Shown: positions 1 through 64,000 of the stretch, one piece after another
Position numbering within the stretch: position 1 is the first letter of the stretch
Layout of the letters: every line of letters starts with the position of its first letter
Sequence record: NC_061441.1
Length of the DNA: 64,000 nucleotides
Direction: 5' to 3' (one strand)
The notes under the pieces: generated by a model
Databases searched by the model: none
The model's input: the letters and a program-made list of their open reading frames with translations, nothing else
Told to the model about the DNA's origin: nothing
Made by a program: the position numbers and the translations under genes

Positions 1-1506
1 ATGGAAATGTTTTCGCTTGGCCTGGAAGTTCGGGCCATTCGAACTGTCACGAACCCAAAGATTAAGGAAGGTTACCGGACGGCCATGATGGGTCGTCTGG
101 GGCCATCTCACTTTAGTTCGGAAGTAACTCGCAAAGCATTCCGCCGCGTTACAAAGCTGGTGGAAGTGAAAAGCGAAATAATTGATTGGGAAGACTTGCT
201 GGAAGATCCGAACCTGAGCGAGGAGTTCAGGGACAGTCTGCGTGAAGCGGATGAGAAGCCAGCAAAGACCATGAAAGGTTTTGACAAGATATTCGACAGT
301 CTGGAGAAGTACCGCCAGCGCCGTGATATCATGAACCTCGGTAAGCAGATTGCTAAAGACTTTAGCGATGCAGACCCTGAGGAGTTCGACGAACAAACGT
401 ACATGCAAGAGCTGGCTGATAAGCTGGGTCAAGCGCAGCGTGGCACTCGTAAGACCGAGAAGGTTTGGTCATTCGGTGGCAAGAAGTCGAACGCATTAAA
501 GTTGGCGAAACAGGTAATCACTAACCCGAAAGAGGTGATGTACAAGACTGGCTTTAAAACATACGACGACAAGAACGGCGGCTGGCCGACTACTGGCGTT
601 GTGTTGTTGGCTGGTTCAACGTCTGGTGGTAAGTCTGTTATCTCGATGAACGTTGCTGATGCAATGGCGAAAGTGAACGGCATTCACTGTCTCAAGGTCA
701 CACTCGAAATGACCGCCGAGCAGGAAATGAAGCGTATGCTTTCGATGATCAGCGGCATCGACTTCTGGAAGATCAAGCAAGGCAAGTTGACCAAGCGTGA
801 ACAAGCCAAGCTGATGGATGCAGCCAAGAAGTACGATAAGATGGTACGCAAAGCGAAGGGACGTAACTCGTTTACCTCACCTGAGCGTGGAATGTCGATT
901 GATGATGTTCTGTGTATGTCTATACCGTATGGCGTTCACGTAACATTCATCGACTACGTTGGTCTGTTAGAGGGTATCGACAACGATAACCAATGGCGCG
1001 AACTGTCTACGATTGTTCGTAAAGCGAAAGTACACGCGAACGCAACAGGCCAGCTTGTTGTTATCCTGTGTCAGCTTGATGATCAGACAGGTCGTATTCG
1101 TTACTCTGGTGGTATGCGTGAACACGCCGACGTGGTGTGGGCATGGAACTACTCTGACCCAGAGATTCGTGAAGGTAAGCGCATCCCTGTTCAGGTAATG
1201 AAAGCGCGTGATGGTGAGTTGTTCGAAATGGCGTTGGAAGACGCATTCGAAACGATGACTGTACGCGATGCTGGCTCTGATGTTCCTGCCACAAGATCGA
1301 ATGCTATTGCTGCGGACGATATGGAAGGTAAGGGAGATTCCAAGAAGAAATTCGGAAAAGGTAATTTCAAGAAGAAAGATAAAATTGAGATTAAGAAGTC
1401 TCGTCGTGGCGCTGCTGCATTCCTTAACTCGGGAGCTGATAGCGATGATGACGATGGCGACCTACCGAAGAAAAAGAAAAAGCGCAAGTCGTATGACGTA
1501 GCTTAG
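1..1506 (+). CDS. DnaB-like replicative helicase (may be 5'-truncated by window edge)
   Basis: Walker A GSTSGGKS, Walker B IDYVGLL, LCQL motif, ADVVW and KARDG arginine finger; K/D-rich low-complexity C-tail. Confidence 0.88.
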   Translation: MEMFSLGLEVRAIRTVTNPKIKEGYRTAMMGRLGPSHFSSEVTRKAFRRVTKLVEVKSEIIDWEDLLEDPNLSEEFRDSLREADEKPAKTMKGFDKIFDSLEKYRQRRDIMNLGKQIAKDFSDADPEEFDEQTYMQELADKLGQAQRGTRKTEKVWSFGGKKSNALKLAKQVITNPKEVMYKTGFKTYDDKNGGWPTTGVVLLAGSTSGGKSVISMNVADAMAKVNGIHCLKVTLEMTAEQEMKRMLSMISGIDFWKIKQGKLTKREQAKLMDAAKKYDKMVRKAKGRNSFTSPERGMSIDDVLCMSIPYGVHVTFIDYVGLLEGIDNDNQWRELSTIVRKAKVHANATGQLVVILCQLDDQTGRIRYSGGMREHADVVWAWNYSDPEIREGKRIPVQVMKARDGELFEMALEDAFETMTVRDAGSDVPATRSNAIAADDMEGKGDSKKKFGKGNFKKKDKIEIKKSRRGAAAFLNSGADSDDDDGDLPKKKKKRKSYDVA

Positions 1507-1514
1507 GAGTCTTC

Positions 1515-1757
1515 ATGGACAACATCGACTGGCTTGTGTTTGACGACGCAGCCAACCTAAACATAGACAAGGATTATGTCTATCATGTTCGCACCAAGGA
1601 GGGTGCAGAGTATTCTGGTATGTACCCTAACGGTGCAGGCTTTCATTGCCAGAATCCCGGGGAACCGCGCCGTGTATCAATGTCTGACGTAACGCACTAT
1701 GCAGTGCAGATGACGTTTGATGATCACGCCGATAAATACGTGTTCAAACGTGAGTAA
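1515..1757 (+). CDS. hypothetical protein
   Basis: ORF with AGGAG RBS; tight packing with neighbours. Confidence 0.6.
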   Translation: MDNIDWLVFDDAANLNIDKDYVYHVRTKEGAEYSGMYPNGAGFHCQNPGEPRRVSMSDVTHYAVQMTFDDHADKYVFKRE

Positions 1758-2553
1758 GTTCGAAGGTCCGTACGGACTCACTGAGACAGAACACATGGTC
1801 CCACGCTGGACGTACCCTGTTAAGCATGGACAGGTTCGTCGTGTTGAAGCATGGGAACTCGATACGATGCCGAATGCCACGCAGCAAGTGCGCATGGTAA
1901 ACGATATTCATGCAATCCACAGCACACCTGTAGAGGACTACGATGACGAACTCGACCTCGATGAAGAAGCCGCAACGATCTCAAAAACTGAGTCCAGACT
2001 TCTTATCAAGCCTCGACTCAATGAAATCCGCTCCCGTCACAACAAAGACCACATTAGTCCAGAGAACGTCTTCACCGTCAGCGACGAAGTAATTGATGGT
2101 GCGCTGGACAGCATTGACAGCTACTCGGAAACATTCCGCGAGTACCTGATGCACCATGTGTTCAGCCCGATACTTGGGTTTGACATTGCAGCGGGTGAAG
2201 TGGAAGCAATCGCCAAAGACTGCCTCAAAACGGATCTTGAGATAGACAGCGAGCTTGTGCCGTATATCGAGCGCGTAGGGCTTGCTAACGTTCTTGGCGC
2301 TATGCTTACGAAGTCACAGTCAGTGCCTGAGCAAGTACGCGCAGACGTTCTGAAAGACTGGTTGATCAAAGCGTTTGATGACGTTCGCGCAGAGCACAAA
2401 GCGAAGAACACCACCAATGGTCTTCGTGCGCAAATTCGTCGTCTAATGCACGGCAACACCGACCTTGTTGCTAAAGGCACGGGCACGGGTATCGGTACGA
2501 CAAGAGGATTTTCTGAGTACAGGAAACAGATGAACGAGAATGGCCAAGCCTAA
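1750..2553 (+). CDS. hypothetical protein directly upstream of terL (position compatible with a small terminase, not demonstrated)
   Basis: Long ORF overlapping the terL start; GTG start chosen from overlap with upstream stop. Confidence 0.6.
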   Translation: MSKFEGPYGLTETEHMVPRWTYPVKHGQVRRVEAWELDTMPNATQQVRMVNDIHAIHSTPVEDYDDELDLDEEAATISKTESRLLIKPRLNEIRSRHNKDHISPENVFTVSDEVIDGALDSIDSYSETFREYLMHHVFSPILGFDIAAGEVEAIAKDCLKTDLEIDSELVPYIERVGLANVLGAMLTKSQSVPEQVRADVLKDWLIKAFDDVRAEHKAKNTTNGLRAQIRRLMHGNTDLVAKGTGTGIGTTRGFSEYRKQMNENGQA

Positions 2554-5368
2554 GAAGGGTCCAGCTTTCTCCCTACGTCCAAAACGCATTGCGGCCTTTG
2601 ATGCGCTGCTTGGTGATGACGTACAGGTAGAGGCTTCCGCTGACATGGACTTCTTGTCAGATAATAGTTCAAGTGCGATTAACTTCTTGGAGAAGGGTGA
2701 GGTTAATATCGTTGACTTGGTTGAGGGCGCACTGGAACAACGCACCCTCGTACCACGCGATTTGAAGTTCGACGACAGTTCAATGCCTAAGGCGAAACAC
2801 TTCCTTGAGTGGTGCACTAGTCCCGACTTCCTTAAAGCCGAACCGTATCTTGAACAGGCCTTGATTGGTCTTCGCTTATTCGGAGAGATTTGTGTTCGAT
2901 GCTCTCCTAATCTGCAATGGATGTACACTGAAAACCACGAGCCACAAGAAACAACTGCCGCAATCGAGGAACACTTGCACCTGCTTCATAATGGTGTGTG
3001 CCCTCATTGCGGCGCTCGTCGTTCTGAGATGATTCGCAAGAAAGAGATGAACTTCTACAACGAACTGGCTGTGAACGCCGGACAGCGTTGTGTGATTGCT
3101 TCAACTCCTGTTGTGACTTCTCGTGGTATCATGCCTATTGGGCATATGATGGTCGGCCATGACACTCCTGGTTTCCATAAGCCTCGTCGCAACTTCAATG
3201 CGCACAACGGGCGGGAGATCAAGAACGTCAGTCAGGTGTATGTCTCCGATGAAAGCCCAACGAAAGTCGTGACTCTTGCAAATGGCATGTGGATTGAAGC
3301 AACTCATGAGCACCCTGTGCGCACTGAGCAAGGCTTCAAGAAAGTGTCTAAGTTGAAAGTAGGCGACCGTATCGAAATCAAACTCGGTACGAACTCGTGG
3401 GGTAAGATTCAACGTCCTGTGTCTATCTATGATGCTGGACTCTCCGTGCGTGAGGAAGCTCTGCGGTATATCGCTGATCGCTCGCTCGCAATCGGAGACA
3501 AGATGCAGTATGTGTCCGATGATGTTGACGCGCTACAGATGGTGTGGTCGATTCTTATCAATGCTGGCCATATGCCTCAAGTGTTGCACGACACGCGAAG
3601 CTGGAGCATTGTTTATGATCTTAATGAGCCGCCTGAGTGCCGCTCTCTCCATGTCGAAGTGCAGTCAGTAGATGAAGGTACACCTCAGGTAACGTATGAT
3701 CTACAGATGGAGGGCTTGCCTCAATTCGTAGCGTCAGGCCTGCTGCATCACAATAGCGGTAAGTCGGTTGTGGTAGCGATGATCTCTACCTATCTGACAC
3801 ACAGACTGCTTATGTCGCAATCGCCTACTGGTATCTTGAGCATCGACAGCACAACCGTATTGCACGGAACGTTCGTCGCGCTGACCCAGAAGCAAGCGGC
3901 AGATACACTCTGGACGCCGTACTTCAACTACATCATGGGTAGTCCTTGGTTCCAAGCCTATCATGATCTGATTCGCAAACACGAGCGCCGTTACGGCATC
4001 GAGGTGATGAAGATTCGTGATACGTTCGTTTTGTACGGACACAGGAACTTTGTTATCTACCCAGCAGGCCCAGATGGTCGTATTCTTCGTGGTCGAACCC
4101 GTGTACTGGCGGTGATCGATGAAGTGGCGTATTTCGACAACGACGCCCAATCCAAAAAGATCAAAGTCAGTGCTGGTGCAGTGTACGGAGCACTTGACCG
4201 TTCACTTGCAACCGTGCGAGCGAAAGAGAAACGACAAGTCGAGGCAGGCTACGACGAGGCATTCACGGGCTACTTCTGCAACATCAGTAGTCCGGTACAC
4301 GCTCGTGATAAAATCAATGAGCTGTTGCGTATGTCAGTAGGCTCGGAGAAGCTGTTAGGCATTCATGCTCCTACGTGGAAGATGAACCCTGATATGCCAC
4401 GTAACTCCGAGTTCCTTGTCGAAGCATTCCGTCGTGACCCTGTTGGTGCAGCGCGAGATTATGGCGCAGAAGCACCGTTGTCCGCTAACCCGTTCATCAC
4501 GCAGCCTACGTTTATCGCAGATGCTATCCGTGAGAAAGGTCGTTCGATGTGTACCTACACGCATCATATCATTCGACACAAAGACGGTGAACGCCAGCGC
4601 TATGGTAGTCTGGTAAAAGCGGCAACGACAACCAAGGCGTCCATCCTTGCGATAGATGCTGGCTTCTCGAATAACAGCTTCGCACTCGTAACAGGTTCGC
4701 GTGGTGACGATGGTATTATCAGTGTTGACTGTCTGGTGGAGATCGTTCCAAAGCCAGGCATACCTCTGAACTATACTCTCATCTTTGACGAACTGCTTAT
4801 ACCTCTGTGTAAAGCGCGTAACGTGCGCGTCATGCTTGCTGACCAGTGGCAGTCTCTCAAACTGCTGCAAGACGCCAAGCTGAAAGTTGATTCGATTGAG
4901 GAGTCCGACCAGTACAGCCTGAAATATCAGGACATGTGGACTGTGAAGACGATGTTTGAATCCACTCCATCGAAAATCAGCTTACCGCGTATGACTCATG
5001 CTAACACGATTATGGACACGCTGAAATACGATGGCGATGAATATCCTCAGTGCTTCGAGAACAAACCAACAGAGCACTTGATCATGCAGCTCCAGACAGT
5101 GCAGGACACTGGGCGTAGCGTAATCAAGAACACAGGTGCAACCGATGACTTGTGGCGAGCGATGGCACTCATGGTCTATGGCTTCGAGTGTGGTAACTAC
5201 GACGAGTATCTGACGAAAGCGCCAGAAGTAGCAATCAACCGTGACCCGAATCGCTTGGGTCGTGTGGCGCATAGGCTTAACTCTGGCTCTGCTTCTATTG
5301 GCCGTCCACAGCTTAGTGGTGGTCGTGTTCTTGGTTCTGCGCGTACTCGGATGATCGGCCGTAAGTAA
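2540..5368 (+). CDS. terL: terminase large subunit, intein-containing
   Basis: After intein removal Walker A reads GQR-SGKS; Walker B VIDEVAYF; ISSP motif; RNase H-like nuclease ILAIDAG and C-terminal DD. Confidence 0.9.
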   Translation: MAKPKKGPAFSLRPKRIAAFDALLGDDVQVEASADMDFLSDNSSSAINFLEKGEVNIVDLVEGALEQRTLVPRDLKFDDSSMPKAKHFLEWCTSPDFLKAEPYLEQALIGLRLFGEICVRCSPNLQWMYTENHEPQETTAAIEEHLHLLHNGVCPHCGARRSEMIRKKEMNFYNELAVNAGQRCVIASTPVVTSRGIMPIGHMMVGHDTPGFHKPRRNFNAHNGREIKNVSQVYVSDESPTKVVTLANGMWIEATHEHPVRTEQGFKKVSKLKVGDRIEIKLGTNSWGKIQRPVSIYDAGLSVREEALRYIADRSLAIGDKMQYVSDDVDALQMVWSILINAGHMPQVLHDTRSWSIVYDLNEPPECRSLHVEVQSVDEGTPQVTYDLQMEGLPQFVASGLLHHNSGKSVVVAMISTYLTHRLLMSQSPTGILSIDSTTVLHGTFVALTQKQAADTLWTPYFNYIMGSPWFQAYHDLIRKHERRYGIEVMKIRDTFVLYGHRNFVIYPAGPDGRILRGRTRVLAVIDEVAYFDNDAQSKKIKVSAGAVYGALDRSLATVRAKEKRQVEAGYDEAFTGYFCNISSPVHARDKINELLRMSVGSEKLLGIHAPTWKMNPDMPRNSEFLVEAFRRDPVGAARDYGAEAPLSANPFITQPTFIADAIREKGRSMCTYTHHIIRHKDGERQRYGSLVKAATTTKASILAIDAGFSNNSFALVTGSRGDDGIISVDCLVEIVPKPGIPLNYTLIFDELLIPLCKARNVRVMLADQWQSLKLLQDAKLKVDSIEESDQYSLKYQDMWTVKTMFESTPSKISLPRMTHANTIMDTLKYDGDEYPQCFENKPTEHLIMQLQTVQDTGRSVIKNTGATDDLWRAMALMVYGFECGNYDEYLTKAPEVAINRDPNRLGRVAHRLNSGSASIGRPQLSGGRVLGSARTRMIGRK
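3089..3754 (+). mobile_element. intein in TerL Walker A (222 aa, endonuclease absent or remnant)
   Basis: Starts C-VIASTPV, block B EATHEHP, block F TYDLQM, ends HHN followed by +1 Ser. Confidence 0.9.
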
Positions 5369-5370
5369 GC

Positions 5371-5380
5371 TAATTTAACC
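5371..5380 (+). promoter_or_regulatory. TAATTTAACC candidate late-promoter motif upstream of zinc-ribbon/portal genes
   Basis: Identical 10-mer at 28568; related TAATTT motifs upstream of other operons. Confidence 0.4.
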
Positions 5381-5400
5381 GAGTCAGCAACTAGAGGAAT

Positions 5401-5622
5401 ATGATCATGAGTAAGCACTATAACCCATTGCTCAACAATAACTCTGTAAAGTCAGAGTCAAGCGGCAAGCAGGTGGAAAGCACCAGCGCCGCTTTCGTTG
5501 TTGAGAGCGCTAACGTGTGTCCCAAATGCAGCTCTGCGACTGTCCCTACACAACTTCTCTCAGGAGAGGGTGTGATGTTCTGTACAGGCTGCCGCGTGAG
5601 CCTCGCAATCCCATTGAAGTGA
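5401..5622 (+). CDS. small zinc-ribbon protein
   Basis: CPKC...CTGC; GAGG RBS. Confidence 0.65.
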   Translation: MIMSKHYNPLLNNNSVKSESSGKQVESTSAAFVVESANVCPKCSSATVPTQLLSGEGVMFCTGCRVSLAIPLK

Positions 5623-5629
5623 GGTAATT

Positions 5630-7567
5630 ATGGGCGTCCAGGTTGGTCGTCGTCAATTAGGCGGCACACACCAAGAGCCTGCAAAGAAGAAAGAAAAATC
5701 TCTCGGCGCAGCCTCTTTACCGCGCGAGATAGGCAAAGCAATCCGCAGTGAGAGTTCACGTCGTCATTCAGACTTCGTATCTCAATCTGCGGGTGGCGCA
5801 GGAATGGCTGCCGGTAATATGCAGATTGGTACCGTGCCTCTTGATATCGACTTAGAGCCGATGATGGAAGGTATGGACTATGATGCTGATGACCGACAGC
5901 TATTCAATGTCTACCGCGATATGTACCACTTTGACCCAATCTGCGGCTCCTACGTGGACCTGTTCTCGACGCTGCCATTCTCCGATGTGAGTTTCAGTGG
6001 CGCTAAGGACAGTGTCCTTGAGCCGTACTACGAAGTGAACGAACGTCTGTCACTGACAACCAGTATGCCGAACATCACAACCGATATTCAGGTTACTGGC
6101 GCGTTCTGTGGCTCGATGATCTACAACAAAGACCGTAAAAAGTTTATCGACCTGATGACGCACCGTTACGACAACATCGACGTAACGCCACTGCCGTTTA
6201 TCAGTCAGGACCCGATGTTCGAACTGCGCATTCCTCAATACGTGAAGTCTGCTTTCGCTAAAGAAGGCAAACGCATTGACGCGCTGAAAAAAGAACTGGG
6301 CCCCGCGTTCGTTGATAAGCTCATGAACGACGTGACGATGGAACTCGACCCTATCGGCACAATCTACATCCCACGTAAAACGTTCAGCTTTGGCGAAGGT
6401 ATCTCGGTGTTACGCCGTGTCCTGCCGATTTGGCTGATTGAGAAGAATCTCTATCGTGGTACGCTGATTGAGTCAGGCCGTCGTCAACGTGGTATCTTAC
6501 ATGCCCAGCTGGGTGATGGTGATCAGTGGGAACCGTCGCAAGAAGAAATGGACTTTATGACCGACCTTCTTCTGTCTGCGGATAGTGACCCGATTGGATC
6601 TATCATTACAACCCGACTCGGTGTGAACATCAGTGAGTTCCGTCAAGGCGGTGACTTCTGGAAGATTACGGATATCTGGGACCAGACTGCTCAATTCAAA
6701 ATGCGAGCTATGGGTATCAGTGAAGCGTTCCTCTCTGGTGAAGCGAACTATGACTCGGGCGCTGCTGGCCTGACGATTTTCGTTGAAGCAATGCGAGCGT
6801 TCCGTGATCACCTGACGCGTAAAGTCTACTACGAGAAAGTCTTCCCTCTTATCAGTATGATGAATGGCTTGGCTGTTCAGCGTAACGGTAAGATTATCAA
6901 AAAGAACAACATGATGGAAGGTGGCCTGACCGAAGTAATGTACAAGATGAATGACGGCTCTAAGCTGTTTATTCCTAACGTGCATTGGTCTAAGCAACTG
7001 CGTCCTGATGTTGACCAGGCGATGATGGAAAACTTACGTGCGATGACTGAGCTGGGTGTTCCAGTTCCGTTACGTGCTATCGCTGCGGCTGGCGGGTACA
7101 ACTTCGACCAGATTCTTATGGATCAGGATGAAGACCTCGCAATGCGCCGTAAGCTGATGGCGTACCGCAAACGTCAGGCTGAAATCGATCAGGAGTTCGC
7201 TCCGCCTGAGCCAGGTGCTGGCGGTGGTGACGGTGATAGCTTTAGTTCTGTTAGCTCAATGTCTGCTGACTTGCAGCGTCGTCGCCGTCACGTAGCTGGT
7301 ATCGGTCTGTCTTCTGCTGTGCTTGGTGGTGAACAACGCAAGCTGCTTAACCGTGACTTTGGTGAACGTTCTGAAATCTTTGAACTGTCCAAGACAGGTA
7401 AGAAGAAGCACGTCTTCCGTCAGTCCGTTGCTAACAGCAAAGCAAATGACGCTATCTGGAAAGCGGCTAAGACGTATGAGGCAAACAAAACGATGCCACT
7501 GGATAACGGCAAGGTATCATTCCAGCCGACACCTGGTGAGCTTCGTGCAATGTCGAGACTCCGTTAA
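5630..7567 (+). CDS. probable portal protein
   Basis: 645 aa, follows terL; portal-like layout (YRDMY..DPICGSYVDL helix region, GxSEAFLSGEANY segment); call is partly positional. Confidence 0.65.
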   Translation: MGVQVGRRQLGGTHQEPAKKKEKSLGAASLPREIGKAIRSESSRRHSDFVSQSAGGAGMAAGNMQIGTVPLDIDLEPMMEGMDYDADDRQLFNVYRDMYHFDPICGSYVDLFSTLPFSDVSFSGAKDSVLEPYYEVNERLSLTTSMPNITTDIQVTGAFCGSMIYNKDRKKFIDLMTHRYDNIDVTPLPFISQDPMFELRIPQYVKSAFAKEGKRIDALKKELGPAFVDKLMNDVTMELDPIGTIYIPRKTFSFGEGISVLRRVLPIWLIEKNLYRGTLIESGRRQRGILHAQLGDGDQWEPSQEEMDFMTDLLLSADSDPIGSIITTRLGVNISEFRQGGDFWKITDIWDQTAQFKMRAMGISEAFLSGEANYDSGAAGLTIFVEAMRAFRDHLTRKVYYEKVFPLISMMNGLAVQRNGKIIKKNNMMEGGLTEVMYKMNDGSKLFIPNVHWSKQLRPDVDQAMMENLRAMTELGVPVPLRAIAAAGGYNFDQILMDQDEDLAMRRKLMAYRKRQAEIDQEFAPPEPGAGGGDGDSFSSVSSMSADLQRRRRHVAGIGLSSAVLGGEQRKLLNRDFGERSEIFELSKTGKKKHVFRQSVANSKANDAIWKAAKTYEANKTMPLDNGKVSFQPTPGELRAMSRLR

Positions 7568-7902
7568 TGTACAACGTAGCAACGTGTCCAATTGACGGTA
7601 CTGAGAAGGTGGTTGTGTATCGCCACCCTATCTTTACTGACTACGGTTTGGGTTTGAAGATAGACCGCAATCCTGATATGCCTATTGTCGAATGCAATAT
7701 CGTGACAGGCACTATCGACGGCGAATCTAAACTCGAAACCATCAGCGACCATACGGCACCACTCGAAGTTCAGGTGTGGTGTTTTACTGGTATGCTGACT
7801 CTGCGCGAATCTGTAAATATGCAGAGCCTATCACTCGATGCTTTATTCCCTAATAATGGGGGCATCGTATACTACAGACAAAACCAGGAGAGTACATCGT
7901 GA
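7567..7902 (+). CDS. hypothetical protein
   Basis: ORF translationally coupled (TAATG). Confidence 0.6.
   Translation: MYNVATCPIDGTEKVVVYRHPIFTDYGLGLKIDRNPDMPIVECNIVTGTIDGESKLETISDHTAPLEVQVWCFTGMLTLRESVNMQSLSLDALFPNNGGIVYYRQNQESTS
7811..7819 (+). promoter_or_regulatory. CTGTAAATA candidate phage promoter motif
   Basis: One of 7 exact + strand copies found by eye, each shortly upstream of a gene start. Confidence 0.45.
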
Positions 7903-8282
7903 GTGGATTATTCCCGCATCGCGTTATCGATCAGAAAGCAGGTTTCGTATTCGTTGTGCAGCCTGCCGACGAAAACGATGAAGACGCGGTTGAAGCGGCT
8001 AAGGAAGTTGAAGCCGTTCTGGCCGAAGCGTGGCCAACTGCGCCGTCTGAACTGTCTGTCGAAGACGTGCGTGACCCAGAAGAAGCCGAGCTGGTGTTTG
8101 CTGATATCATGCAACTGCTGGAAGAAGCAGAGCGTGAAGAAGCAAATCAGATCGTGGTTAGTGGTCTTCTGATTGTCGGCGATCTGGTCATCGTCAACTG
8201 TATGTTGACTGGTGAAGACCTGTCTGACGAAGAAGACGAAGACGATGATTCCGTTGAAGCCGACGAAGAAGACTTCGCTTAA
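7899..8282 (+). CDS. highly acidic hypothetical protein
   Basis: About 39 D/E versus about 5 K/R in 127 aa; AGGAG RBS. Confidence 0.7.
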   Translation: MSGLFPHRVIDQKAGFVFVVQPADENDEDAVEAAKEVEAVLAEAWPTAPSELSVEDVRDPEEAELVFADIMQLLEEAEREEANQIVVSGLLIVGDLVIVNCMLTGEDLSDEEDEDDDSVEADEEDFA

Positions 8283-8291
8283 CGTCTGTCG

Positions 8292-8311
8292 TGAGGACCT
8301 TCGGGTCCTCA
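8292..8311 (+). promoter_or_regulatory. UUCG-capped hairpin overlapping RBS/start of a small ORF
   Basis: TGAGGACC-TTCG-GGTCCTCA perfect 8-bp stem; no U-tract. Confidence 0.55.
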
Positions 8312-8445
8312 TGAATCTAACCGAGACTAATCCGGTATACGCAGCAAAGTTCCTCACGAACAAAACTGACGACGAAGCACGGTCGTTACTTGCTGCCCTT
8401 AAAAACGATGAGGTAACATCACTGTACGATCTAATGGTGACGTGA
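8311..8445 (+). CDS. small hypothetical protein (44 aa, MNLTETNPVY...)
   Basis: ATG at 8311 fills the gap and overlaps the next start (GTGA). Confidence 0.45.
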   Translation: MNLTETNPVYAAKFLTNKTDDEARSLLAALKNDEVTSLYDLMVT

Positions 8446-8942
8446 TGGAAAATAGTACCGCGGACGAAAGTCCTAATAGCGCAAGGCATCGCATATTCTT
8501 CAAGCAGCCGAAACGAGTACCTCCCTTCGATACAGCTTTCGTTCGTTCATCTAATCGTGAAGGTCTGAAAGTCCTCCTATCGGCTGCCCCTGAACACTGT
8601 CAGATCATTTTGTTTTCGGACGGCCTCGGCATCGCTTATGCCATGAAACGCCTCTTTAAGCGCAACTTCAAACTCTGTTCGCAAGCTCTACAATTCGACC
8701 TTAGGACACTTACGTTCACAGGTCAAGTCGTCTATCAATTCACTCGCGGTGGCGGTGTGTACGACCCTATGGCCAGATACTTCTGCGCTGGCGATAGTCA
8801 CCTGCATGAACTCGCACAGACGACGAAGATTGCCGAAACCGAAACGGACACCATTGATATGTTCTGTTGCGGCTTGGCGTTCCATCGCGTGTTGCTTGAG
8901 CGTGGTCGAGGGCGTTCTATCGTTTTCGCGGAGGAACAATGA
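8442..8942 (+). CDS. hypothetical protein
   Basis: ORF coupled to neighbours. Confidence 0.6.
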   Translation: MMENSTADESPNSARHRIFFKQPKRVPPFDTAFVRSSNREGLKVLLSAAPEHCQIILFSDGLGIAYAMKRLFKRNFKLCSQALQFDLRTLTFTGQVVYQFTRGGGVYDPMARYFCAGDSHLHELAQTTKIAETETDTIDMFCCGLAFHRVLLERGRGRSIVFAEEQ

Positions 8943-9967
8943 GTAGATCGTTCGCCTCTATCGGGAAGACTCCCGTTGCAGGTGCTACCCAGAAGATGAA
9001 GATCAAGTACGGCAAACAGCCGATGCTTCACATTGTTGATGCGTCAAACTGGATGTGCCGTGCTTACTTCGCTACGAATAAGAACCCGACCTATGCCAAA
9101 GACGGTACGCCTACTTATGGCTTACGCCAGTTCATGAACATGGTCAAGGACCTGATTGATATTGCCGCGAAAGACCCTAACGGTGCATATCTCGCATTCT
9201 GCTTCGACCCAGGCTCGAACGAGACTTGGCGTTATCGCGCTATCCAGCAATGGACAGCCGAGAACAAGAAGAAGTATGTGCGTCAGGTCTTCAAGAAGTC
9301 GAGCGATTACAAAGGCAATCGTGATCGCTCTCTGACTAAAGAGCTGGGCGTCCAGATGAAGTTGGCCCGCGACATTCTGGAAATGGCTGGCTACTATGTT
9401 GGCCTGAAACGTCCGTATGAGTGTGATGATTTGGTTGGCACGTTAAGCGACCGCTTCAAGCACAAGTGCCTGATCAAGCTCTATTCGCGTGACAAAGACT
9501 ACGTGCAACTTGTTGACCACAAGAACGTGGAACTTATTATGCAGGCGCAGTCGAATGCAGCCGAGCGTCGCTTCACGCTTAAAACTGCACAAGGATTCTT
9601 CGGTGTACCTCCAGACCGTGTTATTGATATGCTTGCCCTCTCTGGCGATAGCGTCGATAACGTACCTGGGATTCCTGGCATTGGCGAAAAGACTGCTGCC
9701 GAGTTTATCAACCGCTTTGGTGGTGCTCTCGAACTTCGAGAAGCGTTACTCAGTGGTGAACTCAAATCGAAGGCCGGTTGGGCGAAAGCTCTTATCGGGG
9801 AAATCCCTTCAATGGATATTGAATTGCAGATGGAGCTTGTAACTATCGACCGTAACGTACCGACGCTTCCACGTAAGCTCGATGCGTTCGTGCCTGGCCG
9901 CCCAGACATAAAAGCGTTGAAAGCAACTATGAAACGCCTGGGTCTGCCTCACTTATTACACGTCTAG
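8939..9967 (+). CDS. 5'-3' exonuclease / flap endonuclease (PolA N-terminal, T5 D15/T4 RNase H-like)
   Basis: HIVDAS, FCFD, YKGNR, ECDDLVGT, SRDKDYVQL, GDSVDNVPGIPGIGEKTA (H3TH). Confidence 0.93.
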   Translation: MSRSFASIGKTPVAGATQKMKIKYGKQPMLHIVDASNWMCRAYFATNKNPTYAKDGTPTYGLRQFMNMVKDLIDIAAKDPNGAYLAFCFDPGSNETWRYRAIQQWTAENKKKYVRQVFKKSSDYKGNRDRSLTKELGVQMKLARDILEMAGYYVGLKRPYECDDLVGTLSDRFKHKCLIKLYSRDKDYVQLVDHKNVELIMQAQSNAAERRFTLKTAQGFFGVPPDRVIDMLALSGDSVDNVPGIPGIGEKTAAEFINRFGGALELREALLSGELKSKAGWAKALIGEIPSMDIELQMELVTIDRNVPTLPRKLDAFVPGRPDIKALKATMKRLGLPHLLHV

Positions 9968-9978
9968 TAGAGGATAGC

Positions 9979-10509
9979 ATGACGGAAAAGATTGAACAGT
10001 TGGCGAAGTGGTATGACGCGGCAAAGACCGCGTTTAAGATGGGCACTCTCAATCCTAACGGTAACATTGCGTTGCTGTTGAGTATTCTGGCCCGTCTGAA
10101 TAAGTCAGTAGACGAAGCCGCTCCTGGTCCTGTGCGTGATCGGGCAGAAAAGGAACGTGCTGAGTTTCTTGACGAGCTGGCCGGTGAGGTCGATATGTAC
10201 GCTCTCATCCGCAAGCGCTTCAACAACGATCTGTACCCAGGCATTACTGTGAGCGAAGACGTGAAGGTGTATGTTGCCCTCATGGCTGATCGCCCAGGCA
10301 GTGCTGTAATGGCGATGACCTTCCTGCACCTTGCTCGTTGCTACACGCTCAAGGACATGATCATTAACTTTCTCCCGAACGGCTTCCCGGCTGAGGACGC
10401 ACTTGGCCTCACTTGGAGCATACAGAAGACAGACACTGGAAACCTGGTGGATGATATTGATTCTGTAAATAGCCTGTACAACAAGATGTATAACTCTGGA
10501 GATAAGTAA
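9979..10509 (+). CDS. hypothetical protein
   Basis: ORF with GAGG RBS. Confidence 0.65.
   Translation: MTEKIEQLAKWYDAAKTAFKMGTLNPNGNIALLLSILARLNKSVDEAAPGPVRDRAEKERAEFLDELAGEVDMYALIRKRFNNDLYPGITVSEDVKVYVALMADRPGSAVMAMTFLHLARCYTLKDMIINFLPNGFPAEDALGLTWSIQKTDTGNLVDDIDSVNSLYNKMYNSGDK
10463..10471 (+). promoter_or_regulatory. CTGTAAATA candidate promoter motif
   Basis: Exact copy 38 nt before the start at 10509. Confidence 0.45.
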
Positions 10510-11102
10510 TGGATTTATCTGCATTAGGTTACGCACCGAAGCAGTTCCGAGTAATCCCCGTTGAGAAGGGCAACCTCGTGACTGACTTCATTCAAGGTAA
10601 GTTCCGCGTTATCGGCGTTGAGTGCAACGCTCGTGGTGCTTACGGAAGCCCGATTCAAAAGAGTATTGCCCGTCGTTTCCCTGAAGTCGTGAACCGCGTC
10701 AACGCCGTTGATTACGAACACGAATTAACAATCGGTAAGACGCATTTGGTTCGCGTTCGCACACAAGCCCGTCGTGATTTGTTTGTTGCTAACATGCACA
10801 TTGCGCGTGGCTTTGGTCTGGGTCTGAATGGTTCGTCTGAGGGTCATCATAAGCCCGTTAACCGTTTCAGTGAAAAGTTCCTGACGCGAGCGTTTGAACA
10901 TCTGCTGGAGCAGTGCGATAAAGAAAACATCGCACCAGACCGACAGATTGCTATTCAGCGTTTCTATGGCGGACTCGGCGGAGTTTCTTGGGAAGAGGTT
11001 TGTGTTGTGCTCGATGCTATCTGTGAGAAGCACCAGTTCAACATGTACGCCTACTTGCCAAAGAACTACAATACTAACTATGTGCGGGGTTCCGCGCAAT
11101 AA
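10509..11102 (+). CDS. macrodomain-like protein (Appr-1-p processing / TARG1-like fold)
   Basis: KGNLVTD, ECNARGAYGSPIQKSIARRFP, FVANM and GGLGGVSWEEV segments match phage macrodomains. Confidence 0.65.
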   Translation: MDLSALGYAPKQFRVIPVEKGNLVTDFIQGKFRVIGVECNARGAYGSPIQKSIARRFPEVVNRVNAVDYEHELTIGKTHLVRVRTQARRDLFVANMHIARGFGLGLNGSSEGHHKPVNRFSEKFLTRAFEHLLEQCDKENIAPDRQIAIQRFYGGLGGVSWEEVCVVLDAICEKHQFNMYAYLPKNYNTNYVRGSAQ

Positions 11103-11114
11103 CTTTGGGGTGTA

Positions 11115-11450
11115 TTGATGAACACAATACGCGGATTTGATTGGCTCTTTTACGGAGATGGAACCGATAGTGGCCAACACTCAATTGTAAGTCTTGTTGT
11201 CGATCAGACAGCAAAATCAATACAGGTAGAAGTAGAGCCAGGATGCGCCGTGCCTGTAATTCAAGCGATTCAGGAAAATGACGTCCTGTACGCTCAGGCC
11301 GAAGCTGGCCTCTATCGTATTCGTTACAGTTGCTCATTCCGAACGTTGGATGCTAACGTCTTCCCGCCCACCAAGACTAACTTCCAGTTGAAGTTGATCG
11401 CGTGTGACTTCCTTGCGGGTGTTACTACTCACGATAAACTTCTGGACTAA
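11115..11450 (+). CDS. hypothetical protein
   Basis: ORF in operon. Confidence 0.55.
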   Translation: MMNTIRGFDWLFYGDGTDSGQHSIVSLVVDQTAKSIQVEVEPGCAVPVIQAIQENDVLYAQAEAGLYRIRYSCSFRTLDANVFPPTKTNFQLKLIACDFLAGVTTHDKLLD

Positions 11451-11455
11451 GCACT

Positions 11456-12214
11456 ATGATTACAGTAAAGAATATTGAACTGCGTTTGAAAAGAATAGAC
11501 TATACTCGGCCTTCACCGACCCGTGAACGGCTTGAGGAACTTGTGGCTGATGGACGTTCACGTATCTTGAAGGCGGCGCAGATTGATGGACTGTGTCCTG
11601 AATCTGATCGTTACTTTGAGTTCTGCCTGTCGCAAGTTGGTTCATTCTGCACTGCATCATACAACGCTGTGGAGATCGCTCTCTGCATCGGCTTGCAACC
11701 TATCCACGTTGCTGCCGCTATCAGCGTTCACGGTTTCGAATGGTCGCATCGTCTTCTTGGTTTGAAGCGATTCGCTGCCCTCGATCGCGGTAGCTTTACC
11801 GTCTGGAAATCTGCTGACGCTTGGTTCTCGTTGGGTGAGGCGCAACGCCGCGCAGCGAACGTGTACGGTGACCAAACTATTTCTGTCGGGCAGTCTAAGT
11901 TGCGTCAGGCGATACGCACCAGTAACATGGACGTCATTCGTCAGATTGCACAAGCACATCCGCATCGCGTGATGAGTGTGCTTGCTCCTCGACATGCACT
12001 GTATACTGATCCTCGTGCAGAGAAAGCTCGGCGCGAACGTGAAGCCAAGAAAAAAGAACTGGCTGCCGAAGGTAAGAAGTTAGCTGAACGCGGTTCGTAC
12101 AACGATCTTGGTACTGTATTCAACGGGCCAATTACCAAACCAGATCGCACTCGTGGTATTGATGATTCTTCTCAAACACGAAGTACGGTTAGTGGTCGTC
12201 GTTTTCGTGTCTGA
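11456..12214 (+). CDS. hypothetical protein
   Basis: 252 aa ORF in operon. Confidence 0.6.
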   Translation: MITVKNIELRLKRIDYTRPSPTRERLEELVADGRSRILKAAQIDGLCPESDRYFEFCLSQVGSFCTASYNAVEIALCIGLQPIHVAAAISVHGFEWSHRLLGLKRFAALDRGSFTVWKSADAWFSLGEAQRRAANVYGDQTISVGQSKLRQAIRTSNMDVIRQIAQAHPHRVMSVLAPRHALYTDPRAEKARREREAKKKELAAEGKKLAERGSYNDLGTVFNGPITKPDRTRGIDDSSQTRSTVSGRRFRV

Positions 12215-12266
12215 AAAACAGATAACGGTAATTTCGACAGGTCAAAACAAATAACGGAACACTATC

Positions 12267-13037
12267 ATGAGCAACGTTGATAAAACAATGCCACAAGGTC
12301 GCTGGGAATTTAACGAACCAGTTGCTGCTGTCTTCGATAACATGTTGCAAAACTCCATTCCTTCGTATGACCGTATGCGTGACCTGACCTATCGTCTTGG
12401 TCGCCAGTTCGTAACTCCAGGTACGGCCATCGTTGATTTGGGCGCATCGCTTGGTCGCGCTATCGAACCATTCTGCGCTGAGTTCGGCGAGTACCATTAT
12501 ATTCATGCTGCTGACCGCCCTGAGCCAGATCGTGAAATCGGCAATCACTACTGCTGCTACGAAGTCGCACCGGCAATGCTTGAGCGTCTTCGTCAAAACG
12601 AAGTGCTGGTCAACGCCAAAGCAAAAATCAGTAGTGATTCGCTGGTTGAAGTCGATACTTTCCGCTTCGACGAGCAGGTTGAGTGCTCCCTGATTCTGAG
12701 TGTGCTGACTCTCCAGTTCACTCCTATCGAACACCGCCAACACATTCTGGAGAAAGTGTACGACTCTCTGGAGAAAGGCGGTGCTTTCATTCTGGTTGAG
12801 AAAGTGTTGGGTGACGACAACTTCCTTGACCGTTTGCTGGTAGACACCTACTACGGCATGAAGGGCGATAACGGTTACTCGCAAGAATCTATTGCGACTA
12901 AGCGCAAAGCTCTCGAAGGCGTACTGGTGCCTGTGAAAGCTGCATGGAACGAAGAACTGCTGCGTAAAGCAGGCTTCAACCGTGTGGAGTGTTTCTACCG
13001 CGACCTGAACTTTGCTGGATGGATCGCAGTCAAATAA
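12267..13037 (+). CDS. cmoA: carboxy-S-adenosyl-L-methionine synthase (CmoA-like)
   Basis: WEFNEPVAAVFDNMLQNSIPSY, VDLGASLG, LTLQF, EK, NGYS..SIATKRKALE (Arg equivalent to E. coli CmoA R199), AGF..NF; collinear with CmoA over its full length. Confidence 0.9.
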   Translation: MSNVDKTMPQGRWEFNEPVAAVFDNMLQNSIPSYDRMRDLTYRLGRQFVTPGTAIVDLGASLGRAIEPFCAEFGEYHYIHAADRPEPDREIGNHYCCYEVAPAMLERLRQNEVLVNAKAKISSDSLVEVDTFRFDEQVECSLILSVLTLQFTPIEHRQHILEKVYDSLEKGGAFILVEKVLGDDNFLDRLLVDTYYGMKGDNGYSQESIATKRKALEGVLVPVKAAWNEELLRKAGFNRVECFYRDLNFAGWIAVK

Positions 13038-13048
13038 GGTAAAACGAA

Positions 13049-14095
13049 ATGAGCGTAAGTGGTGATATTTATAACATCCCTCAACCGTTCGCCATATATT
13101 GTGGCAACTGTGAAACTCGTGCTCAGGCAAAAGTTGCCTCAGGCACAATCGAATGGGCGTCAGAGAAAGTCTGCTGCGTTGTTGCCGACGATAACGGCCT
13201 GTTCCCTGATGTGCCTCACGTCAACATCGCAAGCGTCCATGCCACAGATGCACGTACTCTGGTAATTGGCTGTGCACCGTTCGGCGGTAAGATTGACGAG
13301 CACATGGACCGCACTATTCGCAGTGCTATCTATCGTGGTCTGAACGTTGCTGCCGCGATGCACAATCGTCTGGCAGATAATCCTGAATACGTTGCGCTGG
13401 CCGAACAGTATAACGTCAAGCTGTATGACTTCCGTCATCGTCCTGACGCGTACCCTCTCGGTACTGGTGAGAAGCGCAGAGGCATTCGTCTGCTGACTGT
13501 AGGTACCGATAGCTCTTGCGGTAAGAAGTTCACGACGCTGACGCTGCACCGCATCCTGAAAGAGATTCACGAAGACACCGTGTTCTGTTCAACTGGCCAG
13601 ACTGGTTTCCTGATCAGCAACTGTGGTATCAACAACGATACGCTGGTGGCTGATTTCCTTGCTGGCGCTGCTGAGTCTTTATCTCCCGATGGTCCTGATG
13701 ATCGTATCTATCTGATTGAAGGCCAGGGTGCTATTACTCACCCAGCGTATACTGGTGGCAGCATGAGCCTGATTGCTGGCTCGCAGCCTGACTACTTCAT
13801 CATGTGCCATGCGTGGGGACGTAAGAATCAGCTCGGTGTTAAACGCGCACCTGACCTTGCTTTTGAACTAAAGGCCAATCTGGACGCAGCGGCCATTCAC
13901 GGTCTTACTCCTAAGTATCTAGGCATCAGTATCAACTTCTCCGAGAGTGGCCTGACCATCGAAGAACAAGACGCTGAGATGTGCGCCCTGGAGGACCTGT
14001 ACGATATTCCAGTGTTCGACCCGTCGCGTGATCGTATCGTCATCAAAGAGATGGCACATCATCTCAAGACGACTGTAATATTCAGGGGCAAGTAA
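13049..14095 (+). CDS. DUF1611 family protein (DgcN-like, P-loop C-terminal domain)
   Basis: LVIGCAPFGG, AAMHNRLADNPE, GTDSSCGKK, STGQTGFLI, DFLAGAAE, IEGQGAITHPAY. Confidence 0.85.
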   Translation: MSVSGDIYNIPQPFAIYCGNCETRAQAKVASGTIEWASEKVCCVVADDNGLFPDVPHVNIASVHATDARTLVIGCAPFGGKIDEHMDRTIRSAIYRGLNVAAAMHNRLADNPEYVALAEQYNVKLYDFRHRPDAYPLGTGEKRRGIRLLTVGTDSSCGKKFTTLTLHRILKEIHEDTVFCSTGQTGFLISNCGINNDTLVADFLAGAAESLSPDGPDDRIYLIEGQGAITHPAYTGGSMSLIAGSQPDYFIMCHAWGRKNQLGVKRAPDLAFELKANLDAAAIHGLTPKYLGISINFSESGLTIEEQDAEMCALEDLYDIPVFDPSRDRIVIKEMAHHLKTTVIFRGK

Positions 14096-14096
14096 C

Positions 14097-14966
14097 ATGG
14101 CTAAACATCCTCTTCGCAAGCTGTTTGAACAGCACGTAAAGAAAGAGGTCAAAGCCAAAGAAGTGGCCGTTCTGCTTTCGAGCGGCCTCGATGGTTTGGT
14201 TAGCGCACTCGCGGCGCACGATCTCGGCATGAAGGTACATGCCTTTACTTTTCAGATGGGCGACGACCAGAGCTTCGACAGCAAACACGCTGCAATCGTA
14301 GCCCAGAAAATGGGCTGGGAGTTCACGCTCGTTAAGGTGCCAGACTCTGATAGTGCAATCGCCAAAGGCTGGAAGACGTTGCACAAGAATTTCCGCTGCA
14401 TCAAAAAGCGTGATTACGAGTGTGCGTACCCTATGGTGTACTGCTACAAAGCGATCAAAGATGCAGGCTTGAAATACGTGCTTAGTGGTCTGGTGGCTGA
14501 CGGTTACTTCCTGTATAACCGAAACACGCACATTCAGAAAGTAAGCGGCCCGCACTCTATCGCTGAAAAGTATCACGCGTACCGCACCGAATACTTCCGA
14601 CCGTGGATCAAAAGCGGTAAGAAGTCGCTCGGCGTTGACGGCTATAACCCGAGCGGTATGCTGCAACACGAATTGCTGTGTGACCACTTCGGCCTTGTTC
14701 ACGTTAACCCGTGGATGCAGCCGAAAGTATTTGATTACTTCATCAAGTACACATGGCAAGAGTTAAATATGCCTAAGCAGAAAATGCCAATAACAACGGC
14801 TTGGGCAGATCACATCGCAGTTGTTGGACATCGTCCACATCGCGGCTATCAAACAGAAGCTGGAGTGCCTGCGCACTTCGAACGCTTACTGGATAATCCT
14901 GAGATCAACTTCAACGGCCGCAAGCGCATCATGGACGTGGCCCGCGATTGGTCAACGAGGACTTAA
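14097..14966 (+). CDS. asparagine-synthetase-like ATP-dependent amide ligase, synthetase domain only (CmoY-like candidate)
   Basis: PP-loop VAVLLSSGLDG, HAFTF, DSKHAAIVAQKMG, VLSGLVADGYF; no N-terminal Ntn glutaminase domain. Confidence 0.75.
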   Translation: MAKHPLRKLFEQHVKKEVKAKEVAVLLSSGLDGLVSALAAHDLGMKVHAFTFQMGDDQSFDSKHAAIVAQKMGWEFTLVKVPDSDSAIAKGWKTLHKNFRCIKKRDYECAYPMVYCYKAIKDAGLKYVLSGLVADGYFLYNRNTHIQKVSGPHSIAEKYHAYRTEYFRPWIKSGKKSLGVDGYNPSGMLQHELLCDHFGLVHVNPWMQPKVFDYFIKYTWQELNMPKQKMPITTAWADHIAVVGHRPHRGYQTEAGVPAHFERLLDNPEINFNGRKRIMDVARDWSTRT

Positions 14967-14967
14967 T

Positions 14968-15582
14968 ATGTTTGTACACATCATTGACGGTGGTATTGGT
15001 GGGTCTTATGTTGCTCACCAGTTAATGGAAGCTGGGTTTAAATGTCGCGTTCACTCTCCGAATAACAATCGTGTTCGGGCAGTACATGCGCCATACCCTT
15101 CGCTTTCTATGGGTCACACTGAACAGGAAATTGAAAAGCATATCGGTAACGTGCTTGGTACGTTTCGCGGTCTGTTCCTGATCAGTAGCTACGTTGGTTC
15201 GTTAATTGCAAATCAGATGATCGATCAATGCGGTCAGAGTGGAAACATCATCACCTGTGACGATCTCAAGTGTGGTTCAATACCTGTTGTTGCTTCATCC
15301 ATTTCTGTAAACGTCTATAAGAAGCAAAGACAACTGGCACGTATCTCGCATCGCTTGAAACACTTCGACATTGACCACGAGTTTATTGTCGCTGATAAGG
15401 CTGTGCGTTTTGCTGCTGGTTCGGAGTATGATGAGCACGATGCTCGAAAGGAGTTTAACAACAACGCCAAATTCCTTTCAAGTCCGTCAATGATTGTTGC
15501 TGCACACAAACTCGGTGTGAAGAACAGTATGTACCACAACTATGCGGGACTGGTGCGCGAGTTTCTTGAGAAGCGCCAGTAG
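14968..15582 (+). CDS. hypothetical protein, possible remote Asp/Glu racemase fold
   Basis: ATG after GAGG RBS; IIDGGIGGSYV resembles MurI FDSGVGGxSV; catalytic Cys positions appear to be Ser; fold call is weak. Confidence 0.55.
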   Translation: MFVHIIDGGIGGSYVAHQLMEAGFKCRVHSPNNNRVRAVHAPYPSLSMGHTEQEIEKHIGNVLGTFRGLFLISSYVGSLIANQMIDQCGQSGNIITCDDLKCGSIPVVASSISVNVYKKQRQLARISHRLKHFDIDHEFIVADKAVRFAAGSEYDEHDARKEFNNNAKFLSSPSMIVAAHKLGVKNSMYHNYAGLVREFLEKRQ

Positions 15583-15600
15583 CAGTAACGCGAGGGCACG

Positions 15601-15864
15601 ATGATTAATCGCTTTCAATTGAAGAAAGTTCCGACGCTCGAAGCGTGTCAATGGAACGGGGAGAACGTCGAGGAGATGCAGAAGTTCATCGACGGTCACG
15701 GATATGTTGTTGGGCGTTATGTCCAGATTGGTGTGCTCGATGAATATCGCAAGCCGTCTATTGCTAACGTGTCTGTAGGCAACTACGCAGTTAAGCACGA
15801 AGACGGTCGGTTCGATGCGATGACAGCAAGCGAACTGATGGACAAATACGTTCTGGCGGATTGA
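15601..15864 (+). CDS. conserved phage hypothetical protein
   Basis: EACQWNGEN...GNYAVKHEDGRF pattern common in phage small proteins. Confidence 0.65.
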   Translation: MINRFQLKKVPTLEACQWNGENVEEMQKFIDGHGYVVGRYVQIGVLDEYRKPSIANVSVGNYAVKHEDGRFDAMTASELMDKYVLAD

Positions 15865-15871
15865 GGGCATA

Positions 15872-16327
15872 ATGAATCTGTTTTCTATTTTAAAGCAACA
15901 GGTAAAGAAAGCGCTGTCCACCGAAGCGAATCACGAACCAGAGATTCGTGCGTTGTTCGACTGGCGCTACTCTGTTGAGATCAAAGGCCAGATGTACATT
16001 GTAGGTAAGACTGGAGCAAACACTTGCTTCTATGTTGAGCCTGGTACTGACGAGCCGATTGCGTGTTACCCTGACGCGCTGCTGGAGAAGATTGACCAGT
16101 GGGGCGGAAGCAAGTACGTGTCGTATTCGATCTTCTTTAAACGCTTCGATAGCCCTGTCGCCGAGAACATCAAAACTCTCGAAAAGGCAATGAGCGGTAA
16201 GCCTAAGTCGTACAAGAAAGGCTACTTCATCTGTGGCGTGACGCCGAAAGGTAAGCGTGTGAAACTCTATCGCTTGCAGCAAGGTCTGTCGGGTATGCAG
16301 TGGGTAGCTGTCGAACCTAAATCGTAA
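15872..16327 (+). CDS. hypothetical protein
   Basis: ORF with GAGG RBS. Confidence 0.65.
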   Translation: MNLFSILKQQVKKALSTEANHEPEIRALFDWRYSVEIKGQMYIVGKTGANTCFYVEPGTDEPIACYPDALLEKIDQWGGSKYVSYSIFFKRFDSPVAENIKTLEKAMSGKPKSYKKGYFICGVTPKGKRVKLYRLQQGLSGMQWVAVEPKS

Positions 16328-16357
16328 CAGCACGGCCTGTCCGTGTGAGGAGCAAAT

Positions 16358-16645
16358 ATGATTGACGACATTATTATTGGTCACATCTATCAGTCATCGA
16401 ATGGTCATCCATATAAAGTGGAAGGCCGCGCCGAACACGGGCAAAACCCAGAAGACAAGTGGGTACAACTCCATAACCTGACTCAAACTCCTTTGTATGC
16501 CAAAGGCCATAAGTTCAGTATGCGAGAGTCCGTGTTCAAGGAAGTTTTCTCTGTGTATACAGAAGGAGAGTACCATGAACACAACGTTAAGGCATCATCT
16601 GAAATGCCGCCACTTCGATCCTTCATTCTACCATTGTTGGCTTAG
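16358..16645 (+). CDS. DUF1653-like small beta-barrel protein
   Basis: IGHIYQSSNGHPYKV..AEH..V....F.MRES.F pattern. Confidence 0.55.
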   Translation: MIDDIIIGHIYQSSNGHPYKVEGRAEHGQNPEDKWVQLHNLTQTPLYAKGHKFSMRESVFKEVFSVYTEGEYHEHNVKASSEMPPLRSFILPLLA

Positions 16646-17088
16646 CGATACGCAAATGACCGTGCCCTTGTTTGGCTTTGATCGAGCAATGCGTGGTCTA
16701 CAGGTCTACACACCAGATGCACCAAAGCACGATAAGAACCCGAAAGCGTGTCGTTACTTCACGCGAGCGTTCGGTGGCAAGCAGTTGGTGTGGGGATCGG
16801 AAATTAAACCTGAACGGGTCGACCGTCTTCTTAACTGAGTCTGTTTTCAAGGCATGTGCGCTGCATCGTCTTGGACTCAATGCTTGGTCCGTTCTCGGGT
16901 CTAATGTGAGTGAGCATCTGTACCACCAGCTTCGACTTCTTGGTCTACGTTTCGTCTGTCTTGGTGACAACGATAAAGCAGGACTGGAGTTTAGTCAGAC
17001 GTTCGGACTAGGCGCGGTCAGTGCGGATCTTGATGAGATGACTGATGAGCAGTTGCTTGATTTAACTTTACCCTTCGTAAGGAAATAG
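16575..17088 (+). pseudogene. small Toprim (primase-like) gene split by a frameshift near 16800
   Basis: Strong RBS and ATG at 16575; frame 1 ends at TGA 16838; Toprim motifs FLTES and LGDNDKAG lie in the +1 frame, which has no good start of its own. Confidence 0.65.
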
Positions 17089-17090
17089 AA

Positions 17091-17519
17091 ATGTCACGCG
17101 AAGTTATCGTCCGTATCTTAGGCCCTGTTGGTGCTGGCAAGTCTGCTGTGTATGCAACTCTGGTCAAAGCGCTGACTCAAATCGGTGTTGACGTCAAACA
17201 TGCCGATGAGAAAGCGTGGAAGTCTCTGGAGAACGCAGGCGAAGTTGCGCTGTCTACCGAAACGCTGAACGAACTCACACCTGTTGTGACGTTTGAAGAA
17301 GCTGGTATTCGCACTGATGCGTCCGCAAGCCAGAACTCTATCATGCAGTTCTTTGCTTATGCGCATCTTCCGCCGCACCTGCAAGCTGTGAGCAAACCGT
17401 TCGCTCTGCTGGCTCAAGAGATGGACCAGAACCTTCCACAAGGTCCTGAGAAGTCTGCCGGTCTGCGCAAGCTGCTTGAAGCGAAAGACTGCATGGTTCG
17501 CCAGCTCGTTTCCAAATGA
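17091..17519 (+). CDS. two-part protein: N-terminal Walker A-like segment plus conserved phage helical-hairpin domain
   Basis: GPVGAGKS; C-terminal QFFAYAHLPPHLQAVSKPF...GPEKSAGLRKLLEAKDC. Confidence 0.7.
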   Translation: MSREVIVRILGPVGAGKSAVYATLVKALTQIGVDVKHADEKAWKSLENAGEVALSTETLNELTPVVTFEEAGIRTDASASQNSIMQFFAYAHLPPHLQAVSKPFALLAQEMDQNLPQGPEKSAGLRKLLEAKDCMVRQLVSK

Positions 17520-17839
17520 GTCTCGATCTCTTAGTGCCGCCTATCGGTCTGGAGCGCATTGAGTATCGTAACTACAACTACGACAATGTTAGCCTCAACA
17601 TTTTGAACATCATTAGCGTAGTGCCGAGCGCATTCAAGTCATATCCTGATAATGAAGGCACTCCGTCTATTGCATTCGAAATACGCGGGCGAGAGAAGCC
17701 TGTCCACTGGATTATCCCTAAAGGGAAGTACGGTGCGAACGCTACGGCGTTGCGGGACAGACTACTCCATCGTTTGCAGACAGGTGGCTATTCGCATTTG
17801 GTGGCTGCTGACGAACTGATCGCTGACTTACAGAAATAA
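17516..17839 (+). CDS. hypothetical protein
   Basis: ATGA-coupled ORF ending before a terminator. Confidence 0.6.
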   Translation: MSLDLLVPPIGLERIEYRNYNYDNVSLNILNIISVVPSAFKSYPDNEGTPSIAFEIRGREKPVHWIIPKGKYGANATALRDRLLHRLQTGGYSHLVAADELIADLQK

Positions 17840-17842
17840 CCC

Positions 17843-17870
17843 AAGGGTGGCCATTAGGCTGCCCTTTTCT
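17843..17870 (+). terminator. rho-independent terminator
   Basis: AAGGGTGGCC-ATTA-GGCTGCCCTT followed by TTCT. Confidence 0.75.
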
Positions 17871-17993
17871 GATCTTAGACAACTAAAACAAGCCCATAAG
17901 GACAGAGTAGAACCGTGCGTAAAGCGTATAAAACCATGTGTAGGCAGCGTAGAAACACCACCTTTTTCTTGAGCAGTGGGAAGCGCTTAAAAA

Positions 17994-18002
17994 CTGTAAA
18001 TA
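17994..18002 (+). promoter_or_regulatory. CTGTAAATA candidate promoter motif
   Basis: Intergenic, downstream of a terminator, just before the RBS of the Dam-like gene. Confidence 0.55.
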
Positions 18003-18020
18003 CTGATAAAGGAGAGAAAA

Positions 18021-18863
18021 ATGACAGTAATCAGCCCAATCCGATATCAGGGCAATAAGCGAAGCCTTATCCCGATTATTCTTGAGCACACGCCTTCTGT
18101 GCAGGACTGCCCTCGCATGGTGGACGTGTTTGGTGGTAGTGCTACTGTTTGCGCGAACATGCCGCAGAAGTTTCGCGTCTACAATGAACTGAGTCCTCAG
18201 GTGTACGATATCGTTAAGATGTTAGTCGAACAGGACCCGAAGAAAACTCTTGGTCAGGTCAAGCGACTGGTCAAACATTGGTGCCTGACTAACAGCAACG
18301 AAGCGAACTACGATGCGTTTCGGACCGTCGTTCAGAGGAAGCGTACGGCTATACTGCATTACGTTGCACATCGCCACGCACACTCGAACATGTTGCGCTT
18401 CAATCAACAAGGTGTGTACAACGTAGGCTTTGGTGATCGTGGCCTGATTGGAAAGTTCGATGAGCTGGAGCACGAACTCACTACATTCCACAAGCACATG
18501 CAGGGCGTTCACCTGACGAACATGAAGTACGGCAAACTGCTTGGTCGCTTAGGCCACCAGCTAGACTGTAACACGTTCTGCTACTTCGACCCTCCGTATT
18601 TAGCGAGCGGTGCGATGCAGTACGGTAAGTGGACCGAGCAGAATGAACGCAACCTGCTTACGACTCTGGAGCAGTTGAATCGTCGCGGCGTTCCCTGGAT
18701 GTTGAGCAACGTTATCGAGCACCGTGAGTTCTCCAACGACCTGTTAAAGCGTTGGCTAAAGAAACATGCGACAACCGTGCTCTATCCAAACAAAAGCTAT
18801 GCGATGAACAATGGCCAGAGCGGCTCGCATAGCACGATTGAAATTCTGGCAATGAACTATTGA
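18021..18863 (+). CDS. Dam-like (D12 class) N6-adenine DNA methyltransferase
   Basis: SPIRYQGNK, DVFGGSATV, YFDPPY. Confidence 0.88.
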   Translation: MTVISPIRYQGNKRSLIPIILEHTPSVQDCPRMVDVFGGSATVCANMPQKFRVYNELSPQVYDIVKMLVEQDPKKTLGQVKRLVKHWCLTNSNEANYDAFRTVVQRKRTAILHYVAHRHAHSNMLRFNQQGVYNVGFGDRGLIGKFDELEHELTTFHKHMQGVHLTNMKYGKLLGRLGHQLDCNTFCYFDPPYLASGAMQYGKWTEQNERNLLTTLEQLNRRGVPWMLSNVIEHREFSNDLLKRWLKKHATTVLYPNKSYAMNNGQSGSHSTIEILAMNY

Positions 18864-18870
18864 GGCTGCT

Positions 18871-19176
18871 ATGACTCTGCGTACAAACCAAAAACTTATC
18901 TTCATCTTAAAGGCTCTAACGCGCAAGTTAGAGGAGGTCAACGCTCTCGCCTGGTCAATATCGAAAGATCCCAAAGACACTTGCGGAGCTATTGATATGT
19001 CGGCTATATCTGACTACTCAGATGAAGGTCTGATCAAAGAAATTGAAATGCGCGCCAATCAAATCGAAGAACGTAAGCGATACATTGCGAGTCTTCATGG
19101 TGGCGCTGATGGCCACTGCCGTGCTGCGAATAATCAGGCTGATGCAATCTATCAACGTTATTGTGGGAAAAGATAA
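18871..19176 (+). CDS. hypothetical protein
   Basis: ORF with GAGG RBS. Confidence 0.55.
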   Translation: MTLRTNQKLIFILKALTRKLEEVNALAWSISKDPKDTCGAIDMSAISDYSDEGLIKEIEMRANQIEERKRYIASLHGGADGHCRAANNQADAIYQRYCGKR

Positions 19177-19880
19177 TGGAACAAGAAATGAAAGACATGC
19201 CGCTGCATATCATCAACGGCTTCCAGCTTAACGAGCACACGACGAAACTGTTTGCATACGCACTTGACCTTGTTCGTCTCGGTGCTAACATCGACGAATC
19301 GTTTTGGATAGATCGCATTGTGGCTGATGACTACAAAGCAGAAATAACCGACCTGCTGTCTATTACAGGTCCGCGCATTTCTCGTCGTCACTTTGACCTG
19401 TTCGAAACTCTGGAGACGTGTCGCCGTAACGCTCACATCATTCTTGAAGCACTGATTGATGGTATGAGCACAATCTGCACCGAACTCGAAGAAGCGTTCA
19501 TGGCAGAAGATGGCGGTACGCCACTGATTCGTCGTGCCAAACAGAACATGTTCCGTAACGAAACGATTCAGTACCTGTTGCGTCCTGCGGAAGAAAAGGA
19601 CATTCATAACTGTCCTACTTATCGTAAGATTGCTGCTGGTCTGTATGATGCAGAACCTGTGCTGTTAGCGATTCGCGGCAATTCGTCAGAAACCAAATAC
19701 GTGTGGAACGGTGAGTGGCGAGCGCTGCTTGCCGTGTCCGAAGCTGACCGTCAGGTACACTATCGTCGTTGGTACTACAACCACGCGCTCACTATTCATC
19801 GTCTGCGGGATATGATCACCTGTCACCTGTACACTGTGTACGCTGACCATTTCAGTCGAGGTAAAAATGCCGGGCATTAA
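19176..19880 (+). CDS. hypothetical protein
   Basis: TAATG-coupled ORF. Confidence 0.65.
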   Translation: MEQEMKDMPLHIINGFQLNEHTTKLFAYALDLVRLGANIDESFWIDRIVADDYKAEITDLLSITGPRISRRHFDLFETLETCRRNAHIILEALIDGMSTICTELEEAFMAEDGGTPLIRRAKQNMFRNETIQYLLRPAEEKDIHNCPTYRKIAAGLYDAEPVLLAIRGNSSETKYVWNGEWRALLAVSEADRQVHYRRWYYNHALTIHRLRDMITCHLYTVYADHFSRGKNAGH

Positions 19881-20343
19881 TGAACTGCGTAGTCGTCTTG
19901 CGGCTGCGCTCGATCTGGAAGTGAAGACAGCACCGACGGCTGATATCGAATACTACGTTGACTCGGACGGTCTGCCTATGGGCTTGGTGCAGGAGTGGCG
20001 TCCTGATGCTCCTGAGAAAATCATTCAGGTCATCGAACAGTATGGTCTGCGCGTTGAGCGTGTTGTCAAGCCTGGTCTACCTAAGCCTGTCGATGCGGAT
20101 AATGTTCAGTGGGTGTTCAATGTCTGGTCTCGTCATCCTGTGTATCGTACTCTGTCCTCTGATGAATTTATACATCAGGGTGGTCCTCGCATTGAAGGTG
20201 AGACTTTGACAATGGCGGTATTGACGTGGGCAGTTCTTCGAGCAGAGCGCATTAAACGGCTGAAAGCTGATCACACTATGTCTAAGGCATATAACTTCAA
20301 TGTATTGCGGGAGCGTGTGTATGTATCTGCCGTTGGGGGATAA
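19867..20343 (+). CDS. hypothetical protein
   Basis: GAGG RBS, operon packing. Confidence 0.65.
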   Translation: MPGINELRSRLAAALDLEVKTAPTADIEYYVDSDGLPMGLVQEWRPDAPEKIIQVIEQYGLRVERVVKPGLPKPVDADNVQWVFNVWSRHPVYRTLSSDEFIHQGGPRIEGETLTMAVLTWAVLRAERIKRLKADHTMSKAYNFNVLRERVYVSAVGG

Positions 20344-20731
20344 CGCCAGTGATGCAGAAGCACGGGCGTACTATCAGAAACAACATGAACGCGCCGAAGC
20401 CACCATGCGAGAAATCTGGGCGTTACGTGGTTGGACGATTCGTTGGGAGTGGCACAACGGCATCTGCGATGATTGTGAGTTCCTGTTCGACGAAACAGGC
20501 AAGCAGTTGTGTCCGTATCACGATGCCATTCCGCAAGAACGTGACGTATCGTACAATCTTGAGAAGCATCGCCTCAATGTGACGTACACCAAGAAATCTG
20601 TAAAATTGACTAACAAGCAAGATCCAAATCCAGTTGAAGGTAAAGCTGACACGTTACGTCAGGCATATCTCAACTGGCTGTTGGCTCTTGAGAAACAAAA
20701 AGCTGAGGAGAAAACGTGCGCTGCAATTTAA
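20321..20731 (+). CDS. hypothetical protein
   Basis: GGGAG RBS, operon packing. Confidence 0.6.
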   Translation: MYLPLGDNASDAEARAYYQKQHERAEATMREIWALRGWTIRWEWHNGICDDCEFLFDETGKQLCPYHDAIPQERDVSYNLEKHRLNVTYTKKSVKLTNKQDPNPVEGKADTLRQAYLNWLLALEKQKAEEKTCAAI

Positions 20732-21237
20732 CCGAACTACCAATGTCTGCGGAGCAGGCCGAACACATCATGGCGAGTGTGTTTACTCTGGCCGGTGCTT
20801 CTAAATCCAAGCGTCGTGCGACTGCTGCAATGCTCATTCATTTTCATGACGGCTTCCCTACTATTATCAGTAGCGGTGTCAACGGTACTATGCCAGGCGA
20901 AAGCAACGTCATGGAAACTCCTGACCTGACTCTCTCGCTCAACACTGTTATCCATGCAGAGGTGAACTGCCTCAATCGCATGGAAGAATACAGTCTGTGG
21001 GCAAACGAACAGGACATTCTGTTCTGCACTGATTCGCCGTGTCCTAACTGCTTGGCGGATCTCGAAGCCGAAGGTGTGAAGACCGTTGTGTATGCGCGTG
21101 AGTATCGCCTGACTGATCATCTGGACGCATCTTCGATTAAGATGTTCTGTCTGGATATGAAGTCCGTTGAGCACCGTATGCTTCGCGGTATCGAGCGCAT
21201 GAACGAAGTTATCGCAACAACACCAGCGTCTGAATAA
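20716..21237 (+). CDS. dCMP deaminase-like zinc deaminase
   Basis: SGVNG, HAEVN and SPCPNC motifs. Confidence 0.85.
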   Translation: MRCNLTELPMSAEQAEHIMASVFTLAGASKSKRRATAAMLIHFHDGFPTIISSGVNGTMPGESNVMETPDLTLSLNTVIHAEVNCLNRMEEYSLWANEQDILFCTDSPCPNCLADLEAEGVKTVVYAREYRLTDHLDASSIKMFCLDMKSVEHRMLRGIERMNEVIATTPASE

Positions 21238-21258
21238 GACCAATAAGAGGTACTAACC

Positions 21259-21954
21259 GTGCAAGAGAAAATCTATTATCATGGCCTGAACAATACTCCT
21301 CTGACCAAAGCGCAGCAGGATGAAATGTTCCGTGAACTGAACAACATGCAGAATCAACGTATGCGTGAGTTTGCGCGTCTGCTGGAAAATGATCCACGAT
21401 TAGTAGCTCAAGCAACTGGCTTTCATTACGACGGCAGTATGTTCGATCTGAGTGCTCTGGAAGAACGTGTGCATCTACCACTGCATACGCTGTTCACCGA
21501 AAGAGGTCGTGACCCTATTGAGCAACTCTCGCCTACGTTCCGTCATGGTGGTACTGTTCGTGGTGTTGTGCATCGCTATCCACGAGCGTCAGACAATCTG
21601 CCAAAGGGCGATATTCGTATTGATGCCTCGCAGATGAAACGCTGCCGCGAGAACGTGCGCCTCGATCTCAACAGCGATGACTTGTATCGTGCAATGGTGA
21701 TGGGTCTGACTGGTGACCCTGTAGGTGGTAACCTTGTTACGATTGATAGCGTGGTATCTGATGATATCATCGCTGAGTTCAAAACAACGGGTGACCCAAG
21801 AGGTCCACAGGCTACTGGTCGAGCGCTGCGTGTTAAGCGTGACTCTGATTGGTCTGCTGAACGCCGTGATCGTGCTGCGACTTCTGCGCCTGTGCGTAAG
21901 AAGCTCCGTTCTAAAACACGCGCCCAGAAGAAAGCACGCCGTAAACAACGTTAA
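21259..21954 (+). CDS. hypothetical protein with basic C-tail
   Basis: GAGG RBS; ends KTRAQKKARRKQR. Confidence 0.6.
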   Translation: MQEKIYYHGLNNTPLTKAQQDEMFRELNNMQNQRMREFARLLENDPRLVAQATGFHYDGSMFDLSALEERVHLPLHTLFTERGRDPIEQLSPTFRHGGTVRGVVHRYPRASDNLPKGDIRIDASQMKRCRENVRLDLNSDDLYRAMVMGLTGDPVGGNLVTIDSVVSDDIIAEFKTTGDPRGPQATGRALRVKRDSDWSAERRDRAATSAPVRKKLRSKTRAQKKARRKQR

Positions 21955-21963
21955 GGAACTACT

Positions 21964-22446
21964 GTGGAACCTTTCCTGAAAGATATCAAAGACCGTTTCG
22001 CTTCTGCATTGGGAATCGACCCTAAAGTCCTCGATGCGCCTGTGGACGAAGAATCCGCTGAACGTTTTGGTGCGTTCCTGCGTGAAGACCAGCGCAAAAT
22101 CAAAGTAGGTCTTGCGCTCTGTCATCTCCAAATCCCAGATGATGTTCGTTATGACCTGCTGCATAATCATCTGGACACTACTGACCGTGTACTGCGTGAA
22201 ACGTTCGACGGTCTCGCTGCCCGACTTGTTGCTGTTAACAGCGCAGGTGGTGGCGATGAAAAACAAGCGGCGTCTGGTGCGTTTCGTCTAGCTATGCTGA
22301 TGAACATACTGGGCTTCGATGACCAAACACTGAAAGGTGTGTTAACCGACCCAAGCCTCTCTCGTCAGGCTGGTCTTATTGCAATGACTGGCCTGAACGA
22401 TATGGGTCAGAAAATCCAATCGCTTTACGACGAGAAAACAAAATGA
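21964..22446 (+). CDS. hypothetical protein
   Basis: AAGGA RBS, GTG start. Confidence 0.65.
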   Translation: MEPFLKDIKDRFASALGIDPKVLDAPVDEESAERFGAFLREDQRKIKVGLALCHLQIPDDVRYDLLHNHLDTTDRVLRETFDGLAARLVAVNSAGGGDEKQAASGAFRLAMLMNILGFDDQTLKGVLTDPSLSRQAGLIAMTGLNDMGQKIQSLYDEKTK

Positions 22447-22607
22447 GCAACCCGACTAATCCATTAGCAGATTACTTCAACGCTGACGCAGTTATCCCAG
22501 GTGTAGACGATGCAGAAGATCGTGTCGAAGCTATGCGTGACGGTGGTGGCGAAGTTGTTGACGATAAAGATGCTGATGGCTGTGAAAGCGGCGCCTGCAA
22601 AATCTAA
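22443..22607 (+). CDS. 54-aa acidic peptide ending in the NrdA redox tail DGCESGACKI
   Basis: Hand-translated (below ORF-track cutoff); ATGA-coupled to the upstream gene and followed directly by a terminator. Confidence 0.7.
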   Translation: MSNPTNPLADYFNADAVIPGVDDAEDRVEAMRDGGGEVVDDKDADGCESGACKI

Positions 22608-22610
22608 CTC

Positions 22611-22638
22611 ATGGGGCCTAGTGCCCCATTTCTGTTTT
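22611..22638 (+). terminator. rho-independent terminator
   Basis: ATGGGGC-CTAGT-GCCCCAT then TTCTGTTTT. Confidence 0.6.
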
Positions 22639-22648
22639 GGGGAATTTT

Positions 22649-23188
22649 ATGCAAACAGCATACCGTTGTAAGCATTGCAAGTATGTTCACAATGACAAGG
22701 TAAGTAGCTGCGACTGTCAGGGCAGTAAAAAGTTTGAATACACGTTGGTGCAAATCATCGACGTGCCTGAGAACGAAGACGGTGTACCTCCGTTCAAAGA
22801 TCTCAAACACTCTCGCGCTCAACGTTACGTCAACGTAAAGAACGGCACTTACGGTAACGGCATCTATGAGTTGCGTGAAGTGCGCACCAATGTAGACGGC
22901 GATGATCGCTACTGGTGGACCAACATCGGTAATATGCAGAGTGGTCTGGATCGTTCCGACCTCGGTATGAAGATGGTGGAAGCAAACATGCGAGCTAACT
23001 GTGTGCTGGCTGCTGCTGGTCCTGTTATGCTTGAGGCGCTCTACATGGCCTATCAGTATTTCCATCGTAAGCGCCTGGTGCAAGGCGATACGCCACAGAC
23101 TGCTATGCGTATCTCAGTAATAGCCGATGCAATTCGTCAGGGCACAGACCTGTCTGTGTTCGACACACCTCAAGTACCTAAGGAGTGA
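22649..23188 (+). CDS. hypothetical protein with N-terminal Cys cluster
   Basis: CKHC...CDC. Confidence 0.6.
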   Translation: MQTAYRCKHCKYVHNDKVSSCDCQGSKKFEYTLVQIIDVPENEDGVPPFKDLKHSRAQRYVNVKNGTYGNGIYELREVRTNVDGDDRYWWTNIGNMQSGLDRSDLGMKMVEANMRANCVLAAAGPVMLEALYMAYQYFHRKRLVQGDTPQTAMRISVIADAIRQGTDLSVFDTPQVPKE

Positions 23189-23191
23189 TCG

Positions 23192-23791
23192 ATGTACCAA
23201 CAACTAAAAGAGAAACTCGTTTCATACGGTCTGGCTATTCACAATCGCCGCCAGGAAAATCGTCGTCGCCTCGCCGCCATTCGTGCAATCAAAGAAGATG
23301 AAATTCGCGGCGGTCAGGTGTGGACGAGCATCGCAAATGGTGCTGACTATCAGGTCCTGTTTCTGACTAACCTGTACACTGACGGACACATTCAGGTCGT
23401 GTACTCACGCCACTGGGCATACATCTCGTCAATGCCTCTCGAAGACTTCTTCGAGCAGTTCACACATAATCGCAGCGTCGATAATACTCTGGCTAGTGCT
23501 CATGATGATCTCATGGCTATGGCACACAACATGCGAAACGACGGACGCATCCGTAAACCTGAAGAAGGTGAATACTGGACTCGTATCGATCGCATACCAG
23601 ATGGCTTCGATGAAGAACGCCATCCTAAATTCCGTAGCAGCCCTGTCACTGTTGAAGTGCATGGCATAGTAGAACAAAGCCCGTCACAACCATTCGTGTT
23701 GTTCAAGGAAGGCGGCGAGCGCAAAGTCCTGAACATGTATATGTTCTTAAACTTCTATAGCCCAGAAGGTGAAGCAAATGATGCTGTTTGA
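23192..23791 (+). CDS. hypothetical protein with DUF1653-like repeats
   Basis: GQVWTSIANGADYQVLFLTN...VVY; AAGGAG RBS. Confidence 0.65.
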   Translation: MYQQLKEKLVSYGLAIHNRRQENRRRLAAIRAIKEDEIRGGQVWTSIANGADYQVLFLTNLYTDGHIQVVYSRHWAYISSMPLEDFFEQFTHNRSVDNTLASAHDDLMAMAHNMRNDGRIRKPEEGEYWTRIDRIPDGFDEERHPKFRSSPVTVEVHGIVEQSPSQPFVLFKEGGERKVLNMYMFLNFYSPEGEANDAV

Positions 23792-24428
23792 TATCCTGAA
23801 AGCAATACCTGCGGTAATCCTATGCTACATCATCTGGCGTTATGCCATGAACAGGGTCGAACGCGACCGTCATCTCCTTAAAGCGCAGGAGCATTACAAT
23901 CATGGTCGTCTTGATAGCGGTAACGTCTGGATTCATTTGAAGACAGGCCGTCCGTATACGGTGTTGTGTCTGACTAACACAGGCGTGAATAAATCCAACT
24001 GGCGCAATGATTGGGAGATCAACGTTGTATATACCAACGACTTCGAACAAGTCTGGAACAGGCCTTTCAGTGAGTTCTGTCATAAGTTCACGCACGTCAG
24101 CCGTGGCCCGAATGAGGAGCACTTCACAACTACTCTGATGGGTATGCAGATGGAAGCCAACACTCGCATTCTTATTCCGCATGAAGGCGAGATGTGGTTT
24201 GAAGGAACTATTCATGCAACACCGCCAGAGTTGGTTGCCCAAGGCCATGCGCCTCAAGTTGTGTCCCAGCGCCGCGCTCATATAGACATGGTGCTCGGTG
24301 TAGGACAAGCGCATCCTGTAGTTGTATATACTGTAAACGATAAGCAGACAGCAATGCTGCTTTCGCAGTTCATCTTCATCTACCGCAAAGAGGTTTCCTT
24401 TGATGGGACAGTCAGCTCTAGTGTTTAA
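23778..24428 (+). CDS. membrane-anchored protein with DUF1653-like domain
   Basis: N-terminal hydrophobic helix; GNVWIHLKTGRPYTVLCLTN...VVY...WNRP. Confidence 0.65.
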   Translation: MMLFDILKAIPAVILCYIIWRYAMNRVERDRHLLKAQEHYNHGRLDSGNVWIHLKTGRPYTVLCLTNTGVNKSNWRNDWEINVVYTNDFEQVWNRPFSEFCHKFTHVSRGPNEEHFTTTLMGMQMEANTRILIPHEGEMWFEGTIHATPPELVAQGHAPQVVSQRRAHIDMVLGVGQAHPVVVYTVNDKQTAMLLSQFIFIYRKEVSFDGTVSSSV

Positions 24429-24747
24429 GTACGTGATGTTCGTTCGCACTCGCACCAAAGAGCGCGACGACGGTGTTCACATGCCAGTCATCTTCCCGAC
24501 TCATATCATGCACTCCGATATGGGTGAAGCTATGATCGGCTACGCTATTCAGAACGGCATGATCGAAAACAAATACTATCAGCGCATGACTGCGGTTAGT
24601 GCTGGCTTCATCGATCTGAATGACCTGCGTTGTTTCGGTGAGTCTGAATCTCTGGAACTCAAGTCTCGTGAGCAGGACAGCGAGATCATCCGTGAGTACA
24701 TGAAGACTCAAGGCAAAGGCGCTCCTGTTCCAGAGGTGGAAGAATGA
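24400..24747 (+). CDS. hypothetical protein
   Basis: ORF in operon; VSAGFI motif. Confidence 0.6.
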   Translation: MMGQSALVFKYVMFVRTRTKERDDGVHMPVIFPTHIMHSDMGEAMIGYAIQNGMIENKYYQRMTAVSAGFIDLNDLRCFGESESLELKSREQDSEIIREYMKTQGKGAPVPEVEE

Positions 24748-25232
24748 GCATAGCAGGAAAAGTCGATAGCGTTAAAAACCAACGCGAGTCTGAACGTAAG
24801 GCCAAAGAAGAAACTTTCCGCGCTGCCTGTCAGGCTCTCATTCCTAAAGTCGCGTCTGATATGGACGGCTTGCTTCTGCACTTCGTTAGCGCGAACGTTA
24901 ATAGTGACCGCATTGTACTCGGTACGCCAAAGTACACTATCTGCGACTACAGATTCAAGCTGACCATCACCGTTGACTTCCACGAAAACCGCGACACGCA
25001 GTTCACTGTCGAGCTGGCGCCTGATGGTCCGTTCACGCTGATCAAAGATCGTGTGCGTCAACGCCCGTGGTTCCTGCGCGACATTACGCTCATGCCATAC
25101 GAAGACGCTCTCTCCGAAATGATGTACCATGCTGTGGAGAAATCATTTGCAGGTAATGAGTGGCGCGACCGTTACGGTCCGAATCTCGGCTCAAGCGATG
25201 TAATATTCTCGCACCTGTATCTGAGGTCCTGA
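24744..25232 (+). CDS. hypothetical protein
   Basis: ATGA-coupled ORF. Confidence 0.65.
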   Translation: MSIAGKVDSVKNQRESERKAKEETFRAACQALIPKVASDMDGLLLHFVSANVNSDRIVLGTPKYTICDYRFKLTITVDFHENRDTQFTVELAPDGPFTLIKDRVRQRPWFLRDITLMPYEDALSEMMYHAVEKSFAGNEWRDRYGPNLGSSDVIFSHLYLRS

Positions 25233-25612
25233 TGAAAGAAGTCCTGTTATCAATCTGGAACAGCCCGTTCTGGGACAAACCTGTTAGCGCATTCGTTGTG
25301 CCTGCGTTTGTCATCACCTGGTTTATATGGACAGAGTATCGTGAGCGCCGTGAATTGCGTTTGTCTCGTGATGTGTTTGCAACGGGCTGGGCACCTGTGA
25401 AAGGGACAATGTACCGTCACCGCTATCTGCCTTGGCGTACCTGTCGTTTGTGCTATACTGTAAATAGTCCTAACGACAAGTTCATCCCTTCTGTCTTCAT
25501 CGAAATCATAGGCGGCTCATACAAAGAATTGACCGCTCATAGTTTCTGTACATCTTACAAAGAGATTGAAAATGCCAACTCCAGTGATTCTTCTCAAGCA
25601 GCAAACTCGTGA
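25232..25612 (+). CDS. putative membrane protein
   Basis: TGATG coupling; hydrophobic segment VSAFVVPAFVITWFIW. Confidence 0.55.
   Translation: MKEVLLSIWNSPFWDKPVSAFVVPAFVITWFIWTEYRERRELRLSRDVFATGWAPVKGTMYRHRYLPWRTCRLCYTVNSPNDKFIPSVFIEIIGGSYKELTAHSFCTSYKEIENANSSDSSQAANS
25458..25466 (+). promoter_or_regulatory. CTGTAAATA candidate promoter motif
   Basis: About 100 nt upstream of the operon containing thyA. Confidence 0.4.
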
Positions 25613-25916
25613 CCTGCTGGTAAAGATGTTCGGCCAGAACAAGCCATTCATCGTCGTGCGCCGTGACGCTACCGTGGAGAACGAAAAGCGTTTCGGTGAT
25701 CGCGTTTACTTCTCTAATGGCGTTAACACCGTCACTGTGCCAAACATTCAAGGGCTTGACCTGGGTGATAAGCTCTACATTGCAGAAGACGGCGATGTGT
25801 ATGAGTGGCATCCTCACTTCGAGCGTCCTTACGAAGCAGTATCGAACAACCAGACAGAAGCTCTGGCGTTTGGTCTGCATCCCATTGTCTTCCACACCGA
25901 CACACGGAACAGCTAA
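25566..25916 (+). CDS. hypothetical protein
   Basis: ORF coupled to thyA (TAATG). Confidence 0.55.
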   Translation: MKMPTPVILLKQQTRDLLVKMFGQNKPFIVVRRDATVENEKRFGDRVYFSNGVNTVTVPNIQGLDLGDKLYIAEDGDVYEWHPHFERPYEAVSNNQTEALAFGLHPIVFHTDTRNS

Positions 25917-27013
25917 TGTCACAACCACTTGATTTACGAAACCCGAACCACTACGAACTGTACTCTCTCCATAGCGTGGACGAGCAGTATATCAACCTGT
26001 GCGATGCAATCATTGCTACTGGTACGCAAGAGTCCGATGCTGGTCGCACCGACGATACGTGGACGACTCTGATTGGCGTTGGTTTCCAGTTGCAGAACAC
26101 GCACATTGCTTTCCCTGCACTGCTGTCCGCACGTAAGAACTGGAGCGCAGCCGTCGATGAGATGTGCTGGATGGCTCGCGGTGAAACGAACATCAACACT
26201 CTCGGCTCTAAGATCTGGGACGAGTGGGCAGATGAAAGCGGTGAGTGCGGTCCAATCTATGGCGAGATGTGGCGCCGTTGGCCTGACATTAAAGCGTTCT
26301 TCGACTACACGCAGCCTATGGCGTCTTGCCCTACTGCCGATGTTATTCGTGTACGTGACGAAATCCTGCGTATGCGTCAGGACGGCTACATCGAAACGCA
26401 ACTGACTGACGGTCGCATCCTGTTTGAAGGTGAGATTGACCAGTTCGCTAACGCTCTGTATCACATTGAAAACCGTTCGCGTTCTCGCCGCATTCGTGTG
26501 CAGGGTTTCAACCCAAGCTATGTGAACATGCAGGGTCTTCCTCCGTGTCACACTGAGTTTGAGTTCAACGTAACGAAGTCCACCAAGTACGAACAGGCGC
26601 AGGCCGATGTCCGCGGTCAGACGGTAGCGCAGGACAGTCTGCATATCACTGTCACCATGCGCAGCAACGACTGCCTGCTTGGGCGTCCTTTCAACATCAT
26701 CGGTTACAGTGCGATGCACCAACTGATTGCGAAGTGGGCCGGCCTGAACGTTGGCGGCTTTACGCTGAATACGACGAACACGCACCTGTACGATCATCAC
26801 CGTGAAGCATACGCTAAACAGCGTGAGCAGTGGATGACGTTGCGTGAACGTATGCAGACAACTGGCGAGCCTGTGAAATATCCTGTGCTCGAAATCTCCG
26901 ATGATGTTATAGGTCTGACAGCCAAAGAACTGCTGGACAACGTTAACATAGACTGGTTCGAGCTGGTGGACTACAGCCCGCTGCCAGCAGTAAAAGGACG
27001 TGTGACCAAATGA
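25916..27013 (+). CDS. thyA: thymidylate synthase
   Basis: KIWDEWADE.GE.GPIYG..WR, LPPCH, MRSND...PFN, HLYD.H. Confidence 0.93.
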   Translation: MSQPLDLRNPNHYELYSLHSVDEQYINLCDAIIATGTQESDAGRTDDTWTTLIGVGFQLQNTHIAFPALLSARKNWSAAVDEMCWMARGETNINTLGSKIWDEWADESGECGPIYGEMWRRWPDIKAFFDYTQPMASCPTADVIRVRDEILRMRQDGYIETQLTDGRILFEGEIDQFANALYHIENRSRSRRIRVQGFNPSYVNMQGLPPCHTEFEFNVTKSTKYEQAQADVRGQTVAQDSLHITVTMRSNDCLLGRPFNIIGYSAMHQLIAKWAGLNVGGFTLNTTNTHLYDHHREAYAKQREQWMTLRERMQTTGEPVKYPVLEISDDVIGLTAKELLDNVNIDWFELVDYSPLPAVKGRVTK

Positions 27014-27657
27014 AAAATTTCATGCTGATCCAACGTATCAGTTCCTACCTGTACTTAGGCTTCGCAGAGAACATCCCTGACATTCCTCGTCGCGGTGTTG
27101 AGCAGTTTGAAGTCATCATCCCAGACGGGCGTGATGGTGACAATGAGCCGATTCTTCGAATGAAGGCGCGTTGTATCTATCACCTGCCACACAACTGTTT
27201 CCTGATCAGTGCTGTTCCAGGCACCGAGTGCGAAGAATATCCTGCCTTGATGAAGTCGCACTGTGCGCACAACATGGAACTGTTCCAGCGTTCGGAGCAT
27301 GGCCGTGAGCAGATTGCTGTCAAGCAGATTCTGAATGAGCTGCATGACGCAGAAGTGCAGCATCCTGATTGGCCAGAGGAATGTATTCACGCTGCATCAA
27401 TCGTTACCGAAGAAGCAGGTGAGTTGTTGCGTGATTGTGCAACCTTCGAAGAAAACGGTGATGACCGCCTGATTCTTAACATGCTGGGTGAAGCCACTCA
27501 GGTAGGGGCAATGGCCGTTCGCTTCATGAAGAATCTGCCGTTCAGCCAAAAGCGTACTATCCCCAATAAAGCGCTGCGCTCAATCCTTGACTCTGATATG
27601 ACGCCAGAGCAACAACTGATTGAAGTGCGCCGCCTGATGAATGACGGAGTTCGTTAA
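27010..27657 (+). CDS. protein with C-terminal MazG-like NTP pyrophosphohydrolase domain
   Basis: IVTEEAGELLRD...GEATQVGAMAVRF. Confidence 0.6.
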   Translation: MKNFMLIQRISSYLYLGFAENIPDIPRRGVEQFEVIIPDGRDGDNEPILRMKARCIYHLPHNCFLISAVPGTECEEYPALMKSHCAHNMELFQRSEHGREQIAVKQILNELHDAEVQHPDWPEECIHAASIVTEEAGELLRDCATFEENGDDRLILNMLGEATQVGAMAVRFMKNLPFSQKRTIPNKALRSILDSDMTPEQQLIEVRRLMNDGVR

Positions 27658-28547
27658 TGCGTTTACTTAGTTATGGTGCCTGTGGCGGTGAACCCTTTCG
27701 CCGTCTGATTGTAGAAGACAACGGCCTGCTTGAAATCGGTGTGCATCCAGAAATCAAAGCATTCGGTTGCGTCTTCACAAACGTTAACGTTGGTCGTCGC
27801 ATTGATGGCACTGCTGAACTCGATCTGCCTGATGCGAAAGACTGGTCTATCGAAATGGCTGACTACTTCCTGTCGCCAGAGTACAAGCAGTGGGTAGGCG
27901 GTCATACACCACGTATCGAAACGATGCTGGATGCGCACGTCATCAAAGGCAAGCTGCCGATGCTGGTGCAGGACTTCGATGCGTTCTATGCTGACCTGCA
28001 ACAAAAGATCAACGCACTCAATCTGCCTGACATTGTGTTTGAACATAACAGGATTAAGCAGACGAACCTGAACCAACAGTTCGATGTGTGGATGCTGTAC
28101 AAGTACAACCTGATGCTTGACGGCAAGATCTCTGTTACTCGTTCGAATCTCGGCGAGCTGGTCTTCCAAGAAGACTTCATTTCGGCGAAAGGTACAACGT
28201 GGTGGCTGCGTGAGCACAACAAACAACTAATGGCGTTGGCGGCAAAGCACGACATGCTGGCGGCATTCATTACGTTCGGTACGTCCCATCGCAATGAGCG
28301 TGAGTTCTTCTACTCGTTTATCACGCACGAAGGTGATACGTCACATCGACCTGTTGATCCGGCGGAGTTCATGCACCTGTCTGTTCATGGTCAGTTCCCA
28401 GAGCTGGTCATCACCGACGAAGGTGAAGGGTATCGTTTGTCTGTGAACTACGGGCAATACTTCCCCAAAGCGTATCTCGATCTCCAGGCGGCGACCAACA
28501 TCACTATCGGCAGCAACTACGCGCTTAACCTCTTGCGCTTTATCTGA
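27657..28547 (+). CDS. hypothetical protein
   Basis: 296 aa TAATG-coupled ORF. Confidence 0.7.
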   Translation: MRLLSYGACGGEPFRRLIVEDNGLLEIGVHPEIKAFGCVFTNVNVGRRIDGTAELDLPDAKDWSIEMADYFLSPEYKQWVGGHTPRIETMLDAHVIKGKLPMLVQDFDAFYADLQQKINALNLPDIVFEHNRIKQTNLNQQFDVWMLYKYNLMLDGKISVTRSNLGELVFQEDFISAKGTTWWLREHNKQLMALAAKHDMLAAFITFGTSHRNEREFFYSFITHEGDTSHRPVDPAEFMHLSVHGQFPELVITDEGEGYRLSVNYGQYFPKAYLDLQAATNITIGSNYALNLLRFI

Positions 28548-28553
28548 CGGTGC

Positions 28554-28596
28554 CGAGTCTCCCTCAGTAATTTAACCTTCTACAAAGGGAGACTCG
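28554..28596 (+). promoter_or_regulatory. 11-bp inverted repeat sequestering the RBS of the 28599 gene, with TAATTTAACC in the loop
   Basis: CGAGTCTCCCT (28554-28564) and AGGGAGACTCG (28586-28596); ATG at 28599. Confidence 0.65.
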
Positions 28597-28598
28597 CC

Positions 28599-28934
28599 AT
28601 GCAATACGATAAGACGAAAGACTATCAGCCGTTCAAATACCTGGGTGCGCCTAAGCTGCCTAACGTGGGCTTCATCGCCAGCACTGTAACACTCGTCGAA
28701 AATGACGTGAACATCGGTGAAGACGAATGCGAGTTTGTATTTACGGTAGAGCAGATGAATTCGCTAGACCGAGGAACGATGACCTTCCGCGCGAAAGATG
28801 CAGGTGGAGGCATCAGTATTAAGAAATGCTCAGTCTCTGGATTGAAAATGGTAATTAAGCTGGAACGACGCGTAGTGCAGTTCGGCAAAGTTCAAGTCGA
28901 GTGGGCTACGACCAGCCGTAAATATCTTTATTAA
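28599..28934 (+). CDS. hypothetical beta-rich protein, possibly virion-associated
   Basis: AGGGAG RBS; late-type regulatory element upstream. Confidence 0.65.
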   Translation: MQYDKTKDYQPFKYLGAPKLPNVGFIASTVTLVENDVNIGEDECEFVFTVEQMNSLDRGTMTFRAKDAGGGISIKKCSVSGLKMVIKLERRVVQFGKVQVEWATTSRKYLY

Positions 28935-28975
28935 TCTGTAAAGACAGAGAAAGAGCAACCACAAGAGAAACGATA

Positions 28976-29674
28976 ATGGCAAAAATTGCTAAAACAAAGG
29001 AAGGGAAAAAGAAAAGCGCGATGAAGTTTGACTTGAAAACGCTCAAGACTTCACAACTGAAAGGCGCTGACTACAACCCTCGTTTCATTACAGACAGCCG
29101 CCTGAAAGCACTCGAAAGTTCTTTGGGTAGCTTCGGCGATCTGTCTGGCATCGTCTTCAACAACAGTGTCAAAAGCGGCGTATTGATCTCTGGTCACCAG
29201 CGTCTGAAATCCATCGACGGATGGAAGACTCGCATTGAGATTCAGAAAGCCGCCGACCAACACGGTACTGTAGCTCTGGGTTATATCCACGCTACGCACC
29301 CGAAGAAAGCCGAGAAGGTCATCAGCATCCCGTTGCGTATCGTTAACTGGACTGATAAGAAAGCTGAGTACGCTGCGAACATCGCGGCGAACGCCCACGG
29401 TGGTGAGTTCGATAACAAGAAACTCGCCAAGCTGGTGGAGAAGCTGGACTTGACCACCATCAAGCCTCAGTTGCTGGGTCTTGACCCACTTGAGATTCGC
29501 GGCCTTCAACAAAAGCTGAAAGGTCAGGCTGCGGTTGTAGCTCAAGAGCGTGTCGGTAAAACTACAGGCCAGATGAACGGTAGTAGCGGTGCGTTCAAAG
29601 AGTATGGTACGGACGAAGTAGGTGAGAGTCTGAACTGCACCTGCCCGCGCTGTGGATTTAAGTTCGAGGGATAA
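28976..29674 (+). CDS. ParB/sulfiredoxin-like N-terminal domain protein with C-terminal zinc ribbon
   Basis: LKGADYNPR, ISGHQRLK, ANAHGGEFD, CPRCG. Confidence 0.85.
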   Translation: MAKIAKTKEGKKKSAMKFDLKTLKTSQLKGADYNPRFITDSRLKALESSLGSFGDLSGIVFNNSVKSGVLISGHQRLKSIDGWKTRIEIQKAADQHGTVALGYIHATHPKKAEKVISIPLRIVNWTDKKAEYAANIAANAHGGEFDNKKLAKLVEKLDLTTIKPQLLGLDPLEIRGLQQKLKGQAAVVAQERVGKTTGQMNGSSGAFKEYGTDEVGESLNCTCPRCGFKFEG

Positions 29675-29675
29675 T

Positions 29676-31805
29676 ATGATCATCAAGCCGCCTACTATGA
29701 AGGAAATCAACAAGCTGGATAAACCCTGGCGTGGTATGAGTTTCTTCGCAGGTTGCGGTGGATCTTCTACCGGTCACAAGATGGCCGGTATCAACATCCT
29801 GTTGAGTAACGAGTTCGTGGATAGTGCCCGCGAGTCTTACGAAGCAAACCATCCGACTACTAAAGTGCTGCCGCATGATATTCGTCGTCTGGACCCAAGC
29901 AAGCTCATGCGTTATTGCGGCTTGGCGAAAGGCGAACTGGATTTACTTGACGGCAGTCCTCCGTGCTTCACCGAAGACACCATCATTCATACAGCAGACG
30001 GCATGAAGTTCATCTCGGACATGAATGTCGGCGATCAAGCAATGACCTCTGTTGGTCGTTACTTCCCTGTGTACGATACTATGGTTCGTCCGTACGTCGG
30101 CACGATGCACAAAATCGAAACTCTGCTGGGCGCAAACAACGCTACACCAGAGCATCCGTTCTTTGTCAGACGCAGCATTCCTACTGGCGGTTACACTGAC
30201 CCGTTCTGGTGTGATGCGAAAGACGTTCAGGAAGGTGATCTGTTAGGTAGCCCACGCACTACGCCTGACATGGGACTCGACGTGTATCAGTCGCAACTCG
30301 ATCAGCTGCCGAAGCAGATTGCAGAGTGGAGCACATTCCCTGAGTTCTGGTGGATGGTTGGACACTGGTGTGATCGCGGTTCGATTGAAACCGTGAGTGG
30401 TGTTGAAGTCGTTAGCTTTGAATCTCACTCAAGCCTCGAAAATGCAATGATTGAGCAGGCGTTTGACGCGCTGAAAATCAGCAGCCTGAACCGTATCGAC
30501 ACGATGACAGCACAACGCAAAACGTTCCGTATCGTTATGGACGCAGAGCTGGTGCAGTTCTTACGTCGATTCGTATCTCAGGGTAACAACAAGTTCTCTC
30601 GTCGTCTGCCTGCGATTGTCTTCCACCTGACAGTCGAGTTGAAGCAACAATTCATTCTCGGTTGTGCTGGTCATGACTATGTGACTGGTATGGGTACCGG
30701 CTTGGCGATCACCTCAGATAGCCGTCGCTTCCTGATTGAGTTGAACTACCTGTGCTGTTCTGCATTCAACAGACCGCTGTTCGATGGTCTGACTTGGGGC
30801 GACGTTTACTTCGGCAGCCCGATGACTCCGCGTGATCGTAACAGTGCTAAGCCTCTCATTGGCTTCCTGTTCCTGCAGGACGAGCACAACTTCTTCCACG
30901 AGTTCGATGACGCTGACCCGCATTTGTGGGTAGAAGTGATTGAGAACCTCGCGTATCAGGCAACCTGTGACGTGTATAACTTCTCCGTTGAGACGGACGA
31001 GACATACGTTGCAAACAGCATGGTCGTTCACAACTGCAAAGGCTTCTCTACTGCTGGTGTGAAGGAAGAAGGCTGGGGCAAGGAAGTTAAATACAGCGAC
31101 AACAAGTATCAGCAGGTAGATGACCTGTTCGATCAGTATTGTCGTATGCTGGAAGGCATGAAGCCGAAGGTGTTCACTGCGGAAAACGTGAGCGGCCTTG
31201 TGAAGGGCGCATCGAAAGGTTACTTCCTTGAAATCATGAAGGAGTTCGACCGAATCGGTTATTACGTCCGGGCACCGATGCTTAATGCCGCATGGCTGGG
31301 TGTGCCGCAATCGCGTGAGCGTATAATCTTCATGGGTGTACGCAAAGACGTTGCACACGCACTTGGTTACAAGACCGCTGCGACCGCTGTGCCGAATGTT
31401 GTTCCGTGTGACAGCATGGCGTTCCTTGCCGATGCTCTGCCGCACATCCTGCGCTACAAGTCCACGAAGAAAGATATCATCACCTATCTTCCTGCGATGA
31501 ACGGACCGATGCCTACGATTACTGCTGCCGATGCGATTGCATATGAGACTGCGCGTTTCTCGTCTGCGGGATTCGTCGAGGACAACAAAGGTCATCGCCG
31601 TAAACTGACTATCGACGAACTCAAAGTGATATCGGGTTTGCCCTCAGACTACAAACTGAAAGGCAAATTCGAAGAACAGTGGGAACGTCTTGGTCGTATC
31701 TGTGTGCCTGCAATGACACACGCTGCGGCTAAAGCGCTCATCGAACACGTCCTGATTCCTTACGCGAAGAAACGTAAGAAGAAGCCAGGCGATATCTTTA
31801 AGTAA
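29676..31805 (+). CDS. C5-cytosine DNA methyltransferase homolog, predicted carboxymethyltransferase (CmoX-like), intein-containing; about 352 aa after splicing
   Basis: Motif I FFAGCGG, IV GSPP-C-KGFS after splicing, VI ENVSG, VIII QSRER; motif X reads LGRICVP instead of GN(A/S)V. Confidence 0.88.
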   Translation: MIIKPPTMKEINKLDKPWRGMSFFAGCGGSSTGHKMAGINILLSNEFVDSARESYEANHPTTKVLPHDIRRLDPSKLMRYCGLAKGELDLLDGSPPCFTEDTIIHTADGMKFISDMNVGDQAMTSVGRYFPVYDTMVRPYVGTMHKIETLLGANNATPEHPFFVRRSIPTGGYTDPFWCDAKDVQEGDLLGSPRTTPDMGLDVYQSQLDQLPKQIAEWSTFPEFWWMVGHWCDRGSIETVSGVEVVSFESHSSLENAMIEQAFDALKISSLNRIDTMTAQRKTFRIVMDAELVQFLRRFVSQGNNKFSRRLPAIVFHLTVELKQQFILGCAGHDYVTGMGTGLAITSDSRRFLIELNYLCCSAFNRPLFDGLTWGDVYFGSPMTPRDRNSAKPLIGFLFLQDEHNFFHEFDDADPHLWVEVIENLAYQATCDVYNFSVETDETYVANSMVVHNCKGFSTAGVKEEGWGKEVKYSDNKYQQVDDLFDQYCRMLEGMKPKVFTAENVSGLVKGASKGYFLEIMKEFDRIGYYVRAPMLNAAWLGVPQSRERIIFMGVRKDVAHALGYKTAATAVPNVVPCDSMAFLADALPHILRYKSTKKDIITYLPAMNGPMPTITAADAIAYETARFSSAGFVEDNKGHRRKLTIDELKVISGLPSDYKLKGKFEEQWERLGRICVPAMTHAAAKALIEHVLIPYAKKRKKKPGDIFK
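29964..31034 (+). mobile_element. intein (357 aa) with degenerate LAGLIDADG region, inserted directly before the catalytic Cys
   Basis: Starts C-FTEDT, block B ATPEHPF, block F VYNFSVETDETYVAN, ends VHN followed by +1 Cys. Confidence 0.92.
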
Positions 31806-31813
31806 GGGCATAT

Positions 31814-31918
31814 ATGTTCTACGCAGGGCTGGGAATAGGTATCGTGATTGGTGTTGTCCTCACGATATTCTGTCTGTGGTTTTTCTTCTTTAAGGACTTC
31901 GAGGTGTTCAAGCCTTGA
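31814..31918 (+). CDS. small membrane protein (34 aa)
   Basis: Hand-translated MFYAGLGIGIVIGVVLTIFCLWFFFFKDFEVFKP. Confidence 0.45.
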   Translation: MFYAGLGIGIVIGVVLTIFCLWFFFFKDFEVFKP

Positions 31919-31951
31919 CACAATAGGACAAGGACGTCCAGGAGATTTAAA

Positions 31952-32515
31952 ATGTCCTACAGTTTAGTTCGTTCGATGATGATTGCGCATGTGCAAGAAG
32001 GTCAGCTTGTTTGCTCTAAGTATAAGGTCAAACTCGGTGGTAAAGACGCCACAACGCTGTTCAACTTCATGCACCGCATCTTTTTTGAATACAATGGGCG
32101 CATCCTACTTGAAGACGAGCAGGGCCGTGACCTGATGCCTACGCTTAACTACCGCAAGATGGCCAAAGTGCTGGAAGGTAACGGCAGCGTGTTCTCTCGA
32201 ATTGTTCAGCTTGCGACGCAGCATGGCGTTAACTGCCGACTGGTGAACTGTTTCAAAGACACAACTGACGTGGCCTCTGTGTTCTATTTGACGCAGCCCT
32301 CAGCCGTCGCCTGTCAGGTTCTTGAGACAGACAAAGAAGACCTCTTCGGTAAAACGTTGTTTGTTGGCGCGGACTCAGACGTTGATTACGTGGGTCGCAA
32401 TGTCGTGCCTGTTGTGTGCGGTGATAACTTTGACGTCGATGATAAAGTTCTCGGCGTTAACATGTTCTCGTTGTATGATGACAGCAACAAGCTGATGGTT
32501 CTGGTCGGTAAATAA
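31952..32515 (+). CDS. hypothetical protein
   Basis: AGGAG RBS. Confidence 0.7.
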   Translation: MSYSLVRSMMIAHVQEGQLVCSKYKVKLGGKDATTLFNFMHRIFFEYNGRILLEDEQGRDLMPTLNYRKMAKVLEGNGSVFSRIVQLATQHGVNCRLVNCFKDTTDVASVFYLTQPSAVACQVLETDKEDLFGKTLFVGADSDVDYVGRNVVPVVCGDNFDVDDKVLGVNMFSLYDDSNKLMVLVGK

Positions 32516-32680
32516 AATGGTACGCTACCCGATAATCTTCTTCGCTACATGGATTCTGGTAGCGTACTCGTTATCGACAGTGGATGTTTCTGTGGAGTGG
32601 TGTGAAAAGATAGGCATGGTATGTGCTGCGCTAGTCACCCACTTTGAAATGAAATGGCAGCGCTTTATCAAGGAGCAACA

Positions 32681-33091
32681 ATGAGTAAGCGCCAAGAAGC
32701 AATTGCTATACTGAAAGAGTTCTTCTTTGACTTCCAACGAGGTTTCGTTCGCTTCGACTACAAAGAAGGTCTGTCTTCGTTTCAATTTCACGTTGATGAA
32801 ATCCGTGAAGTCCAGATTCACACAGGCGAAGGTATCAATAAAGCCAATGGCGATATCATCCTGGTGTCTCGCGTAAACATTGATCTCATTGGTGGCGGCT
32901 CTGCGCATTCGTGCCCATTGCACCCTGAGAGAGGCCTGGAAAATTTAAAGCGTCTTGCATCGGCCTTGCTTCTGCTGCGAGACTCTGCCTGCGGTCTCCC
33001 ATACGCTAACTATGCGGTGAAGGCTGTAGAGACAAAGTTCTATCTCAATCCGCCTACAGTAAACTGGCCGGTTGAATCTCCAGCCGAGTAA
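32681..33091 (+). CDS. hypothetical protein
   Basis: AAGGAG RBS before ATG 32681. Confidence 0.65.
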   Translation: MSKRQEAIAILKEFFFDFQRGFVRFDYKEGLSSFQFHVDEIREVQIHTGEGINKANGDIILVSRVNIDLIGGGSAHSCPLHPERGLENLKRLASALLLLRDSACGLPYANYAVKAVETKFYLNPPTVNWPVESPAE

Positions 33092-33149
33092 TCGGCATTC
33101 GGTGTGCAGCACAAACGTGATTGCACCCTCTACCTAAAAGGTATGTACT

Positions 33150-33887
33150 ATGACTAAGCAACACACTTCCTACAGCTCTGCATTCGCTATCGGTGAAATG
33201 GCTCTGCTGTCTCTCGATAACTTTGGGCAAAACAAAGTACCTTACGGTGTAGTCGAAGGCTGCATGGCTTACGGTGAACAGCGTCTGTACCGCGTATCGT
33301 TGTTTGTGAACGATGGTCCTGAATCGAATCCGTCTGCGTTCCTTCATCAAGGTCGTCCTGTCGATGGCTTCATTGCATCGGATCTGAAAGCGGTCAAAGA
33401 GCAGTACGTTGATCATATTGGTCACGTTGGTCGCTTCGAACAGCCTCATCACAAACTCGGTGATTCGCTGTTTATGTCCGGCCAGCTGGTGGAAGTTGAT
33501 ATCGACCTCGAACTTCCTGGCGAGTACGACAAGTTCAACATTCCTGTGCAGATCACTGGCGTCACCTATGTTGAAGGTAAAGTGCTGTACGAAGTGAGCA
33601 TCCAACGTTCCTACTATAATGACGGTCGTGTTAACGGTGGTCGTCTGGTGCGTGATACGTTGAGCAATATCGACAGCATCTACATCAAGCCTATTGCTGG
33701 TTGGCCTAAGACCTGCCTCGAACAAGAAGGCGATGCAACGTTAATCATCAAAGGTAACGGCACGGTGACTATTGATGGCGCGGCCGATGTGGTAATCACT
33801 GCGAATAGCATCTCACTCGAACCTGTAGTATCAGGCAGAACGTCTGGGCTTGTAGAGAACCAGAGCAACGTCCCGCGTTCTAAGTAA
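33150..33887 (+). CDS. hypothetical protein
   Basis: 245 aa ORF followed by a terminator. Confidence 0.7.
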   Translation: MTKQHTSYSSAFAIGEMALLSLDNFGQNKVPYGVVEGCMAYGEQRLYRVSLFVNDGPESNPSAFLHQGRPVDGFIASDLKAVKEQYVDHIGHVGRFEQPHHKLGDSLFMSGQLVEVDIDLELPGEYDKFNIPVQITGVTYVEGKVLYEVSIQRSYYNDGRVNGGRLVRDTLSNIDSIYIKPIAGWPKTCLEQEGDATLIIKGNGTVTIDGAADVVITANSISLEPVVSGRTSGLVENQSNVPRSK

Positions 33888-33893
33888 GACCTT

Positions 33894-33920
33894 ATGGGTG
33901 GCTTCGGTCACCCATTTTTG
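33894..33920 (+). terminator. rho-independent terminator
   Basis: ATGGGTGGC-TTCG-GTCACCCAT then TTTTG. Confidence 0.8.
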
Positions 33921-33930
33921 TATCTGGAAT

Positions 33931-33939
33931 CTGTAAATA
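33931..33939 (+). promoter_or_regulatory. CTGTAAATA candidate promoter motif
   Basis: Intergenic, right after a terminator and before an AGGAGG RBS. Confidence 0.6.
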
Positions 33940-33956
33940 TATGTCAGGAGGATAGC

Positions 33957-34292
33957 ATGAAAGAGAAAGTAGAAGAATTGAGGCAGTATGTGCTCAAGCG
34001 TGTCAATGAGAACGCACAGCCTGAATTGGGTGTTGATGAAGAGGCCATTCGTAGTCACGCCCGTGACGTGGTTGAAGGTATCATGAAGTCATTGAAAGAG
34101 ACTTCTTCTGGCATTCGCGTTGTATGTGACGAATCAAACAATCCTAAGTACAACATCGACAACAATATCCTTACTCTGGACTTGTTGATCTCAGACCCAC
34201 ATGTAATCAAAATAATCTTTGAAGGAAACGACAATGCTAAAACGTCTGTTGGCTTTATTCAGCAAGAAGCAATCGTCCCAAAAGACGTTTGA
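33957..34292 (+). CDS. hypothetical protein
   Basis: AGGAGG RBS. Confidence 0.65.
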   Translation: MKEKVEELRQYVLKRVNENAQPELGVDEEAIRSHARDVVEGIMKSLKETSSGIRVVCDESNNPKYNIDNNILTLDLLISDPHVIKIIFEGNDNAKTSVGFIQQEAIVPKDV

Positions 34293-34713
34293 AGAAAAGC
34301 TGGAACAACTGAGTGACTACGATCGGACAGCGCGTGTTGATCGTCAAGGCAATACCCACTTCGCTAAAGATGAACGTGCTGTGCGTATGCACCGAGCGCT
34401 GCATCCTGGGCATCAACCGCGTCCTGACCGCAGGCCACCTGTGACTCAAAGCCGCCACCAGTTTGAAGCGCCTGCCCGTCGCGGCATGACTATCAACCAA
34501 GCGTCAGAACAGCGTATGCGCAACGATGATGCGTTTCTGCATGGTATGATGGCGCAGTCTATGATTAACAACTCAACGCCATCTCGTCTGCATGATGTTG
34601 ATACGTGTCACACTCCGCACCATACCCCATATCATACGCCGAGCGGTGGGTACGACACAACTCCGTCTGATGGTGGCGGCTCCTACGACGGCGGCGGAGG
34701 TTCCTGTGATTAA
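34234..34713 (+). CDS. hypothetical protein with Gly/Ser/Asp-rich C-tail
   Basis: Ends SGGYDTTPSDGGGSYDGGGGSCD. Confidence 0.6.
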   Translation: MLKRLLALFSKKQSSQKTFEEKLEQLSDYDRTARVDRQGNTHFAKDERAVRMHRALHPGHQPRPDRRPPVTQSRHQFEAPARRGMTINQASEQRMRNDDAFLHGMMAQSMINNSTPSRLHDVDTCHTPHHTPYHTPSGGYDTTPSDGGGSYDGGGGSCD

Positions 34714-35044
34714 ACGTTTAATGAACTGGATAGGCTTGATGCTTATCTCGGACAAGAACAAGCGTAAGCTCCGTCAACACGAAGCGATGCTGCGCGCCTG
34801 TACCGATGTGTATGATTGGTGTGGTGCTGACTTCCCTCAAGCCGCCGAAGCTGTCGAGTATGTGCGTACTCGCGCACTTGGCTATGAAGGCCGCTTGAAC
34901 TACAACAACAATATCATGAGTCCCTACGATTGCCATTCAGGGATTAGTGATTGGCGTGAAGCGATGCGTCGTAAGTACAAGAACCTGCCTGAGCTTGACT
35001 TCGACGGCAAGGACTTCAAAGTTAAGAGCGTCATTGTTGATTAA
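34706..35044 (+). CDS. hypothetical protein
   Basis: GGAGG RBS, GTG start. Confidence 0.6.
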   Translation: MIKRLMNWIGLMLISDKNKRKLRQHEAMLRACTDVYDWCGADFPQAAEAVEYVRTRALGYEGRLNYNNNIMSPYDCHSGISDWREAMRRKYKNLPELDFDGKDFKVKSVIVD

Positions 35045-35053
35045 GGAAACAGT

Positions 35054-35239
35054 ATGAGCAAAGAGGGTGATCGCGAGAAACTTCAGGAGTTCCGCGACGA
35101 GTTAGAACAGGATTGCGATCAGCAAGAGGAAGAAGACTTCGACTTCTCTGATAACGATCCTCTGCTGGACGCTTGCTGCGCTGCACCGCATTGGGATGAA
35201 GACGGAGTGTGTACGCACTGCGGTTCCGACCCACGTTAA
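35054..35239 (+). CDS. small acidic protein with Cys cluster
   Basis: CC...CTHC. Confidence 0.55.
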   Translation: MSKEGDREKLQEFRDELEQDCDQQEEEDFDFSDNDPLLDACCAAPHWDEDGVCTHCGSDPR

Positions 35240-35266
35240 CCCACAAACCATATACCGAGAATAAGC

Positions 35267-35734
35267 ATGGAAAAGAATACCGACGAGAAGATTGTTGTGC
35301 TAGACAAGGATGTGTTTGGCCGTCTGTTAAGTTATGCAGAGGTCGGGGAACGTGATTGCGGTGAGAACTTCTTCGGCCAGTCTATCAAGGATATTAAAAA
35401 GCATGTAGCTCGCTTCAATATCCACCAGCGCACGGCTATGGCATCTGACCTGCGTGACGCGAAGCTCTACAAAGCAGCGCGTCGTCGATTCGTGAAGAAG
35501 GCCGCGCGTTTAAGTTCGCAGCGTGATACCGTACGCTACATGGTTGACCATCAGCACAAGGTCATCTACCCAGTGAAGATCATCGGCAAGTCAGCCATAG
35601 GACCACATCGTTTGAAGTACGAAAGCCTGTGTGATGGTTGGACGAGTGACGCAGTGGTAGACTACATCTTCGAGACACGCGAAGAACTGCCTGCTGATTA
35701 CCGTGTTGTTGAAGTAGGAGAACGCATTGAATGA
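35267..35734 (+). CDS. hypothetical protein
   Basis: ORF in operon. Confidence 0.65.
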   Translation: MEKNTDEKIVVLDKDVFGRLLSYAEVGERDCGENFFGQSIKDIKKHVARFNIHQRTAMASDLRDAKLYKAARRRFVKKAARLSSQRDTVRYMVDHQHKVIYPVKIIGKSAIGPHRLKYESLCDGWTSDAVVDYIFETREELPADYRVVEVGERIE

Positions 35735-35928
35735 AACCGCATGAGATTATATTCGTCACCAGCACATTCGCCTGCATTCTGACGTGGTGTTTATATCAGA
35801 ACGATCTGTGGTGTGAGCGCAACATCATGTCTCACCAGCGTTCTAACAAAATACGTTGGTCATTCACTATCAGCGCCTCTGTATTCTTTGTCAGTCTTTG
35901 CTATAACGCCTATCTGGAGTGGTATTGA
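35731..35928 (+). CDS. small membrane protein
   Basis: Two hydrophobic segments. Confidence 0.55.
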   Translation: MKPHEIIFVTSTFACILTWCLYQNDLWCERNIMSHQRSNKIRWSFTISASVFFVSLCYNAYLEWY

Positions 35929-36332
35929 TGAAAGCACTCTCTATCCGCCAACCGTGGGCGTGGCTGATCGTTCAAGGCCACAAGAAGATTGAGAACCGCA
36001 CGTGGGACACGAAGAAGCGCGGACGTTTTCTCGTTCACGCCTCATCTAAGCGTCCGTCTGATCACGACATGCAGGTAGCGAAAGAAATCTGCGACGGTCT
36101 GAATATCACGCTGCCTGAAAAGCATGAGTTCGTGCTTGGCTCTATCGTAGGCTACGCTACTGTCTGCGGTACTGTCACGCAGTCCGATGATCCATTTTTC
36201 TTCGGGCCTGTAGGCATTCAGTTGAAAGACTGTCGTGCTGTCGAACCAATTCGCTTCAAAGGTGCTCTCAGTTTCTTCAACACACCGTACTGTGTCGTAG
36301 GCGGTAAGGTAGTTCAGTCACCACGATGCTAA
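35928..36332 (+). CDS. ASCH domain protein
   Basis: MKALSIRQPWAWLIV.G.K.IENRTW...LVHAS signature. Confidence 0.9.
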   Translation: MKALSIRQPWAWLIVQGHKKIENRTWDTKKRGRFLVHASSKRPSDHDMQVAKEICDGLNITLPEKHEFVLGSIVGYATVCGTVTQSDDPFFFGPVGIQLKDCRAVEPIRFKGALSFFNTPYCVVGGKVVQSPRC

Positions 36333-36541
36333 GACCCATACTCGTACCTCAGCAAGGCAAGCTCGTTCTAGCGCATCTCATCAATGAAGATCGCAACGAA
36401 GTTTATTTCGTGCGTCACCTTAAGGTGAGAGGTGTGGTTGTGTGTCAAGTCGGGATCGTGCCTGTGACAGTCGTAACATTCCTATATGGCTTCTCGCCCA
36501 CTGTGGATGATTACGATGTGGTTAGGCAGATGCGCAAATAA
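36326..36541 (+). CDS. hypothetical protein
   Basis: ORF before a terminator. Confidence 0.5.
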   Translation: MLRPILVPQQGKLVLAHLINEDRNEVYFVRHLKVRGVVVCQVGIVPVTVVTFLYGFSPTVDDYDVVRQMRK

Positions 36542-36545
36542 TATT

Positions 36546-36570
36546 AGGGTGGCCTTCGGCTGCCCTTTTT
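36546..36570 (+). terminator. rho-independent terminator
   Basis: AGGGTGGCC-TTC-GGCTGCCCT then TTTT. Confidence 0.8.
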
Positions 36571-36606
36571 GCGTAATTTCTCCACATTAGCAAGAGGAGA
36601 AATACC

Positions 36607-37587
36607 ATGTTGTTTGCATTAGGTTCCGCCCGGAAGCGATTCGATGACCACCAGAACAGCGCCCTTTGTTATGGTGCCGTGTTTGACAGCAATGTAACGA
36701 AAGACCAAGCGCTTTCAGATTGGGCCGGTAACGTTGCTCGTGCTGTAGCTGTCTGCAACACCAAAGCAGGAAACAATCTGACGACAGGACAAGTGCAGGG
36801 CCTAAAAGGCAATCGCCTGTACGCCGCCACACTGTTTAGTCCAAACGTCAAACGTAGCTATGGTGATGCTAACTATGCTTTGTTTCTGACTGACTTGCGT
36901 TTGGTATTAGCAGGACCTGTCGCGATCAATACGACAGCGCCTGTTGCTATGGGTGAGAATGGTTTCATACTAGCCGAACGCTGTGTAACTTATATGTTTA
37001 GAGCTGGAGGTACTCCTCAACTCTATAGCACATACAACACGGCTCAGAGCTACAGCAGCCGAGCAGGCGGTGATGTTATCTATACAGTCACCAACGTTAA
37101 TTCATTGCACTACACACGTACTGCACGTATGCCTACGACACTGACCGGAGGTGTGACCACATCAGGCTCAGACATAACAGTGACGTCAGCGATAGGCTAC
37201 GCTACTGTAGGAACAGCGCAGGCATCTGGCCAGTTCTTCGGAACAATTGATGGTGGATATCGCTATCAAACAAGCGGGCGTAATGCGCAAGGTCAGTTCT
37301 TTACCAACGACCCTGTTTTCTATAATGGGAATGGGCTGTATGGTAACGTTCCGCAAAACACTGATCGTAACCTGCGTATCTCCATGGCTGTCAGTGGCGC
37401 TAACGAAACGCCTGTGCCTAAATGGATGGGTAACGTGATTCAGATTGGCCGAGACTACTTCATGATGCAGTACGATATCGGAAGTGGTCTTGATCTGGAG
37501 AGCACTGCAACTCTTGTGCCTGGTGATAATGCTACGTTTACGCTTAACGCAACCAACTTAACATATCCTGACAGAGTATTAATGTAA
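36607..37587 (+). CDS. putative virion fibre/decoration protein, paralog of the 55-61 kb family
   Basis: MLFA start, xFD first strand, similar C-terminal pattern; G/S/T/N/Y-rich; TAATTT motif upstream. Confidence 0.55.
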   Translation: MLFALGSARKRFDDHQNSALCYGAVFDSNVTKDQALSDWAGNVARAVAVCNTKAGNNLTTGQVQGLKGNRLYAATLFSPNVKRSYGDANYALFLTDLRLVLAGPVAINTTAPVAMGENGFILAERCVTYMFRAGGTPQLYSTYNTAQSYSSRAGGDVIYTVTNVNSLHYTRTARMPTTLTGGVTTSGSDITVTSAIGYATVGTAQASGQFFGTIDGGYRYQTSGRNAQGQFFTNDPVFYNGNGLYGNVPQNTDRNLRISMAVSGANETPVPKWMGNVIQIGRDYFMMQYDIGSGLDLESTATLVPGDNATFTLNATNLTYPDRVLM

Positions 37588-37595
37588 GGACGACT

Positions 37596-38015
37596 ATGCT
37601 TCCTCTAGCACCAGCAACCAGAGTAGTCAGTATGCGCAACGGCAATAAGGACTATGATGTTCGTATTGACCGTGAAACCAAGTGGGGCAACAAGTTCTAT
37701 ATGACCCACGAGACTGTCGCAGAACGTAATCGTGTATGCGATGAACATGAAACTGACTTGTGGGAGAAGATAGAGAACGGTGAGATATTGTTGCGCCACC
37801 TTCTCGAACTCTACGGAAAGAAACTGGGCTGTTGGTGCAGTCCTAAGCGTTGTCACGGTGACGCGTTGGTCAGAGCCGCCGAATGGGCATATCAGCTAAA
37901 CTGTAAATACGAGCGTATAAAACGTACTTACAGGAAAAGGCGAAATGCGAAGCGTAAACAAGCAGCGCAAAGTAAAAGCGCAAACACTCGTAACAAGAAG
38001 AAAATTCCTCGGTAG
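37596..38015 (+). CDS. DUF4326 family protein
   Basis: DVRIDR.TKWGN.F...L.GKKLGCWCSPKRCHGD.L. Confidence 0.85.
   Translation: MLPLAPATRVVSMRNGNKDYDVRIDRETKWGNKFYMTHETVAERNRVCDEHETDLWEKIENGEILLRHLLELYGKKLGCWCSPKRCHGDALVRAAEWAYQLNCKYERIKRTYRKRRNAKRKQAAQSKSANTRNKKKIPR
37901..37909 (+). promoter_or_regulatory. CTGTAAATA candidate promoter motif
   Basis: Exact copy 36 nt before ATG 37945. Confidence 0.4.
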
Positions 38016-38523
38016 TAGTCCTTCAATGAAAGCCCTGAGCTGGGAAGTGTTCCAGAGCACATTCAAAGATGTTGCTTACGGACAGTTTCGCCTAGCTTGG
38101 GGCGCCTCTCTGGTAACAATCCATACGCTCGATCAGACACGCCCTAATTGTGATTACGAGTACCTTGAAAAACTCGATAAGCTGATTGACGCCCTCAAGA
38201 CGTTTACCCCAATCGTAGGCACGACCAACCAAGCAGCATTCCGTGAGTGGCTTAATCCTCTGGACACGTCTGCTACGGGAAGCGTTGCATACCACTACGA
38301 TGTTGAGTCAACCGAATCCATCATCTACTTTGAACTGGCCAGTTGCGACGATAAGATTCGAATCTACCCGCATCACTTCCCTGCACCTCAGTTGAAAAAC
38401 ATGGTCCGTTGTTTGGATAACATCCGTGTGGAACTCGTCAACCATAGGGCGACTTACGTGCGTTTGATGAAGCAAATAGAATCTGTAAAGATCAGCTATA
38501 CAGAACAAAAACAGGTGGCTTAA
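37945..38523 (+). CDS. hypothetical protein
   Basis: ORF; start uncertain (37945 or 38026). Confidence 0.6.
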   Translation: MRSVNKQRKVKAQTLVTRRKFLGSSPSMKALSWEVFQSTFKDVAYGQFRLAWGASLVTIHTLDQTRPNCDYEYLEKLDKLIDALKTFTPIVGTTNQAAFREWLNPLDTSATGSVAYHYDVESTESIIYFELASCDDKIRIYPHHFPAPQLKNMVRCLDNIRVELVNHRATYVRLMKQIESVKISYTEQKQVA

Positions 38524-38526
38524 AAC

Positions 38527-38862
38527 ATGGCTCTAAATCACTTGCAGTATGCCCTTGGTCTGCTGGCCAAGGCAAGCGCACAGGTATCTCAGGCAGCACT
38601 TGACTGCCAGCAGCACGGCTTCGACCACGTAGACCCTAAGAGTCTAGTGGCACTGACAGCGCGTGAGCATTTGATCAGCGGTCTGGACGACGTTGCTGCG
38701 GCTGTGTTGCTCGTTGAGCGTGAAGCTGGTCCGCATTTCGAGTTCGTGCCTGATACTCGTCGTGCGCTTAACAAGATGGACCAACTGCGTTCCCAGCTAG
38801 GCTTCGCTATTGAATCTGGCCATGCAGAAGGTTACGAAGACGAGGAGGACGAAGAAGAATGA
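38527..38862 (+). CDS. hypothetical protein
   Basis: ORF with acidic C-terminus. Confidence 0.6.
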   Translation: MALNHLQYALGLLAKASAQVSQAALDCQQHGFDHVDPKSLVALTAREHLISGLDDVAAAVLLVEREAGPHFEFVPDTRRALNKMDQLRSQLGFAIESGHAEGYEDEEDEEE

Positions 38863-39368
38863 GCTACACGTTGATCGTTCAGCACAACATCAAGCTGAAA
38901 ACCGATACGCCTAAGAAAGTGATCAATAAGATTCGTGCTTGGCACCGTGAACCGTGGGCGTTCGACTATCTTAATCGTCATTTCAAAATCGACGTGTATC
39001 GTGCTCTAGGCCCAGGCTGCGGCCGCTGCTTCAATCTTCGTGCGAAGCAGATCTTCAACGTCGGTAGCGGTGTTGTGCCGCATATCCGCACTACTGCGTT
39101 GTTCAGTCGCGGTAGAGATGGCGTTGAAGCGCTTCAACAATTCTTCGACTGTCTGGCCGAGTATGTGGCCAACACAGACGAAGTGATTGCAGTCATCCGC
39201 GGAGAAGACGGCCTGTTTGACCAAAACGAAGGCATGACCAATATGTTTGAGGACGTGCCTAAAGCCTATGGCTATTATGCAGTGCGCATCGTTAACGATC
39301 ACGCCAAAATCGAATGGACGGTTGACGATATCTATGAACAATTACCTTGGGTAACCTATGCTTACTAA
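38859..39368 (+). CDS. hypothetical protein
   Basis: ATGA-coupled ORF. Confidence 0.65.
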   Translation: MSYTLIVQHNIKLKTDTPKKVINKIRAWHREPWAFDYLNRHFKIDVYRALGPGCGRCFNLRAKQIFNVGSGVVPHIRTTALFSRGRDGVEALQQFFDCLAEYVANTDEVIAVIRGEDGLFDQNEGMTNMFEDVPKAYGYYAVRIVNDHAKIEWTVDDIYEQLPWVTYAY

Positions 39369-40032
39369 CATTGCTCGACTTGTCGCTACACAAGCACACG
39401 CTGGTCAGGTACGCAAGTACACTAACGAGCCGTATGTCAATCACCCTGAACGTGTGTCTGCCTGGCTTTCCCAGTTTCACGTAGGTGAAGTGATTGAAGC
39501 CGCTGCCCTCTGCCATGATGTGCTGGAAGACTGCGACGTTAGTTACTCTGCGCTCGAAATGACGGTCGGTACTCAGGTTGCAGATCTGGTGCAGGAAGTC
39601 ACTAACGGCGTTTATCCTGAAGGTACGCCGCGCATCGAGAAGTATTGGGGAAACATCCTCAAGTTACTGCAAGCCAGTCATCAAGCGCAAACTCTCAAGT
39701 GCGGTGATATCTACGACAACTGCAAAGACGTGTACGATCTGGACCCGTCTTATGCTGCGCGTTACATCGCAGAGAAGTTCTTCCTCGTGCGTTCGTTCAC
39801 ACGCGCTCAAGGTGACGTGCGCGATGCAACGCTGAATCTGCTGTCTGAGATCTATAACGGCATGTCTGACGGCCATAAGATTTACTGTCTGGAGTACATT
39901 CAGCACATTGGCCGCGAGTGTCCAGACGACATGGTTGTTCGTTTCCACAACATTATGGTTGAAGCCAACACCTACAATGGCTGCACCCTTCGTATCGGGG
40001 ATAACTATGGAACTGCGCCTGCCTCCGTTTAA
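39358..40032 (+). CDS. HD-domain hydrolase, RelA/SpoT/Mesh1-like (small alarmone hydrolase candidate)
   Basis: AHAGQVRK...EPYVNHP, ALCHDVLED, KCGDIYDN. Confidence 0.85.
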   Translation: MLTNIARLVATQAHAGQVRKYTNEPYVNHPERVSAWLSQFHVGEVIEAAALCHDVLEDCDVSYSALEMTVGTQVADLVQEVTNGVYPEGTPRIEKYWGNILKLLQASHQAQTLKCGDIYDNCKDVYDLDPSYAARYIAEKFFLVRSFTRAQGDVRDATLNLLSEIYNGMSDGHKIYCLEYIQHIGRECPDDMVVRFHNIMVEANTYNGCTLRIGDNYGTAPASV

Positions 40033-40381
40033 AACTCGGTCTGTGCTGGTTGAGCACATGGACGTCAAGCAAAAGCAAGCTGTAGCTATTCTGTCAGTCA
40101 GTGAGACTAGCTGGTGGGGATATAAGAAACGCCATCTGCGTGTAGCTATGCAGTGCCGTAAGGCTACACGCAAAGAACCAGAGTGGTCTGCATTAGTTCG
40201 TTGGGATGACGGCTACATGGTTGCACCAATCTGCAAGGACAGTGACGTCCTGACAGTAGCAACCAATACACTACGCGATATGCGCAACATGAACATGACA
40301 CATTATGATCAGTTGCTTGCGCACCGCCTATCCATTCATATGAGAAAGCATCATGGCAAAACTCTCGCTGCATCTGTTTGA
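40007..40381 (+). CDS. hypothetical protein
   Basis: GGGG RBS, operon packing. Confidence 0.55.
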   Translation: MELRLPPFKTRSVLVEHMDVKQKQAVAILSVSETSWWGYKKRHLRVAMQCRKATRKEPEWSALVRWDDGYMVAPICKDSDVLTVATNTLRDMRNMNMTHYDQLLAHRLSIHMRKHHGKTLAASV

Positions 40382-40736
40382 AAACGTGGTGAACGAACAG
40401 GAGTTCGCTGAACGTCGCTTCCACAAAAGCATTATGTTTATGCACGGTGTATCGTCCAACAGCCCTTACGCCAAAGACAGCCTGCCTGTAACGTTCGCTG
40501 TATACGAAGTGGGTGATACTCGCACATATGCTGCAACTGTAGGCCAGAAGTTGTCTGAACAGCTACAGGAAGCGATGAACCTTGAGCCTGTGCGTGTTTG
40601 GCAGTTGGTTCGTCGTGGTAATGATGTGTTCTTTGTTGGCGAAAGCTCCGAAGCAATCGTCGCAGACAACGTGGTACCGTTAGAGATTCGTGTGGAGGGA
40701 GGGCAAGATGCTGAACGCTGCTGGTCCCGCGCTTGA
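40353..40736 (+). CDS. hypothetical protein
   Basis: ORF in operon. Confidence 0.55.
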   Translation: MAKLSLHLFENVVNEQEFAERRFHKSIMFMHGVSSNSPYAKDSLPVTFAVYEVGDTRTYAATVGQKLSEQLQEAMNLEPVRVWQLVRRGNDVFFVGESSEAIVADNVVPLEIRVEGGQDAERCWSRA

Positions 40737-41358
40737 GTTAACAACGAAAGACGTTGAAGCGTACTGGCGTGGTCGTGCGTATATTGAAGCTGCTCGTTTG
40801 GCCCACGATGCACACGACGATAAGACCGCCAACACCATGACGTATCAGGCGATTGAGCCTTATCTCGAACAAGGCCGTGCTGCTATTGCTGATGAACGAG
40901 CGGCACATACAGGTGATGACTTACCTGACGCCGTGTTTGAAGAAGGGCAGACGCTCGAAGCGCGTTTCGTTGTGCTGCTGGCTTTGATGTTGGACAGTGA
41001 TCGACAGGAAGTTGGCGGGAAGACGATTCTTTCCATGGCGCATCTGTCTGCTGCGGCGCGTGATAAGAAGATCGTGTTAGTGCTTAACGGCCACAACACC
41101 GATCTCGCTCGCTCTTTGGCCCTTGAGTCTGGTTATGAGGTACGTGACTCAGGCCTGATCGCGGCTATTAGCGAAAAGATGGCCAGATGTTCACAGAGCA
41201 CAGGTTTCTTTGAACTTGATACGCCTCGTATCGCCAAAGAGCCTGATGTTAATCTCAAGGCCGTTAGGCAGAAGCATAATCGTGTTGGACGCCATGCAGG
41301 TAATCAGCGCTTCAACGCGAAGCCGCAGCGTCAGAACTTCAAAGGCCGTGGCCGATGA
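40708..41358 (+). CDS. hypothetical protein with basic C-tail
   Basis: GGAGGGAGG RBS. Confidence 0.65.
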   Translation: MLNAAGPALELTTKDVEAYWRGRAYIEAARLAHDAHDDKTANTMTYQAIEPYLEQGRAAIADERAAHTGDDLPDAVFEEGQTLEARFVVLLALMLDSDRQEVGGKTILSMAHLSAAARDKKIVLVLNGHNTDLARSLALESGYEVRDSGLIAAISEKMARCSQSTGFFELDTPRIAKEPDVNLKAVRQKHNRVGRHAGNQRFNAKPQRQNFKGRGR

Positions 41359-41723
41359 TTCACGAAATGTATGCGATTGAGTACGCGAACAATATTCCCA
41401 CGCGTATTCACGTATTTCGTCCAGAGAAAGACACGCAGCAATCTGATTACCGTGCGCTCGTCAGCATGGGCGCTTTCGATAAGCATATGGGTTTGATATG
41501 TGCTCGTGATCTTGCAGCGAAACGCTTCTGGTTGAAACGCAAGTTCGAATGGGAACAACTGGTGGAGAGCGACAGGCGTATGATGCGCCTACGTCATTCT
41601 CCTATTTGGATTAATCTTCCAAAGCAGATACACGATGACCTGTGGTCGTTCTATCGTGCAGTCGGCTGGGACTACAAGAGCAAGCGATTCGTTGACCAAA
41701 AATCCACTATCTCTGCCGTGTGA
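41355..41723 (+). CDS. hypothetical protein
   Basis: ATGA-coupled ORF. Confidence 0.6.
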   Translation: MIHEMYAIEYANNIPTRIHVFRPEKDTQQSDYRALVSMGAFDKHMGLICARDLAAKRFWLKRKFEWEQLVESDRRMMRLRHSPIWINLPKQIHDDLWSFYRAVGWDYKSKRFVDQKSTISAV

Positions 41724-41854
41724 AGTAACTAGCTTACTCGCGGTATCAACGCGCAGCGGGAAATTTCTCGAAGTGCTGAATAGCAACATCATTATACCAG
41801 CTGGGCAAAGTATCAGTCATGTTGTCGATGCTGCCCTTGTTGAGGGGAACGTGC

Positions 41855-42202
41855 ATGGGCTTGAAAGATTGGTTGATAACGACGGAGACAGTCATCCATA
41901 AGATGGTTGTCGATCCAAAAGAAGGTACGGCAGTGGGTCTGGTCGAGACTGTCTACTACGGACCTAAACGCACTGGCGGGCAGCGTCTGCACAGCGCAAC
42001 TCTGTCCTGCGTCTGCCATGATATCTATCGTCGCCATTTGACGTGGACTGATATTAATGGCATGGCAGACTTGCTGCCTAAGTATAACACCGCGAAGTCA
42101 TTGAGCCGTAGACTGCGCACCGAAATAAACAAACTCGTAGCTGAGGGTAAAATCAATGGCGAGTCCATTATCAGAGATGCGTATCGGCAGCCCACTGCCT
42201 GA
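41855..42202 (+). CDS. hypothetical protein
   Basis: GAGGGG RBS. Confidence 0.55.
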   Translation: MGLKDWLITTETVIHKMVVDPKEGTAVGLVETVYYGPKRTGGQRLHSATLSCVCHDIYRRHLTWTDINGMADLLPKYNTAKSLSRRLRTEINKLVAEGKINGESIIRDAYRQPTA

Positions 42203-42878
42203 TTCAAAAGAACTTATCGCCAAGCAGTTGCGCGACGGTACGATTGAGTTCCTGTCGGGCGTGGATGCGCTGGACGCATTAAGCACCGTGACGCTGCGCT
42301 CTGCTTCTGAAATCGGTCTGGATGTATTGAACGGTACTTGGTGCTTCTCGCCTAAGTATATGTACGAAACGCGTCATCCAGTTTCGTACACGTTCGGACA
42401 CACGCAAGCGAAAGAGATCGGCGGGTACAGTGACCTGCTGCACACGATGGTACAGAAAGCCGCGCAAGAGTTCTACTACGGACCTCTTGGTCTTATCCGC
42501 AAGTTCCTCATTCAGCATGAAGCACAGACAGGGAAGACTGACCTGTTGCTGCCTCAGGAGTGGTCTGTTGTTATCGACGACAACCTGAAAATGCAGGACT
42601 TCCTGGGCGTCATCGAAGGCTATGTCCGTGGTAACGCACGACAAGCTGTTGCTGCGGCTGTGTATGAACAGTTCTACTCTGACACGCAGAACCCAACTCG
42701 GCCTGTCCGTCTGGTGTACAAGCGTTCGGGTGTTTGGATTTACCCTGCCGATGATACCAAGATTCGTGGTCGTGGTCAGTTTGATATGACGCCTATTATC
42801 CGCTTCATCTCTAATCCGAGAGGCCACGGCCTCAATCAGGAGATTTTCAAAGCGTACCGTGCGCTCGTAAATCTGTAA
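42156..42878 (+). CDS. hypothetical protein
   Basis: 240 aa ORF. Confidence 0.65.
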   Translation: MASPLSEMRIGSPLPDSKELIAKQLRDGTIEFLSGVDALDALSTVTLRSASEIGLDVLNGTWCFSPKYMYETRHPVSYTFGHTQAKEIGGYSDLLHTMVQKAAQEFYYGPLGLIRKFLIQHEAQTGKTDLLLPQEWSVVIDDNLKMQDFLGVIEGYVRGNARQAVAAAVYEQFYSDTQNPTRPVRLVYKRSGVWIYPADDTKIRGRGQFDMTPIIRFISNPRGHGLNQEIFKAYRALVNL

Positions 42879-42881
42879 ATA
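42873..42881 (+). promoter_or_regulatory. CTGTAAATA candidate promoter motif
   Basis: Spans the stop of the upstream gene, 58 nt before ATG 42939. Confidence 0.5.
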
Positions 42882-42938
42882 CTGATTGCTAAAGTTATCC
42901 GTTTAATCTGACTATCAAATCTCTATAAGGAAAGAATC

Positions 42939-43640
42939 ATGCCTTCTGTTAATGAAGCTCGCTCTCGTTCTGGTGTAGTTGACAACAGCGCCAAGTCGGT
43001 CAAAGGTGCAAACAAAGCAGGTCCTATTAAAGGTGGCGAACGTCCTATGGCGGCCGCTGGTGCTGCTCCTGCGTACCATCAGGTTCAACCGAACGTTCAG
43101 CCGGGTAGTGTTGCCGCTTCTCTGTCAGGCCGCGCTTCAAATATCAGCGTTGCCACTGCTGATCTTGCTGCTGTACTGGCCCGTCTGGGCATGTATGATG
43201 CAGAGCCTCGTCTGGACCAAACCTCCTGCTCTACCGAAAACGTACTGGCCGTTCTGGACAATCACGTTGACCTCGAAGTGCGTTCTCTCGAAACCTTCCT
43301 GACTGCTGCTATCTACGGCGCCGAAGACAAAGAAGTGTGTGACGAGTGCGATCAGGAAGAAGTGAAGGGCGGCGTTGCTGAAACTAACTACGGCAGCAAG
43401 TTCTTCTATCACGCCGATGTTATTCACAGCCGTCTGCGCGACATTGATCGCAAGCTGGAGCGTATTCGTGTTTCTCTGCTGGGCGAGCGTCCTGCTGTGG
43501 CCGAAGCGAAAACTGCAAACAACGACAGCACCGCCAGCCTGCATCAGTGCGTGTCAGTTCTGATCTCCCGTATTGATACTACGGTTGAGCGTGTGACTGA
43601 GCTGACCTCCGATATCCGTAACGGCCTGCTGGGCGAGTAA
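42939..43640 (+). CDS. hypothetical helical protein
   Basis: AAGGA RBS; strongly biased codon usage. Confidence 0.75.
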   Translation: MPSVNEARSRSGVVDNSAKSVKGANKAGPIKGGERPMAAAGAAPAYHQVQPNVQPGSVAASLSGRASNISVATADLAAVLARLGMYDAEPRLDQTSCSTENVLAVLDNHVDLEVRSLETFLTAAIYGAEDKEVCDECDQEEVKGGVAETNYGSKFFYHADVIHSRLRDIDRKLERIRVSLLGERPAVAEAKTANNDSTASLHQCVSVLISRIDTTVERVTELTSDIRNGLLGE

Positions 43641-43645
43641 TCGTC

Positions 43646-44605
43646 GTGCCTCGTCTTACACCTTCTTTTGGAGAAATAATCGTGATCGATTTTGACAATA
43701 CTGTTATTCGTTTCGACGAAGAACGTCGCCCGTACTACACCGCTCGCGGCGCTAAAGGTAAGTTCGAACGTGTCTACCTGAGCGATGCAGAACAGCAGTC
43801 CTACAAAGAGCACGAAGTAGAAAAACGCGATCGTCTGAACAGCCAGGCTGTAGCGCCTGCGCGTAGTTTCCATGAAAGCGGTCCTACAGGTCCCGTTGGT
43901 CCAGGTCCATGCCCTGTAGGCGAAATCGCAGAACAAGAGCCGGATGAAGTTGATATGCCTATGCCGTTAGAGCTGACCGAAGTTCCTCAGTCTCCTGCAC
44001 GTACTCTGGCCTGTCGCTCTGTTACGCTGATCAACTCCATGGCTGACTTGTCTGGCGCACTGTACGCGTTCGGTGTTATCGACACCAATCACGTCGGTAA
44101 TCTGACGCACTTCATCCACCAGCAGATGAACAACGAAGAATGCGGTGAAGACTCTGACGGCGGCCTGGTATCGGCGTATGCTTTCACCAATCGCATCGCT
44201 GCAAACCTGTACCACACGTATAACGACGAGCGCTCCTACAGTCCTATGTTCGTTGTAGCGGAGCACGTAACGCCTGTTGTTACGCTGCTGCAATATTTGA
44301 TGGGCATCGCGTTCCCTAACGGTGACATGGCAGTTCGCGCACAGCAACAGGGTCTGATGTATCGTAAGAACGATGACCTGCGTAGCTTGATCGAAGATCT
44401 GCAAACCGTATACAACAACATTCAGGCTGATCTTGGCTATGCTGGCGAAACGTTTGTTGGTGAAGTCCCTGCTGAAATCGGCGGTGACTTGGTTCTGACA
44501 GAAGGCTTGTCTAAAATCGGTCTGGTTCGTGCTGCCGACGAAATGGTGCAGTACCTGATCAACCGTGTAGACACTCTGGTAAGTATGCTGAACGCAGAAA
44601 TGTAA
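43646..44605 (+). CDS. hypothetical protein
   Basis: 319 aa ORF ending at the strand switch. Confidence 0.7.
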   Translation: MPRLTPSFGEIIVIDFDNTVIRFDEERRPYYTARGAKGKFERVYLSDAEQQSYKEHEVEKRDRLNSQAVAPARSFHESGPTGPVGPGPCPVGEIAEQEPDEVDMPMPLELTEVPQSPARTLACRSVTLINSMADLSGALYAFGVIDTNHVGNLTHFIHQQMNNEECGEDSDGGLVSAYAFTNRIAANLYHTYNDERSYSPMFVVAEHVTPVVTLLQYLMGIAFPNGDMAVRAQQQGLMYRKNDDLRSLIEDLQTVYNNIQADLGYAGETFVGEVPAEIGGDLVLTEGLSKIGLVRAADEMVQYLINRVDTLVSMLNAEM

Positions 44606-44624
44606 TTAGGCGCTGTGGAAATAG

Positions 44625-44660
44625 AAAAGGGCGACTCTCATCACGAGGGCCGCCCTTTTT
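44625..44660. terminator. bidirectional terminator at the convergent strand switch
   Basis: AAAAGGGCG...CGCCCTTTTT with A- and T-tracts on both sides. Confidence 0.8.
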
Positions 44661-44662
44661 CG

Positions 44663-45127
44663 TTATAACGCCAAACCAATACCAATGGCTGCTGCGATAC
44701 GTGTCATCCACAGCTGGAAGTTCGCTGCCTTTTGGTCTTCAATGCGAGCCTTACGCTCCGCCACCAAATCCTCAGACAAACCGTTGGCCCTCACTTCTTC
44801 TGCTTGGGCTAAACGCAGTAACTTGTTGCGCTCATCAATCGTAAGGTTGAGAACGTCAATCAACTTGTTGCGCTCTTCGGTACGATCTTGTCCCGCCTTG
44901 TACAGGTTGATCAAATCAACCATGCCCTTATTGTCCAGAACTGCTACCTTCCGCTCATCAATCACTTTGATTTTGACGGCAGGCTTGGCAGGAACCTTCT
45001 CTGGCGTCCACTCAACACGATTAATCTGCTGAATGTCCTGCATGGTCGTTTTCTTCTGCTCGCTAATCCCAGACAGTGAACTGCATCCAGAAACGAGCAA
45101 CAACAGGAGTAACGTGATTATTCTCAT
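44663..45127 (-). CDS. spanin-like lipoprotein (o-spanin or u-spanin)
   Basis: Lipobox LVSG-C, coiled-coil body, hydrophobic C-terminus. Confidence 0.65.
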   Translation of the reverse strand: MRIITLLLLLLVSGCSSLSGISEQKKTTMQDIQQINRVEWTPEKVPAKPAVKIKVIDERKVAVLDNKGMVDLINLYKAGQDRTEERNKLIDVLNLTIDERNKLLRLAQAEEVRANGLSEDLVAERKARIEDQKAANFQLWMTRIAAAIGIGLAL

Positions 45128-45420
45128 AGCTTATTGTACCTGTCTACCAGCTCATCCATGCTGTCATCTTCTGACGGAGGCTTAACATCAGTCTCAGGCT
45201 TCCGCTCGTTCAGGTCCTTCACCGCATCGTTGACAGTCTGGCTGTCTTGGACTTGGTTCTTGATTGCCTGTTCGCGCGTATTCTCATCGGCTTTCTGCTC
45301 ACCTGTCGTAGTCGAAGCGCTTGTCGCAGGACGGCGAAGTAGCAACGCCGACACGATAAGCACCGCAACAGATGCGAAAACCTTCCAGTATTTTCTCAAC
45401 AACTCAATAGCCTTAGACAT
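45124..45420 (-). CDS. i-spanin-like membrane protein
   Basis: Single N-terminal TM, polar coiled tail, overlaps the lipoprotein gene start. Confidence 0.55.
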   Translation of the reverse strand: MSKAIELLRKYWKVFASVAVLIVSALLLRRPATSASTTTGEQKADENTREQAIKNQVQDSQTVNDAVKDLNERKPETDVKPPSEDDSMDELVDRYNKL

Positions 45421-45436
45421 AATCAGCACTCCTGCA

Positions 45437-45739
45437 TTATTCTGCGTCTTCTTTCTTTGCTGCCTTAGAAGTCTGCGTGTTAATCAGGTTCTCAACGGTG
45501 AATGCCAAGCTAAAGTAAGTCAGATGGTCAGTCTGTCCTGCTGTCAGCATACCGATGAACATGCCCGTAGACACAAACACTGCGGCGATAGACGAGATTG
45601 GATTTGACGTCCAATACTCTTTCCAGTTGAGGCCTTCCCGCTTGGTCTTGACCACATAGTTCATCAAGACTCCGCCGACATATGAAAGCAAGAAGGCTAC
45701 GATTTGAATCGGCGCGAGATTCGTTACTACATCACCCAT
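45437..45739 (-). CDS. holin-like membrane protein
   Basis: About 100 aa, 2-3 hydrophobic segments, charged C-terminus, upstream of the spanin-like pair. Confidence 0.55.
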   Translation of the reverse strand: MGDVVTNLAPIQIVAFLLSYVGGVLMNYVVKTKREGLNWKEYWTSNPISSIAAVFVSTGMFIGMLTAGQTDHLTYFSLAFTVENLINTQTSKAAKKEDAE

Positions 45740-45760
45740 TTTCAATACTCCGTATCGACA

Positions 45761-45789
45761 AAAGAAAGGGAGAGCCGAAGCCCTCCCTA
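45761..45789 (-). terminator. rho-independent terminator
   Basis: On - strand AGGGAGGGC-TTCG-GCTCTCCCT then TTCTTT. Confidence 0.75.
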
Positions 45790-45792
45790 TGG

Positions 45793-46032
45793 TTAAAGCT
45801 GATCAGAGGTAATCTGACCTGCCTTATACAGTTCGCGCTTACGCTCTTTCCATGTGGACGTAAGTTCGGAGAAGAACTCTTTCATGCTGTCATCATCCAG
45901 CTCGAAAGGTTGATTCACTTCGTACTTACTGCACAGGTCGTTGAACGTAGTCGCATATTCCTGCTGTAGGAATGATTTTTCCGCGCTAACACTTAGATAC
46001 TGCTGCGCCGAGAGTGCTACAGATACTTGCAT
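45793..46032 (-). CDS. small conserved hypothetical protein
   Basis: GAGGA RBS; TAATTTAAGC upstream. Confidence 0.7.
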   Translation of the reverse strand: MQVSVALSAQQYLSVSAEKSFLQQEYATTFNDLCSKYEVNQPFELDDDSMKEFFSELTSTWKERKRELYKAGQITSDQL

Positions 46033-46066
46033 GATACCATCCTCTTTGTTTGACTCGCTTAAATTA

Positions 46067-46666
46067 TCAAGCGAATTTCAAAACAAGGTCATTGACGATA
46101 ACAGCTTTCGATTGGTCTGTAGGCGTTGTGTTGTTGGCATACACTTTGCCTCCAACCAATCTCAAGTCTGCGTTGGAGTTTTCGTTACCCACAGAACACA
46201 CAGCAACGAACGACGCAGGCACAACGGTAACACCAGTCTGAACGTTGATTGTGGCGCTTGCTCCACCAATGACGATGCACCAAGTAGGCGTAGCGTCTTT
46301 CGTGAAGTAAGATGCACGGTAGTCAGAGTAGCTGGCACTGATACGCATGTTAAACGCTGAGGCCAACAGCACTGGAACGTTGTTAGCGTTCGTGGTCATT
46401 GCTGCTTTATTGCCAACCACACCGCCGACATAATCAGCCAGACGTGAAGCAGTTAACAGGCCAGGGTTCATGTACGCTGCGTTCGTACCGGTAAGCTGAG
46501 TACCGTCACCAATCAAGCTGTTAAGTTCTGCTTTAGTTGGCATAGTGCCTGTATAAAACAGAATGGCATTCGCAACGGCAGTGAAGTTCGAAGGCGCAGC
46601 AGAGTTCACCAGAGAACTGTATGCGTTACGCTGCATTGCGTTTGCAGTTGCAGGAAGCATTTTCAT
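46067..46666 (-). CDS. virion fibre/decoration paralog, short type
   Basis: LFYTGTMPT...SVGNENSNADLRLVGG module. Confidence 0.65.
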   Translation of the reverse strand: MKMLPATANAMQRNAYSSLVNSAAPSNFTAVANAILFYTGTMPTKAELNSLIGDGTQLTGTNAAYMNPGLLTASRLADYVGGVVGNKAAMTTNANNVPVLLASAFNMRISASYSDYRASYFTKDATPTWCIVIGGASATINVQTGVTVVPASFVAVCSVGNENSNADLRLVGGKVYANNTTPTDQSKAVIVNDLVLKFA

Positions 46667-47577
46667 TACACGCCCTCCAGGAAGTTATCTGCAATACGAA
46701 TCGTCAGATCTGGGATAGCCATCTGACCGTACTGACCGATAGAAGGCGTGCCTACCGTAACGTCAGTGCCAATATCCAGCACAAGACCGTAATAGTCATC
46801 CTGTACTTGAGCGAGATAAGCCTGAGTTGTGGACGGGTTCGGTAGAGTCAGCGGCACCAGTACAACATGCGTCAAGGCAGCAACAACGAAGTCACTGCCT
46901 TTCTCTGCATACGGAGTGAAGTACATATCGTTGGTGGTTGCTGTTCCATTCAGGGTGATACGCAGTTTACGCGCAACAATGTCCAGACCATCATTGATGC
47001 CAGCAACAACGGTGATGCGAGTCCACACAAGCGTCGTAGGATCTTGATACTCCAGACGAACGTTGCCTGCGTTAATGCCAGATACAGACGGCACGAAGAA
47101 CGAACGGAAACGGAGAGTACGCCCGTAGTCATACTCAACAGCATCGTTCGCACTCCAGCCGCTGCCAATATCGCTTGTGATATCAAAAGCTGCACCCACC
47201 ATAGACATAATCTGCTGTGGTGTTTTGTTTATGCCAGAAGTAAGCGTGAAGCGGCTGTACTCTGGATAAACTGCGTAGGTCTGAATGCTCTGGCCCGATG
47301 CAGGGTCGAAGACTTTGCGCCCCTGACCATAGCCACCGATTGGTTGCAAACTACGGCCGCGAGAGTACACACGACATAAAGTGTTGTTTGCATCAGTGGT
47401 TTGTTGCTGATAGCGATACTCTACCGCACAGCGACTCGTCGCAACGAGATCGAGAAATGCTTTAGGCACGCTATTGCTGTTACCGTTGCGGAAGAAGGCC
47501 ATGAAGCCATTCGTGTTCGCGCCAGTACCCGCAGTCTGAGTGAGCTGATATAGCGCCACTTTTTCAGAGACTAACAT
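46666..47577 (-). CDS. virion fibre/decoration paralog, long type
   Basis: Inserted beta-sandwich (EYDYG...RLEYQD...ARKLRI). Confidence 0.65.
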   Translation of the reverse strand: MLVSEKVALYQLTQTAGTGANTNGFMAFFRNGNSNSVPKAFLDLVATSRCAVEYRYQQQTTDANNTLCRVYSRGRSLQPIGGYGQGRKVFDPASGQSIQTYAVYPEYSRFTLTSGINKTPQQIMSMVGAAFDITSDIGSGWSANDAVEYDYGRTLRFRSFFVPSVSGINAGNVRLEYQDPTTLVWTRITVVAGINDGLDIVARKLRITLNGTATTNDMYFTPYAEKGSDFVVAALTHVVLVPLTLPNPSTTQAYLAQVQDDYYGLVLDIGTDVTVGTPSIGQYGQMAIPDLTIRIADNFLEGV

Positions 47578-47586
47578 AGTGCCTCC

Positions 47587-48120
47587 TTAGTATTTGATAC
47601 GCAAGTCAGCGATGCGCAGAGGCTGGTTCATGGCAACAGTACCACCAACAATTTTCAGGTCAGCGTTAGAGTTCTCGTCGCCCACAGTACCAGTGATGAT
47701 GACGTAGGCGTTCGAACCGGTAGTGAAGCCTGCAAACGTATCAGCCGCAGAGGCAGTCTGAGCAAGACGCATCATGAACCACGTAGGAGTACCAGCAGCC
47801 GCAATCGTTGCCAAGTTAGCCTGAGCACTGAGCGGAATTTGCATGATATTGTTATCCATGTCCATAGCGATAGGCACAACGCCACACATCACATCGCCGA
47901 GGAAATTCGCAGCAGTGGCAAACGCACTGATTGCCGATGCAGACCATGGCGCCGTAGTGGAAGCGGTGGTGATCATCGCACTCAACTGAGCGTCGGTCGG
48001 AGGTGTACCAGAAAACAGACCAACGTGAATCGTGTTGACGGCAGTGTTGCTGTTTGGAGGCATACGTTGGTTTAATGCAGCCATAGCCATGAATGAGTTG
48101 TATGCTTTAGATATGCGCAT
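47587..48120 (-). CDS. virion fibre/decoration paralog, short type
   Basis: GLFSGTPPT...GTVGDENSNADLKIVGG. Confidence 0.65.
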   Translation of the reverse strand: MRISKAYNSFMAMAALNQRMPPNSNTAVNTIHVGLFSGTPPTDAQLSAMITTASTTAPWSASAISAFATAANFLGDVMCGVVPIAMDMDNNIMQIPLSAQANLATIAAAGTPTWFMMRLAQTASAADTFAGFTTGSNAYVIITGTVGDENSNADLKIVGGTVAMNQPLRIADLRIKY

Positions 48121-48121
48121 A

Positions 48122-49180
48122 TTAGTATGTCTCCAGTGAAATAGGCGTATAGGACACAGTGAACGAACCGACAGTTTGTTCCTGCCCTGGGTACGCTGTA
48201 GCATCCGCGATCAACAGGTCATAGCTTGAAGCCTGTTTCACATCATCCGTAATTGTCAGACCATAGTGAGGGAACCAACGACCATAGCTGTTCACGTTCA
48301 TCGCCTGTGACATGGCTGGTATGCCATATGCAGTACCGAAACCGTGTGGGAACATGACAACGTGCTGCACTTTGCCTAAGGTGCGAGGCGCGGAGCCTGC
48401 TGCATAGTCACCGTAGAAGTGCAGAGCAAACGTACCAACACCGATGAAGAATGGGTTTGTTGCAGCCTTAGACACAATGCGGAAGCGACGACCCTGAACG
48501 GTTGCAGGAAGCTGATAATACTTCTCAAAGTTACCAGAAGTCTGGAACAGGTTGGTGACTAGATTGGTCACATCCACCCATGAACTACCTTGCTGCACCT
48601 GCAAGAATAGCAAGTTAGCTGATGTATTGGCGAACAGGTTATTGTTCGCTGTAGTCTGTGTGATACTGGTCAGAGCGTTAATGACCACATCGGCACCGAA
48701 GTCGTACTCGGCTAAAGTCCATGAACCTTCAGCGTTCTTGTTCTTAACGGTAGGAACGGAGGCACCTGAATTCGGGGCTGTACATGGCATCTGAATTGCG
48801 GAGGTTGTTGATGCACAACGATGCCACAAAATAGTAGCGAACAGCATGTCCAGTTGATACTGCGCACTTGCGATCCCGGTATCAACAAGGTCTTGATACA
48901 CAGTGCTGTAGCTGGCGAACGTTACTTTAGGCAAAACACGTTTTCCGCGATAGCCCTGAACCGTTGTCCAAGCAGGAGCGGGAGAAGATTGCAGGCTAGT
49001 GGTGTTAGGAACCAGCGAGTGCTGCCCACCGCCAATCTGAGTCTGAATAAACGCACGACCACTGAGCATGTTGTTCAGAACGGTCTGCATGTCGTAGTTC
49101 AAAGGGTTAGGAAGATTCCCTTCCATGAAAGCACCGTACATTACGGTAGGTGTATTTTGATAAATCGGTAGAATTTTCAT
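48122..49180 (-). CDS. virion fibre/decoration paralog, long type with F5/8 (discoidin)-like insert
   Basis: EYDFGADV...LQVQQGSSWVDV...GRRFRIV. Confidence 0.65.
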   Translation of the reverse strand: MKILPIYQNTPTVMYGAFMEGNLPNPLNYDMQTVLNNMLSGRAFIQTQIGGGQHSLVPNTTSLQSSPAPAWTTVQGYRGKRVLPKVTFASYSTVYQDLVDTGIASAQYQLDMLFATILWHRCASTTSAIQMPCTAPNSGASVPTVKNKNAEGSWTLAEYDFGADVVINALTSITQTTANNNLFANTSANLLFLQVQQGSSWVDVTNLVTNLFQTSGNFEKYYQLPATVQGRRFRIVSKAATNPFFIGVGTFALHFYGDYAAGSAPRTLGKVQHVVMFPHGFGTAYGIPAMSQAMNVNSYGRWFPHYGLTITDDVKQASSYDLLIADATAYPGQEQTVGSFTVSYTPISLETY

Positions 49181-49249
49181 ATCATGCCCTTGGTTTAAAG
49201 ACAGTTCAAATTAATGAAGTGACGCCCACACTAGGACGTCACCCAAGAA

Positions 49250-49765
49250 CTACAGTTGGAGCGTCAGGTCGAGGAAGCGGTATGCTTGCCCGCTCTTAAT
49301 CTGTCCACCAATAAACTGGAGTTCTGCATCAGAGCCTTGAGCACCAACAGTGCCTAGCCACACAGGTCCTGTAATACCAGAGCTGTAGTTGAAGCCTGCC
49401 CACGTGGCTGTAGCATTTGCTGGACAGATACGTGCGATGTAGTATGTAGGCGTACCGTCAGCAGCACCAGTAAGTGTACTTGCCATACCACCTAGAGGCA
49501 GTGTGAGAGTGCGAGCCAATGCGTTAGGTTGAGGCGTCATTGCAGAACAAGCAACAGAACCTAAGAAGTCCGCCTGAACGGCACCCAGCGTAGTCAGAAT
49601 GGTCTGGAAGTTCAGACTCGCTGTGCCTGCAATAAGGTCAAGCGCTTTACTCAACTGAGGGCGAGTGCCTTTGAACAGACCGATATGCAGCGTGTTCACT
49701 GCAATAGCCGATGCAGGAAATGCAGCACCTAATGCAACAAGTGATGCAGCTTTATTGTTAATCAT
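49250..49765 (-). CDS. virion fibre/decoration paralog, short type
   Basis: GLFKGTRP...GTVGAQGSDAELQFIGG. Confidence 0.65.
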   Translation of the reverse strand: MINNKAASLVALGAAFPASAIAVNTLHIGLFKGTRPQLSKALDLIAGTASLNFQTILTTLGAVQADFLGSVACSAMTPQPNALARTLTLPLGGMASTLTGAADGTPTYYIARICPANATATWAGFNYSSGITGPVWLGTVGAQGSDAELQFIGGQIKSGQAYRFLDLTLQL

Positions 49766-50841
49766 ACGCCTCTCCCTACTGCTGGCGATAGCTTGGTGCG
49801 GAATGACGGTACATTGATAACGCCGAATGCCGTGTTGTAGCTCGCATCCTGCATGACGATATCATAGTTCGCAGCCTGCTTAATATCATCAGTCACAGTA
49901 ACGTGCAACATAGAACAGTAACGACTTTGGACAAGCGTAGGAACAACTGGTGCATTGAATGCCCAGGTTGTGCTCTGCGAGTAAGCAGCACCTGCCTGCA
50001 ATTGCAGCACCGTCATGTGTTTGAACTTGCCGAGTGTGCGTGGCTTCTGCCCTGTATACGTGGCGTAGAACTGCAAGCCAAACGGATAGTGCCCGAGAGT
50101 AGACCACGGCCATGACGTTGCTTTGTTCACGATACGGAACTTCTGCGCTTTAACCTTAGTAGGAAGTTCATACGTCACTACTTGGTTGTTCGTCACAGTA
50201 CGCAGGTTGTCGTAGGTATGAATCACGTCAACCCATGCGCCGTTCACTTCTGCCTGCAAGTAAGTCTGGTTGGTACCCAGCAGCATCAGACTTGAAACAG
50301 TAGAACCCATAGAATAACCTGCGAGAGCACCGAGTTCGATTTCGGCACCGAAGTCATACTCCGCACACAGATACCAGTTCTCTGCCGTCAGGCTATAGGC
50401 AGGACTCAGGTTGTTCGCAATACCAGACAGGAAGATATCTGACGTATTGTAGATGCGGTGTGCAAGCAAACAGGCAGCAACCGCTTCGAGATACGTGTTA
50501 ACCGTGCTGGCGAAGCGCGGGTCAACTGACGGCAACTTGATCTTAGGAACGATGCGCGTCTTTGTGGAGAACGCAGGGCCGTAACCGTAAGTAGCGCCCG
50601 TGTATTCAATCCATGCAGGAAGAAAGTGCGAAGTATCGAGAGTCGAGATCGCATATGGCGTATACTGCCAACGACCAGGCGCTGTACCTTGCAGTGTGCG
50701 CACAAACAAACGCATAGCAATAGCGTCGTTGATAGCAGAGTGCAAAGTCTTCTCACCGTTTGCAGGAGCGTCCGTGTCATGCAGGAGCCCCAAACAGATT
50801 GCGGAAGACTGGCTCAACACTTGATAAGGAAAGAGTTCCAT
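49762..50841 (-). CDS. virion fibre/decoration paralog, long type with F5/8-like insert
   Basis: EYDFGAEI...LQAEVNGAWVDV...AQKFRIV; start reassigned to MELFPY. Confidence 0.65.
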   Translation of the reverse strand: MELFPYQVLSQSSAICLGLLHDTDAPANGEKTLHSAINDAIAMRLFVRTLQGTAPGRWQYTPYAISTLDTSHFLPAWIEYTGATYGYGPAFSTKTRIVPKIKLPSVDPRFASTVNTYLEAVAACLLAHRIYNTSDIFLSGIANNLSPAYSLTAENWYLCAEYDFGAEIELGALAGYSMGSTVSSLMLLGTNQTYLQAEVNGAWVDVIHTYDNLRTVTNNQVVTYELPTKVKAQKFRIVNKATSWPWSTLGHYPFGLQFYATYTGQKPRTLGKFKHMTVLQLQAGAAYSQSTTWAFNAPVVPTLVQSRYCSMLHVTVTDDIKQAANYDIVMQDASYNTAFGVINVPSFRTKLSPAVGRGV

Positions 50842-50842
50842 G

Positions 50843-51421
50843 TTAGCTCCATGTGATATTGTTGAGACTGATAGTGCCGTTAAGGTTAAACGTGCCATCA
50901 CCGTTATCAGTCAAAGGAGCGCCCATAGCAATCAGGTCCTGAGGCGTTAGCTCAATCACCGACGCAATGGAAACAGTACCAGCAGCAATGGCTGTCGCTG
51001 TAGTGCCGAGCAGAATATACATGCGGTTGAATGCTTTTGCATAGCTGAAACGACCGAGCAGATTCAACGTATCAAACATACGCTTGCCGTTACCCAGATT
51101 GACGATACGGATATTACCTGTAGAGATTGGAGCAGTGTCCATCACACAACCAGGCAGGTTCGCAGTCAAATATGTGCGTAGCGTGTTCAGGCTGAAAACA
51201 GCCAATAGCTGGTTGTTCCAGATCGTGTCCGTGATGATATCGCCGGTGGAGAACACGATAGCAGCCGGGCGTTCGGTACTGATAGTTGTGCCAGCCCCTT
51301 GAAGATTGCCAGCATTAGCGGAAGCCATTGTGCTGGCCATCCACGGTAGCTCAACGCCTGGGTTAGTCGTAGAGCCGAGCGATTCACCACGCATGTTGAG
51401 CATAGCTTTTGAGATATACAT
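50843..51421 (-). CDS. virion fibre/decoration paralog, short type (divergent)
   Basis: MYISKA start similar to MRISKA of the 48120 gene. Confidence 0.55.
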   Translation of the reverse strand: MYISKAMLNMRGESLGSTTNPGVELPWMASTMASANAGNLQGAGTTISTERPAAIVFSTGDIITDTIWNNQLLAVFSLNTLRTYLTANLPGCVMDTAPISTGNIRIVNLGNGKRMFDTLNLLGRFSYAKAFNRMYILLGTTATAIAAGTVSIASVIELTPQDLIAMGAPLTDNGDGTFNLNGTISLNNITWS

Positions 51422-52326
51422 CAGTTGCTCCTCTGAGTGAAACGCAACTTAGGACAGTACATGATCGTCTTCTGTAGCGGGATGATATCGCCTACGATCT
51501 TGAATGGTCCATGAGAACCCACAGCGTCCGCACAGTACATGATCTCATCCGAGTAATCAGTATCACCGTGAGTCAGCGTGTTGCAGTGAGCAAGCGCCGC
51601 CCATGTAGGAACAGTTGTTGGGCTGGACGAAGGCACATCGACAGAGGACAGCAAGATACGCATCATGCTACCGACAGTCGTGCTGGTGGACTTGAAACGA
51701 TACTTCTTGGACGCTCTCGGCGAGGACAGAGCCAACACAGTTGCATCACCAGTAATAGCGGTTGCAGTGCCTAACGTAGTTTCAGTCAGACCGTCATCGG
51801 ATAACGCGACTAACTGGAATCCATCAGACACGGTGCCATTGAACTTCAAGTGCGTCACAGTCATAGGGCTGTCGAACTCAACGTCAACGCTCTGGCCGCC
51901 AAATCGCGCAGCAGGAACCAGCGTACTACCAGAACCTACAACTAACCCGATGCTACGATCAGTGAAGCCTGAACGAGTAATACGATGAGGCAGAAGCTGA
52001 TAAACCACAGTATTAGCGCTGCCAACGGTCCCATAGTATGATGCCCCTTTAGGAATATACTGAGACTGTAAGGCAAGAGTGAGAACGTTCCCAGACTCCA
52101 CACCGCTAATCGGATTACGAATCATACCAATAGAGGTATTATACATGTCAGCGAGTGACTTGTTATTGAAGGCGGCATCAAAGCCTTCTTTCGACGTAGG
52201 CAGTTTGCCACTGAATGCGAAGATGTTCCACCCAGCACCGATATTCGGGTCGTTTACCAGTGCTGCGGTATTCGCGTTAGTGCCCATCATTGCCTGCGCC
52301 ATGATGCGGTTATTAATAATCTTCAT
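51421..52326 (-). CDS. virion fibre/decoration paralog, long type
   Basis: AFSGKLPT; VEFDSP...SKKYRFK insert. Confidence 0.6.
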   Translation of the reverse strand: MKIINNRIMAQAMMGTNANTAALVNDPNIGAGWNIFAFSGKLPTSKEGFDAAFNNKSLADMYNTSIGMIRNPISGVESGNVLTLALQSQYIPKGASYYGTVGSANTVVYQLLPHRITRSGFTDRSIGLVVGSGSTLVPAARFGGQSVDVEFDSPMTVTHLKFNGTVSDGFQLVALSDDGLTETTLGTATAITGDATVLALSSPRASKKYRFKSTSTTVGSMMRILLSSVDVPSSSPTTVPTWAALAHCNTLTHGDTDYSDEIMYCADAVGSHGPFKIVGDIIPLQKTIMYCPKLRFTQRSN

Positions 52327-52781
52327 TAGCTCACCACCGGCACAGCAGATTTGTTGTTCGCTTTAGTGTCAGACAGGTCAAGCGAACCAACAGTTACACG
52401 GAAGACGATGTTATCAAACAGCGGATCAATCGACTGCGTTGTAGCGAACTGGCCGCTAACGAGAGGCACGTCGATACGAGGTGCAGCCAGGTTAGACGTG
52501 AAGCTACGCGCCATAAACTTACTGACTACCTGACCAACAACGAGGCCCACCAGCGCGATTTGATCGATGCTTGAAATTTGAGTGCGTTGAATCCAGGACA
52601 AGCGACCTTGCGTATATGCAACTTGTGCAACGTCCGCAATCTGCTTGGCGTTGATAGCCGAGACAGATTCGTTTGTCACACGCTTCTGGGGCTGCGAGTC
52701 AGAACTAACTTCAATCTGAGACATAACGAACACGAAGTCCGCAAACATGTCCGGGTCATACGTTACGACTGGTACGAACAT
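52326..52781 (-). CDS. putative virion structural protein
   Basis: Within the array; TVGSLDLS C-terminal module. Confidence 0.55.
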   Translation of the reverse strand: MFVPVVTYDPDMFADFVFVMSQIEVSSDSQPQKRVTNESVSAINAKQIADVAQVAYTQGRLSWIQRTQISSIDQIALVGLVVGQVVSKFMARSFTSNLAAPRIDVPLVSGQFATTQSIDPLFDNIVFRVTVGSLDLSDTKANNKSAVPVVS

Positions 52782-52783
52782 GA

Positions 52784-53875
52784 TTAGGCTCCTTGTCTCA
52801 CGCGGTAGTTGTTGATGATTGGCGTGTACGCCACATTGGCCTGTGCTCCGTAACCACCCTGAATGGAAATGCTTGTGGCAACAGGCTTAACGATAGTGTA
52901 GGTGAATTGATCCACCTGCTGATCGTCAATGTACACTGTATGTGTTGACGTTGCTGCATCGTACACATACTTGATATGCACAACACTACCACTCCATAAG
53001 GCTGCGAACGGTGAAATAGGTCGCGTGACTTTTGGAGGAGTACCGCCTCCAGCGGAGTTGTTCCAGATAAGCAGGCCTTTCTCGTTCGAACGGTCAAAGG
53101 CGATTGTCAAACGGTTGGCAGTCGATGCCCAGAGACTGAACAGAGACCATTCAGCATAGTCAGAATTGCCTGACTGATGGTAATCACATTCGATTGTGAA
53201 TGACTTGCTGCAATCGAATCCCGTGGCGGTGGCGGTGGTGACAACCCCGGTCGTTCCAAGATCGAGGCCTGAACCGTCTGCTGCAAGTTTCGTGTTACCC
53301 GTCACGGTAAACGCGTTGCCTACGAGGTCAGTGAATGCGCCTGTGTTAGCCGTGCTTGACGTGATCGCAATAGACTCTGAACCTGTCAGCCAAGTAATGC
53401 CTTCGCTCTCTGTCCACATCCGAGTCAGGCCGATAGTGAATGCGTTGATCGTTACCTGAGTCTTATATCCATTCGGATCGTAGCGGACAACAAGGTCAGG
53501 GTAGAGCAGAGTAACGTCTGGCCCAACCTGTAAGCACACGGGCAAGATGCCACCGAGAATAAGGTGAGTAGGAACGCCTTCGGCAGTAGCGGTCAACTGG
53601 CAATCAGAAATAGACAGCTTAGTGCGATCGATAGTACGAACACAGTTAGTGCCTTTCGCCAGCACTGTGCAGATGCCGCTAGACGCAGCAAGCGCAGCAT
53701 CGAACATGTAACCCGCACCAGTCTGAGGCTGATAATTAAGGCATTTGTTCAGGTCAGCCTCAACGAATCCGCTATTCAGTTTCACCAGATAGCAGGACTT
53801 ATCGTCTGCCGTTGCCTGAGCGAATAGACGCGTCAACTGAGGCACGACAGAGTTTGCAAATAACTTGTAGTTCAT
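52784..53875 (-). CDS. virion protein with C-terminal LamG/concanavalin A-like domain
   Basis: FTIECDY...HIKYVYD...TVYIDDQQV. Confidence 0.6.
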   Translation of the reverse strand: MNYKLFANSVVPQLTRLFAQATADDKSCYLVKLNSGFVEADLNKCLNYQPQTGAGYMFDAALAASSGICTVLAKGTNCVRTIDRTKLSISDCQLTATAEGVPTHLILGGILPVCLQVGPDVTLLYPDLVVRYDPNGYKTQVTINAFTIGLTRMWTESEGITWLTGSESIAITSSTANTGAFTDLVGNAFTVTGNTKLAADGSGLDLGTTGVVTTATATGFDCSKSFTIECDYHQSGNSDYAEWSLFSLWASTANRLTIAFDRSNEKGLLIWNNSAGGGTPPKVTRPISPFAALWSGSVVHIKYVYDAATSTHTVYIDDQQVDQFTYTIVKPVATSISIQGGYGAQANVAYTPIINNYRVRQGA

Positions 53876-53876
53876 G

Positions 53877-54833
53877 TTATACCTCGGTGGACAGACGAAG
53901 CTGGGCGACAGAAGCGAACTCACCAGGACCGAGAGCCGTAGCTAACAGTTCGATTGGCTTGCCGCTACCGATAGCTCCTACTTCACAGGCGAAGTAAGTT
54001 GGCACATAGTTACCGTTTGCCAAAGCACCGTAGTTGGTGTCCTGAATGACAACGATTGCACTGCGCATTGTTTTGTATGCTGCGTTTCTGCCTACGTCGG
54101 AGGCAGTTACAGGAAGCACTCGGCGCGTACCAGAAGTTTGAATGAAACGGAAGCGCTTAGACGACTCGGTAGGAGTGGCCAGCACGTTACCTTCTTGGTT
54201 AGCAGCAAGAGTCCATGCGCGAGCAGTACCGACGACACCAGCACCATCAATAGGGGCAACAGTACCTGCCGCAGCAGAAGTCATATCACCAACGTCAGAC
54301 AGTACAGCGTCGATAGTGACTTCATTATCGAAGGTCAGGTCAGTAGTTGAGAGATGAATACCTGGCATGAGCGCATCGTGAGGAATGCCTGCATAGTCCC
54401 ACGGTCTGTAGCCAGCAGCACCGATACCCCACAGCGCTTTGTTGCCTGCGTCATTACTGGTGTTGTATGCTGTGTTAATCTGAACCGAAGCAGCACCGTT
54501 ATAACCGACAGGAGTTGCTTTAGATGGATAGTGAACAGTCGCGCCGTTCTTAATCTCATATACATGACCAGAACGTGCTTTCCACCCTTCTTGACGATCC
54601 ATAAGAGGCAGCAGACCTTCGGTGGTTGGCCACAGAGTCAAACGAGTAACCGCAACAGCATTGTCGAACAGTTTTCGCATGTCCAGCAGATGCTGAGAGA
54701 AATCGCCTTGATCAGCAATCGCTGTGTCAAAGAAGAACACGTTAACAGTCTGACCGTTTGCTACGTTCGATGCCCAACCAGAGCCTTGGCTGAGTACACT
54801 GAACGGTAGTAAGTTGTGTCCTAAGATACGCAT
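53877..54833 (-). CDS. virion fibre/decoration paralog, long type
   Basis: LTFDNEVTID...SKRFRFI; CEVGAIGSG C-terminal module. Confidence 0.6.
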   Translation of the reverse strand: MRILGHNLLPFSVLSQGSGWASNVANGQTVNVFFFDTAIADQGDFSQHLLDMRKLFDNAVAVTRLTLWPTTEGLLPLMDRQEGWKARSGHVYEIKNGATVHYPSKATPVGYNGAASVQINTAYNTSNDAGNKALWGIGAAGYRPWDYAGIPHDALMPGIHLSTTDLTFDNEVTIDAVLSDVGDMTSAAAGTVAPIDGAGVVGTARAWTLAANQEGNVLATPTESSKRFRFIQTSGTRRVLPVTASDVGRNAAYKTMRSAIVVIQDTNYGALANGNYVPTYFACEVGAIGSGKPIELLATALGPGEFASVAQLRLSTEV

Positions 54834-55330
54834 TAGAACTCCTTAGAATCTTTGACAACGGTAGCGAGGAACTTACCGTTACGCAGGTTAGCTGAGGTCA
54901 GAATCAAGTCTGCACCATAGCCAGCAGCGCCGATAGTTAGAATCAGGAAGCCGCCGTACGGAGTGCTTGCGATATCTTTGTTGAAGACAATCACGTTGTA
55001 CGTGCTCAACAGAGTTGTTATATCACCCGCAAAAGTACCTTGCAGCGTAGCAGCCAGGCGGAACTTGTACTTGTTATCTTGACCATGAATCCAACGCACA
55101 GGGTTTGTGCTAACTGAGGTCAAGTCGAGGACAGCAGTTGCACCAATAGCAGTCTGAACCGTGGTACCGTCAGCAACGACGATGTTTGCAGGGTCAGGTA
55201 CTTTGGCTAAACAGATTGTCTTCTGCATGTTAGACAGGCCGTACTTCAATGGCGGGTCAGAAGCAGGACGTTTTCCCGCATCTGGAATCGTAATGCCATT
55301 GGCAACCAACGGGAAAGAAACTATTTCCAT
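54833..55330 (-). CDS. virion fibre/decoration paralog, short type
   Basis: LTIGAAGYGADLIL module. Confidence 0.6.
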   Translation of the reverse strand: MEIVSFPLVANGITIPDAGKRPASDPPLKYGLSNMQKTICLAKVPDPANIVVADGTTVQTAIGATAVLDLTSVSTNPVRWIHGQDNKYKFRLAATLQGTFAGDITTLLSTYNVIVFNKDIASTPYGGFLILTIGAAGYGADLILTSANLRNGKFLATVVKDSKEF

Positions 55331-55389
55331 TATGATATCTCCAGGTTGTTTCGAGAATAAATTACTGACAACAAAGGTTCACGTAGGAC

Positions 55390-56439
55390 TCAACAACGAA
55401 TGGTACGACCTATTGTCAGAGGTGTGTAGTCTCGCAGCGTAGCTACAGGCTTCTCATTGGGTAAAATGGCTGAGGCCACATCGAAGTCGATACCAGCTCT
55501 TGCAGTCAGCACATAAACAGGTGCACCGTATGCAAAGGCTATGGGCATTGCGCCCCACGTGATCGAGTACGCAGGAGTATCTGCATGAGTACCTTGACCA
55601 TAATAGAAAAGACTTGAAGCAGCGACACTAGCCTGCGCACCAGCATAGTACGACGTGGTGTAGGTCCAGCCGCCACCAGAGAAGTAGGTCGTGCCGTTAA
55701 CGACAGACCTGAACGGCTGGAACAATCGTGGACCACGAGCGAAATTATACGCAGTGTGATCATACGGCTGATTGGCTGTTATGTACGGCATACTCTGCGC
55801 AGACGAAACTAAAAGAGCAGTGTCCGCTTCTCTGTTCACGCTATTGAAACCGATGTGCTGCAAATACGAAGTGGTGTTACGCGACCAGTAGCCTATGCCG
55901 CTACCGCCTCCTCCGTATATGGTGCCAGACTCGGATAGCGATGGGTTTGCACTTGATGCAGGCGTTGAGTAAAGTGAAACACTGTATGAGGTACTGTCGA
56001 ACGACGGCAACACCATGTCAGAGTAAGCTGGGACGGTTGGCGTGCCATTACCGTAAGTGTCGAGCAAGCTACCAGAACCATTAAGTGCGCCACCGCCTGT
56101 GTCATCTTTGCCTATAGCGTAGTATCGACAAAAGGCGTTGAATGCAGTCATGTTGCGCTGCTGGTTGTTGTAGTTGAAATCAGACTCCTTACGAACACCA
56201 GGCACATAGTTATAGAACAACTTGTTGCCAGACCAACCAGCGCCACGCACACACTGCATGTTGTTGTCTACATCGACGGCCGCACAAAAAGAAAGTGACG
56301 TGTTTATCTTATCCCACATATCAATGAAGGATGATTTGTCAGTGGGTCGAGGAGTATCGTCAGAAAATAAAAACATACGCTTACGTGCAAATTCTATCTT
56401 CTTCTCCAGCAGTTGTGCTCCGTTCGAAACGAATAGCAT
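55390..56439 (-). CDS. putative virion fibre protein (MLF family)
   Basis: MLFV...FLFSD; S/G/Y/T-rich. Confidence 0.6.
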   Translation of the reverse strand: MLFVSNGAQLLEKKIEFARKRMFLFSDDTPRPTDKSSFIDMWDKINTSLSFCAAVDVDNNMQCVRGAGWSGNKLFYNYVPGVRKESDFNYNNQQRNMTAFNAFCRYYAIGKDDTGGGALNGSGSLLDTYGNGTPTVPAYSDMVLPSFDSTSYSVSLYSTPASSANPSLSESGTIYGGGGSGIGYWSRNTTSYLQHIGFNSVNREADTALLVSSAQSMPYITANQPYDHTAYNFARGPRLFQPFRSVVNGTTYFSGGGWTYTTSYYAGAQASVAASSLFYYGQGTHADTPAYSITWGAMPIAFAYGAPVYVLTARAGIDFDVASAILPNEKPVATLRDYTPLTIGRTIRC

Positions 56440-56447
56440 AATCGCCT

Positions 56448-57398
56448 CTATAGCTTGATACTGTCTGTCTTATACAGAACGGGTAATTCAGGTAACGTAA
56501 CAGAGAACGTATTCCCTACGTTTGTGTTACGCGAGGTGAAGTCTTCTGGACCGTACTTAACAACACGGACGCGAGTTCCTTCGTTGATGAATACGGCGAA
56601 TTTGTCTAACGTGATTGTACCTTCTGCAAGCGTACTCGAACCATATGCCTGGGAACAGGGGGTGTATCGTCCGCTGTCATAGGCATTACGACGAGCAGGA
56701 ACCGTAGCACGCCAGTAACCACCATCAGACACTTGAGCAGTGTACGCTCCCATAGAGAAAGCCATGGCTCCAGTCACGCTGGAATTCCAGTTGGAGTAGT
56801 TAGTGCCCGTGAATGTATACGTCCAACTATGCGGATATATGCGAATCTCTTGCATACCCGCGGCCGTGTATACTCGACGACGATGACTGTATGAGTCACC
56901 TGTCTGCCTGCCTGCTGTCGATACAGTTACTTGCGTGTCAGGGAACGATACCTGATTGGCGGTTGGACCTGCCTGCTGTCCTATCTTAGTAGGAATCAAA
57001 CAGAAAGGCGTAGCCCACCATGTATCAGTATTTCCCGGAAAAGGCGTACTGCCTGAGAAGTTATCGTTCATCGACATTTGACTGCTCTTGCGGCCAGACC
57101 CATCTTTCAGTCCGGTCACAAGTAACGTTCGGAAGATGCCGTCATCGGATGTAAAGTCCGGCGCCTCCGATATCATGGTCAATTTGGAGTAATAGACTCT
57201 TGCCTGAGTGCCATAGGCAGCGATGCCCATAACAGGATGAGCACCAAAGCTATTACCGTTCTGAGAAGCAATTGAGCATCGACTATTTCGTATCAGATCT
57301 CGTAGCTCACTCACTGAACTGAAATCTAGGGTCTGTCCGGAGTCGAAAAAGAATCCGTACTTGCGCACATCATCCTGTTTAGGAAGTACGAGTTGCAT
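56448..57398 (-). CDS. putative virion fibre protein
   Basis: FFFDSG first strand; same composition as neighbours. Confidence 0.6.
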   Translation of the reverse strand: MQLVLPKQDDVRKYGFFFDSGQTLDFSSVSELRDLIRNSRCSIASQNGNSFGAHPVMGIAAYGTQARVYYSKLTMISEAPDFTSDDGIFRTLLVTGLKDGSGRKSSQMSMNDNFSGSTPFPGNTDTWWATPFCLIPTKIGQQAGPTANQVSFPDTQVTVSTAGRQTGDSYSHRRRVYTAAGMQEIRIYPHSWTYTFTGTNYSNWNSSVTGAMAFSMGAYTAQVSDGGYWRATVPARRNAYDSGRYTPCSQAYGSSTLAEGTITLDKFAVFINEGTRVRVVKYGPEDFTSRNTNVGNTFSVTLPELPVLYKTDSIKL

Positions 57399-57407
57399 AA
57401 CCTTTCC

Positions 57408-58460
57408 TTACATCTGGGTGAGAGATTTGTCGGGGAAGAATTGCGTGTTAGCCAAAGACAACGTGGCTGTTGCAGCTACAGGTATTGCAGCACTTTGCGT
57501 CATATCTTTGTCTTGGCCGATAGCACAACGCACGAGGTATTTCAGGCCGTTGACTTGAAACGCCATCATACAGGCAGTCAGGATAGCATCTGCCGTGTTC
57601 GCTTTGCCTGAGATAGGAACTCTCGGAGGGAACGCATCAGGACTTGTGCGAGTATAGCCTGATACACCGTTACCATTCTGCGGTGTACTGGTGCTACTGA
57701 ACTGATTTAAGCCGTTGGCAGAATATGTCATGCCCACAGTACGCACAAATGCAATGTGGTCTATTGCTGCATACGAGTTATGTAGCGGCGCAGTCTGCAT
57801 AGGCGTGGTCGTCTGGCTTATGTATGAATATCCGTAAGGACCTGATTCATTCCAAGAGACAAGACTTAACGTGGCGGTGTTGAATCCTGCATCGTACCCG
57901 CTATACGTTCCCCAGAAAGGGTCAGTGTTACGCGCATACTGGTTACCTACTTTAGAGCTATAAGTTTGCAGATGCGTGTTAACGTTACGCATACCCTCAG
58001 GGAAGATGAGCATACAGTTAGACGGCCAGTAATACGATTCAGAACTATCAGCAGACCTACCAAAACGCCCATCGAACACAGGCATGCCCGCAGACCATTG
58101 ATATCCAGGAGTGTCTGCATCGTACACAGTAAAGTAACGAGCAAGAATAGCATCGGGAGTTTGTGCAGCACTGTAGGCAGCATACCCTCCAGACACAGCA
58201 CTATTGTTTACTAGGCGAGCACTTCGCGCAGGATAGAAGAAGTTGTCTTTGACGCCACTCATAGGGCTTAACGTGACTTCGCTTCCTACGCCAGACGCCG
58301 AGTTGCCCCAAGCGCGAGCACCTTTAATCTTCGACAGATAACTGGACACGCTGACATGGGCATCAGAGATATCTGTCTGACTATCAAAGTAAAGCGCACG
58401 GTGTGCAGCCAACAGCGCAACCTTGTTGGCCTTTATTGGATGAGATGTTGCAAATAACAT
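57408..58460 (-). CDS. putative virion fibre protein (MLF family)
   Basis: MLFA...LYFDS. Confidence 0.6.
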   Translation of the reverse strand: MLFATSHPIKANKVALLAAHRALYFDSQTDISDAHVSVSSYLSKIKGARAWGNSASGVGSEVTLSPMSGVKDNFFYPARSARLVNNSAVSGGYAAYSAAQTPDAILARYFTVYDADTPGYQWSAGMPVFDGRFGRSADSSESYYWPSNCMLIFPEGMRNVNTHLQTYSSKVGNQYARNTDPFWGTYSGYDAGFNTATLSLVSWNESGPYGYSYISQTTTPMQTAPLHNSYAAIDHIAFVRTVGMTYSANGLNQFSSTSTPQNGNGVSGYTRTSPDAFPPRVPISGKANTADAILTACMMAFQVNGLKYLVRCAIGQDKDMTQSAAIPVAATATLSLANTQFFPDKSLTQM

Positions 58461-58471
58461 AGGGCCTCTCC

Positions 58472-59566
58472 CTATAATAAATATGTGGCCGCAGCATTTG
58501 CGTAGGCAACAACGTCAGCAGAGAAATTTAAGGAGGCCATCTCTGCTATGTTGGTTCCTGTCTGTCTTGCATCCTCTGCTTCACCGTCCCCGATAGAAAG
58601 AACAATCAGCCCTTTGTCTAAAGGGTACTCATACGCAATCGCAGCAAACGACAATATGCACGGAGGACTGTCCTCAGAGGCGACCTTCATAGGTACATAC
58701 AGAGGTTCAGCTATACCACAGTTGGGAAAATCAGACAACGTAGGAGAGTACGAGAAGCGAACGGTACCTCCGCCTATAGGCCACATCTGAGTTTCTTCCT
58801 GAACAGCAATGAACATGATGCAAGGCGCATTGGTCATATACATAGACGGACTCACTACAGGCAGCGTGTTACCTTGACCGTATTGCTTGGTCGTGTCCGT
58901 AGTAGTCAGGTCAGTTTGCGTCTGCAACGTGTTAGTTTGCGTAAGATAAGCCGCGCTCGACCAATACAGGGTGTACTGATAGTTCCATCCTAGCCATGAG
59001 TTTGACTCATACTTGGAGATGTTTATCGTCTGCCCATTGAACGTCAAGTTGGCACGAATACCACCAGTGGCCGCAACGCGCATAGAAGCAAGGATAGACT
59101 CAGGAACAAAGTACATCCTGTTGGTTACTATGCCTGACGTAGGAGAATATGTCTTACCTGCACCAGCACCCAAGAAGTTAGTCTTCAGGTCACTCATGCT
59201 GCCTTTGGCCGTAGTGGGGGTCACAGTTACATAGCGATAGGCCTGTGTGTCAACAGTCTGACCATCATTCGTTGATGGGTAGTAGTACCAATCCTTGCTA
59301 TTACTATTCTGATTGAACCCAAGCATGTCTGATGTATGTGCAACGTAGTGCTTGTTGTTCTTAATACCCGACAGTGCGGTTGTCTTCCCATTAGAGCCTG
59401 AGAATCCCCATGAGGTGCCGCGACAGTATGGAACACTCTTTAGCAGGCCAGCTCTGGATTGCTTTACGGTCGCTTTGTCCACTGACGAATCAAAGAGAAA
59501 CAGTGCAGACAGCGCGTCCTTGCGTATCTTATTAACCTTAACAGCTCCGACAGAATGAAACTGCAT
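58472..59566 (-). CDS. putative virion fibre protein
   Basis: FLFDSS first strand. Confidence 0.6.
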   Translation of the reverse strand: MQFHSVGAVKVNKIRKDALSALFLFDSSVDKATVKQSRAGLLKSVPYCRGTSWGFSGSNGKTTALSGIKNNKHYVAHTSDMLGFNQNSNSKDWYYYPSTNDGQTVDTQAYRYVTVTPTTAKGSMSDLKTNFLGAGAGKTYSPTSGIVTNRMYFVPESILASMRVAATGGIRANLTFNGQTINISKYESNSWLGWNYQYTLYWSSAAYLTQTNTLQTQTDLTTTDTTKQYGQGNTLPVVSPSMYMTNAPCIMFIAVQEETQMWPIGGGTVRFSYSPTLSDFPNCGIAEPLYVPMKVASEDSPPCILSFAAIAYEYPLDKGLIVLSIGDGEAEDARQTGTNIAEMASLNFSADVVAYANAAATYLL

Positions 59567-59640
59567 ACACGCACCTTTATGTCAAAATTTTCTGTATAAG
59601 GTAAAAAGGGCCCGTACCATTACGATACAGGCCATTTCTG

Positions 59641-60222
59641 TTACACCAGCAGACGACCTGCGATGGTAATAGCAACGCCGTTGAGCGTAGTGTCCGCCGT
59701 GTCTGGTGCAATGACACGCAACTGGTCACCAGATACAAGAATGATCTCTTGATCTTGGTACGCAACCAGAGGAGCAAACACGCCTGTCTTCGAACCAGCA
59801 GCGAACGACACGGTACCAAGCTGAATAACAGTCTGGGTAGCCGAATCATACGCACTGATTTTGAAAACAGATGCAGCAGTGGCCGCAATGTCCGCAGCAG
59901 CCATAGAACCGGCAAAGTTTTTAACGATTGCAGTTGTGCGAACAGACAGGTAACGCGCAATCTCCTGACCACCAGCATAACGCTTTAGGACAGACAGACC
60001 TACGTCATATGGATTTACAGACTGGAGCTGATTAACCCACTTATTACGAACCTGACTGAACACGTAAAGTCCAGGCTGGTTTGCACCAACAACTGCGGTC
60101 AGGTTCCATACACGCCCGTTAGTAGGGCTAGAAGGAAAGGTAGGGCCGGAGGAGTTTGGATCGCCTGGTGCACGAACGATTTGAGCCTGCTCACCCGCGA
60201 GCTGTAGACCATAAGTTAACAT
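59641..60222 (-). CDS. putative tail fibre-associated protein
   Basis: GPTFPSSPTNG.VW motif typical of fibre junctions. Confidence 0.55.
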   Translation of the reverse strand: MLTYGLQLAGEQAQIVRAPGDPNSSGPTFPSSPTNGRVWNLTAVVGANQPGLYVFSQVRNKWVNQLQSVNPYDVGLSVLKRYAGGQEIARYLSVRTTAIVKNFAGSMAAADIAATAASVFKISAYDSATQTVIQLGTVSFAAGSKTGVFAPLVAYQDQEIILVSGDQLRVIAPDTADTTLNGVAITIAGRLLV

Positions 60223-60233
60223 TGTTTCTCTCC

Positions 60234-60440
60234 TTAGGCGATTCGCACTTCACCCGTAACTGGGTACGGGAAAGTCACTTTGACTGTATTGTTATCCACA
60301 ATGATAACGTCGAGCGGCAGTACCTGATGGAGTTTACCATCGGGCTGCATCGTACACGTAGTCACTGCGACCATACGACCGAAGTTGTGCGTAATCGTCC
60401 ATTCAGCAGCAGGCGTTTCTTGTTTGAAAGAGCGCCCCAT
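60234..60440 (-). CDS. small structural protein with W.I.HN.G repeat domain
   Basis: EWTITHNFG...VKVTFPYPVTG; start reassigned to MGRSFK. Confidence 0.55.
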   Translation of the reverse strand: MGRSFKQETPAAEWTITHNFGRMVAVTTCTMQPDGKLHQVLPLDVIIVDNNTVKVTFPYPVTGEVRIA

Positions 60441-60459
60441 CGAATAGTTCATAAGTTCC

Positions 60460-61362
60460 TCACAATTCATATGTGTATTGTGGTGTAGGCACGTTGATTT
60501 GTACCGTACCGTTTCCATTCATCACAGGAACAGCTTGCACAATTTCTGACTCGGCAAGCATGGCAATATGCAGCGTCTTCTTCTCGTCAACGATTGCAGC
60601 CATTCCCCATGTAGGAACAGAGACACCAGGTGTTCCACCTGTTATAGCGTGATAAAGATTTGGCACACCCCAGTACAAGGAAAAGTAGTTCCCTCCAGAG
60701 TTGTTGTAATTCACAACCCTTGCGACCGCAGAATAAGACATTGCAGCAGCAGAGATCGCGTTACCGACAACAACTTGATATCCGTTACTGTTCCATGAAA
60801 AGCCATTACCGGCAATCGTAGGAACTGCATCCAGAGTAGGAGGGTACGTGTACAGCATCATACTTGTGCCGTACATCGTATTACCCTGTTGTGCGTTCAG
60901 CAGATCAGTTGACATGATAGGCAAGGTCTTATTTATACCATGCGCGGCCAAAGCCATAGGCCCGGACGACGGACTACCACTCAACATCATACCCAAATCA
61001 TCAATCAGATTGAGAGCGAACTGACGCTCCATATATCGGTAGCTTGGGGTGGTGGGTGCATTCACAGGTGCAAGTGATCCTGTGACAACACCTCGGTTGC
61101 TCGTCCATGTATGATAGATATACCGCGTGTGCAGCCACTGTTTCGTACCATCGGCGCTAATACCAGCCGCAGGGTTTAGAGATATCGTACCGTTAACGGC
61201 GAAATCCTTTGCGCTCGTAACGGACTTCTCGGCACACAATTTCACGAAGTCTGTCCAAGTAAGAATGCTCAGGTCCGGTTTTGGCGTAGACGCATCAAAC
61301 AGGAACAGACCGCGCTCTATCATATGCTTTTTAACACTACGGTAGTTTTGTGCGAAAAGCAT
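60460..61362 (-). CDS. putative virion fibre protein (MLF family)
   Basis: MLFA...FLFDAS. Confidence 0.6.
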   Translation of the reverse strand: MLFAQNYRSVKKHMIERGLFLFDASTPKPDLSILTWTDFVKLCAEKSVTSAKDFAVNGTISLNPAAGISADGTKQWLHTRYIYHTWTSNRGVVTGSLAPVNAPTTPSYRYMERQFALNLIDDLGMMLSGSPSSGPMALAAHGINKTLPIMSTDLLNAQQGNTMYGTSMMLYTYPPTLDAVPTIAGNGFSWNSNGYQVVVGNAISAAAMSYSAVARVVNYNNSGGNYFSLYWGVPNLYHAITGGTPGVSVPTWGMAAIVDEKKTLHIAMLAESEIVQAVPVMNGNGTVQINVPTPQYTYEL

Positions 61363-61373
61363 ATGATTACCCC

Positions 61374-61970
61374 TTAGTACAGAACGACTGTACCAGTTTC
61401 AGGGTTTTCGAAAGTGATCGTAAGCTGACTGGTGCTGTCATGCACGATAGACTTCGGCTGGACTTCTTTAGCGCCCTGATAGATACGCACCGCTGGGTTG
61501 TAGCCCAGGTTGTGAGTAACTACCCACACGGTCTCGTTGGTGAACGATGCAGTGAACGCTACGGTAGGAGCAGGCAGACCGCTCTCAATACCAGACAGCA
61601 GCACAGCCGTACCAGCGACAGGCTCAGGGAACATAACGATAGTCGTGTTTGCATCCTGAGTGTGAATGGAGGAAGGCATAACAACGTCACCGTTTGAATC
61701 GTAGCACTGAACAATAGGCGTACCCGTGTTCATGTTGTGCGCGATCTCCCAGCGGCTTGAAGCAGACGCCTGAGAGTAACGGTACATCGTCATCTGTTGA
61801 GTTAACGGTACCCAGATAGGCAGGTCAGCGATCTCAACACAGAACATCAGTCGCTTGTCCATGAAGATTGCCATGCCAGGCTGAGGGTTGTCTGGCCAGT
61901 CTTGCACTTCTTCGAATTTGAAGTTCTTGATCGAGCCAAACTCTAAGTCTAAAGTCCCAACGACTTTCAT
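61374..61970 (-). CDS. structural protein with two W.I.HN repeat domains
   Basis: WEIAHNMN, WVVTHNLGYNP; N-terminus resembles that of the 63669 gene. Confidence 0.65.
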   Translation of the reverse strand: MKVVGTLDLEFGSIKNFKFEEVQDWPDNPQPGMAIFMDKRLMFCVEIADLPIWVPLTQQMTMYRYSQASASSRWEIAHNMNTGTPIVQCYDSNGDVVMPSSIHTQDANTTIVMFPEPVAGTAVLLSGIESGLPAPTVAFTASFTNETVWVVTHNLGYNPAVRIYQGAKEVQPKSIVHDSTSQLTITFENPETGTVVLY

Positions 61971-61989
61971 AAATCATCTCCTGAAAGGT

Positions 61990-62019
61990 AAAAAGGGCAG
62001 GCAGATGCCCACCCCTTTA
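61990..62019 (-). terminator. probable rho-independent terminator
   Basis: GC-rich stem with wobble pairs followed by TTTTT on - strand. Confidence 0.55.
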
Positions 62020-62043
62020 TTATGTTACGGCTGTCGTTGTCGC

Positions 62044-63669
62044 TTAGGCTTCTGGTTCAACGTAGGTGTTGGTGCCAGTTACGAATGCGATTGCAACTTT
62101 CTTCGCGGTGGTCAGCTCTACACGCAGGCTGTTCGCGTCGATGAACACAACTTCGTCAGGGATGATCTGGTAGCCAGTATCATCAACAACGGTGACGGTA
62201 CCGAACTTGTGGCCAGCGTTGTGGGTGAAGGTGTGTGCAGTAGCAGCAACGTCACCGCTCGCAGTTTTGTCGTACTGGTAAACTTTAGCAGCAGAACCGC
62301 TAGAGCCAGCAGCGATTGCATCGGTAACGAACTTCTTGCTCACCGCAGAGTTGTCGGTGTAGTCAGCGCTGTCGCCAGTCAGAGTAATCTGAGCAACGTC
62401 ACCACCAGTAGCGTCGATGAAGCCACCAGCAGTTTTAACAGCAGCAACATCAACGATGATTTTGCTGTTATCAACGTCCTGTTTCAGGCCGGTACCCAGG
62501 GCAGCAGCAGCGATCTGGCCGTAGCCCACACCGCCGTCGGCGATTGCGATACCGTCAACAGAGCGAGACAGAGTAGCGCCGTCCAGTTTAACGCGAGTGC
62601 TGCCTGCGTTATCCTCCAGACCGCCGTTAGCGTCCAGTTTAGCAGTCACGGCATTGCCGGTGATCTGAATACCAGCGCCGACTTTAACGTTAACAACGTT
62701 ACCAGCTTTTTCCAGACCGTCACCAGCGTTGAACTCAGAAGCACCGCCGAAGGTAGTCCACTCAGTACCATCGAAACGACGATACTCTTTGATATCTTTA
62801 ACCCAGGTAACCGCACCACCAGCTTCGCTGTCAGTTGGGTCGAACACGATAACGAACGCAGTGCCGTTATAGCGAACGATCATGTTGTCAACCAGACCAG
62901 TGATAGAACCGAAGTTCGGGTTGATGGTATCAGCAGACAGGATGATGTACTGCTTACCATTTTCCAGAACAGGGTCCAGAGTGCCGTCTGCCTGAATACC
63001 ATCAGAGTCTTTCAGCCAGTCGATGCCTGCGATAGCGTTGTCGATATCGATCTTACGAGCAGCGTCGTTCGGGTTAGCAGGAGCGGCCAGGTTAGCAACG
63101 GTATTACCGTTAGCGTCGAGGTCGCCAGTCAGTTGACCGTTAGCCGCATTCAGCTTACCACCCAGCGCAGTTTCGTTTGCGTTAGCTTTGTTGCTGACCG
63201 CAGTGATCTGAGACTGGATGTTAGAGCTTGCGCCAGACAGGTAGCCCAGCTCAGAAGCAGTGATGGTAGAGCTTTGCAGTTCAGAGTCAGCACCAGCGAT
63301 AACAACCGCGTTCTCTGTCAGGCCGCTGATTTTGTCTTGCTTGGTAGCAACAACGGTTTCAACGTGTTTCTTGGAAACAGCCGCGTTGTCAGCAGAAGCA
63401 GACTGGTCAGGACCAGACAGTTCGAGGTCAGCAGTCATTGCCACAGAACCGTCAGCCAGGATAGCGCCTTCTACAGAACCGCCACCAGCGCCCAGTTCCT
63501 GAATTGCAGTACCGTCGAAGTATTTGTACTTCTTATCGGTGCTGTTGTACCACATGCGGGCTTCTTGTGCCGCGACCAGATCACCAACTACAGGGTCGGC
63601 TGCAAGAACTTCTGGGCGGAAGTTCTTAATAGAGGCGCCGAGCATTAAATCAAGATTACCAGTACGCAT
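62044..63669 (-). CDS. tail/whisker fibre protein (541 aa)
   Basis: A/G/D/T-rich, coiled segment, fibre-like AGDGL/GAGIQI repeats, C-terminal HN repeat domain. Confidence 0.7.
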   Translation of the reverse strand: MRTGNLDLMLGASIKNFRPEVLAADPVVGDLVAAQEARMWYNSTDKKYKYFDGTAIQELGAGGGSVEGAILADGSVAMTADLELSGPDQSASADNAAVSKKHVETVVATKQDKISGLTENAVVIAGADSELQSSTITASELGYLSGASSNIQSQITAVSNKANANETALGGKLNAANGQLTGDLDANGNTVANLAAPANPNDAARKIDIDNAIAGIDWLKDSDGIQADGTLDPVLENGKQYIILSADTINPNFGSITGLVDNMIVRYNGTAFVIVFDPTDSEAGGAVTWVKDIKEYRRFDGTEWTTFGGASEFNAGDGLEKAGNVVNVKVGAGIQITGNAVTAKLDANGGLEDNAGSTRVKLDGATLSRSVDGIAIADGGVGYGQIAAAALGTGLKQDVDNSKIIVDVAAVKTAGGFIDATGGDVAQITLTGDSADYTDNSAVSKKFVTDAIAAGSSGSAAKVYQYDKTASGDVAATAHTFTHNAGHKFGTVTVVDDTGYQIIPDEVVFIDANSLRVELTTAKKVAIAFVTGTNTYVEPEA

Positions 63670-63692
63670 TGTAAATCTCCTGTTGCGTGGGA

Positions 63693-63986
63693 TTAGAAGA
63701 ACTGACTGTCACAACCATCAAGGCTACAGCGTAACGCTTGATATGCGGTGGCACGTTCTTCCGTTAGATTGATATACTTATCGTCAATATTGTACTTCAC
63801 TCTAACAGGCACGTCGTACCCATCGAGCAGGCCGTGTCGCTTATAAGCATTCAGGCGTAGCACAGGTGAACTGACCTTAGCATGTTCCATGATGTTCAGG
63901 TCAATCTTGTCGGCGTAAATGAATGGACGCTCTCGCTTACACATGATGTAATCAATCTCATGCAAATTAAAGAGTGTGAAATTCAT
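63693..63986 (-). CDS. hypothetical protein
   Basis: ORF upstream of the fibre gene. Confidence 0.5.
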   Translation of the reverse strand: MNFTLFNLHEIDYIMCKRERPFIYADKIDLNIMEHAKVSSPVLRLNAYKRHGLLDGYDVPVRVKYNIDDKYINLTEERATAYQALRCSLDGCDSQFF

Positions 63987-64000
63987 ATAGCCAATAATGA

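Follow-up and report, generated by a model that had tools for sequence, protein, structure and literature searches.

Many phages are known to boost the supply of deoxynucleotides with genes for complete enzymes (nrdA/B, nrdD, thyA and redoxins). Here we report on a gene of Erwinia phage pEa_SNUABM_16 (accession number NC_061441.1) that raises the question of what a phage may gain from a free-standing copy of the redox tail of a ribonucleotide reductase (RNR). The phage is a jumbo phage of the genus Alexandravirus with a genome of 266.8 kb; its host is Erwinia amylovora, the fire-blight bacterium. The window analysed here, a stretch of 64,000 nucleotides, comprises bases 1-64000 of the record, and the gene (gp034; locus tag MPK64_gp034) is listed in RefSeq with the product name "hypothetical protein".

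A previous sequence-only reading of the window had proposed an open reading frame at this locus and quoted a translation of 54 aa, with which our re-translation agreed exactly. It had also described the gene as coupled to its upstream neighbour and followed by a terminator, and both features were recovered, the first as an ATGA overlap with gp033 and the second as a GC-rich hairpin with a T-tract (Table 1). The encoded peptide is acidic (pI 4.05; 14 Asp and Glu residues, 4 Lys and Arg residues). Its AlphaFold2 model, which was based on an alignment of 61 sequences and had a mean pLDDT of 63.6, consists of coil outside residues 21-34, and Pfam searches that included the RNR families gave no match. 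Given the one short helix, the location of the cysteines in the terminal coil and the blank Pfam result, gp034 is predicted not to adopt a thioredoxin/glutaredoxin fold.

Table 1. Features at and around the gp034 locus of pEa_SNUABM_16 (positions are those of the window).
Feature	Position	Strand	Remarks
gp031, dCMP deaminase	20743..21237	+	PF00383, E 2.4e-10; annotated
gp033, upstream coupled 160-aa protein, possible partner	21964..22446	+	Predicted all-helical, no conserved cysteine
gp034 (MPK64_gp034) CDS	22443..22607	+	54 aa, ATG start, TAA stop (stop included)
ATGA overlap of gp034 start codon and gp033 stop codon (translational coupling)	22443..22446	+	From sequence and coordinates
Short, acidic helix, residues 21-34	22503..22544	+	AlphaFold2 prediction; sole predicted secondary structure
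Hinge motif R-D-G-G-G-E, residues 32-37	22536..22553	+	RDG corresponds to the end of the NrdA fold and start of its tail; GGG-E is the family signature
Acidic flexible linker, residues 38-46, from hinge to first Cys	22554..22580	+	Length matches family and NrdA tails
NrdA-identical end, residues 45-54	22575..22604	+	C47/C52 (C-x4-C), then K-I at the C-terminus
Intrinsic-terminator-like hairpin and T-tract	22611..22639	+	7 bp, 5 GC; directly 3' of gp034
gp042, thymidylate synthase (ThyA)	25916..27013	+	PF00303, E 2.2e-56; annotated as hypothetical only

The sequence-only reading had likened the last ten residues of the peptide to the C-terminus of E. coli NrdA, and the comparison with PDB chains (e.g. 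2xax) and the E. coli locus bears this out: residues 45-54 of gp034 and residues 752-761 of E. coli NrdA agree at all ten positions when aligned C-terminus to C-terminus. The probability of such an end-anchored match is about 1e-13 per position, and the window read in six frames offers about 1.3e5 positions, so that chance can be dismissed. In at least 120 bacterial species, nearly all of them Enterobacterales and with Erwinia and Pantoea among them, nrdA closes with the same ten residues and a stop codon. The likeness also continues upstream, where an echo of NrdA (RDG..DD) had been pointed out before; it is real, and the local alignment runs from the shared R-D-G through residues 32-54 of gp034 and the last 27 residues of NrdA with one 4-residue gap (55.6% identity over 27 aa to E. 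coli NrdA by tblastn). Phage-encoded NrdAs follow the same plan of T-R-D-G, an acidic linker of differing length and C-E-S-G-A-C-K-I/L, and a tail beginning with T-R-D-G is found in E. coli as well as in phages Privateer and W70. The spacing between RDG and the first Cys is 13 residues in gp034 and 8-17 residues in the NrdA tails displayed. Because the likeness extends from R-D-G to the C-terminus, gp034 copies the whole disordered tail of NrdA, from the end of the fold onward. The proposed link to the RNR tail therefore holds in a wider form than originally stated, since gp034 is collinear with the entire disordered tail of both host and phage NrdAs.

In a tblastn search of 50,697 phage records, the genuine matches outside the gp034 family were NrdA C-termini only, among them those of phage NrdA genes in Proteus, Cronobacter and some Escherichia phages; a few other, weak matches (Pseudomonas, microvirus) did not include the tail and were rejected as spurious. 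End-anchored matches of the family profile in the PDB were limited to E. coli NrdA and chain B of entry 1QFN, which was deposited as a 25-residue piece of E. coli NrdA. Entry 1QFN is the NMR complex of this C-terminal peptide of NrdA with E. coli glutaredoxin-1. Like gp034, chain B is a free NrdA-tail peptide covering the same residues; it is a laboratory construct in which one Cys is changed to Ser, and gp034 is a natural gene product with both cysteines. By analogy, the cysteine pair of gp034 may be reduced by thioredoxin or glutaredoxin.

Judged by its sequence, then, gp034 reproduces in its last 23 residues, as a detached copy, the disordered redox tail that belongs to the class Ia RNR alpha subunit (NrdA). 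The protein has neither the catalytic ten-stranded barrel (Ribonuc_red_lgC, PF02867) nor the N-terminal/ATP-cone domains of NrdA and, lacking the enzyme body, falls outside the NrdA family as a detached copy of one NrdA module. With the class Ia tail of E. coli and Erwinia (residues ~735-761, with C754/C759) it shares the ten identical residues, the RDG hinge, the acidic linker, the C-x4-C-K-I end with the last Cys two residues from the C-terminus and, by prediction, the disorder. It differs from that tail in being encoded as its own 54-aa gene, or in relatives fused to unrelated phage domains, without an RNR body, and in possessing the family-specific GGG-E and an acidic helical N-terminal half.

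Recent capture of DNA from a host nrdA gene was rejected as the origin of gp034, because the likeness to nrdA at the DNA level is confined to ten codons. Over the 48 nt preceding these codons, the similarity to nrdA is no higher than expected at random (median 35% without gaps), no likeness to nrdA is evident downstream in five Erwinia loci, and the G + C content of gp034 equals that of its flanks, with no compositional anomaly. The N-terminal half was also compared with the C-terminal tail of NrdB, the mimicry of which was unsupported overall (median z of 0.07 against shuffled sequences). One subfamily with S-S-Y-L in the N-terminus reached z values of 2-3 against the NrdB tail.

The family of gp034 was assembled by tblastn and profile searches and comprises 98 protein clusters, with six or more phage lineages represented; the module is present in about 110 or more phage records in public databases. 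Carriers are Alexandravirus (including pEa_SNUABM_16), Sasquatchvirus Y3, Yoloswag (fused form), Salmondvirus JA11, JA13 and JA29, Serratia phage PCH45 (nucleus-forming according to the literature), Klebsiella phage Miami (whose annotated neighbouring genes match proteins of the phage group of PCH45), Salmonella phage SA002 (fused form), pEa_SNUABM_37 and pEa_SNUABM_54, Yersinia phage fHe-Yen9-02, and the phiEcoM-GJ1/ST32 group (Chaseviridae, 52 kb), in which the open reading frame is unannotated in NC_010106.1. All true carriers infect Enterobacterales, i.e. hosts whose NrdA has this tail. A terminator is annotated directly 3' of the gp034 homologue of phage Miami. A scan of IMG/VR with the module recovered already-known isolates only, and a search for publications on the family (tail strings in full texts and keyword searches) found none; the main text of a phage Tn-seq preprint does not give the essentiality of the PCH45 homologue.

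The motif C-x(2-4)-C-x-[I/L] closes the sequence in all 98 clusters, with I as the final residue in 96 of them. Most clusters (71) have a cysteine spacing of 4 residues; spacings of 2 and 3 residues occur in 18 and 9 clusters, respectively, and the C-x2-C and C-x3-C variants do not follow the tail of the respective host. The hinge carries the family signature, with GGG[E/V/M] in 88 of the 98 clusters and G34, G35, G36 and E37 kept in at least 90% of the family members; between GGG and the first Cys, 8-11 residues are found across the family.

These data bear on the possibility that the cysteine pair has nothing to do with RNR and serves, for example, to bind a metal or belongs to the precursor of a modified peptide, and that the likeness to NrdA arose by convergence, which we consider improbable. 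It would account for the varying cysteine spacing, for the weak profile matches between gp034 and NrdA, to which the last 8-12 residues alone contribute (HMMER E 0.5-2), and for the absence of any RNR, full-length or other, from the 49 clusters that were significant at E <=1e-3 when 1.84 billion representative proteins were searched with the profile. The weak E-values follow from the shortness of the match, and the identity of 10/10 residues, the RDG hinge and the length of the linker all fit real NrdA tails, as does the confinement of the carriers to hosts whose NrdA has this tail. An acidic, leader-like N-terminal half with a glycine run does loosely resemble leaders of the bacteriocin type. 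Against a modified peptide stand the lack of a conserved Ser or Thr in the would-be core, the fusions to large N-terminal domains, which are unfit for a secreted peptide, and the neighbourhood of gp034, where dCMP deaminase, ThyA and unassigned proteins are encoded and modification or export genes were not found.

Whether the tail might belong to an RNR of the phage itself was examined in the complete genome. No gene is annotated as an RNR in the whole record of pEa_SNUABM_16, tblastn of E. coli NrdA and NrdB against the 266.8 kb returned gp034 only, and a Pfam search of the 28 open reading frames of at least 500 aa found no RNR of class I, II or III (PF02867 and PF13597 absent). The remark in the sequence-only reading that no RNR catalytic domain is adjacent thus extends to the entire genome, and its suggestion of a partner for a tail-less RNR in the same genome has to be abandoned. 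In the absence of a phage RNR, the tail of gp034 can act on host components only. Phage-encoded thioredoxins or glutaredoxins were not found either, in a screen (CxxC-motif filter followed by Pfam) that is weak and does not establish their absence.

The gene is well maintained. Pairwise comparison among Alexandraviruses gave dN/dS values of 0-0.19. Relatives with a local DNA identity of 78-88% have a protein of 94-100% identity, and one of them encodes the unchanged protein within surrounding DNA of 88% identity. At the nucleotide level gp034 is locally the best-conserved DNA (93-98% identity to relatives). In two more distant relatives the gene and the terminator stand out as an island, with 90-95% identity as compared with 60-82% in the flanks; the intergenic DNA 3' of the gene has 90-100% identity among relatives. 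The conservation of gp033 equals that of gp034 in the closest relative (98%). For one pair of phages a dS of 0.2 was obtained for gp034 and of 1.25-1.38 for gp033 and gp035; the low value of gp034 may be due to translational selection or to recent exchange. An Rfam search with the conserved gp034 DNA gave no credible match and hence no sign of a hidden RNA element. The substitution pattern indicates that gp034 is a functional small phage protein under purifying selection, in line with the earlier view of a maintained gene, for which dN/dS and tBLASTn checks had been proposed.

A related explanation is that gp034 is the separated tail of a split or tail-less phage RNR, or what is left of a decaying nrdA. 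Split RNRs do exist: in the class II enzyme of Pseudomonas aeruginosa the redox cysteines are located on a second polypeptide, and an Aeromonas phage has an nrdA gene split by a homing endonuclease. The P. aeruginosa polypeptide, NrdJb, resembles gp034 in carrying the cysteine pair separately, but some of the enzyme body is present in NrdJb and its partner is encoded alongside it in the genome. The missing RNR body, the purifying selection, the conservation in at least six phage lineages and the restriction of the nrdA likeness to ten codons between random flanks of normal composition make a split enzyme or a remnant very improbable indeed, and purifying selection together with conservation in these lineages excludes the decaying remnant.

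In pEa_SNUABM_16, gp034 lies between the genes of dCMP deaminase (gp031) and thymidylate synthase (gp042), and the module has a similar neighbourhood of dNTP genes in Y3, Yoloswag, JA13 and phiEcoM-GJ1. Phages phiEcoM-GJ1 and ST32 combine the module peptide with a class Ia NrdB that is an orphan, as the alpha subunit is missing (PMC6266442); their NrdB is 80% identical to that of E. coli. In class I enzymes the tail returns the active site to its reduced state and is in turn reduced by thioredoxin or glutaredoxin (PMC9669993, PMC11903788), which are unable to reach the active site of RNR themselves (PMC4078304). The addition of a second reductant route, active during tail recycling, increased the activity of RNR up to approximately 3-fold (PMC4078304). 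The carrier PCH45 depends on trxB of its host (PMC11797060). The dNTP-gene neighbourhood, the orphan NrdB and this dependence on trxB are circumstantial, and they lean toward a role that helps RNR.

The explanation that we prefer, tentatively but as a serious possibility, is that gp034 acts as a diffusible tail that is recharged by the thioredoxin or glutaredoxin of the host and re-reduces host NrdA in trans. The cysteine pair of gp034 would first be reduced by one of these redoxins, as is the case for the tail of NrdA itself; the reduced free peptide would then enter the active site of host NrdA and re-reduce the disulfide left after turnover. This would provide a second route of re-reduction beside the tethered tail, so that a fixed amount of host enzyme could yield more deoxynucleotides, and the added output would serve the replication of a 267-kb phage genome. 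Gp034 would thus be part of a dNTP-supply set of the phage, together with dCMP deaminase and thymidylate synthase, in parallel to the lone NrdB of phiEcoM-GJ1-type carriers. Several observations count against such a shuttle. It assigns no role to the strictly conserved GGG-E or to the acidic N-terminal half, and a free tail could equally compete with the tethered tail, the local concentration of which is high. The C-x2-C and C-x3-C variants, which do not follow the host tail, are a further point against it. In SNUABM_37/SA002-like phages, the module gene adjoins arrays of virion-protein paralogues and not dNTP genes. In one metagenomic carrier, genes for NrdD/NrdG and for a DNA polymerase of family A are located no more than 7 kb from the module, and the carriers are therefore not uniformly free of RNR.

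The same mimicry of the NrdA tail would also fit a decoy or inhibitor, in which the free tail competes for thioredoxin or glutaredoxin or for the entrance of the NrdA active site; we regard this as unlikely. The inhibition of RNR by competition with a subunit tail has precedents in yeast Sml1 and in peptides derived from the C-terminus of the small subunit. Sml1 is likewise a small protein that interferes with the function of an RNR tail, and it has no cysteine tail; no sequence relationship of gp034 with Sml1 or with NrdJa/NrdJb was found. A stoichiometric competitor would be well served by the strong constraint and the possibly high expression of a gene that has a low dS and is the last before a conserved terminator. 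Its aim would be to throttle the RNR of the host or to divert redoxins, for instance to stop host replication or to place competing phages at a disadvantage. For a phage that has to make a 267-kb genome without an RNR of its own, however, shutting down the one RNR at its disposal would seem expensive, and the host-like NrdB of phiEcoM-GJ1-type carriers points to boosting of the enzyme. Moreover, with both cysteines present, mixed disulfides would be expected to resolve and not to trap redoxins. The diffusible tail and the decoy for thioredoxin or glutaredoxin are both conceivable, and sequence data do not separate the two.

A third reading follows from the frequent fusion or coupling of the module to unrelated upstream proteins. 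Most family members are free-standing peptides of ~41-65 aa. In 19 of the 98 clusters, however, the module is appended to unrelated N-terminal domains without Pfam matches, which results in proteins of 90-462 aa, and the fused domains correspond to a separate upstream neighbour gene in relatives; fusion and fission have therefore recurred. A start that overlaps or abuts the upstream gene was also found in Y3, SNUABM_23, SNUABM_46, AD1 and SNUABM_2, and in phiEcoM-GJ1 the module gene is preceded by a tRNA and there is no coupled gene. Homologues of gp033 were found by BLASTP in Alexandra/Y3-like phages only, and the AlphaFold2 model of the protein, with a mean pLDDT of 65.7, is too poor for a meaningful fold search. 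One universal partner gene was rejected at the level of BLASTP, as the upstream genes differ between lineages.

The module might accordingly be thought of as a recruiting tag or adaptor, i.e. a portable C-terminal docking tail that would bring host thioredoxin, glutaredoxin or NrdA to phage partners such as gp033; to us this has a rather low probability. Its invariable position at the extreme C-terminus, the recurrent fusion and fission with the upstream gene and the conserved coupling by overlapping starts are what such a tag would lead one to expect. Non-catalytic use of thioredoxin is exemplified by T7 DNA polymerase, as cited in PMC11797060, and a TrxA-dependent toxin is the subject of PMC11606950. 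The real effector would in that case be the partner protein, and the role of the module need not lie in dNTP synthesis. Against a tag, BLASTP showed no homology between the partners of different lineages, and a function could not be assigned to them; the predominance of free-standing members and the phiEcoM-GJ1 locus also argue against it. The attachment to proteins without a conserved cysteine also weighs against the preferred reading, since a simple diffusible shuttle does not need it.

The occurrence of a detached tail in many unrelated enterobacterial phages suggests that phages tap the DNA-precursor synthesis of their hosts. It is conceivable, if somewhat speculative, that enterobacterial phages take over the class Ia RNR of the host piecemeal by supplying its mobile or limiting parts, namely a free, rechargeable alpha tail that would act as a "dithiol cofactor" speeding re-reduction and, in some lineages, a lone radical-bearing beta subunit, and that the tail is a portable module which moves between phage families and can be attached to other proteins. 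The orphan NrdB of phiEcoM-GJ1 and ST32 is similar to gp034 in that the phage supplies one host-type part of a class Ia RNR without the alpha subunit, in genomes that also hold the module; it differs in being a complete subunit of 372 aa and is absent from pEa_SNUABM_16.

Action of the tail in trans would show that the flux through class I RNR is limited in vivo by the re-reduction half-cycle and that this half-cycle is open to manipulation from outside, and gp034 would then offer a natural peptide tool for the poorly resolved steps between tail, active site and redoxin. It would also help to explain how large phages without an RNR are supplied with precursors. Should gp034 be a decoy or a recruiting tag, it would still represent a clean and widespread case of a phage copying a disordered tail of its host, and some 98 protein clusters in these public phage records would gain an annotation. 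As far as found in the literature and in PHROGs, within the searches made, a free-standing RNR tail has not been described previously. In PHROGs the module is represented by phrog_24014 and phrog_10239, both of "unknown function"; gp034 matches the former with E 0.038, which is weaker than the usual significance level, and Yoloswag-type members match the latter at about 1e-10.

The segment comprising gp034, the 54-aa peptide that ends like the NrdA redox tail, and its terminator (window 22443-22648) forms an island of conservation. In two more distant relatives, it retains 90-95% nucleotide identity with flanks at 60-82%, and within one phage pair dS is 0.2 for gp034 versus 1.25-1.38 for the neighbouring genes gp033 and gp035. 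The low dS and the identity island may reflect translational selection on gp034, or they may stem from recent exchange of the segment.

One subfamily of the phage proteins with the C-x(2-4)-C-x-[I/L] ending (P0006, P0012 and others; alignment A3) starts with M-S-G-K-D-L-S-S-Y-L, and the S-S-Y-L motif also occurs in the C-terminal tail of NrdB. The N-terminal half of this subfamily reaches z values of 2-3 against the NrdB tail, a signal not seen across the family as a whole (median z 0.07). The family member of phage phiEcoM-GJ1 lacks annotation in the RefSeq record. The gp75 protein of the same phage shares 80% identity with NrdB of E. coli and is labelled 'NrdF' in the record, yet it matches the class Ia equivalog; an RNR alpha subunit was not found in the 11.6-53 kb region of this genome.

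Gene layout at the peptide locus is almost identical in 'Stenotrophomonas phage BUCTxx100' and Klebsiella phage Miami: most coordinates are equal, and three early genes are offset by 3 bases. The family peptides of the two phages differ by one residue; the host given for BUCTxx100 may be open to doubt. The exact enterobacterial nrdA ending, i.e., the 10 residues shared with gp034, was present in at least 120 contigs; among those listed, the only named non-enterobacterial genome was that of Oxalobacter formigenes strain OxB (L072), where it may represent contamination or transfer.

Features of phages pEa_SNUABM_16 and phiEcoM-GJ1 (window positions unless an accession or a slice, L, is named)
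Feature	Position	Strand	Description
gp035	22649-23188	+	downstream neighbour of gp034
gp042	25916-27013	+	thymidylate synthase (PF00303, E 2.2e-56); record label hypothetical
gp047	29676-31805	+	C-5 cytosine DNA methylase, 709 aa (PF00145, E 1.6e-38); record label 'hypothetical protein'
gp133	L007:14132-16792	-	tail-region protein
gp277	L009:39207-40727	+	radical-SAM protein, 506 aa (PF04055 + Fer4_12)
phiEcoM-GJ1 family member	NC_010106.1 14576-14716 (L014:3001-3141)		between tRNA-Arg and gp31
phiEcoM-GJ1 gp75	L144:34158-35276		lone class Ia NrdB; extreme end of linear genome

Judging from its sequence, gp035 begins with a zinc-ribbon-like cluster (C-x2-C ... C-x-C); it matches phrog_1273 (unknown function), and its homologue is retained in Yoloswag. 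The methylase encoded by gp047 is split by an intein-like insert, whose matches to the Hint and intein-splicing domains are under the Pfam cut-offs. Beyond the window, the radical-SAM protein gp277 is encoded by pEa_SNUABM_16, which is without any glycyl-radical RNR, and the C-terminal domain of gp133 is type VI secretion VgrG3-like (PF21277, E 1.2e-63).

Follow-up and report, generated by a model that had tools for sequence, protein, structure and literature searches.

Does the arginine in motif X of a predicted DNA cytosine-C5 methyltransferase in Erwinia phage pEa_SNUABM_16 mark an enzyme that transfers a carboxymethyl group instead of a methyl group? The gene, gp047, is annotated as a “hypothetical protein” and lies on the plus strand of the window that we analyzed, a stretch of 64,000 nucleotides corresponding to bases 1-64000 of the phage genome (NC_061441.1). 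The initial annotation, made from the letters of this DNA, had reported an arginine in place of the canonical asparagine, with motifs I, IV, VI, and VIII intact, and took its positive charge as residue-level evidence for the use of Cx-SAM.

A paper of December 2025 described the CmoX family, its arginine determinant, and its wide distribution in phages, with candidates numbering in the thousands (PMC12783734). In the crystal structure 8YF3, R350 of SpCmoX (Synechococcus phage S-B43) takes the place of HhaI N304 and is in contact with the carboxylate of the carymethyl group in Cx-SAM; the wild-type enzyme accepts Cx-SAM and does not accept SAM (PMC12783734). We propose, with a probability of roughly 0.85, that gp047 encodes a CmoX-type DNA cytosine-C5 carboxymethyltransferase that is made as an intein-containing precursor. 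For pEa_SNUABM_16 and its relatives, a literature search that included the supplements of the CmoX paper returned nothing on modified DNA, on inteins, or on CmoX.

Position of the motif X arginine

Read in the frame of the open reading frame that starts at 29652 or 29676 and ends at 31805, positions 31680-31709 are TGG GAA CGT CTT GGT CGT ATC TGT GTG CCT, or WERLGRICVP, and the CGT codon at 31695-31697 encodes arginine, as first described. This residue is number 674 in the annotated 709-aa precursor (ATG at 29676), 682 if numbering begins at the GTG at 29652, and 317 in the 352-aa spliced protein.

The substitution itself was borne out by several alignments. The G-R of gp047 pairs without gaps with the G-N of HaeIII and DNMT1, and a profile alignment sets it opposite G303-N304 of HhaI. 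In phmmer, BLASTP, and profile alignments alike, it falls opposite G349-R350 of SpCmoX, so that the arginine occupies the slot of both HhaI N304 and SpCmoX R350. We also considered a register shifted by one, with the isoleucine as the asparagine equivalent (GRICVP against GNAVPP), and rejected it because all alignments are gapless and place GR on GN. Past the arginine, gp047 reads GRICVP, compared with GRMVPP in SpCmoX and GRAVPP in the majority of the family, and we therefore infer the geometry of its side chain.

Similarity of the exteins to SpCmoX

The enzyme is encoded in two parts on the plus strand, an N-extein of 96 aa (29676..29963), supported by its Pfam match and by BLASTP to SpCmoX, and a C-extein of 256 aa plus the stop codon (31035..31805), supported by motifs, alignments, the AF2 model, and Foldseek. 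The ATG at 29676 has a GAGG upstream and starts 2 nt past the stop of a ParB-like gene. Motif I (FFAGCGG, 29742-29762) lies in the N-extein, together with the NEF at 29808-29816, the counterpart of SpCmoX E47/F48, and the HDI at 29874-29882, the counterpart of D69. Motifs VI (ENV, 31182-31190) and VIII (QSRER, 31308-31322) lie in the C-extein, which also spans the variable target-recognition region and motif X. Motif IV is divided between the two, with GSPP at 29952-29963 and the cysteine at 31035-31037, and it becomes contiguous only when the 357-aa intein (29964-31034) is removed; the Cys+1 that follows the intein would then be the catalytic cysteine of a restored SPPC-KGFS motif. All of the motifs that had been called intact were located, with the qualification that motif IV is whole only after this removal.

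A C5-methyltransferase domain was detected in gp047 (PF00145, E 1.7e-38), and BLASTP aligned the protein to SpCmoX at 36% identity (E 8e-70), with the cofactor contacts F25, E47, F48, D69, and C98 all kept. In a PDB sequence search, the top match was 8YF3 (E 1.1e-59), ahead of HaeIII (1.6e-20), and a search with the family profile gave 8.9e-113 vs 4.5e-44 for the same two enzymes. AF2 modeled the exteins of the precursor with pLDDT >90, and the top Foldseek match of the model is again 8YF3, with a target-normalised TM-score of 0.76, compared with 0.51-0.55 for HhaI. By sequence and by modeled fold, SpCmoX is by far the nearest solved structure to gp047. Judged from these matches, the two exteins jointly are a complete C5-methyltransferase, of which SpCmoX is the closest characterised relative.

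The two proteins have in common the C5-methyltransferase fold, the SPPC motif, the arginine in the R350 slot, and the contacts to adenine, ribose, and cytosine. They differ in that gp047 is split at the catalytic cysteine by the intein, in the residues of motif X given above, and in motif IV, which reads PCK in gp047 and PCS in SpCmoX. The target-recognition region of gp047 aligns poorly with that of SpCmoX, so GC specificity should not be assumed. M.HhaI, M.HaeIII, and DNMT1 share motifs I, IV, VI, and VIII and presumably the covalent Cys-C6 mechanism with gp047; unlike it, they have the motif X asparagine (GN[AS]V), usually PCQ in motif IV, and SAM as the cofactor.

An intein at the catalytic cysteine

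The insert (29964..31034, plus strand; CFTEDT...MVVHN) lies between the proline and the catalytic cysteine of motif IV and has the residues of an intein, namely Cys1, a block B TPEH (30144-30155), and a terminal HN (31029-31034), followed by Cys+1. It thus resembles class 1 inteins found at active sites, which likewise have Cys1, a block B TxxH, a C-terminal His-Asn, and a +1 Cys and which split the most conserved motif of their host protein. It differs from them by its weak HINT profile matches, which are below the Pfam gathering cut-offs (Intein_splicing, E 2.8e-6, 27.6-30.5 bits against 35.8; Hint_2, E 1.9e-4, 21.5-22.2 bits against 28.4), and by a central domain without a homing-endonuclease match. 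For this central domain, of ~230 aa, Pfam returned no match at E up to 1, and the PDB search gave a single weak match, to a bacterial intein-like domain. AF2 confidence in the intein region is <50.

Every sequenced phage record in the five genera carries the insert, and our search among them for an intein-less orthologue found none; the splice junction was therefore judged on metagenomic homologues. It aligns gaplessly to 120 homologues, including intein-less ones of ~340 aa. Over 99-100% of its length, the spliced gp047 sequence shares 70-71% identity with P0001 and with P0002, two homologues of 345-353 aa. There is no insert at this site in 77/80 IMG/VR relatives. We found no paper on an intein in a CmoX-type enzyme. 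Because the insert sits on the catalytic cysteine, the first modification step would depend on protein splicing.

That the gene is dead, with an intein that no longer splices or a precursor that does not function and an arginine without a present role, has some basis in the low profile scores, the missing endonuclease family match, and the poor model confidence, and is nevertheless highly improbable given that the 709-codon frame is intact in >46 phage records from five genera, that Cys1, TPEH, HN, and Cys+1 are unchanged in 6 orthologues, and that the exteins stay 75-95% identical among orthologues while the intein core drifts down to 39-40%, where the exteins are still at 75-78%.

Conservation of the arginine and its link to CmoA

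The motif X arginine is unchanged in 6 orthologues from 5 phage genera, whose codons in its vicinity vary synonymously (CGT/CGC, GGT/GGC/GGG, CTT/CTC/CTG, TGT/TGC, GTG/GTA/GTT, and CCT/CCA). With the motif fixed across 5 genera despite this variation, the codon comparison indicates that the arginine is under purifying selection. In the wider family, arginine fills the slot in 116/121 sequences (the best 120 homologues plus the query) and in 75/80 IMG/VR loci.

These 80 loci could be divided by the residue in this slot and compared for the presence of a CmoA gene within 10 kb. Such a gene was found near 65/75 Arg-type genes and 0/5 non-Arg genes (Fisher p = 1.2e-4). Within the family, the arginine state is tightly linked to CmoA and the asparagine state is not. 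The comparison of Arg-type and Asn-type relatives is an independent contrast that supports the published determinant. No CmoA gene was found within 10 kb of the closest metagenomic relatives (L008-L010); this is uninformative because CmoA is 17 kb away in the Erwinia phages themselves.

Companion genes in the window

The gene directly upstream of gp047 (28976..29674, plus strand) encodes a ParB-like protein, assigned by PHROG 620 “ParB-like partition protein” (E 1e-32); Pfam gave no match for it even at E up to 5. It is probably translationally coupled with the methyltransferase gene. A ParB-like gene also adjoins, upstream, the intein-less relatives in the metagenomic contigs L008, L009, and L010, and ParBc proteins are reported to be frequent neighbors of CmoX (PMC12783734).

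As in the phage genome of SpCmoX, a CmoA homologue and an asparagine-synthase-like ligase are encoded in pEa_SNUABM_16. The candidate Cx-SAM synthase, annotated as a “tRNA methyltransferase” (12267..13037, plus strand), matches TIGR00740 CmoA (E 9.6e-43) at 146.6 bits, below the curated NCBIfam cut-off of 193.3. Its best PDB match, over the full length, is E. coli CmoA (4GEK, E 1.1e-30), and it shares 30% identity (E 4e-29) with SpCmoA, whose activity has been shown by experiment. We presume that this CmoA-like enzyme supplies the Cx-SAM cofactor to gp047, from which its gene is 17 kb distant. The CmoY-like protein (14097..14966, plus strand) is a putative ATP-dependent amide ligase with an asparagine-synthase C-terminal domain and without a glutaminase domain (PF00733, 3.4e-13); its identity to SpCmoY is 33% (E 3e-50), and a PDB sequence search returned no match for it.

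The arrangement differs from that around SpCmoX in that cmoA and cmoY are 15-17 kb from cmoX instead of adjoining it, in the ParB-like gene directly upstream of gp047, and in a DUF1611 gene (13049..14095, plus strand) between cmoA and cmoY. The product of the latter matches PF07755 (1.9e-45), PF17396 (2.2e-18), PDB entry 7XRJ (2.5e-52), and, below the cut-off, NF041892 DgcN (2.7e-83). The gene is missing from 80/80 IMG/VR CmoX loci and from the related phages pEa_SNUABM_2 and Y3, and a literature search for “DgcN” returned only unrelated papers. This protein is a candidate for an extra hypermodification step.

The ligase cassette is swapped between related phages while its flanks are kept (CmoA 98% identical, gp019 75%). 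In pEa_SNUABM_16 and AD1, it consists of the DUF1611/DgcN-like enzyme and the CmoY-like ligase. The cassette of pEa_SNUABM_2 has one ligase, just 24% identical to the CmoY-like ligase of pEa_SNUABM_16, and that of Y3 has still another ligase and a 2OG-Fe(II) oxygenase.

Choice of cofactor

The evidence above agrees with the carboxymethyltransferase reading of the initial annotation: the arginine aligns with R350, 8YF3 is the best match, the cofactor contacts are kept, a CmoA homologue is present in the genome, and the arginine state goes with CmoA in the family. One qualification concerns the charge at this position. In the engineered enzymes M.MpeI N374K and M.MedI N377K, a positive charge in place of the motif X asparagine allows the Cx-SAM carboxylate to be bound and 5cxmC to be made (PMC12015181; PMC12783734). 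The variants use both cofactors, and M.MedI N377K still makes 5mC and methylates fully with SAM (PMC12015181). The R350N mutant of SpCmoX works with neither cofactor and does not revert to a methylase (PMC12783734). A positive charge therefore permits the use of Cx-SAM, and the exclusion of SAM does not follow from charge alone. The engineered enzymes differ from gp047 in that they were made in the laboratory by mutating CG-specific methylases of bacteria, carry lysine instead of arginine, and retain SAM activity; they are only distant relatives of gp047 (4DKJ, E 2.4e-6 in the PDB sequence search).

Since the Asn-to-Lys enzymes keep their activity with SAM (PMC12015181), some 5mC formation by gp047 is possible. 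An enzyme that uses both cofactors, with the outcome in the infected cell set by the supply of Cx-SAM from the phage CmoA, would fit the behavior of these variants and the residues around the gp047 arginine, which are unlike those of SpCmoX. We consider such an enzyme unlikely, as wild-type SpCmoX refuses SAM, and Arg-type enzymes have another residue instead of the canonical motif IV glutamine as well (lysine in gp047), which suggests a pocket reshaped for a larger group. Less probable again is a conventional C5-methyltransferase, forming 5mC from SAM, in which the arginine is tolerated and has no role in cofactor choice. The full methylation by M.MedI N377K and the annotation of several relatives as plain DNA-cytosine methyltransferases speak for it; the strict preference of the closest characterised relative for Cx-SAM, the association of arginine and not asparagine with CmoA, the retention by the phage of its own CmoA-like and CmoY-like genes, and the invariance of the arginine under purifying selection all speak against it.

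Proposed pathway

If gp047 is a CmoX-type carboxymethyltransferase, the following pathway can be proposed. The intein would be excised by means of Cys1 and the terminal asparagine, with the +1 Cys as the acceptor, joining GSPP to CKGFS and leaving the +1 Cys as the catalytic nucleophile. Cx-SAM would be formed from SAM and prephenate by the CmoA-like enzyme of the phage, perhaps together with the CmoA of its host. The spliced enzyme would take up this cofactor, with the arginine guanidinium pairing with its carboxylate. The cysteine would attack C6 of a flipped-out cytosine, and the carboxymethyl group would be transferred to C5, giving 5cxmC. The CmoY-like ligase would then join an amine to the carboxylate of 5cxmC as an amide. 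The phage DNA would end up hypermodified and resistant to restriction by the host.

More speculatively, the Alexandravirus-type jumbo phages of Erwinia and Dickeya may carry a 5cxmC-derived hypermodification that is unlike the published glycyl adduct and that varies between near-identical phages.

Implications for Erwinia and Dickeya jumbo phages

The re-annotation of gp047 as a member of the published CmoX family is sound; both the kind of enzyme and the role of the arginine were already known (PMC12783734), and no new question is opened. With gp047, the range of CmoX would grow beyond cyanophages to include jumbo phages of enterobacteria. A “hypothetical protein” conserved in >46 jumbo phages sequenced from Erwinia amylovora and Dickeya, some of which are under study for the biocontrol of fire blight, can now be described as the putative enzyme that opens a carboxymethylcytosine pathway of DNA modification. 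The DNA of these phages is predicted to contain 5cxmC-derived bases, which would affect their sensitivity to restriction, their host range on laboratory strains, and their behavior in nanopore and enzymatic sequencing.

gp047 is a homologue of the carboxymethyltransferase SpCmoX

The window matches bases 1-64000 of Erwinia phage pEa_SNUABM_16 (NC_061441.1) at 100% identity. This 266.8-kb jumbo phage (genus Alexandravirus) encodes gp047 (29676-31805), which is currently annotated as 'hypothetical protein'. The initial annotation had read 31680-31709 as WERLGRICVP, a C5-cytosine methyltransferase motif X with Arg (CGT, 31695-31697) in place of Asn, and translation of these bases gives exactly this peptide. 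Pfam assigns gp047 to the C-5 cytosine DNA methylases (PF00145, E = 1.7e-38), with the domain split in two and weak intein/HINT matches between the parts. Motifs I, VI and VIII were located and are unbroken, as had been claimed. The same claim for motif IV needs qualification: removing the intein restores SPPC, but in the precursor the intein separates the prolines from the catalytic Cys.

Among solved structures, gp047 is closest to 8YF3, the DNA cytosine C5-carboxymethyltransferase SpCmoX of Synechococcus phage S-B43 in complex with its cofactor Cx-SAM. This structure led both the single-sequence search (E = 1.1e-59, vs 1.6e-20 for the runner-up, HaeIII) and the family-profile search (E = 8.9e-113 vs 4.5e-44). 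Modelling of the precursor by AlphaFold2 with 71 homologues gave pLDDT above 90 in both exteins and a poor result in the intein; Foldseek against the PDB again ranked 8YF3 first (target-normalised TM-score 0.76), with HhaI behind (0.51-0.55). The other SpCmoX contacts listed in PMC12783734 (F25, E47, F48, D69 and C98) are all kept in gp047. Alignment to SpCmoX is poor across the target-recognition region, which gives no basis for predicting the target sequence of gp047.

The motif X Arg and its association with CmoA

Four alignments, from phmmer, a family profile and BLASTP, agree that the Arg occupies the canonical Asn slot. Searching the PDB with phmmer paired erlGRi with both kmiGNa of HaeIII and rqvGNavpP of DNMT1, a profile made from family sequences put HhaI G303-N304 in the same column, and all three methods aligned ERLGRICVP gap-free with ERVGRMVPP of SpCmoX, which contains G349-R350. 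Because GR is thus paired with GN or with the GR of SpCmoX, the alternative register, which would place Ile opposite the Asn, was rejected.

SpCmoX R350 stands in for HhaI N304 and directly touches the carboxymethyl group of Cx-SAM, the sole cofactor accepted by the wild-type enzyme (PMC12783734). The initial annotation had called a positive charge here the determinant of Cx-SAM binding, a claim that two published observations limit: engineered Asn-to-Lys enzymes retain SAM use (PMC12015181), and SpCmoX R350N is inactive with either cofactor rather than converted into a methylase (PMC12783734). We therefore regard the Arg in gp047 as diagnostic and probably necessary, a narrower claim than sufficiency.

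The motif is well conserved: QWERLGR(I/V)CVP is kept in six orthologues spread over five genera (Alexandravirus, Sasquatchvirus, Snuvirus, Yoloswagvirus and Rivsvirus), and the codons flanking the Arg differ synonymously. Of 121 sequences, namely the query and its 120 best homologues, 116 have Arg and five have Asn. In a tree of 122 homologues the query clade is all Arg, and the Asn-type members are dispersed (four changes among five sequences). Such scattering of Asn forms within a mostly Arg family suggests that the active site has switched more than once between the methyl and carboxymethyl types.

We also scanned IMG/VR, taking family members with 10 kb of flank on each side. The resulting 80 loci comprised 75 Arg-type, four Asn-type and one Leu-type, and a CmoA homologue lay within the flanks of 65/75 Arg-type loci vs 0/5 others (Fisher P = 1.2e-4). 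Of the ten Arg-type loci that lack a CmoA match, three are Erwinia-jumbo-like contigs, where CmoA falls outside the flank. A published survey listed 5,615 phage-derived candidates with SPPC and R350, commonly accompanied by CmoA, an AMP-forming ligase and a ParBc protein (PMC12783734); having selected on Arg, it does not contain the contrast between Arg and Asn types.

At the sequence level, a second substitution co-varies with the motif X Arg, namely loss of the PCQ Gln that follows the catalytic Cys. This Gln is retained in 3/5 Asn-type homologues and 3/4 Asn-type IMG/VR loci but in only 2/116 Arg-type sequences, 111 of which have Lys, Ala or Ser in its place. The change in gp047 lies in CKGFS (31035-31049), where motif IV reads PCK; SpCmoX differs in having PCS.

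Kinship to SpCmoX, an Arg at the R350 position and the CmoA linkage together support reading gp047 as a carboxymethyltransferase, with activity predicted. The linkage of the Arg state to CmoA and the behavior of SpCmoX make a plain SAM methylase unlikely. Use of both SAM and Cx-SAM by gp047 is a little more probable, but still unlikely.

An intein at the catalytic cysteine

The 357-aa intein (29964-31034; GSPP/CFTEDT...MVVHN/CKGFSTAG) is inserted exactly at the catalytic Cys, so the +1 splice nucleophile doubles as the catalytic residue of the enzyme. With the intein removed, gp047 would have 352 aa; its junction aligns gap-free to intein-less homologues of ~340 aa, the top ones being 70-71% identical over full length. 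The central domain of the intein had no family match. That gp047 is a dead gene is very unlikely, as more than 46 phage records across five genera carry the intein in an unbroken frame, Cys1, TPEH, HN and Cys+1 are invariant among orthologues, and the exteins (75-95% identity) are far better kept than the intein core (39-82%).

Few relatives have an insert at this position: 3/80 IMG/VR loci do, all Erwinia-jumbo-like, and 2/120 metagenomic homologues carry unrelated inteins there (P0005, 259 aa; P0020, 171 aa). Comparison of 31035-31802 with PHROGs also showed that PHROG 36001 (profile length 715, 'unknown function') represents the CmoX of these jumbo phages together with its intein; the entry could be given a new label.

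Companion genes

A CmoA homologue (12267-13037) matches TIGR00740 (E = 9.6e-43, under the curated cut-off) and, best in the PDB, E. coli CmoA (4GEK, E = 1e-30), and is 30% identical to SpCmoA. It is followed by a DUF1611/DgcN-like gene (13049-14095; PDB 7XRJ, E = 2.5e-52), found at 0/80 IMG/VR CmoX loci, and a CmoY-like Asn-synthase-type ligase (14097-14966; 33% identity to SpCmoY, the S-B43 ligase, E = 3e-50). A ParB-like gene (28976-29674; PHROG 620, E = 1e-32; unrecognised by Pfam) ends 2 nt ahead of the methyltransferase ATG, which is preceded by GAGG. This pair also occurs on metagenomic contigs L008-L010 with intein-less relatives. Further nucleotide and DNA-modification genes lie in the early region of the window, encoding a Dam-family N6-adenine methyltransferase (18021-18863), a dCMP deaminase (20743-21237), a 365-aa thymidylate synthase with an insertion (25916-27013) and an NTP pyrophosphohydrolase (38527-38862).

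The ligase cassette is swapped among close relatives, between flanks that are 98% (CmoA) and 75% (gp019) identical. pEa_SNUABM_16 and AD1 share the DUF1611 and CmoY-like genes (13049-14966); pEa_SNUABM_2 has a single Asn-synthase-like gene of only 24% identity (L091, 2064-2927), and Y3 has another plus a 2OG-Fe(II) oxygenase (L092, 1938-3733). Different or variable final DNA adducts across these phages are a lead rather than a finding.

Proposed mechanism and significance

Our proposal builds on the fold, motifs, R350-slot Arg and companion genes established by sequence comparison. Splicing would remove the intein and leave the +1 Cys as nucleophile of the restored SPPC. Cx-SAM would come from the phage CmoA-like enzyme and possibly also from that of the host. 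With the Arg paired with the cofactor carboxylate, the Cys would attack C6, the carboxymethyl group would pass to C5, and the CmoY-like ligase would amidate the product.

Published work already covers the enzyme family, what the Arg does in it and how widely the system occurs in phages. In PMC12783734 and its supplements we saw neither inteins nor Erwinia or Dickeya phages mentioned, and we found no report in the literature of DNA modification in these phages; the intein on the CmoX catalytic Cys, DUF1611 in the cassette and the ligase swap go beyond the published picture as leads. The result is useful as a re-annotation, with the evidence supporting gp047 as a previously unannotated CmoX family member in an enterobacterial jumbo phage.
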